A DNA stretch of 28,094 bases, taken from NCBI GenBank assembly GCA_041159805.1, contig JBEAXM010000073.1:1-28094 (forward strand), written 5' to 3'. Below are positions 1 to 28,094 of the stretch, one piece after another. The notes under the pieces were generated by a model that was not told the origin of the DNA, made no database searches, and saw only the letters and a list, made by a program, of their open reading frames with translations. The first letter of the stretch is position 1, and each line of letters begins with the position of its first letter. Position numbers and translations under genes: made by a program. The stretch comes from Bacteroidota bacterium (GTDB lineage Bacteria > Bacteroidota > Bacteroidia > AKYH767-A > OLB10).

Positions 1-1
1 C

Positions 2-523
2 AACTTCGCCATCACAATCGACAGGCTCTGTTATCAGCTTATCGAAAACCATGGCGATTTTTCCAATTCGGTCATCATCGGCCTACAGCCAAGAGGCGTT
101 TATTTGTCGAACCGGATTGCAAATCGGCTGAGTAGCTTGTTGGGCGGTAAACCCATTGTAAATGGTAATCTGGATATCACTTTTTTCCGTGATGATTTTC
201 GTCGCCGGGAGCAGGTGATTGTCCCCAGCTCCACCGACATCGATTTCGTAGTGGAAAACAAAAAAGTGATTCTTGCCGACGACGTCCTGTACACAGGTCG
301 ATCCGTTCGCGCAGCCATGGATGCCTTGCAAAGTTTTGGTCGGCCGCTGAAGGTCGAACTGCTTGCCTTGATTGATCGTAAGTTCAGCAGGGAAATACCA
401 ATTGAGCCCAACTACGTGGGGAAAGCAATTGATTCCATCATGTCTGAGAAGGTGCGTGTATTATGGAGCGAGGTGGATGGTACAGATGAGGTTTGGTTAA
501 ACAGCAGGGAGGTAACATCATGA
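2..523 (+). CDS. pyrR: Bifunctional pyrimidine operon regulator/uracil phosphoribosyltransferase PyrR (5' truncated by window edge)
   Basis: Frame is open from base 2 (NFAITIDRLCYQLIENHGDFSNSVIIGLQPRG). Has PRPP-binding motif VILADDVLYTGRSVRAA and LLALIDR/RxxPIxPxYVG. Lies directly upstream of pyrB with an ATGA overlap. Confidence 0.95.
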   Translation, partial: NFAITIDRLCYQLIENHGDFSNSVIIGLQPRGVYLSNRIANRLSSLLGGKPIVNGNLDITFFRDDFRRREQVIVPSSTDIDFVVENKKVILADDVLYTGRSVRAAMDALQSFGRPLKVELLALIDRKFSREIPIEPNYVGKAIDSIMSEKVRVLWSEVDGTDEVWLNSREVTS

Positions 524-1449
524 GCACCACATTCAGCGCAAAACACCTGCTCGGCATCAAGGATCTGACCTTTGATGACATACAGTTGGTTTTTTCAACT
601 GCGGATAATTTCAAGGATGTCATCAACAGGCCAATCAAGAAGGTGCCTTCCTTGCGGGATGTGACCATAGCCAATCTTTTTTTCGAAAATTCTACGCGCA
701 CTCGCTTGTCTTTCGAGTTGGCTGAGAAACGCCTTTCGGCGGATGTATTGAATTTCTCGGCCTCATCATCATCGGTGAGCAAAGGAGAAACGCTGATTGA
801 TACGGTGAACAACATCCTTGCCATGAAAGTGGATATGGTGGTGATGCGTCACCCCAAGCCAGGTTCCGCCCTGTTCCTCTCAAAGCATGTGAAAGCAAGA
901 ATAGTGAATGCTGGCGATGGAACCCACGAACATCCTACGCAGGCCTTATTGGACGCGTTCTCCATCCGCGAAAAGCTTGGAGATGTGTCGGGAAAGAAAG
1001 TGGTCATCATTGGCGATATTCTCCATTCAAGGGTGGCACTTTCCAACATCTTGTGCCTGAAAAAGCTTGGTGCAGAGGTTATGGTTTGTGGGCCAGTAAC
1101 TTTGATACCACGTTACATTCAAGAATTAGGTGTGTTGGTGGAGCACGATTTGATGAAGGCACTGAAATGGTGTGATGTAGCCAACGTGCTACGGATTCAG
1201 TTGGAGCGTCAAGACATAAAGTACTTTCCTTCATTGAGGGAGTACACTATGATGTATGGCATCAACCGAAGGGTTTTGGAAAGCTTGGATAAGGAAATCG
1301 TTGTCATGCACCCGGGACCGATCAATAGGGGAGTAGAGCTCTCCAGTGATGCCGCAGACTCAGGCCAATCCATTATTTTACAGCAAGTTGAGAACGGTGT
1401 TGCCGTTAGGATGGCAGTTCTTTACCTACTTGCAGGTCAAGTCGATTAA
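520..1449 (+). CDS. pyrB: Aspartate carbamoyltransferase catalytic subunit
   Basis: Motifs FFENSTRTRLSF, KGETL, NAGDGTHEHPTQALLD, GDILHSRV, MHPGPINRG. Start placed at ATG 520, overlapping the pyrR stop, rather than the track's 493. Confidence 0.97.
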   Translation: MSTTFSAKHLLGIKDLTFDDIQLVFSTADNFKDVINRPIKKVPSLRDVTIANLFFENSTRTRLSFELAEKRLSADVLNFSASSSSVSKGETLIDTVNNILAMKVDMVVMRHPKPGSALFLSKHVKARIVNAGDGTHEHPTQALLDAFSIREKLGDVSGKKVVIIGDILHSRVALSNILCLKKLGAEVMVCGPVTLIPRYIQELGVLVEHDLMKALKWCDVANVLRIQLERQDIKYFPSLREYTMMYGINRRVLESLDKEIVVMHPGPINRGVELSSDAADSGQSIILQQVENGVAVRMAVLYLLAGQVD

Positions 1450-1520
1450 ACGTTTACAATTTTACTTTTTGCCATTACAGTTTCTTTTTCCTTATTTTGA
1501 TAGGACTTTATCACACATAG

Positions 1521-1865
1521 ATGCGCTACACGCTAGACAAAAACGACAAGTACGCCCTTATCCGGCTTCACGAAGAGAAGTTGAATACATTGATTTCTGC
1601 CGACCTAAAGTCGGAGTTGTTGATCATCAACAGTGAAGGTTATCACAACATCATCCTTGATTTGACTGATACGCAATATTGCGACTCTTCCGGGTTGAGC
1701 GCGGTGTTGGTTGGAAACAGGGTTTGTAGAAATGCCAATGGCAACTTCATCGTTACCGGTTTGAGTGATGGTGTTCGCAAGCTCGTCACCATTAGCCAAC
1801 TGGATTCAGTGCTATCAATCACTACCTCAGTGGAAGAGGCCGTTGCAAAGATGGCAACGGAATAA
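1521..1865 (+). CDS. STAS-domain anti-sigma factor antagonist (SpoIIAA/RsbV-like)
   Basis: 114 aa; IILDLTDTQYCDSSGLSAVL contains the phosphorylatable DSSG serine motif. Confidence 0.9.
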   Translation: MRYTLDKNDKYALIRLHEEKLNTLISADLKSELLIINSEGYHNIILDLTDTQYCDSSGLSAVLVGNRVCRNANGNFIVTGLSDGVRKLVTISQLDSVLSITTSVEEAVAKMATE

Positions 1866-1899
1866 TAATGTCTGACACAAACACACAACCACAAAACAT

Positions 1900-2652
1900 A
1901 TGATCAAAAAATTACTCCTCCTGTCCGCTGCTTTTCTAACACTCTCCATCCAAGCAAAATCACAATGTGTACCCGACCCAACACTCACCATTCCTGGCAT
2001 TTATCCCGATAGTGCCACCGGACTGGCTTCCGGAGTGGTAGGTGTTCCATACACACAGGTAATCCAGGCCAAGGTGCCGGTCGATACAGTGGTATCCATT
2101 AACGGTTTGCCTCCTACCAACATCACGATTTCGAACATCACTGTTACATCTGTAACCGGTTTGCCTCCCGGACTAACCTACAGCACCACTCCTGCAAATG
2201 GTATCTTCCCAGGTGGATCCAATGGATGTATGTTGGTGTCCGGAACCCCAACAACGGCAGGGGTTTATTTTGTGAATGTGATTCTCACCACAAATGCCAC
2301 CTTCCTGGGTTTCCCTATTTCACAGGTTGATACATTGAGCTACTACAGCATCACTATCAATACCTCTAGCGGAATTGCTGGAGCACAAGGTTCGAAATTT
2401 GAAATCCGCTCATTGTCGCCCAATCCTGCCAGCAGTTACACCGACTTTGAATTCTCCGTTCCAAGGACTGGAGACTACAAGATCCGCTTGTACAACATAC
2501 TTGGTCGTGAGGTGATGAGCCGTAACATCCGTGCCAATGCCGGTTTAAATAAGCAGCGAATCGATCTTTCCGACAAGGCTGCTGGTGTATATGTGGTTTC
2601 CATTCAGAATGGTGGAAGTGTCCTGACTCAAAGACTGGTTGTTTCCAAATAA
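1900..2652 (+). CDS. Small T9SS type A cargo protein: signal peptide, one Ig-like domain, C-terminal sorting domain
   Basis: Signal peptide MIKKLLLLSAAFLTLSIQAKS-Q; putative-Ig signature VTGLPPGLT...VSGTPTTAG; CTD LSPNPA...IRLYNILGREV...GVYVVSI...QRLVVSK. Confidence 0.85.
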   Translation: MIKKLLLLSAAFLTLSIQAKSQCVPDPTLTIPGIYPDSATGLASGVVGVPYTQVIQAKVPVDTVVSINGLPPTNITISNITVTSVTGLPPGLTYSTTPANGIFPGGSNGCMLVSGTPTTAGVYFVNVILTTNATFLGFPISQVDTLSYYSITINTSSGIAGAQGSKFEIRSLSPNPASSYTDFEFSVPRTGDYKIRLYNILGREVMSRNIRANAGLNKQRIDLSDKAAGVYVVSIQNGGSVLTQRLVVSK

Positions 2653-2654
2653 GA

Positions 2655-3599
2655 ATGCCTTTTGAAGTAACCATTCTGGGAAGCAGTTCCGCCACTCCTA
2701 CACCTGATAGACATCCAACCGCTCAAGTACTTAATGTACGCGAGCGGTTTTTTTTGTTGGACTGCGGCGAGGGTACGCAGATGCAGATGATGCGTTACAA
2801 GATTCGCCACGGCAAGATCAATCATGTTTTCATCACCCACTTACATGGCGACCATTATTTGGGATTGATGGGTTTGTTATACACGATGCACCTGCAGGGT
2901 AGGACTTCAGAGCTTCATGTGTTCGGACAGCAGGAACTGATGGATATCATTGAGATGCAGCTCCGGTTCTCAAGGTCTCAACTCCGTTATCCGTTGATTT
3001 TCCATCCAATCAAAAATTATTCGGGTGACATCATCCACGAGGACGATGATTTGGTGGTTCGTACTTTGGTCATGAACCATCGGATTCCTTGCACAGGATT
3101 TCATTTCCAAGAAAAACCTGGCCTGCGACGGATCAATACGGATAAATTGAAGCAATATTCGATACCAGTGCATCTGCTTGATTCCATCAAGCGTGGTGCG
3201 GATTTCACGGATGGGATGGGCAGGGTGATCCCTAATAATGAATTGACATTTGATCCAGCACCTCCAAGGTCTTATGCCTATTTTTCCGACACCTTGTTCG
3301 AGGAGGATCTGGCTTCTGACGTTGAAGGAACCGACCTGATTTATCATGAAGCAACCTTTCTGCATGATGACATCGAACGCGCATTGGCAACCTATCATTC
3401 CACCGCCCTTCAGGCTGCCATGTTGGCCAAGAAAGCCAAAGCGGGGCGATTGATCATAGGACACTTTTCGGCCCGGTATCCCAATTTAGAGCCTTTGCTT
3501 CATGAGGCACGATCCATTTTTCCTGAAACTGATTTGGCAACCGAGGGAAGCCGATTCTCCATAGAGCATGGCACCAAGAAAGTGGTGAAAGCATTCTGA
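2655..3599 (+). CDS. rnz: Ribonuclease Z (tRNA 3' endonuclease)
   Basis: Motifs ILGSSSATP, DCGEGTQ, THLHGDH, HEATF, GHFSARY, plus a flexible-arm (exosite) segment. Confidence 0.96.
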   Translation: MPFEVTILGSSSATPTPDRHPTAQVLNVRERFFLLDCGEGTQMQMMRYKIRHGKINHVFITHLHGDHYLGLMGLLYTMHLQGRTSELHVFGQQELMDIIEMQLRFSRSQLRYPLIFHPIKNYSGDIIHEDDDLVVRTLVMNHRIPCTGFHFQEKPGLRRINTDKLKQYSIPVHLLDSIKRGADFTDGMGRVIPNNELTFDPAPPRSYAYFSDTLFEEDLASDVEGTDLIYHEATFLHDDIERALATYHSTALQAAMLAKKAKAGRLIIGHFSARYPNLEPLLHEARSIFPETDLATEGSRFSIEHGTKKVVKAF

Positions 3600-4517
3600 T
3601 CAGTTAATTGGAAGGGTTTTGATTTGATCCATCCAATCTTCAGGTGAAAACCAAATCAGGTCATCATAGCGTTTGAACCAGGTCATCTGGCGTTTTGCAT
3701 AGTTACGCGTATGTTGTGCAATCAATGCTTCTGTTTCCTTCAAGGTGATTTCACCGTCCAAATGCATGAACATCTCCCTGTAACCAACAGTTTTCAATGC
3801 ATTATGATTTCGGAAACCGATTACGCTTTTTGATTCTTCAACCAAGCCGTTTTCAACCATCCATTTGGTACGCAAATCAATCCTACTGTATAGCGCCTCC
3901 CGTTCATGAAGAATCCCGATAGGAATGATGTTCCAATCGTTTTTAAGTGAATCTGTTTTATGAATTTGTTCCGAGTATGGCTTACCTGTAGCCATGGTGA
4001 CTTCGAGAGCACGAATAACGCGTCGTGGATTTTTGATGTCGATACGTCCGTGCGAAACGGGATCCTTTTGAAGCAGCATCGCTTGTAATTCCTCCAGCCC
4101 CGACTGATCCATTATGGCATGAAGTCGGGACCTGATTTCGGGGATGGCCGCGGGTAACTCGTCAAACCCCTTGATGACTGCGTCGATGAACAATCCGGAT
4201 CCACCTACCATGACGACGACCTGTTTTTTCTCAAATAGGGAGTTGATGGTTTGGGTTGCCCGCACTCCGTAGTCGGATGCATTGAACTCCTCTGTTACGG
4301 AGTGGCTGTTGATGAAGTGATGTTTCGCCTGGGCGAGCTCCTGTGGACTTGGCTTGGCGGTGCCAATGGTCAGTTCCTTATAGAACTGACGGGAGTCCGC
4401 TGAAACGATTTCCGTATCAAAATAACGGGCCAGCTCAATTGCGAGCGAAGTCTTTCCGGATGCGGTAGGACCTCCTACCACTAACAGGTTTTTTTTTGAA
4501 AATGTTCGGGAAATCAA
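3600..4517 (-). CDS. miaA: tRNA (adenosine(37)-N6)-dimethylallyltransferase
   Basis: P-loop GGPTASGKT, SADSRQFY, IGTAKPS, GGSGLFI, NPRRVIRALE, TRNYAKRQMTWF. Probable start is TTG 4517; the track's 4607 start overlaps the upstream gene. Confidence 0.95.
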   Translation of the reverse strand: MISRTFSKKNLLVVGGPTASGKTSLAIELARYFDTEIVSADSRQFYKELTIGTAKPSPQELAQAKHHFINSHSVTEEFNASDYGVRATQTINSLFEKKQVVVMVGGSGLFIDAVIKGFDELPAAIPEIRSRLHAIMDQSGLEELQAMLLQKDPVSHGRIDIKNPRRVIRALEVTMATGKPYSEQIHKTDSLKNDWNIIPIGILHEREALYSRIDLRTKWMVENGLVEESKSVIGFRNHNALKTVGYREMFMHLDGEITLKETEALIAQHTRNYAKRQMTWFKRYDDLIWFSPEDWMDQIKTLPIN

Positions 4518-4524
4518 TTTGGTG

Positions 4525-5154
4525 TTATTCCCTTTCGGAATCCTCTTCGGAGGACTCTTCAATGTCGTCGTACTCTTCCTCGTCAACGCCGTCGCCAAGC
4601 GCTTCACCCGATTCTTCCTCTTCTTCTTCGCCTATAATCTCCTCCTCATTCTCTTCACCATCGGCAAAAATGTCTGCCATTAGCAGGTCCTCTACGTTTT
4701 CAGGGTCGGGTACACCTCCTTTAGGGATATCAACTATCGGATATTGTTTGGGAGCATCACCGGTTGACTTGACACAAAGCGGGAACTCCTTGTTTTTATC
4801 ACCATCAGTGTGGATCCTTACCAGTTCTATCAAAAAGGTCCATTGTGAGGATGGGTCGGAAACGTAGTAGATTTTTTGGTGAGGATCGGCAATGAAATCG
4901 CAAAGACGGGCATCATCCATGGTCTTGAAATCCCCACGGGTGTTGCTTCCTTCTATGGTGCTTCGGATCTCCTGCCCCTTTTTCCAGTTGTCGTTGCTCA
5001 TGTAAAAGGAGGCGGGCTTGGAGGCGTCAAAGCCAATCGCTTTTTGAATGGAGTGATGAAACTCCAGGAAGGTCTGGGTGGAGCGGATATCGATATCTCT
5101 GTGGATGTCATCGTAATCCTCGAAGGAAACACGGAATCGGTAGAGGGCTGTCAT
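4525..5154 (-). CDS. pRiA4b ORF-3-like (so-called IS1096 passenger TnpR family) protein with acidic C-terminal tail
   Basis: N-terminal YRFRVSFEDY...RDIDIRSTQTFLEFHHSIQKAIGFD...ASFY pattern and YYVSD...WTFLIEL; 27 of the last 45 residues are D/E. Confidence 0.75.
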   Translation of the reverse strand: MTALYRFRVSFEDYDDIHRDIDIRSTQTFLEFHHSIQKAIGFDASKPASFYMSNDNWKKGQEIRSTIEGSNTRGDFKTMDDARLCDFIADPHQKIYYVSDPSSQWTFLIELVRIHTDGDKNKEFPLCVKSTGDAPKQYPIVDIPKGGVPDPENVEDLLMADIFADGEENEEEIIGEEEEEESGEALGDGVDEEEYDDIEESSEEDSERE

Positions 5155-5175
5155 GTGGCAAATGTTGTATTACTA

Positions 5176-5205
5176 CAAAAATAATAATCCGAATGAAATT
5201 ACAAA
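5176..5205 (-). promoter_or_regulatory. Bacteroidota sigma-70-type promoter for the 5154 gene/miaA unit
   Basis: Minus strand TATTTTTG (-7 box, 5176-5183) and TTTG (-33 box, 5202-5205), 18 bp apart; the -7 box is 21 bp upstream of the start codon. Confidence 0.55.
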
Positions 5206-5218
5206 ACAGAATCGACGC

Positions 5219-6628
5219 TCACTGATTTTTTTTCAATCCAAGTTCTTTCCCTTTCTGAATCATGAATGCAAAAGCCTCGTCATAATCGTTACGGATCACT
5301 CCGTCCAAGATGGCCTCTCTGATAGCGTTCTTTATGATACCGATTTCCCTGCCTGGATGGAGGTTGAAGCAAGACATGATCATTTCGCCGGTGATGGGTG
5401 GTTGCCAGTTTCGAACACGGTCTTTTTCCTCCACCTCGATCAGCTTTTGTTTGACCAGTTCGAAATTCTGTAGGTATTTTCTGACTTTCACTTCGTTTTT
5501 CGATGTGATATCGGCCTGGCACAAGGTCATCAGGTCGTCGATATCGTCCCCTGCTTCAAAAAGCAATCTGCGCACTGCCGAATCGGTTACAACGCTTTGG
5601 GCAAGTACAATGGGCCTTAGATGCAGCAGCACCAGCTTCTGCACATACTTCATCTTTTCGTTCTGGGGAAGTTTGAGTTGGGCAAAAATCCGGGGCACCA
5701 TTCTAGCCCCACGATCCTCATGCCCATGGAAGGTCCATCCCGTTCCTTCCTCAAATCGCTTGGTTGCCGGTTTGGCGATGTCGTGCAGCACAGCGGCCCA
5801 GCGTAGCCAGAGGTTATCGGTATTCTTACTGATGTTGTCCAATACCTGCAACGTGTGATAAAAATTATCCTTGTGTCCTTTTCCCTTCACATATTCAACA
5901 CCATGCAGGGCGGTCATTTGTGGGAAGAACTGGTGCAGCAGACCGGTATCGAATAACAGTTTAAAGCCAACGGATGGTATATCGGACAATATGATTTTGT
6001 TGAGCTCCTCGCTGATGCGTTCCATGGACACGATTTTGATGCGGTCCTTGTTTTCTGAAATTGCCCGAAGGGATTCCTGCTCGATGGTGAATCCTAATTG
6101 TGATGAAAAGCGAATGGCCCGCATCATTCGAAGTGGATCGTCTGAATAGGTGATGTCGGGATCCAAGGGGGTGCGCAAGATGCCCTCGTTCAAATCCTTT
6201 ATTCCGCCAAACGGGTCCACCAGCTGGCCTTTATCAGGGCCATTGAGTCCAATCGCCAGTGCATTGATGGTAAAATCCCTTCGCTTTTGGTCATCCTCCA
6301 ATGTGCCCGATGCTACGTCGGGTTTACGCGATTCGGATCGGTATGATTCCTTGCGGGCTCCTACGAATTCAATACTCCAGTCGCCGTAACGCAACATGGC
6401 GGTTCCGAAATTCTTGAACACGGTTACATGAATGTCGGGTCCGAGTGCTTTGGCTGCAAGCTCGGCAATTCGGATACCATCGCCGGTGACTACAATGTCA
6501 ATATCCTTGCAACCCCTTTGCAATAGGCAGTCTCGCACATATCCTCCAATCACATAGCCATGCACATCTGCCTTGTCGCAAACCGATCCGATAACGGAAA
6601 AGAAGTCCTGTTTGATGAATGCTTCCAC
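5219..6628 (-). CDS. cca: CCA tRNA nucleotidyltransferase (class II, poly(A) polymerase family) with HD domain
   Basis: Motifs IGGYVRD, KDIDIV (DxD), [31 protein letters not shown], and HD motif LHDIAK. Confidence 0.9.
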
Positions 6629-6637
6629 CTGCTGGAA

Positions 6638-7192
6638 TTATGATTTTAAAAATTGGAAACTACCATCGCTGGCGAATCGAATCACTACAATATTGTCAGG
6701 GTTGGATCTTGCACTGATTCGCAAATTTACCACATGGCATGGTTTGTTCAATAAATTGTTTGCGTGCGGATCCATCTCTGTAAAGGTGGCCAATAGCGGC
6801 TTGCCATAAGAGCTGGAAACTCGGTTGGCAAACGGTTCGGTTGCAATCATGAAGGGAATTTGTGCGTGCTCCTTTCCGAGAGGATGGGTTGCGCCTTCCA
6901 ACACCAATTGCAGCGGTTTTTCTGCAAAGGAAATCAGATCAATTACGGGCTCACTCAACGCGCCGCAGTATCTCGATAGTCTTCCCTCCTGGTCGAGTAG
7001 TATACAGGCGTTTTTGCAGTTGTTATTTGAAAGCAATTCTTCAACCAATTCCGGATTAGAGACGTCGCATGCCAAGCACCATCCAGCCTCGGTTGGAAAT
7101 GCTGCAATCATCCCTTTGCGGATTGCTTGTACGCACACCTTTGCCTCATCCAGCATTTGTGGATTGAGGCCGTTATTCGAATCATGACGCAT
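6638..7192 (-). CDS. TsaC/Sua5/YrdC-family protein with degenerate active-site motifs
   Basis: AFPTEAGWCLACD matches the family PTE/D...GCD motif, KPL segments are present, and the C-terminal DGSFQFLK resembles Bacteroidota TsaC. KxR and SxN motifs are not found. Alternative start ATG 7156. Confidence 0.75.
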   Translation of the reverse strand: MRHDSNNGLNPQMLDEAKVCVQAIRKGMIAAFPTEAGWCLACDVSNPELVEELLSNNNCKNACILLDQEGRLSRYCGALSEPVIDLISFAEKPLQLVLEGATHPLGKEHAQIPFMIATEPFANRVSSSYGKPLLATFTEMDPHANNLLNKPCHVVNLRISARSNPDNIVVIRFASDGSFQFLKS

Positions 7193-8312
7193 CTGTGTGC
7201 TGATCTTTGTAAATCGCCATCAGTTGATTTGCGATGGTTTGACTGTTTGTAAGTTCAACCACTTTTGAACGGGCTGTCCGCTGTTGGTTTTTTGCTGTCT
7301 CGTCGAGAGATGCCAATGAGACCAGTGCATGGGCTATGGATTCGACCTTTATGGGATCGAAAGTGATAAACCCTCCATTGGAGAGCTCATTGAAAACAGG
7401 GATGTCGGAAACTGCGGCATTCAAACCCATGACGGCGGCTTCGGCAAGTGGAATGCCGAAACCCTCCATCAAACTCGGGTAAATGAAACCATCGCTACAG
7501 CTGAGCAGTTTTACAAGCTCGGGAGTTTCCACATCGGTCTTTAGGATCACTCTCTCGGTCATCTCGTTTCTTGTAACCCAAGTGTTCACCTCATCATAAG
7601 TGTCGCCTTTTATACCTACCAACATCAGGTTTTGCGAAATCGACTGCTTGACGGATTTGAATGCTTCCAACAATCGAAGGTGGTTTTTCCTTTTATTGAA
7701 ACCGGAATGGTATATGAAGTAGGGTTTTTCGCTAGAGGTTTTTTTGCTTTCTGATGAATTGAAAAGTGGGTGAACGGGTTGGTAAACCACATGGATAGGC
7801 ACCTGTGTTTCCGGATAATGAAACAGGATGCTGTCTTTGGTGAAAACACTAGTGGCGATGATGGCATCGCAATTACGCAAAGCAAATTCCACTTTCCTAC
7901 GGTAGATGTTTCTGTCGAGCCAAGGGTAGTTCCGGGGGTGGTCGATGAAGATCAAATCGTGAATGGTGCAAACTTTCCGTATGCGGCGGGGCAGGTCGAA
8001 TGGGATTTCATTTGATAAACCATGAAATACATCCACGCCTGATTGGTTTGCTGTGCTTCCCATGCCTTTTGACCTCCACCAGAAGGGTGCAAAGGATGGC
8101 GAGACCAGTTCAATGTTTTCACATACCGATTCAGGATCGATGCCGGCAATAGCAATAGACTTAGCCCAGTCGGATTTTGATTTCGGGCTCAGTAATGTGA
8201 GTTTGGTTTCGGATGTGTGCAGCGCAAGGGCACGGACAATTGCACGTGAATAGTTTCCCAAACCGGAACGGTTAAAGAGCAGGCGCTTTGCATCAAATCC
8301 TATATGCAACAT
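7182..8312 (-). CDS. Glycosyltransferase family 4 (GT-B)
   Basis: Motifs IGFDAKR...GLGNYS, TIHDLIF, RKNHLRLLEAF, YPSLMEGFGIPLAEA, SDIPVF. Confidence 0.92.
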   Translation of the reverse strand: MLHIGFDAKRLLFNRSGLGNYSRAIVRALALHTSETKLTLLSPKSKSDWAKSIAIAGIDPESVCENIELVSPSFAPFWWRSKGMGSTANQSGVDVFHGLSNEIPFDLPRRIRKVCTIHDLIFIDHPRNYPWLDRNIYRRKVEFALRNCDAIIATSVFTKDSILFHYPETQVPIHVVYQPVHPLFNSSESKKTSSEKPYFIYHSGFNKRKNHLRLLEAFKSVKQSISQNLMLVGIKGDTYDEVNTWVTRNEMTERVILKTDVETPELVKLLSCSDGFIYPSLMEGFGIPLAEAAVMGLNAAVSDIPVFNELSNGGFITFDPIKVESIAHALVSLASLDETAKNQQRTARSKVVELTNSQTIANQLMAIYKDQHTDAS

Positions 8313-8334
8313 GTATGGTCTGAAAAGTCAATTT

Positions 8335-9144
8335 TTAAACGGCAACCGCATGATCGCGTAATGCATCGTTCAATGAGGTTTTAAGGTCGGTGCTTTGTTT
8401 GCGTTGACCGATGATCAATGCAATTGGAACATGGAATTCGCCCCCTGGAAACTCTTTTTTCACGCTTCCCGGAATCACCACGCTTCTTTCGGGGATATAG
8501 CCTTTGGGAAGCTCCTTGCCGGTGTTTGCGTCCATGATACGGGTGCTCATGGTCAGCGTGAGTCCAGCTCCAAGTACGGCCTCCTTTCCCACTCGAACGC
8601 CCTCCACAACGATGCAGCGGCTACCTATGAAACATCCATCCTCAATGATCACTGGAGCAGCTTGAACGGGTTCTAGCACTCCTCCGATGCCCACACCTCC
8701 GCTCAGGTGCACATGTTTGCCGATTTGTGCACAAGAGCCAACTGTGGCCCAGGTGTCAACCATTGTTCCAGCATCCACATAAGCGCCGATATTGACGTAA
8801 GAAGGCATTAGGATTACACCTTTCGAAATGTATGCACCATATCGTGCCACCGCATGGGGAACTACGCGGATTCCTGCCTCGGCATAATTGTGCTTTAATG
8901 CCATTTTATCATGGAATTCCATGGGGCCGGCATGGAAAGTTTCCATGGTTCTTATGGGAAAATAGAGGATGACGGCTTTCTTGATCCAGTCGTGAACAAT
9001 CCAGCCCGATTCGCTTGGTTCGGCAACACGCATCAACCCCTTGTCAAGTTGCTCGATGACATGTTCTATCGCGTTTCTGGTCTCTGCTTGTTCCAACAAG
9101 GATCTGTCGTCCCAAGCTTTTTCAATAATTGATTTTGGTTCCAT
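8335..9144 (-). CDS. dapD: 2,3,4,5-tetrahydropyridine-2,6-dicarboxylate N-succinyltransferase
   Basis: Motifs WIKKAVILYF, FHDK, RVVPHAVAR, LMPSYVNIGAYVDAGTMVDTWATVGSCAQIG, IGGVLEP. Confidence 0.97.
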   Translation of the reverse strand: MEPKSIIEKAWDDRSLLEQAETRNAIEHVIEQLDKGLMRVAEPSESGWIVHDWIKKAVILYFPIRTMETFHAGPMEFHDKMALKHNYAEAGIRVVPHAVARYGAYISKGVILMPSYVNIGAYVDAGTMVDTWATVGSCAQIGKHVHLSGGVGIGGVLEPVQAAPVIIEDGCFIGSRCIVVEGVRVGKEAVLGAGLTLTMSTRIMDANTGKELPKGYIPERSVVIPGSVKKEFPGGEFHVPIALIIGQRKQSTDLKTSLNDALRDHAVAV

Positions 9145-9149
9145 AGAGG

Positions 9150-9157
9150 CAAAATTA
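9150..9157 (-). promoter_or_regulatory. -7 promoter box for the dapD-GT4-tsaC-like-cca unit
   Basis: Minus-strand TAATTTTG matches TAnnTTTG, 5 bp upstream of the dapD ATG. Confidence 0.5.
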
Positions 9158-9222
9158 CCCTTTTGCTCTTACTTTGAAACGGTTTTGGAAGGAATCGGGT
9201 GGGGATTGTTTAGATTTACACC

Positions 9223-9657
9223 ATGGTTGGACGTGTTTTGGCAATCGACTATGGTCAGAAGCGAACCGGATTGGCGGTTTCAGATCCCGAACGCAAATTT
9301 GCATTTCCATTGGATACGGTTCCCACAGGTAACCTGTATGATTATTTGAAATCGTATGTGGTTTCCAACCAGGTCACTGCTTTTGTAGTGGGTGACCCCA
9401 GGGATTTACGAAACAATCCATCATCCATAGCTCCTAAAGTGGAGTCTTTTATTGTCAAGCTGAAGGCGCTTTTCCCCGGCTTTGAGGTTTTTCGGATCGA
9501 TGAACGGTTTTCCAGTTCGCTTGCCACCAGGGCCATCATTGACAGTGGTGTATCTAAAAAGGAGCGTAGGGAAGATAAAGGCATGGTTGATCGCGTAAGC
9601 GCCACCATATTGCTTCAGTCGTGGATCACTGCTGAGCAGTCGCGCCGCTCCCTGTAG
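9223..9657 (+). CDS. ruvX: YqgF/RuvX family RNase H-fold nuclease (putative pre-16S rRNA nuclease)
   Basis: Motifs RVLAIDYGQKRTGLAVSD, VVGDP, IDERFSS, VDRVSATILLQ. Confidence 0.95.
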   Translation: MVGRVLAIDYGQKRTGLAVSDPERKFAFPLDTVPTGNLYDYLKSYVVSNQVTAFVVGDPRDLRNNPSSIAPKVESFIVKLKALFPGFEVFRIDERFSSSLATRAIIDSGVSKKERREDKGMVDRVSATILLQSWITAEQSRRSL

Positions 9658-9658
9658 C

Positions 9659-10720
9659 CTATTTCACTTCCTTCATCAACACGATGTACACCGGAAGGTG
9701 ATCGGAGTACCCTCGCATGTAGATGTCGAAGTCGTAAGTTCGGAACGGATATCCCTTGTAGCGCCCTGATTTTTGGAAAAGGTAAGGTCGGTTGAAAATG
9801 ACGGCTTTTTTGTAAAAGAACCCGTCCTGTTGTTCCGATAGAAACGGCTGCGAAATGATGATCTGATCGAATAGGTTCCATGCATCATTATAGGCCAAGG
9901 TCCCGATTCCCTGGCTGTAATAATCGTTCCATGGGTTGTATAGCGCGTTTGGAGTGAGTGTCTTTTTATCATATCCTGCATTGAGGACTTCCGTCACACT
10001 CTTGTTGATAGGGTCATCATTCAAGTCGCCCATCACAATCACCTTGGCGTTTGGCATTACCTTGAAAATACTGTCTATTTTATTGCGTGCAACCGACGCG
10101 GCCAATGCCCTGGATGGTGCCGAGGCCTCTTCGCCACCCCTGCGGCTGGGCCAGTGATTCACGAAAATGTGCATGGGTTCGCCGTTGTGTAATCCATAAA
10201 CCCAGAGCACATCACGTGTGGCGTAAGGGGTACCATCTGAGTTCCTCAGTGGTACATTCAGCGGAGCGCTCTCCAGTTCCCTGAAGTATTTAGGATTGTA
10301 GAAAAGTGCAACGTCCACGCCTCGGCGGTCGGGTGAGTCGTAGTGTACGATTTTGTAATTCCTTGATTTCAATTCGGGTTGGGCAGCCAGGTCCTCTAGC
10401 ACTTTCCGGTTTTCAATCTCAGCAACACCTAGGATCGATAAACCATCAGGAGATTCGTCAAGACCAAGTTGGGAAACCACAGTAGATAGGTTGTGCAATT
10501 TGTCTTTGTAAACTTCTTCCGTATAACGTTTGGTGCCATTGGGAAGAAACTCTTCATCGCTTTTTTCGGGATCGTCGGTTGTGTCATACAGGTTCTCCAA
10601 ATTGTAAAAACCAATGCATGAAATCTTGTAGGTGCGTTTGGTTTCTTGCGCGTGTACCTGAAGGGATACAAATAGTAGCAATCCGATAATGTAGGCCTGG
10701 AAGCGGAAAGTCTTGAGCAT
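9659..10720 (-). CDS. Secreted endonuclease/exonuclease/phosphatase (DNase I-fold, EEP) family protein
   Basis: Motifs GFYNLENLYD, GVAEIEN, DSPDRRGVDVAL, NHWPSR, MGDLND, WNLFDQI, GYSDHLPV. Sec signal peptide MLKTFRFQAYIIGLLLFVSLQVHA-Q, with no lipobox or CTD. Start placed at 10720 because a -7 box overlaps the track's 10744 ATG. Confidence 0.9.
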   Translation of the reverse strand: MLKTFRFQAYIIGLLLFVSLQVHAQETKRTYKISCIGFYNLENLYDTTDDPEKSDEEFLPNGTKRYTEEVYKDKLHNLSTVVSQLGLDESPDGLSILGVAEIENRKVLEDLAAQPELKSRNYKIVHYDSPDRRGVDVALFYNPKYFRELESAPLNVPLRNSDGTPYATRDVLWVYGLHNGEPMHIFVNHWPSRRGGEEASAPSRALAASVARNKIDSIFKVMPNAKVIVMGDLNDDPINKSVTEVLNAGYDKKTLTPNALYNPWNDYYSQGIGTLAYNDAWNLFDQIIISQPFLSEQQDGFFYKKAVIFNRPYLFQKSGRYKGYPFRTYDFDIYMRGYSDHLPVYIVLMKEVK

Positions 10721-10741
10721 GTGCTGTTGTAAGTAGGTCCA

Positions 10742-10749
10742 CAAAGGTA
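10742..10749 (-). promoter_or_regulatory. -7 promoter box for the EEP nuclease gene
   Basis: Minus-strand TACCTTTG, a perfect TAnnTTTG match. Confidence 0.6.
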
Positions 10750-10766
10750 GTAATCGGCTTTCGCCT

Positions 10767-10799
10767 TTAGGTCGCCATTAAATCTTTGTTAAGTCGCCA
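10767..10799. promoter_or_regulatory. Direct-repeat candidate operator in the divergent promoter region
   Basis: TTAGGTCGCCA (10767-10777) and TTAAGTCGCCA (10789-10799): 10/11 identical, period 22 bp. An extra TCGCC lies at 10761. Confidence 0.4.
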
Positions 10800-10840
10800 A
10801 CTAATTGGTTTTCAGCTATGCAGCTAATATCTGAATTACC

Positions 10841-10848
10841 TACCTTTG
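10841..10848 (+). promoter_or_regulatory. -7 promoter box for the TonB-dependent transporter operon
   Basis: TACCTTTG, 40 bp upstream of ATG 10889. Confidence 0.6.
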
Positions 10849-10888
10849 AGACCCCATTAATCCAGTAATCATCAACCCCCAATTTCAT

Positions 10889-13675
10889 ATGCTCACAACT
10901 CTTAGGCTTTTGGCCACGGTACTTTGTGTCTTTGTGTTTACGTTTTCGAATGCTCAAAGCACCAACACGATCAAGGGGACAATCACCGACGATTTGAACA
11001 ACTTTGTAGAGAATGCACAGGTTTCTGTGAAGGGAACCGAATTCAAGGCAACCAGCGGGCTCAATGGATCTTTTGAGATCGTTGCCGTACCCAACGGTAC
11101 CTATGAGCTGGAGATTACCGCACCTGATCATTTGCCCTACTCCAAGAGCTTTGTGTTGTCTGGCAATGGCATTGATTTCAGTTTCATTGTAATGGAGACA
11201 TCCTCGGGATTATCGGATGACAACCGCGACAACATACCTGTAGCTTCCATTTCCGACTCTGAAGTCCGTGAATCAAGCACTCAAGCCGTAAGTGGTGTGT
11301 TGAGTGCATCGCGTGATGCATTCGTTTCGGCAACCACCAACACCTTTGGTGCGGCACGTTTTCGCATCCGTGGATATGAGAACGAGAATTTTGTGACGTA
11401 CATGAACGGTGTACCGATGACTGACTTGTTCAATGGAAACTCGATGTTTTATTTGTGGGGCGGGTTGAATGATGTGACTAGAAATCGTGAAACCATCAAC
11501 AACCTGTGGCCATCCACATTTTCATTCGGTGGAGTGGGAGGTAGTAGCCAAATTGACTCCCGTGCCAGCAAACAGCGCAAGCAATTAGCCGTATCGTACG
11601 CGTTATCAAATCGTGCATACGAAAACCGCGTCATGGCCACCTATGGAACCGGTCTTATGAAAGGCGGCTGGGCGTTTGCCGGAAGTCTTTCAAGGAGATG
11701 GTCGGATGAGGGTTATATCGCCGGTACGTACTATGATGGATGGGGTTATTTCTTGGCTGCTGAAAAGCTGATCGGTTTCAACCACTCCATAAGTCTAACC
11801 TCTTTCGGCGCACCTGTTGAGCGTGGTAAAAGCTCCCCTGCCATGAAGGAGCTGTACGAATTGGCGGGGACGAATTATTACAACCCAACCTGGGGATGGC
11901 AGGAGGGCAAGAAGCGGAATGCTTCGGTCAACATCAGTCATCAGCCGGTGATCATCCTGGCGCACGATTGGAAAATCAATAACCAATCCAATCTCCGCAC
12001 CGGTGTCGGCTATACTTTCGGTGAGAATATCAACACGGCATTGGATTGGTATAACGCCCCCGATCCTCGTCCGGATTACTACCGAAACCTGCCAAGCTAT
12101 TACTCCGAATTTCCGGATGTTGCCCAGCAGCTTACCAGTTTGTTCGAAGCCAATGACTCTCTGCTTCAAATCCAATGGGACGAACTTTACAATGCCAACT
12201 TAAACAGTATCGAGACCATCGAGGATGCAGACGGGATTGTAGGGAATAGCGTCACGGGTCGTCGTTCACATTACATCATCGAGGAGCGTGTTGCCGATGG
12301 AAAAAAACTTCATATCAACACCACCTATAACACTTCCTTCAGCGACAACTTTCAGTTCTCTGCGGGAGGAGGTATCATGGACCAACGAACCAACTATTTC
12401 AAGCGTGTGAAGGATCTGCTCGGTGGTGATTTTTATGTGGATATCAACCAGTATGCTGAACAGGATTTCGCTGACAGTTTGAACTTCATTCAGAATGATG
12501 TCAACCGTCCGAACCGTATTTTGCGTGAAGGCGACCGTTTCGGATACGACTATGATGCAAACATTTTCAAAGGGAATTTCTGGTCGCAAGGGCAGTGGAA
12601 ATTCGAGAAGATCGACTTCTTCGCCTCGGTGGAGTTGTCACAGACCTCTTATTACCGCACAGGAAATGTCACCAATGGATTGTTCCAGGATAATTCCTTC
12701 GGCGATTCCGAAAAGCAGCAATTCACCAACTATGCTGCCAAAGGTGGCATGACCTACAAGATTGATGGTAGAAACTATCTGTTTGCAAATGCCGCCAGCA
12801 TGACCCGTGCACCTTACTTCGAAAACGCGTTTGTTTCGGCAAGAACCCGCAATCAAACAGCACCTGGCCTCACCAATGAAAAGGTGATGTCCTTTGAAGG
12901 AGGATACCTTTTGCGTGCACCTCGTACCAAAGGACGTGCTGTGTTCTACTATACGCAGTTCAGCGACCAGACCAATACGGTCAGTTTCTACCACAGCGAT
13001 TACCGAAATTTCGTGAATTACACGCTCACCAATGTCGACAAACGCCACACAGGTGTTGAGTTGGCCATTGATCACAACTTCGGAAGCGGATTTTCCGCCA
13101 ATGCCGTTGCTGCAATCGGTCAATATTATTATACCGACAGACCACTTGCCACCATCACGGTCGACAACACTTCCACTACGCTTGTAGATGGCGAAACCGT
13201 ATATGCCAAGAATTTTTATGTAGGTGGAACCCCTCAAAGCGCTTACACCATTGGGCTCAACTACCGTGCGAAGAAGTTCTGGTTTGTGAACCTCAACTTC
13301 AATTATTTCGACAACACTTATCTGGATTTCAATCCCGCACGCAGAACAGCCGCCGCGATCGACCTGGTGCCTGAAGGTTCCGAGCAATGGAATAGCATTT
13401 TGAATCAGCAGAAAACAGACGGGCAATTCACCGTTGATTTCTTCGGTGGAAAGTCTTGGAAGCTGAACGATAAATTCAAGGCCATCAAAAGAAACACCTT
13501 CTTGGTGTTGAATGCAGGTGTCAGTAACATCACCAACAATACGTCATTGGTCACCGGCGGTTTCGAACAGCTCAGGTTCGATTTCACTGAGAAGAACCCC
13601 GATGCGTTCGCACCAAAGTACTTCTATTCCTTCGGAACCACTTATTTCATCAATCTGATTCTACGCATAAATTAA
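10889..13675 (+). CDS. TonB-dependent outer-membrane transporter (non-SusC type) with N-terminal carboxypeptidase-regulatory-like domain
   Basis: Signal peptide; IKGTITD...ENAQVSVKG...GSFEI N-domain; plug motif FRIRGY...YMNGVPM; long amphipathic beta-strand barrel; ends in an aromatic-rich strand (YSFGTTYFINLILRIN); 928 aa. Confidence 0.88.
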   Translation: MLTTLRLLATVLCVFVFTFSNAQSTNTIKGTITDDLNNFVENAQVSVKGTEFKATSGLNGSFEIVAVPNGTYELEITAPDHLPYSKSFVLSGNGIDFSFIVMETSSGLSDDNRDNIPVASISDSEVRESSTQAVSGVLSASRDAFVSATTNTFGAARFRIRGYENENFVTYMNGVPMTDLFNGNSMFYLWGGLNDVTRNRETINNLWPSTFSFGGVGGSSQIDSRASKQRKQLAVSYALSNRAYENRVMATYGTGLMKGGWAFAGSLSRRWSDEGYIAGTYYDGWGYFLAAEKLIGFNHSISLTSFGAPVERGKSSPAMKELYELAGTNYYNPTWGWQEGKKRNASVNISHQPVIILAHDWKINNQSNLRTGVGYTFGENINTALDWYNAPDPRPDYYRNLPSYYSEFPDVAQQLTSLFEANDSLLQIQWDELYNANLNSIETIEDADGIVGNSVTGRRSHYIIEERVADGKKLHINTTYNTSFSDNFQFSAGGGIMDQRTNYFKRVKDLLGGDFYVDINQYAEQDFADSLNFIQNDVNRPNRILREGDRFGYDYDANIFKGNFWSQGQWKFEKIDFFASVELSQTSYYRTGNVTNGLFQDNSFGDSEKQQFTNYAAKGGMTYKIDGRNYLFANAASMTRAPYFENAFVSARTRNQTAPGLTNEKVMSFEGGYLLRAPRTKGRAVFYYTQFSDQTNTVSFYHSDYRNFVNYTLTNVDKRHTGVELAIDHNFGSGFSANAVAAIGQYYYTDRPLATITVDNTSTTLVDGETVYAKNFYVGGTPQSAYTIGLNYRAKKFWFVNLNFNYFDNTYLDFNPARRTAAAIDLVPEGSEQWNSILNQQKTDGQFTVDFFGGKSWKLNDKFKAIKRNTFLVLNAGVSNITNNTSLVTGGFEQLRFDFTEKNPDAFAPKYFYSFGTTYFINLILRIN

Positions 13676-13687
13676 TCCTACCATATC

Positions 13688-15163
13688 ATGAACTCCATCA
13701 TTAAAAAATCTTTCGGACTGCTCGCACTTGCAGCACTCTTCTTGGTCTCTTCTTGTCGAAAGGATGATTTCGACAATCCTCCTGCTGGCGGTACTGACCC
13801 GAACCTTACGGTGAACAAAACCATTGCGGACCTGAAAACAGGTTATGTGTTCGGTCAATTCAAAACCATCACCGATGATTGGGTGATTGCCGGTGTTGTC
13901 ACCGCTGATGACCGCTCTGGTAATTTCTACAAGACGGTAATCATCCAGGATGCAACCGCAGCCATTGCTGTGCGCATCGATGTCAGTGATTATTACACCA
14001 AGTACCCCATTGGCCGTAGGGTTTATATCAAGCTGAAAGGACTTGTGTTGGGCGATTACAACGATTTGATCCAGCTTGGTGGTTTCATCGATAACTCGAA
14101 TCCCTCATTCCCTTCAGTTGAACCAATTCCTTTCGCATTGGTTGATGACCATTTATTCCCAGGCCAATACAATTTGGTGATGATGCCGGAGGTTGTGACC
14201 ATTACACAAGCAACCAACGATCCATTGTATTACCAAAACCGTTTTGTTCGTTTCGAAGGAGTTGAGTTTGATGCTGCTGATACCTCATTGACTTATGCCG
14301 ACATGGCCAACCAGGCCTCTGCTAACCGTACGTTGAACGATTGTACAGGTGGCACAATAGAGGTTCGTTCCAGTAACTATTCCACCTTTGGTGGCGATAA
14401 CCTGCCAAACGGTAAAGGCAGCTTGACTGGAATTTTCAGTGTTTATGGGAACACTCCGCAGATGTATATCCGCGACACGTACGATGTTGTGATGGACTCG
14501 GTTCGTTGCAACGGTGGTGGTGGAGGCGGCCCTGCCACACCTGCTACCATCTCTTATGTAAGAGGTCTCTATACCGGATCCACAATCAGTTCCCTTCCTG
14601 CTCTTAAAATCAAAGGTGTTGTCATTTCCGACAAGGCCGCAGGCAATTTTGTGACTAAAAACATCACTATTCAGGATTCAACCGGTGGTATTGTTGTTCG
14701 CTACACCGCTGATCATGCTTTCAACCTTGGTGATCAAGTTGAGGTGATTATCTCTGGGACAGAACTCTCCGTATTTCAAGGAGTGCTGCAAGTGAACCTG
14801 GTGCCTTTGTCAAATGCCACGTTGCTTGCAACCGGTGTAACGGTTAATCCCCGTGTTGCAACGGTTGCTGACATCATTGCCAACTTCAACCTTTGGGAGT
14901 CAACATTGGTTAAGGTTTTGAACACGAACGTTACAAGCACCACTGGAACATACGGTGCTTCTGCAGCTCCATATCCAGATGTTGTGGTCAATGACGGAAC
15001 CGGCACCATTAAACTTTATACGAGGGGTAGTGCCACCTTCAGTAGTTCAACTGTGCCATCAGGCGCAGTGAATGTAACGGCCATCGTGGTACCTTATCTT
15101 CAAAATTCAACTGCACCACTTGTCAAAGAACTCATGATTCGTAACTTGACTGACATACAATAA
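13688..15163 (+). CDS. Lipoprotein with two tandem DUF5689-like (OB-fold-type) modules
   Basis: Lipobox LVSS-C23; unit 1 GVVTADDRSGNFYKTVIIQDATAAI; Gly6 linker at aa 276-281; unit 2 GVVISDKAAGNFVTKNITIQDSTGGI. Confidence 0.8.
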   Translation: MNSIIKKSFGLLALAALFLVSSCRKDDFDNPPAGGTDPNLTVNKTIADLKTGYVFGQFKTITDDWVIAGVVTADDRSGNFYKTVIIQDATAAIAVRIDVSDYYTKYPIGRRVYIKLKGLVLGDYNDLIQLGGFIDNSNPSFPSVEPIPFALVDDHLFPGQYNLVMMPEVVTITQATNDPLYYQNRFVRFEGVEFDAADTSLTYADMANQASANRTLNDCTGGTIEVRSSNYSTFGGDNLPNGKGSLTGIFSVYGNTPQMYIRDTYDVVMDSVRCNGGGGGGPATPATISYVRGLYTGSTISSLPALKIKGVVISDKAAGNFVTKNITIQDSTGGIVVRYTADHAFNLGDQVEVIISGTELSVFQGVLQVNLVPLSNATLLATGVTVNPRVATVADIIANFNLWESTLVKVLNTNVTSTTGTYGASAAPYPDVVVNDGTGTIKLYTRGSATFSSSTVPSGAVNVTAIVVPYLQNSTAPLVKELMIRNLTDIQ

Positions 15164-15182
15164 TTCCAATTGATAACTTTAG

Positions 15183-15217
15183 AGGGGTCTGTTCTTACAA
15201 CAGGCCCCTTCTTTGTT
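15183..15217 (+). terminator. Stem-loop (possible intrinsic terminator or mRNA-stabilising hairpin)
   Basis: AGGGGTCTGTT-cttac-AACAGGCCCCT stem (one G-U pair) followed by an interrupted T tract (TCTTTGTT). Confidence 0.55.
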
Positions 15218-15231
15218 AAATCCCAACTGCC

Positions 15232-17463
15232 ATGAACACGCCAAACTTTCGATTGACCTTTCAATTGCTGATCCTATTGTTATTACCAAGCTACGGATAC
15301 ACGCAAACCATCAGCATCAGTGCTGCCCGCGCTTTGCCAGTGGGAAGTATTGTTACAGTGAATGGAACCGTAACCTCAGGATCAGAATTTGGCACCATCC
15401 GCTATATTCAGGATGGTACAGGTGGAATAGGTTTGTTCAGCACGTCCTTGACATCTCTGCAAAGGGGCGATAACGTTACCGTAACAGGAACGACCACACA
15501 GTTTCAGAACCTGTTGGAAATCGTGCAGGTTACCGCTTGGAATGTCAACTCATCGGGAAATCCATTGCCAGCCCCTCTATTGATTACACCTAGCCAGTTA
15601 GGTGAAAACAACGAGTCAATGTTGGTTCGAATCCCTGATGTGAGCTTTCTCACATCAGGCGCGTTTCAAGGCAATACCACATATACATTTAACAGTAACG
15701 GACAAACAGGAGTGGTTTACATCCGTTCCAGTAATCCATTGGTGGGCCGACCGATTCCAACAGGTACCATAGAACTGACAGGTGTCAACTCCCAATATGG
15801 AACGCAGTACCAGGTACTCCCCCGCGACTCCAATGATTTAGTGTCTACAGGAGCATTGTCGATCACCAAACAACCTTATCCACAAAATATAACCACAACT
15901 GGTTTTGATATTTCCTGGGAAACCAATGCTGCTGCGAATCACTTTCTACGTTATGGGCTCAGTACTGCATTGGAGTTGGGAACGTTGGTCGGTCCATCAT
16001 CAACCAACCAACCAACGATCAGCATATCTGGAGGAACGGCATCGCAGCTTTTTTATGTTCAATCGGTATCGGTAAATGGTACGGACTCTTGCTTTTCTCC
16101 AATCCGTCCTTTCATCACACGCTCTTTGTCGTCTGGAAGCATTAAGCCATATTTCACCCGACCTATTGACAATGCCAATGGCGCCATCGGAAACAACTAT
16201 GCTGTTTACCTCAACGACTTGGCTGATGACACCATCAAGGCATACATTGACCGCACTGTGTCAACGCTCGATATTGCCATTTACAGCTTTGATGCGCCTG
16301 GTGGCAGTTTGATCGCCCAAGCCATCAATGATGCTTATACCAGAGGTGTTCAGGTCAGGTTGATTTCCGATGGAGGAAACACCAATAATGCCCTTCAGTT
16401 GTTGAATCCTGCGATACCTGTTTTACAATCACCAACCACGCCTCCGTTCTACTATGGAATCATGCACAACAAATTCGTGGTTATGGATGCAAATCATCCC
16501 AATCCGTTGAAGCCGGTGGTATTGTCGGGCTCCACCAATTGGACATTGGGGCAGTTGGAGGATGACCGCAACAATTTGGTCTTCATCCAGGACCAGTCAC
16601 TTGCCAAGGTATATACCATGGAGTTTGAGGAGATGTGGGGTGGTTCTAGTGCCCAGCCCAATCCTACGCTGAGTAAATTTGGGCCTGATAAATCCGATAA
16701 CACACCGCATGTGTTGAATGTCGGAGGAAAGATTGTTGAAAGCTATTTCAGTCCAAGTGACAATGTGAACGGTCAGATTCTGCGCACGTTGCAATCAGCG
16801 GATCACAATATTTGTTTTGCCACCATGGTATTGACCCGCACCGATCTTGCTTACGCAATTGAAGATCGGGCATTGAACCATGGAGTGGGGGTGTTTGGAA
16901 TCATGAATGATTCCTCAGGAGGCAGTGGCACCGCCTTTCAAATCATCCAAAATGCTATCGGCTCGAACATGCTGTTGTTCGATTTTGCTGCCAATCCAGG
17001 TATCATGCACCACAAATACGCTTTGGTGGACCACACATACCTGAACAGCGACCCCATCGTATTGACGGGCTCCCACAACTGGAGTTCAGCGGCCACTCAG
17101 CGGAATGATGAAAACACCCTTGTCATACACGATCACGACATCGTAAACCAGTATTTTCAGGAGTTCTTACACATGTACAATGGCAATGGTGGATCCTTGG
17201 GAGTAATTGAATCGTCAACCATAAGTGGGTTCAACCTGTTTCCTAATCCAACAAACAACACATTCTCCTTGAGCATTGCGTCAAATGAAGTCATGGCTGT
17301 TCCTGTCGTCATCCGAGACATGACCGGAAAGGTAGTGCACATGCAAACATTACAGCTTCATGTTGGCTTGAATGAATTGGGCTTGGATGTCTCGCTTGTA
17401 AAGGCCGGAATGTATCTCGTTCAAGTTGGTAATGGAAGGGGTCAGCGTTTGGTCGTATACTGA
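15232..17463 (+). CDS. T9SS-secreted phospholipase D superfamily protein (two HKD motifs, Nuc-like) with N-terminal OB-type module and FN3-like domain
   Basis: Signal peptide; HNKFVVMD (aa 412-419) followed by GSTNWT; HHKYALVD (aa 593-600) followed by GSHNWSSAATQRNDEN; CTD FNLFPNPT...IRDMTGKVV...GMYLVQV...QRLVVY. Confidence 0.88.
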   Translation: MNTPNFRLTFQLLILLLLPSYGYTQTISISAARALPVGSIVTVNGTVTSGSEFGTIRYIQDGTGGIGLFSTSLTSLQRGDNVTVTGTTTQFQNLLEIVQVTAWNVNSSGNPLPAPLLITPSQLGENNESMLVRIPDVSFLTSGAFQGNTTYTFNSNGQTGVVYIRSSNPLVGRPIPTGTIELTGVNSQYGTQYQVLPRDSNDLVSTGALSITKQPYPQNITTTGFDISWETNAAANHFLRYGLSTALELGTLVGPSSTNQPTISISGGTASQLFYVQSVSVNGTDSCFSPIRPFITRSLSSGSIKPYFTRPIDNANGAIGNNYAVYLNDLADDTIKAYIDRTVSTLDIAIYSFDAPGGSLIAQAINDAYTRGVQVRLISDGGNTNNALQLLNPAIPVLQSPTTPPFYYGIMHNKFVVMDANHPNPLKPVVLSGSTNWTLGQLEDDRNNLVFIQDQSLAKVYTMEFEEMWGGSSAQPNPTLSKFGPDKSDNTPHVLNVGGKIVESYFSPSDNVNGQILRTLQSADHNICFATMVLTRTDLAYAIEDRALNHGVGVFGIMNDSSGGSGTAFQIIQNAIGSNMLLFDFAANPGIMHHKYALVDHTYLNSDPIVLTGSHNWSSAATQRNDENTLVIHDHDIVNQYFQEFLHMYNGNGGSLGVIESSTISGFNLFPNPTNNTFSLSIASNEVMAVPVVIRDMTGKVVHMQTLQLHVGLNELGLDVSLVKAGMYLVQVGNGRGQRLVVY

Positions 17464-18240
17464 TTACTCAGTGCTTTTAATAAACGCGACTATCGATTTA
17501 AGCGTTCCATCAGGGTTTTCAGTATGTAGCCAATGGCCAGCGTTTGGGATGGTGTCAATCCTGGCTGCTGAAAAGTTGGATTGGATGTGCCCTATATCCC
17601 CCTCTTGAACATAATCGGAGTTGGCTCCTCGCAGAAAAAGGGATGGGGTATCTATTTGTTTTGCGCAGCTGCAATCGGCAACGGCCTGATTCAGATTTTG
17701 AGCTATCACAGGTAAGTTGAATCGCCAATCGAGCCGATCCTTTTCTTTCCAAAACAGACTTTTCATCAGCCATTGTCGTACCGCGAAATCAGGCACAAGC
17801 GGTGTAAGTTGCTCCTCCACATGTTTTCTTGAAGTCATTGGTTGTTGACTAACTTTCATCAATGCTTCAACGATATCACTGTGTCGAATGGTATAAGCCT
17901 TGGGGGCTATATCCATTACAATGAGGGCGCTCAATTGTGAAGGAAACTTGCAGGCGAATCGCATCGCCACTTTTCCTCCTAAGCTGTGGCCAATGATTAT
18001 AGGAGAGGAAATGCTTTGGGATAATAAAAGTTCATAAAGATCATCGGACATAACATCCAAGTCGAATGTCGGGTCATGTGGCGATTGTCCGTGATTTCGC
18101 AGATCGGTTAGTACCACACGATATCCCAAGTCCGACAATGCTTTGCCGATGGTTTGCCAATTGTCTGATGAACCGAATAATCCGTGAAGAATCACCAAAA
18201 ATGGCCCTTGATCCCCAAGGTGTCGGTGAAATAACTGCAT
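17464..18240 (-). CDS. Alpha/beta-fold hydrolase (YbfF-like esterase)
   Basis: Motifs LHGLFGSSDNW, DLRNHGQS, nucleophile elbow GHSLGG, AGHWLH. Confidence 0.9.
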   Translation of the reverse strand: MQLFHRHLGDQGPFLVILHGLFGSSDNWQTIGKALSDLGYRVVLTDLRNHGQSPHDPTFDLDVMSDDLYELLLSQSISSPIIIGHSLGGKVAMRFACKFPSQLSALIVMDIAPKAYTIRHSDIVEALMKVSQQPMTSRKHVEEQLTPLVPDFAVRQWLMKSLFWKEKDRLDWRFNLPVIAQNLNQAVADCSCAKQIDTPSLFLRGANSDYVQEGDIGHIQSNFSAARIDTIPNAGHWLHTENPDGTLKSIVAFIKSTE

Positions 18241-18340
18241 CCAGCGAAATTAATGCAATCGGATGTCGATGGGTTACTTAATATCATAAACTACAGATAA
18301 TCAAATTGATAACAACACACTTACCGACTCTGTTTATTGG

Positions 18341-18348
18341 TAAATTTG
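18341..18348 (+). promoter_or_regulatory. -7 promoter box for GNAT-lysC
   Basis: TAAATTTG, 4 bp upstream of ATG 18353. Confidence 0.55.
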
Positions 18349-18352
18349 AGGC

Positions 18353-18826
18353 ATGGAATGTATTATAAGAAAAGGAGTCCCTGGCGATGTTCCAGCAGTG
18401 TTGGGGTTGATTCGCGAATTGGCCCTTTATGAAAAGGCACCTTTGGAGGTAACCAATACCGAAGAGGATATGCTAAGGGACGGGTTTGGCGAAGCCCCTG
18501 TTTACAGGTTGTTAGTTGCAGAAATGGATGGTAAGGTGGTTGGCATGGCTATTTACTTTATCAAATACAGCACTTGGAAGGGTAAGGGTGTTTATCTGGA
18601 TGATATTGTCGTTACCGAATCCATGCGAGGCCAAGGAATAGGGGCCAGACTTTTCAAGGCGGTTATTCAGGATGGAAAGGACATGGATGCGAAGCAAATG
18701 CATTGGCAGGTGTTGGATTGGAACGAGCCAGCCATTCGGTTCTACAAGAGATATGCATGCGACTTTGATTCGGAATGGATCAACTGTAAGCTTAATCGTG
18801 AACAAATAATCGACTTGGCCCGATGA
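18353..18826 (+). CDS. GNAT N-acetyltransferase (diamine/polyamine acetyltransferase SSAT-like)
   Basis: LIRELALYEK, YSTWKGKGVYLDDIVV, acetyl-CoA motif RGQGIG, WQVLDWNEPAIRFY. Confidence 0.88.
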   Translation: MECIIRKGVPGDVPAVLGLIRELALYEKAPLEVTNTEEDMLRDGFGEAPVYRLLVAEMDGKVVGMAIYFIKYSTWKGKGVYLDDIVVTESMRGQGIGARLFKAVIQDGKDMDAKQMHWQVLDWNEPAIRFYKRYACDFDSEWINCKLNREQIIDLAR

Positions 18827-20094
18827 TAGTCTTCAAATTCGGTGGTGCCTCGGTGAGGGATGCGGACTCCGTTAGGAATGTTTGCAATATCATCCGTGGT
18901 TTTTCAAAAGAGCAACTGGTCATTGTAGTGTCGGCCATGGGCAAAACCACCAATGCCTTGGAGCAGGTGGTCAAGGCGCGTTTTGTTTCAGATGATTTGA
19001 GCTTACCAAAAAGCCACTTGGAGGGTGTACGTAGCTTCCATCAGCAAATCATGGAATCGTTATTCGCTGATAAGAATAATCCGGTCTTTGATCGTGTTAA
19101 CAACGTATTCGTGGAATTGGAGTGGGGTTTGGAGGATGATACTGCACGTGGATTTGATTTCATGTATGATCAGGTTGTTTCTGCCGGAGAATTGATTTCC
19201 ACAACCATTGTTCACGAATATTTGCAGTCACAGGGTTTGAATATCGCTTTCGCGGATGCTCGGGACCTGGTCCGAACAGACAATACATATCGGGAAGGAA
19301 AGGTGGAGTGGGATGAAACACAGAGCAGGTCGCATGCACAAATCGGTCAGCTGTTTTCAAACGGCCACATAGGTGTGATTACCCAAGGTTTCATTGGAGG
19401 AACATCAGAGAATTATACGACCACTTTAGGTCGTGAGGGCTCTGACTATACCGCGTCCATCTTGGCATATTGTATGGATGCAAAGGCCGTTTATATTTGG
19501 AAGGATGTCCCAGGGGTATTGAACGCAGACCCAAAGCATTTTCCCGATGCCCAAAAGCTCGAAACCATGAGTTACAATGACGCCATCGAATTGGCCTATT
19601 TCGGAGCATCGGTAATCCATCCAAAAACAATCAAGCCCTTGGAAAACAAGGGTATTCCACTTCATGTGAAATCTTTCATGGACCCGTTGCTTTCAGGAAC
19701 CGTGATCGGCAGGGATTACCAGACCAAACCGCTGATACCTTCATACATCTTCAAGGATAACCAGATGTTGATTAGTATCTCGGCTAAGGACTTCTCGTTC
19801 ATCGCCGAAGACCACTTGAGCGATATTTTTTCGCTGTTTGCTCAGTCCAGTGTAAAAATAAACCTGATGCAAAACTCCGCCATCAGCTTCTCTGTTTGTA
19901 TCGATAATGATAGCCGAAACGTACCACAATTGCTGGACTCACTGAAAAACCGATACCGAATATTATACAACGAAGGACTACAACTTTACACTATACGCCA
20001 TTATTATCCATCAACTATCGAGTCGCTCACTCATGGTAAGGAGGTGTTACTCGAACAGCGAAGCCGACAAACAGCACAATTAGTATTAAGGTAA
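18823..20094 (+). CDS. lysC: Aspartate kinase (monofunctional, ACT-domain)
   Basis: Motifs VFKFGGASV, VVSAMGKTTN, SAGELIS, TTLGREGSDYTAS, KDVPGVLNADP; C-terminal ACT-like NLMQNSAISFS. Confidence 0.93.
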   Translation: MIVFKFGGASVRDADSVRNVCNIIRGFSKEQLVIVVSAMGKTTNALEQVVKARFVSDDLSLPKSHLEGVRSFHQQIMESLFADKNNPVFDRVNNVFVELEWGLEDDTARGFDFMYDQVVSAGELISTTIVHEYLQSQGLNIAFADARDLVRTDNTYREGKVEWDETQSRSHAQIGQLFSNGHIGVITQGFIGGTSENYTTTLGREGSDYTASILAYCMDAKAVYIWKDVPGVLNADPKHFPDAQKLETMSYNDAIELAYFGASVIHPKTIKPLENKGIPLHVKSFMDPLLSGTVIGRDYQTKPLIPSYIFKDNQMLISISAKDFSFIAEDHLSDIFSLFAQSSVKINLMQNSAISFSVCIDNDSRNVPQLLDSLKNRYRILYNEGLQLYTIRHYYPSTIESLTHGKEVLLEQRSRQTAQLVLR

Positions 20095-20137
20095 GTGACA
20101 AGTCCCCTGAAGCTTCAGGGGAATCAACAAGTGACAA
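20093..20137. repeat. 20-bp perfect palindrome flanked by 9-bp direct repeats
   Basis: AAGTGACAA (20093-20101), then TCCCCTGAAGCTTCAGGGGA (20103-20122, self-complementary), then AAGTGACAA (20129-20137). Confidence 0.8.
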
Positions 20138-20166
20138 ACCGTAAATCGTCCATCTGACACCATCCC

Positions 20167-21249
20167 ATGCTTTCAATATCCGACCGCTCCTCTATCGTAT
20201 TATGGTTACTTATTGGATGTTTTTTGATTTTCACCATGGTAGTGGTGGGGGGTATCACTCGACTTACAGGATCGGGCCTCTCCATCACCAAGTGGGAGGT
20301 TGTTACTGGGACTTTTCCGCCCATGAATGAAGCAGATTGGCAACATGAGTTTGACTTGTATAAGCAAACTCCTCAATACCAACACATGAATGCTCATTTC
20401 GAGCTCTCCGATTTCAAAGGGATTTATTGGTGGGAGTACATCCACCGGCTACTTGGTCGTTTGATTGGATTGGTTTTTGTGATTCCATTTGCATGGTTTG
20501 TAGTGCGTGGCAAAATGGACCGAACATTGATTTGGAAATGCCTGTTGCTGTTTTTACTTGGCGGATTGCAAGGTTTTTTCGGCTGGTATATGGTTAAAAG
20601 CGGATTGATTGACGAACCCAGCGTCAGTCATTTCCGATTGGCGCTTCATCTGTGCACTGCTTTCATCACTTTCTGCTTCACCTTGTGGTTTGCCATGGAT
20701 CTGATCAACACGGAAAAGGTGAGGCCCGCTGGTTGGATTGCAAAGCTGAACCGTTACACCAAAGTTGTGCTAACCATAACATTTGTTCAAATCGTTTTCG
20801 GAGCGTTTGTTGCGGGTTTGAAAGCGGGCCTGATTTACAATACATGGCCATTGATGGGCGATAAATTCATGGCCGATTCGGTCTCTTATGCCGTAGAAAC
20901 AATGGGGTGGCATGGGTTGATTGATAACATGTCGGGGGTGCAATTCATACACCGAAACCTGGCTTATGTTGTCTTTTTCGGCGTGTTGTTTTTGCTTTGG
21001 TATTCTTGGAAAAACAACCGTGGTCAAGCAGAAAAACTGCTACCTGGACAAATGACAGCCGTTTGGCTTTGTTCGGTGTTTGTTGTGCTGCAATTTGTTC
21101 TAGGTGTTTTCACCTTGCTGCACGCGGTTCCACTATGGTTGGGAGTCATACACCAGGCAGGAGCCCTATTGCTCCTGGGGTCGTTGGTTTATTTGTGGCA
21201 TCAGCTCGGACATGTTTCCGTATCCGATGTCAAAGCAGCCAATCAATAA
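20167..21249 (+). CDS. ctaA: Heme A synthase (COX15/CtaA family)
   Basis: Motifs GGITRLTGSGLSIT, WWEYIHRLLGR, GWYMVKSGL, VSHFRLALHL, QFIHR, HQAGA; about 8 hydrophobic TM segments. Confidence 0.93.
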   Translation: MLSISDRSSIVLWLLIGCFLIFTMVVVGGITRLTGSGLSITKWEVVTGTFPPMNEADWQHEFDLYKQTPQYQHMNAHFELSDFKGIYWWEYIHRLLGRLIGLVFVIPFAWFVVRGKMDRTLIWKCLLLFLLGGLQGFFGWYMVKSGLIDEPSVSHFRLALHLCTAFITFCFTLWFAMDLINTEKVRPAGWIAKLNRYTKVVLTITFVQIVFGAFVAGLKAGLIYNTWPLMGDKFMADSVSYAVETMGWHGLIDNMSGVQFIHRNLAYVVFFGVLFLLWYSWKNNRGQAEKLLPGQMTAVWLCSVFVVLQFVLGVFTLLHAVPLWLGVIHQAGALLLLGSLVYLWHQLGHVSVSDVKAANQ

Positions 21250-23633
21250 ACAACCAGCTTAACTGGCTTACTCGAGCCGTTCTTTTGTAGTAGGCGTATC
21301 GAGTAAACGCCTGCACCCAACGAGGATGTTTGCACATGGATGGTGCTTTCTTGTCCTCCATATGGCATTTCCTTTACGATCTTACCTGTCAAGTCTGTAA
21401 CAGTCACACTTCCTGGCTGGTTGTTGGGTTCAAAGGAAACCAGCACATACTCCGACGCAGGATTAGGCATTACCAATGGTGATTGAATGGAGATGTTTTC
21501 ATTGATGGAATTCGTTCCAGGGAGTATTTTGGAAACAGTGAAATCATCAAAATAGAAGCCGTCATACTCCAAGAAGCCATCACTGACCAATTGGAATCGG
21601 ATGAGTACGTTGTATCCGATATAGTCGTCAAGTGATATTTCCTCTTGAACCCATGATGTTTGAAAGCCCTCATACAATGGTTCTCCCGGCATTTGGAAAT
21701 TACTTCCCTCCACCGTGTATTTCCCACATAGCGGACTCCATGTTGCTCCATTGTCTATTGATGCTTGAACCTGAACGTAGTCATAATTTGCCTCCAATGC
21801 CCAACGTGCATAGAAGGTCAACCTGGCTTTGATGGCATTGGTCAAATTCACCTGGTTCGACATACGAATCGCTTTGGTTTGGTTTGATCCGTAATTCCCA
21901 ATCGGAGAATCGGTGATGGATGCATTTGGAGAATAAAACACAGAGTTAGAAACACCCCATTGGTTGCCGTTGAATCCGGTTGTACTGTTTCCATCCGATG
22001 CAAAAAGTGTGGTGGGGGATCCGAAAAACCTGGTGACGGTATCAGTTCGGACATAAGAGCCGTTGTCGATGGACAGTACAAAACGTATCGTGTCACCGTT
22101 CACCATTGGGCTCGTAAGTGCAAACGAAATGGAATCTAAAACGGATTGCATGGGAGCTAAACCATTTATGGTTACGGCAGCACCGGTTTGCACGATATTG
22201 TTTGTTAATCCACTTAGCGTGATGGTGTAGGAACCGGTGTTATCCAAACCCAGTTGCTTCACTCGGAAAGGGATGTGTCCCCCTCCTGAAGAAATGATTT
22301 CGGAGCCCAATGATTCCAAAGAAGCATACTTGCCAGTTAGCAGAGCTGCAGTCAGGTTTTGATACATTGTGTTTTGGCAAAGGGGTATGATCTCGTTTGC
22401 CGGAGGCCAGAAGCCGAAGGAGGCATCACCACATTCGGGTGTCATGGCGAATATTTTCGGTTTGGTGGTTTGTTCGCCGTACATCCAATCATCCGAGCTG
22501 CCGTTCACAATGTAACCTACAGTCTGATCCGCTGTACCAAACGAGTAGCTGTTGTATGTGGTCAGCAGGCGGCCGTAATCGGCATACAAAGCCGAGTCGG
22601 GCGTGTAAATGGAATAATCATATCCCCATGGATAGATCAGTAGGTTGCCAAATGTGTGATAATTCAGAGCGATTTTGAAATCCTTGCTGTTTACAAAATC
22701 GCGGATGAGTTGTGTCTCCGGTTCTGAGAACGGGTTTGTACCTCGATAGGTTTCTGTAAATCCATCGGGCGATGACCCATTGTCATCGTAACCCCAGTTA
22801 TAACCATAGTTTCGATTCAAGTCGACACCGAATGAGCCATCTTGGTTGTCACGACGGTTTTTTCGCCAAAGTCCTCCCCCTTGAGGGTCGGTGGCTTCGT
22901 TGAACAAATAACCATCTGGATTCAAACATGGAATAAAGTAAAGCTCCGTGTTGGCAATGATTGCAGCCACTTCGCTGTTGTTAGCGTGGTTCTCTAAAAG
23001 GTACCACATGTAAAATATCAGCTGCGACATACCACCTGGCTCCCTTGCGTGATGCACGGCGGTGTATAACATCTCCGGTTCATTTTCGTCCACAGTCGGA
23101 TTGTCGGATATTTTGACCATATAAACAGGCCTACCTTCAATCGTGGTTCCTCCTGGAAGCGGTGCTTTGACAGTAATGAGGTTTGGATATAACGATGCCA
23201 TTTGATCCAGGTTGTCAAGCATTTCCTGGTAGGTGAAATAACCTGCGTACGAACCCAGTGAAAAGTTGGCTGGCACATTATAAACAGGGGCACCTGCATT
23301 TGAGCAACCATTGGGGGCCATTCCAGTCCTTTGGTGTTCATGCGGATGTAGGTTTTGCTCTTGATAATGTTTTTTGACATCAGCAATCAATATCTCGTAA
23401 TTGAAGCCGGCCTCTTTTACTTTCCGTATCTCAGCGGAATCCAAATCGGTCACTAACCATACATTTTTTCGGATATCGCCATGGTCAGTTTCAATGCCCA
23501 TCTGGGCAAGCCGTTGTAATCCGGTAGTACTGCTATAAATGCGAACACGACTGTGTGATGGTCCTTGACCCATGCAATAGTTGAACGCTGAAAATTGGAG
23601 GATGATCAAATAAAACAGTATTTTAATTTTCAT
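21243..23633 (-). CDS. T9SS-secreted M14 zinc carboxypeptidase (carboxypeptidase T-like) with pro-region, Ig-like and jelly-roll domains
   Basis: Zinc motif HHAREP (HxxE), NPDG, WRKNRR, GVDLNRN, NYHTFG, catalytic TPECG; CTD PNPA...TDLTGKIV...GVYSIRL...VKLVVY. Confidence 0.92.
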   Translation of the reverse strand: MKIKILFYLIILQFSAFNYCMGQGPSHSRVRIYSSTTGLQRLAQMGIETDHGDIRKNVWLVTDLDSAEIRKVKEAGFNYEILIADVKKHYQEQNLHPHEHQRTGMAPNGCSNAGAPVYNVPANFSLGSYAGYFTYQEMLDNLDQMASLYPNLITVKAPLPGGTTIEGRPVYMVKISDNPTVDENEPEMLYTAVHHAREPGGMSQLIFYMWYLLENHANNSEVAAIIANTELYFIPCLNPDGYLFNEATDPQGGGLWRKNRRDNQDGSFGVDLNRNYGYNWGYDDNGSSPDGFTETYRGTNPFSEPETQLIRDFVNSKDFKIALNYHTFGNLLIYPWGYDYSIYTPDSALYADYGRLLTTYNSYSFGTADQTVGYIVNGSSDDWMYGEQTTKPKIFAMTPECGDASFGFWPPANEIIPLCQNTMYQNLTAALLTGKYASLESLGSEIISSGGGHIPFRVKQLGLDNTGSYTITLSGLTNNIVQTGAAVTINGLAPMQSVLDSISFALTSPMVNGDTIRFVLSIDNGSYVRTDTVTRFFGSPTTLFASDGNSTTGFNGNQWGVSNSVFYSPNASITDSPIGNYGSNQTKAIRMSNQVNLTNAIKARLTFYARWALEANYDYVQVQASIDNGATWSPLCGKYTVEGSNFQMPGEPLYEGFQTSWVQEEISLDDYIGYNVLIRFQLVSDGFLEYDGFYFDDFTVSKILPGTNSINENISIQSPLVMPNPASEYVLVSFEPNNQPGSVTVTDLTGKIVKEMPYGGQESTIHVQTSSLGAGVYSIRLLQKNGSSKPVKLVVY

Positions 23634-23655
23634 GATGCTGAATTGGTTTCTTGTT

Positions 23656-24174
23656 TCAAGGTTGATTGGTGTCGCAGATTTTTTTCAATCCCTTAAGAGA
23701 GTCTTCGAAATCAGGACCTATGATTCGGTCTGCCAGTAATCCAAATGGTCGGAACATGAAAGGGAGAGCCATTTGCAGTTCCATGGTTACCACCAGGTCG
23801 TTACCTCTACCCATTAACGAGACAGATCCGATAGATGGACTCATGCCTTCCAACACCAGTTCGTATTTGATTGATGTAGGCCTGGTGCTCTCGATGATCG
23901 TAATCGACCCATTGCCCATCTCCTCGCTTTGCCATTGATGAACGGCTCCAACACCTGAATCAGGTCCCTTGTAATTGGAAACCATTCCTGAGTCGGCGCG
24001 TTCCCAATACGACCAGTTTTTCCAGTTTTTAATGGTGTTGAACTGATTGAAAACCGAGTCTGCAGGGGCATATATTTCCTGGGTTCGTGTAACACGCACT
24101 GACGATGGGGAGAAAGTCGACAAAATCAGCCAGAATCCTAATATTGAACCTATGGCGAACAGGGTCTTTTTCAT
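23656..24174 (-). CDS. SRPBCC (START/polyketide cyclase-like) family protein with N-terminal membrane anchor
   Basis: Hydrophobic N-terminus; VTRTQEIYAPADSVF...NWKNWSYW...GVGAVHQW...GNGSITI; ends IGPDFEDSLKGLK. Confidence 0.85.
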   Translation of the reverse strand: MKKTLFAIGSILGFWLILSTFSPSSVRVTRTQEIYAPADSVFNQFNTIKNWKNWSYWERADSGMVSNYKGPDSGVGAVHQWQSEEMGNGSITIIESTRPTSIKYELVLEGMSPSIGSVSLMGRGNDLVVTMELQMALPFMFRPFGLLADRIIGPDFEDSLKGLKKICDTNQP

Positions 24175-24251
24175 GAGTCAGATGCAATCAATTGCAATTT
24201 TAATCAATATTTCCGTGGATTTGGGTGGTTTTTACCATTGCGGTAAAAGCA

Positions 24252-24259
24252 TACCTTTG
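24252..24259 (+). promoter_or_regulatory. -7 promoter box for the GT9/PKD-protein unit
   Basis: TACCTTTG. Its last G is the track's GTG start, which favours TTG 24277 as the real start. Confidence 0.6.
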
Positions 24260-24276
24260 TGAAGCACAAAAGGTCA

Positions 24277-25278
24277 TTGAAAAAAATACTGGTCATAAGG
24301 TTCAGCTCCATTGGAGATATCGTGTTAACCACACCTGTTGTACGATGTATGGCCAGGCAGTTGGTTGGTTGCGAATTGCACTTCTTGACCAAGCCCGCGT
24401 TTGAGGGAATAATCGCTTCAAACCCTTACGTTAGCAAGGTGCATGTTTTGGATGATGACCTGCAGCAAACCATTCGTAAACTTAAAAACGAAAAATTCGA
24501 TTTTATTGTCGATCTGCATCATAACCTTCGTAGTAAACGTGTTCTGATGGGTTTGGGTGTTTCAGGTTCGGCATTCCCAAAGTTGAACATTGAAAAATGG
24601 CTTTTGGTGAATTTGAAATGGAACCGAATGCCTGATATGCACATCGTAGACCGTTATTTCAAAACCGTGGAATCGTTTGGTGTAAGATATGATGGTGAAG
24701 GTCTTGATTACTTCATTCCGGAAAAAGACCGGATTGATTTGAATGCATTGCCTGAATCGCATCGTAATGGTTATGTTGCAATGGTAATAGGGGCCCAACA
24801 TGCCACGAAGCGAATGCCATCGCTACGTTTGAAGGAATTGGCTGCCAAACTGAATTTGCCTGTTCTGCTTTTGGGCGGAAATGACGATTACTTGAGTGGA
24901 GAGGTGATTGTCCAGGGCAACGAGTCCAATGTCATCAATTTATGTGGAAAATACAATTTGAATCAATCGGCATCCTTGGTTCACGACGCCCGGGTGGTGA
25001 TCACCCACGACACCGGATTGATGCATATTGCCTCGGCCTTTCGTAAAAAAATCATTTCACTTTGGGGTAACACGGTTCCAGACTTTGGAATGACTCCGTT
25101 TGTGCCTGATGGAGTAGGGGCCAGTTATATATTCGAAGTCGAAGGTTTAAAATGCAGGCCTTGCTCCAAGATTGGCTATGATAAATGTCCCAAGGGGCAT
25201 TTCAAATGCATGATGGACATGAATTTGGATAATGTTGCACGAAAAGCACATGATCTGTTTTATGAAAATTCAATTTAG
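24277..25278 (+). CDS. Glycosyltransferase family 9 (LPS heptosyltransferase-like)
   Basis: (M)KKILVIRFSSIGDIVLTTP, IVDLH, THDTGLMHIASA, LWGNT. TTG 24277 gives the canonical family N-terminus. Confidence 0.92.
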   Translation: MKKILVIRFSSIGDIVLTTPVVRCMARQLVGCELHFLTKPAFEGIIASNPYVSKVHVLDDDLQQTIRKLKNEKFDFIVDLHHNLRSKRVLMGLGVSGSAFPKLNIEKWLLVNLKWNRMPDMHIVDRYFKTVESFGVRYDGEGLDYFIPEKDRIDLNALPESHRNGYVAMVIGAQHATKRMPSLRLKELAAKLNLPVLLLGGNDDYLSGEVIVQGNESNVINLCGKYNLNQSASLVHDARVVITHDTGLMHIASAFRKKIISLWGNTVPDFGMTPFVPDGVGASYIFEVEGLKCRPCSKIGYDKCPKGHFKCMMDMNLDNVARKAHDLFYENSI

Positions 25279-25294
25279 GTAGCGCTGCCGTATC

Positions 25295-27550
25295 ATGTTT
25301 TCCAAAATAGGCGCGTGTGGGCATGAACCCTTTTCAAAAGTTCCTGTAAACTTTCGCTCGGTTATTGCCTGGTTGTTGGTTTTGTTTTCACTTCATCTGT
25401 CGTTTTCAAATCGGGCCATGGCTCAATGTGCCAATGTGATTTCATCATTTCCTTACAGCGAAGGATTCGAAGGAGGTCCTGCATGGACATCAGGTGCGGT
25501 ATCCGGTGTAGATAACTGGGCATGGGGTGCTCCATCACACCCCTTCATCAACTCAGCGGGAGGCGGAGTAAATGCCTGGTGTTTGGGAGGACTTACCGGA
25601 TCGGGATACTTATCATCTGCTCAATGCTATCTGTTAAGTCCTTGTTTCGACTTTTCGTCGTTGGACTTTCCATGGATCAGCTTCAAGATATTCTGGGAAT
25701 GCGAAAGGCAATGGGATGGCATGGTGCTACAATATACATTGAACGGAACCACATGGACCAATGTTGGTTCTGTTAACGATCCGGTTGATTGTTTGAATCA
25801 GAACTGGTACAACTACGGAAATATAACTTGGCTGAATACCATTTCTGTGAGGCATGGATGGTCGGGGAGGGTAGGAGCCACCTCGGGTTCATGCGCTGGC
25901 GGGTTCGGTAGTAACGGATGGGTTACGGCCACCCACTGCCTTTCGAATTTGGCTCGCCAACCATCCGTTCGTTTTCGTTTTCTGTTTGGTTCAGGAACAT
26001 CGTGTAATGCTTTTGACGGTATGGCAGTGGATGATATATTCATAGGCGATGCACCTCGGATGAGCGCTAATTTCTCTTATGCTTGTTCCACACAAAATAC
26101 CGTTTCATTCACCGATCTCACCGGAGTGTGCGCTACTGATTATCTGTGGGATTTTGGCGAACCTGCATCCGGATCTTCAAACACCTCCGTGCTTCAAAAC
26201 CCAACGCATACTTATGCTGCTCCCGGTACCTATAATGTGACTTTGATTGCCAGCAACTCATGCTCCGAGCCCGTTTCCGTTACCATTCCTGTAACCATAG
26301 AAAGTGTTTTTCTTAATACAGTGCAAGTAAGTTGTAATGATGCTGACGATGGCTCTGTTGATGTGGTTACAAATGGAGCTGGGCCTTATGTTTACTCATG
26401 GTCACCCTCCATTGGTACGGGTGCATCTATCAACAATCTCCCGCCGGGGACTTACAATGTAACGGTCACACCATTCAGTGGATGTCCGGTAAGCGCATCC
26501 GCAACCATCACAGAGCCTCCGACACTCAATTTGAGTGCGTCCTCAAGTCCTGTGGTGGTATGCAACGGCGGACAATTAACATTAAGTGCTGTTGCGGCTG
26601 GTGGAACACCTGGCTATTCGTATGAATGGAATCCGGGTGGATTACAGGGAGCCAGTCAGACGTTTATCCCATTATCGGCGACTTCTTATGTAGTTGAAGT
26701 CACTGATCAAAATGGATGCACGGCTATGGCTTCAACTTCTTTTTCTATCTCCCCTGAATTGTCAGTTGAAATCAATGCTGATGTTTTTGAGGGATGTGAG
26801 CCGCTTTGTGTCGACTTCCTAGATTTCACTGCAGTGCCCCCACCTACGGCAATAGCAAGTTGGCTTTGGGATTTTGGAGACGGCAGCTTTTCCCAAATTC
26901 AAAATCCTACGCATTGCTTCCAAGGTGGGGACTTTTCAGTTACGTTGACGGTTACCGATACCGATGGTTGTTCTTCAACAGTGGCTTCACCCTTACAGAT
27001 TGATGCATGGGCTGCTCCCGAATCCGATTTCACTTATAATCCGTCTAAACCAGATTATGAAAATCCTGATGTGCGGTTCTTGAATTTGTCTACGGGCTCA
27101 GATCAATGGTTGTGGAGTTTCGGCGATATGGCAAATACATTTTCAACAATCGAAAATCCAACATTCACCTATGCCGACACCGGCACATATGTGGTATCCT
27201 TGATTGCCACATCCAATCTTGGTTGTACGGATACATCGAGCCAGTCGCTAACCGTTTTGCCCATGCTGACCTTTTACGTCCCCAATTCCTTTTCTCCCAA
27301 TGGCGATGGGATCAATGATGTGTTTATGCCGATCACCATGGGTATTGAACTGGATGGTTATATGTTGAGCGTGTACAATCGTTGGGGGCAATTGGTTTTT
27401 TCAACAGACAATCCAAGAAGAGGATGGGACGGCGTGGATTTCAAAAATGGTAGCAATGAACCCATAGGAGGTTATTCATGGAACATTCAATTCAAGGATT
27501 ACGATTCCAACCTTGTTTCTCGTACAGGAACGCTGGTGTTGTTGAGGTGA
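25295..27550 (+). CDS. T9SS type B cargo (gliding-motility-associated C-terminal domain) with jelly-roll, PKD and SprB-like repeats
   Basis: PKD motifs YLWDFGE...NPTHTY, WLWDFGDG...NPTHCF, WLWSFGD...NPTFTY; SprB-like VSCNDADDGS...GTYNVTVT; type B CTD FYVPNSFSPNGDGINDVF...VYNRWGQLVF...GWDG. Exact start uncertain. Confidence 0.9.
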   Translation: MFSKIGACGHEPFSKVPVNFRSVIAWLLVLFSLHLSFSNRAMAQCANVISSFPYSEGFEGGPAWTSGAVSGVDNWAWGAPSHPFINSAGGGVNAWCLGGLTGSGYLSSAQCYLLSPCFDFSSLDFPWISFKIFWECERQWDGMVLQYTLNGTTWTNVGSVNDPVDCLNQNWYNYGNITWLNTISVRHGWSGRVGATSGSCAGGFGSNGWVTATHCLSNLARQPSVRFRFLFGSGTSCNAFDGMAVDDIFIGDAPRMSANFSYACSTQNTVSFTDLTGVCATDYLWDFGEPASGSSNTSVLQNPTHTYAAPGTYNVTLIASNSCSEPVSVTIPVTIESVFLNTVQVSCNDADDGSVDVVTNGAGPYVYSWSPSIGTGASINNLPPGTYNVTVTPFSGCPVSASATITEPPTLNLSASSSPVVVCNGGQLTLSAVAAGGTPGYSYEWNPGGLQGASQTFIPLSATSYVVEVTDQNGCTAMASTSFSISPELSVEINADVFEGCEPLCVDFLDFTAVPPPTAIASWLWDFGDGSFSQIQNPTHCFQGGDFSVTLTVTDTDGCSSTVASPLQIDAWAAPESDFTYNPSKPDYENPDVRFLNLSTGSDQWLWSFGDMANTFSTIENPTFTYADTGTYVVSLIATSNLGCTDTSSQSLTVLPMLTFYVPNSFSPNGDGINDVFMPITMGIELDGYMLSVYNRWGQLVFSTDNPRRGWDGVDFKNGSNEPIGGYSWNIQFKDYDSNLVSRTGTLVLLR

Positions 27551-27653
27551 TTATCCAATTTTATTAGCCCTTCGAACGCTTTGACGATCATATTAATACC
27601 ATTTGCTTTTATGAATCAATGAGTTCGCTTTAGTTTTTTAGTTAGGAAAAGAT

Positions 27654-27661
27654 TAAATTTG
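27654..27661 (+). promoter_or_regulatory. -7 promoter box for tRNA-Arg
   Basis: TAAATTTG, 12 bp upstream of the tRNA 5' end. Confidence 0.6.
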
Positions 27662-27673
27662 CAATTAACAAAA

Positions 27674-27750
27674 GGACCCGTAGTTCAACTGGATAGAATG
27701 ACAGATTCCGGTTCTGTTGGTTGGGGGTTCGAATCCCTTCGGGTCCGCCA
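27674..27750 (+). tRNA. tRNA-Arg(CCG) with encoded CCA
   Basis: Acceptor stem GGACCCG/CGGGTCC; D arm GTTC-AACTGGATA-GAAT; anticodon arm ACAGA-TT CCG GT-TCTGT; T arm GGGGG-TTCGAAT-CCCTT; discriminator G followed by CCA. Confidence 0.96.
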
Positions 27751-27957
27751 GTATGATAAAAAGCATCCCGACGCAAGTCGGGATTTTTCATTGTAGGATG
27801 CCGTTGAAAGCTTGCTTGCAAAAGGCATCCGAAATGAAAACATAGCGAAGCTGGGGACTTTTTATTGCAATACCGACCGAAGGGTTCAGCGAAGCTAATC
27901 CCTTCGGGTCCGCCAGTATGATAAAAAGCATCCCGACGAAAGTCGGGATTTTTCATT
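27732..27957 (+). repeat. 61-bp direct repeat (27732-27792 and 27897-27957; period 165 bp) containing the last 19 nt of tRNA-Arg and its terminator
   Basis: 60/61 identical; the only difference is GCAA versus GAAA in the terminator loop. Confidence 0.95.
27765..27792 (+). terminator. Intrinsic terminator of tRNA-Arg (copy 1)
   Basis: ATCCCGAC-GCAA-GTCGGGAT followed by TTTTCATT; an upstream A tract suggests it may act bidirectionally. Confidence 0.8.
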
Positions 27958-27960
27958 TTT
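27930..27960 (+). terminator. Intrinsic terminator (copy 2)
   Basis: ATCCCGAC-GAAA-GTCGGGAT followed by TTTTCATTTTT. Confidence 0.75.
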
Positions 27961-28032
27961 GAGAGCTCTGTTAAGTTAATCCTTTCGGATCCATTATCAT
28001 TATCGTAACACTCCTAAATCCAATATTGGTTG

Positions 28033-28040
28033 TAAATTTG
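28033..28040 (+). promoter_or_regulatory. Possible -7 promoter box for a gene starting at or beyond the window end
   Basis: TAAATTTG in AT-rich DNA; an ATG at 28091 is preceded by an SD-less leader. Confidence 0.35.
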
Positions 28041-28094
28041 GAGCTCATATAACATCTATTTGAAACTAACCGACACCCATATTCATCTTTATGC

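Follow-up and report, generated by a model that had tools for sequence, protein, structure and literature searches.

A probable Ddb-type DNA capture and import locus with a type-IX-secreted putative nuclease in a freshwater member of the Bacteroidota

Introduction

In lakes, dissolved DNA makes up a large reserve of phosphorus and nitrogen, and to our knowledge the DNA uptake machinery of freshwater Bacteroidota has been little studied. Here, we ask whether a four-gene locus of a small-genome freshwater bacterium of this phylum, contained in a 28,094-nucleotide stretch of DNA (the window), encodes a machine that captures, cuts, and imports extracellular DNA, and what purpose such a machine would serve. 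A preliminary description of the window had proposed a "selfish" system that would digest nucleic acids and import the fragments, and had pointed to a locus of gut Bacteroides in which a nuclease and a TonB-dependent transporter (TBDT) are tied to DNA degradation.

Such a locus is ddbABCDEF of Bacteroides thetaiotaomicron, the whole of which is needed for DNA depletion (Sharan et al., PNAS 2025, PMC12478041). Nuclease activity in vitro has been shown for DdbA, DdbB, and DdbF, and in the published model a nuclease outside the cell and another in the periplasm act together with a surface lipoprotein that binds DNA and a TonB-dependent importer (PMC12478041). DdbC and DdbD have homologues in Riemerella, RA0C_RS04915 and RA0C_RS04920 (PMC12478041), a CarboxypepD_reg outer-membrane protein and a DUF5689 protein, respectively, and mutants of either gene in Riemerella anatipestifer lose natural transformation (2021, PMC8459023); in a tonBA mutant, transformation is inhibited and iron uptake is unreduced (PMC8383284). 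The Riemerella locus, described as "strikingly similar" to ddbBCD, covers some 5.7 kb (PMC12478041).

Results

Positions 9659–17463 of the window hold four intact open reading frames (ORFs), an EEP nuclease gene on the minus strand and then transporter, lipoprotein, and PLD-family genes on the plus strand (Table 1), which is the divergent layout given in the preliminary description. The lipoprotein gene starts exactly 12 nt past the transporter stop codon, the spacing given before; the two genes, whose products together comprise 1,419 residues, probably form one transcription unit. This stretch of DNA is found again in the freshwater metagenomes of 16 studies, and short contigs identical to the transporter gene are present in a riverine metatranscriptome.

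Table 1. Positions, strands, and main characteristics of the features of the locus (window coordinates)
Feature	Position	Strand	Characteristics
Predicted periplasmic EEP (DNase-I-fold) nuclease gene, DdbB-like	9659–10720	-	PF19580; SPI signal peptide; preferred ATG at 10720
Divergent intergenic region	10721–10888	.	One Bacteroidota-type -7 box per direction: TACCTTTG at 10742–10749(-) and 10841–10848(+)
TonB-dependent outer-membrane transporter gene, DdbC-like, non-SusC	10889–13675	+	N-terminal CarboxypepD_reg, plug, barrel
Surface lipoprotein gene, DdbD-like	13688–15163	+	Two DUF5689 modules; predicted tandem-OB (HIN-like) fold per module; lipobox Cys23
Terminator-like hairpin between lipoprotein and PLD genes	15182–15210	+	12-bp stem with 6 G-C pairs, then T-rich tail
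T9SS-secreted putative nuclease gene	15232–17463	+	Signal peptide, DUF5689 tandem-OB, FN3-like sandwich, two HKD domains, type A sorting domain

The EEP protein matches the Pfam profile PF19580 (Exo_endo_phos_3) with E = 1e-116, and its SPI-type signal peptide has no lipobox Cys. As listed, its ORF (9659–10744, minus strand) runs to a TTG at 10744; because this extended ORF would engulf its own -7 box, the downstream ATG is likely the true start. The DNase-I-like motifs are intact, as had been claimed: 28 orthologues share the catalytic residues N40, E42, E101, N188/H189, D232/N234, D285, and D340/H341 without variation. The gene is present in one copy in the genome, and a PDB sequence search with its product gave no useful match. 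PF19580 is also found in the B. thetaiotaomicron control genome, and the protein is a candidate counterpart of DdbB.

In the transporter, the CarboxypepD_reg domain is matched with E = 7e-11, and the protein's own Plug match falls under the Pfam cut-off; the family profile shows Plug in 22 of 37 orthologues, a barrel similar to that of the TBDT OprC, and an N-terminal domain resembling that of a SusC homologue. The SusC-family models themselves gave no match to the transporter, and searches of the window with Pfam and NCBIfam profiles found no SusD, no match to a SusC model, and no glycoside hydrolase, in agreement with the earlier statement that SusD and glycoside hydrolases are missing. The best Bacteroides and Phocaeicola transporters found with this transporter as the query have 25–28% identity to it, and the locus therefore probably falls outside the four gut subtypes Bt1, Bt2, Pv1, and Pv2, membership of which is defined by >50% identity to the DdbC of the subtype (PMC12478041). 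We rejected Bacteroides transporters of ∼26% identity as representatives of ddb, one that was checked being followed by a DUF5017 protein, not a DUF5689 protein; DUF5689 was absent from the two Bacteroides genomes searched.

The lipoprotein matches DUF5689 with E = 4e-95 in two modules, and the residues after its lipobox Cys form a K-D-D surface-export motif, which is kept in 45 homologues. Searching the PDB by sequence gave no useful match, and the fold search alone was informative: with the AF2 model (pLDDT 88), the top 50 PDB matches in Foldseek are all tandem-OB binders of DNA or other nucleic acids, among them the HIN domains of p204, p202, and IFI16 as well as RPA/CST. The E value against p204 HINab-dsDNA is 1e-9, and the probability for p202 (4JBM) is 1.00, p202 being the fold match published for DdbD (PMC12478041). 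The two modules have a predicted nucleic-acid-binding fold, in line with the OB-type surface lipoprotein that had been proposed. A match to the NCBIfam family of the Riemerella lipoprotein M949_1556 was not used (151 bits, cut-off 475).

Judged by sequence family, gene order, and modeled fold, the transporter and lipoprotein genes, together with the EEP gene, probably represent the conserved core of the published system (ddbBCD and its Riemerella homologues). Likeness to DdbB, DdbC, DdbD, and the Riemerella proteins was judged by Pfam families, gene order, fold, published descriptions, and a Weeksellaceae proxy, Cloacibacterium (identity 32% and about 30%); the transporter-lipoprotein pair is present in this surveyed Weeksellaceae relative.

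Both directions of the intergenic region carry the same -7 box, as had been noted: TACCTTTG is found on both strands, 19 nt ahead of the EEP ATG and 40 nt ahead of the transporter ATG. There are three copies of this octamer in the window versus 0.78 expected, and at least three copies were seen in 4 of 100 shuffles, whereas the looser TAnnTTTG pattern shows no enrichment across the window (14 copies versus 18 expected). Most relatives carry a TAnnTTTG box for either direction, though not an identical octamer. A sigma-70 promoter scan was set aside because the model is unsuited to Bacteroidota.

The PLD protein combines a DUF5689 match (E = 2e-12) with two PLDc_2 domains and a Por_Secre_tail. 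Its sorting domain scores 37.9 bits against TIGR04183 (cut-off 23), and the genome has gldM, a core gene of the T9SS (417 bits, cut-off 180). No variation is seen among 48 homologues in either HxKxxxxD motif (H412/K414/D419 and H593/K595/D600) or in the GSxN residues N436 and N616; the enzyme family numbers >3,800 homologues. The description of the protein as a T9SS-secreted double-HKD protein stands. In this genome, DUF5689 occurs in the lipoprotein and PLD genes only. Among proteins of solved structure, those closest in sequence are Zucchini/MitoPLD, Nuc, and NucT, with a match to the NucT model (E = 2e-20) that lies under the equivalog cut-off; by fold, the protein matches the PLD3/PLD4 5' exonucleases, with similar scores for a bacterial phospholipase D, vaccinia F13, and phosphatidylserine synthase. 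On the strength of its resemblance to Nuc, NucT, Zucchini, and PLD3/4, we regard the enzyme as a putative nuclease.

A hairpin that the preliminary description does not mention lies between the lipoprotein and PLD genes (folding z-score -4.2). A strong hairpin is found at the same position in all seven relatives that were folded (7/7), with a different sequence in each. Because this conserved, terminator-like element precedes it, the PLD gene is probably transcribed separately or by weaker read-through, and is not simply part of one operon with the genes upstream.

How far the four genes travel together was followed in gene-neighborhood surveys. A lipoprotein homologue lies directly 3' of the transporter gene in 39 of 40 other Bacteroidota genomes, and a divergent EEP gene adjoins the transporter gene in 27 of the 40. 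The PLD gene comes after the core in 8 of 12 sampled loci of the family and order to which the window belongs, where the adjacency persists at only 46–58% identity, but in 0 of 40 elsewhere. When loci in other lineages were anchored on the PLD gene instead, 37 of 40 had no detectably similar transporter within about 9 kb, and the link of the PLD gene to import may therefore be loose; the 3 of 40 that remain are a lower bound, since tblastn with the transporter of the window underestimates links to divergent transporters. Pfam scans of some of the PLD neighbors revealed one LTD-transporter-PLD trio and one further divergent TBDT, and in two other genomes the PLD fusion lies directly 3' of a related transporter. 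Where scanned, the neighbors were varied, with PorV-like, NHL-repeat, and T9SS peptidase genes, or LTD, phytase-like, and phosphate-porin genes.

Discussion

Sequence families, modeled folds, and analogy with the published systems make it probable that the locus equips its small-genome freshwater host with an outer-membrane machine of the Ddb type that captures, cuts, and takes up DNA, and possibly RNA, from outside the cell. The PLD enzyme would be exported via the T9SS and then released or fixed at the surface, where its DUF5689 tandem-OB module may hold nucleic acid while the double-HKD site cuts. Fragments would be bound by the four OB folds of the lipoprotein in a HIN-200-like arrangement, with the lipoprotein presumably seated on the transporter as DdbD is modeled on DdbC. 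DNA would then enter through the TonB-dependent barrel and be processed further by the periplasmic EEP nuclease, and the products would go to nucleotide and phosphate salvage (two 5'-nucleotidase-domain proteins are present in the genome) or, via ComEC and DprA, to recombination.

Such a division of labor is the one put forward in the preliminary description, and it stands insofar as it is that of the published ddbABCDEF model, which the core matches in family, order, and fold; the nutrient purpose attached to it does not share this footing. A selfish system yielding phosphorus, nitrogen, and nucleosides is unsupported as a purpose, given that the Riemerella homologues serve transformation and that DNA is a poor sole C, N, or P source for B. 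thetaiotaomicron (PMC12478041).

As to purpose, we lean, by a little, toward nutrient salvage as the main use of the imported DNA. Considerably less weight, if still an appreciable share, goes to the possibility that the core, like its Riemerella counterpart, chiefly serves natural transformation by taking DNA across the outer membrane, handing it to the ComEA-like protein, ComEC, and DprA with any nutrient gain incidental; what weight is left belongs to both uses or to neither. Transformation is kept in the balance because the genome encodes ComEC, DprA, and a ComEA-like 309-residue protein with three HHH_3 motifs. It also agrees with the ∼5.7-kb Riemerella locus, which fits such a three-gene core and in which transformation depends on the transporter and lipoprotein genes, and with the core module being far commoner than its linkage to a PLD gene. 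ComEC and DprA, however, also occur in non-competent bacteria, and we rejected the presence of these proteins and the ComEA-like protein as a test of competence because control genomes of non-competent species also match. Flavobacterium johnsoniae is reported to be non-transformable under the conditions tested (PMC7965970), and a secreted nuclease kept beside the core fits degradation better, gut strains that have the locus without a secreted nuclease depleting little DNA (PMC12478041).

It is unlikely, in our view, that the PLD enzyme is an independent T9SS exoenzyme that does not work with the transporter, either a general nuclease or a phosphodiesterase/phospholipase for phosphorus scavenging or biofilm remodeling, even though the hairpin in front of its gene, the many PLD loci of other lineages without a similar transporter nearby, the varied neighbors, and the fold matches to true phospholipases and phosphatidylserine synthase would all suit such a role. 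Against this, adjacency to the core has persisted through the family and order despite low identity, the fusion is found directly 3' of related transporters in other genomes, the DUF5689 module is common to the enzyme and the lipoprotein, and the nearest relatives in sequence are nucleases. More improbable still is a system whose substrate is a phosphodiester polymer or polyanion other than DNA, such as RNA, a teichoic-acid-like polymer, or polyphosphate: OB folds do bind RNA and other polyanions, and Zucchini and PLD3/4 act on single-stranded RNA besides DNA, but DNA is the substrate in both characterized homologous systems, and the best fold matches of the lipoprotein are HIN-domain complexes with dsDNA.

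Within the preferred reading of the locus as a DNA importer, we offer one tentative extension, on which we would not rely: a surface-fixed T9SS HKD nuclease might dock by its own DUF5689 module on or beside a DdbC-type transporter, in some lineages replacing the lipoprotein, and nuclease-coupled import of this kind might make widespread small-genome freshwater Bacteroidota major consumers of lake DNA and its phosphorus. More broadly, the locus suggests that a DNA import module already demonstrated for gut Bacteroides and Riemerella also serves abundant free-living plankton, paired here with a different, type-IX-secreted putative nuclease that shares the predicted DNA-binding module of the lipoprotein, and it provides a concrete set of genes to track in lake metatranscriptomes under phosphorus limitation.

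Comparison with known systems

In its logic, the locus resembles a SusC/SusD polysaccharide utilization locus (PUL), with an outside enzyme, a binding lipoprotein encoded right after a TBDT, and a periplasmic enzyme, but its binding protein has a predicted OB fold where a PUL would have a TPR fold, and the locus is no PUL even if it would operate like one. The putative nuclease shares the HxKxxxxD and GSxN motifs with the single-HKD enzymes Nuc, NucT, and Zucchini and with double-HKD PLD3 and PLD4, and differs from all of these in the fusion of two HKD domains to tandem-OB, FN3-like, and T9SS sorting domains. In Riemerella, too, the gene for a CarboxypepD_reg barrel precedes that for a DUF5689 lipoprotein, and a ddbB-like nuclease gene lies beside them (PMC8459023); the Riemerella lipoprotein, however, has an added DUF5017-type region, the demonstrated role is transformation, and the limits given for that locus in the PNAS paper leave no space for an extra nuclease gene of the size of the PLD gene.

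The closest parallel is ddbABCDEF, with which the locus has in common a predicted periplasmic SPI nuclease, a non-SusC TBDT, a DUF5689 lipoprotein with a p202/HIN-like predicted fold, the same core arrangement, an extra exported nuclease (putative here), and PUL-like logic without SusD or glycoside hydrolases. Unlike ddb, it lacks DdbE, has a divergent EEP gene and a PLD gene behind a hairpin, and belongs to a free-living freshwater aerobe rather than a gut bacterium; its exported putative nuclease is a T9SS double-HKD enzyme with a DUF5689 module of its own, whereas DdbA and DdbF are SPII lipoproteins, and neither T9SS nor PLD is mentioned in the ddbABCDEF paper (PMC12478041). Since the core mechanism is already published, the locus opens no new category and is best seen as a new build of a known machine. 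The preliminary description was right to place the novelty mainly in the T9SS PLD component and the free-living host: what is new is the T9SS-secreted DUF5689 and double-HKD putative nuclease adjoining the core, an enzyme of a kind unreported for the ddb system.

Gene content and promoters

The preliminary description had proposed an EEP (DNase-I-fold) enzyme with a signal peptide, divergent from a TonB-dependent transporter, a surface lipoprotein and a T9SS-secreted double-HKD (PLD-family) protein. Profile annotation recovers this arrangement as four intact ORFs, listed in the table, with the lipoprotein start twelve nucleotides past the transporter stop, as had been noted. Among the window's annotated genes there is no glycoside hydrolase, SusD (both already reported as missing) or regulator, and the flanks are of a housekeeping kind: ruvX, dapD, a GT4 glycosyltransferase, an alpha/beta hydrolase, a GNAT acetyltransferase, an aspartokinase-like kinase and the haem A synthase CtaA, the last being consistent with an aerobe. 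In the host metagenome-assembled genome (MAG; 2.07 Mb, 80% completeness), a profile search finds DUF5689 confined to the lipoprotein and PLD genes and PF19580 as a single copy.

Features of the locus, with positions in the window
Feature	Position	Strand or placement	Description
EEP gene	9659-10744 as listed, 9659-10720 preferred	(-)	PF19580 Exo_endo_phos_3, SPI signal peptide
Transporter gene	10889-13675	(+)	928 residues, signal peptide, CarboxypepD_reg, sub-cut-off Plug
Lipoprotein gene	13688-15163	(+)	two DUF5689 modules, lipobox Cys23
Hairpin	15182-15210	between lipoprotein stop and PLD start	12-bp stem, z -4.2
PLD gene	15232-17463	(+)	signal peptide, DUF5689, beta-sandwich, two PLDc_2, type A T9SS sorting domain

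The PF19580 match spans the EEP protein end to end (E 1e-116). Eight codons into the listed translation there is a Met, and after it a signal peptide of the classical SPI type that lacks a lipobox cysteine; because a start at this ATG (10720) places the TACCTTTG box (10742-10749) ahead of the coding region, we take the shorter ORF as the gene. Counted from this ATG, the catalytic residues N40, E42, E101, N188/H189, D232/N234, D285 and D340/H341 are invariant in 28 orthologues, in agreement with the intact DNase-I-like motifs first described. The identical -7 boxes described for the two directions are also present: two copies of TACCTTTG lie 19 and 40 nt ahead of the start codons of the EEP (-) and transporter (+) genes, and the octamer occurs three times in the window against 0.78 expected. 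Since relatives usually keep some TAnnTTTG box in each direction, with an octamer differing from that of the window, we read the two boxes as ordinary divergent promoters rather than as a shared operator. The third copy (24252-24259) shares its last base with the GTG at which a GT9 glycosyltransferase ORF (24259-25278) is listed to start; if it is a -7 box, the true start of that gene would lie further downstream.

Transporter and lipoprotein

The window's own transporter matches Plug slightly under the Pfam cut-off, and no NCBIfam SusC model matches it; its fold is settled by a profile of 37 orthologues, 22 of which carry a Plug match (best E 1e-13), the barrel part of the profile matching the TonB-dependent transporter OprC and the N-terminal domain that of a SusC homologue. 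In the lipoprotein (two DUF5689 modules, E 4e-95), Cys23 is followed by R-K-D-D-F, which is conserved in 45 homologues and agrees with the export signal that PMC12478041 quotes for lipoproteins of Bacteroidota. All 50 best PDB fold matches of its AlphaFold2 model (pLDDT 88.4) are tandem-OB nucleic-acid binders, led by the p204 HINab-dsDNA complex (E 1e-9) and continuing with CST, RPA, RADX and Teb1 and with HIN domains from IFI16, AIM2-type receptors and p202 (PDB 4JBM among them); each target domain reaches only a modest TM-score of about 0.4-0.5, but the match list is uniform. These matches agree with the earlier assignment of an OB-type lipoprotein.

The PLD enzyme

The PLD protein carries the third DUF5689 module of the locus (E 2e-12) and a type A sorting domain that scores above the TIGR04183 cut-off, and the T9SS core gene gldM is found in the host MAG; both HxKxxxxD motifs and the asparagines of the GSxN that follow are invariant in 48 PLD homologues. 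The family has more than 3,800 matching database entries, and at least 120 have the same build of DUF5689, PLDc_2 and sorting domain. In sequence, the closest relatives of its HKD domains are NucT (NCBIfam E 2e-20, under the equivalog cut-off; NucT structures are also matched), Zucchini/MitoPLD (E 3e-12) and the plasmid nuclease Nuc (6e-5). The folds nearest to its model (pLDDT 88.3) are a bacterial phospholipase D, the PLD3/PLD4 5' exonucleases (crystals with ssDNA) and vaccinia F13; the predicted fold cannot by itself tell nucleases from lipid enzymes. With a DNA-binding module in the same chain and such relatives in sequence, the protein is likeliest a nuclease, and we refer to it as a putative one.

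Gene order in other genomes

For the neighbourhood survey, 300 Bacteroidota genomes were taken and 20 kb were fetched around 40 lipoprotein homologues. The transporter gene is directly upstream of the lipoprotein gene and on the same strand in 39 of the 40 loci, and the EEP gene stands beside the transporter in 27, mostly divergent as in the window; by these counts the three genes form an old conserved module. The Bacteroides transporters that share about 26% identity with that of the window form a kind of their own, though a related one; in Bacteroides gallinarum (L018, 10001-14594; L-numbers label loci fetched from other genomes, with coordinates local to each), the case checked, a DUF5017 protein follows the transporter, and a search of two Bacteroides genomes (L014 and L018) found no DUF5689.

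The place of the PLD gene in the locus is upheld mainly within the window's own lineage. The gene is present in all five other genomes of the genus and in 12 of 18 of the family, and in 8 of 12 loci from the same family and order it directly follows the transporter-lipoprotein pair (in one more, a transporter). At the more distant of these loci the proteins are only 46-58% identical, and in one MAG (PLD protein 49% identical) transporter, lipoprotein and PLD genes stand in a row among other neighbours. Elsewhere, no HKD domain occurs within about 9 kb of the lipoprotein homologue in any of the 40 loci, and a detectable related transporter lies near the PLD gene in only 3 of 40 PLD-anchored loci from other lineages, in two of which the PLD fusion directly follows the transporter without a separate lipoprotein. 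L062 (4898-11021, where a T9SS lamin-tail-domain protein precedes the transporter) and L064 (4933-11039) have this arrangement; there the DUF5689-PLD fusion may take the lipoprotein's place.

Other contexts of the PLD gene include a PorV-like barrel with an NHL-repeat protein, T9SS peptidases, and lamin-tail-domain, phytase-like and phosphate-porin genes. In L078 (5877-12145) two ORFs of ~325 and ~358 aa stand before it on the same strand and two of ~470 and ~135 aa come after it, a pattern similar in L071, L075, L083, L085 and L097, in genomes of other families; in L078, the one scanned, the leading pair encodes a small barrel of PorV/FadL-like type and an NHL-repeat protein, and the trailing pair the beta and epsilon subunits of ATP synthase. 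Such surroundings would give the enzyme a second conserved context. On a 4.4-Mb metagenomic contig (L053, 10001-21504), three lamin-tail-domain proteins, two with T9SS tails, and phytase-like and phosphate-selective-porin-like proteins accompany the PLD homologue, which hints at phosphorus scavenging there. A T9SS-secreted M14 carboxypeptidase with an InhA-like MAM domain, encoded ~4 kb from the PLD gene in the window (21243-23633, (-)), directly adjoins it in two distant genomes (L073, 6310-8787; L095, 6386-8890) and may reflect residual synteny of T9SS cargo genes.

A strong hairpin is found at the same place in all seven relatives folded (L051, L005, L148, L143, L147, L141 and L145), with unrelated sequences and mostly with a U-rich tail. 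It points to a conserved terminator, or to a 3' end that stabilises the mRNA; either would set expression of the transporter and lipoprotein genes, predicted to form one transcription unit, apart from that of the PLD gene. We take the PLD gene to be a conserved neighbour, expressed separately or by read-through, and a lineage-specific addition to the core.

Role and relation to known systems

The stretch recurs, almost unchanged, in freshwater and lake metagenomes of 16 studies. In a riverine metatranscriptome, four short contigs match sections of the transporter and lipoprotein genes with full identity (12509-12659 and 14472-14997) and none falls on the EEP or PLD genes; because DNA carry-over is possible, these contigs are only a hint of expression.

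Depletion of exogenous DNA by Bacteroides thetaiotaomicron needs the whole ddbABCDEF locus, in which nuclease activity in vitro is shown for DdbA, DdbF and DdbB (the last with an SPI signal peptide), ddbC encodes a TonB-dependent transporter and ddbD a DUF5689 protein (PMC12478041). Homologues of DdbC and DdbD in Riemerella anatipestifer, RA0C_RS04915 and RA0C_RS04920, adjoin a ddbB homologue (PMC12478041); the first has been described as an outer-membrane protein of pfam13620 and the second as a DUF5689 protein, and transposon mutants of either lose natural transformation (PMC8459023). In a tonBA mutant, transformation is inhibited and iron uptake is not reduced (PMC8383284). The main role of the window's locus could accordingly be transformation instead of scavenging. 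ComEC, DprA and a ComEA-like protein bearing three HHH_3 motifs are encoded in the host MAG; they decide nothing on competence because the same families are found in non-competent control genomes. The MAG also encodes two 5'-nucleotidase-domain proteins. Among the gut loci, those with secreted nucleases deplete DNA, and the subtype without one barely does (PMC12478041); with a putative secreted nuclease conserved beside the core, this argument leans towards degradation, and we regard transformation as an unlikely main role and scavenging as a cautiously preferred one. Of the nutrient PUL-like system for DNA/RNA first proposed, the logic of cleavage outside, import and a periplasmic step agrees with ddb by gene families and order, and the purpose is a leaning.

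The literature searched yielded no account of an HKD nuclease that is secreted by the T9SS and linked to a ddb-type transporter, and the published ddb work, which surveyed gut Bacteroidales, names neither T9SS nor PLD enzymes (PMC12478041). The core is already known. The window's transporter and lipoprotein genes share families, order and predicted locations with their ddb and Riemerella counterparts, the EEP gene being the probable counterpart of ddbB, and the lipoprotein model matches 4JBM, the dsDNA-binding HIN domain of p202 that the DdbD model also resembles (PMC12478041). With Cloacibacterium, of Riemerella's family, as the nearest proxy for the tested proteins (transporter 32% identical, lipoprotein about 30%), families, gene order and predicted fold together probably place these three genes in the known ddb-type system.
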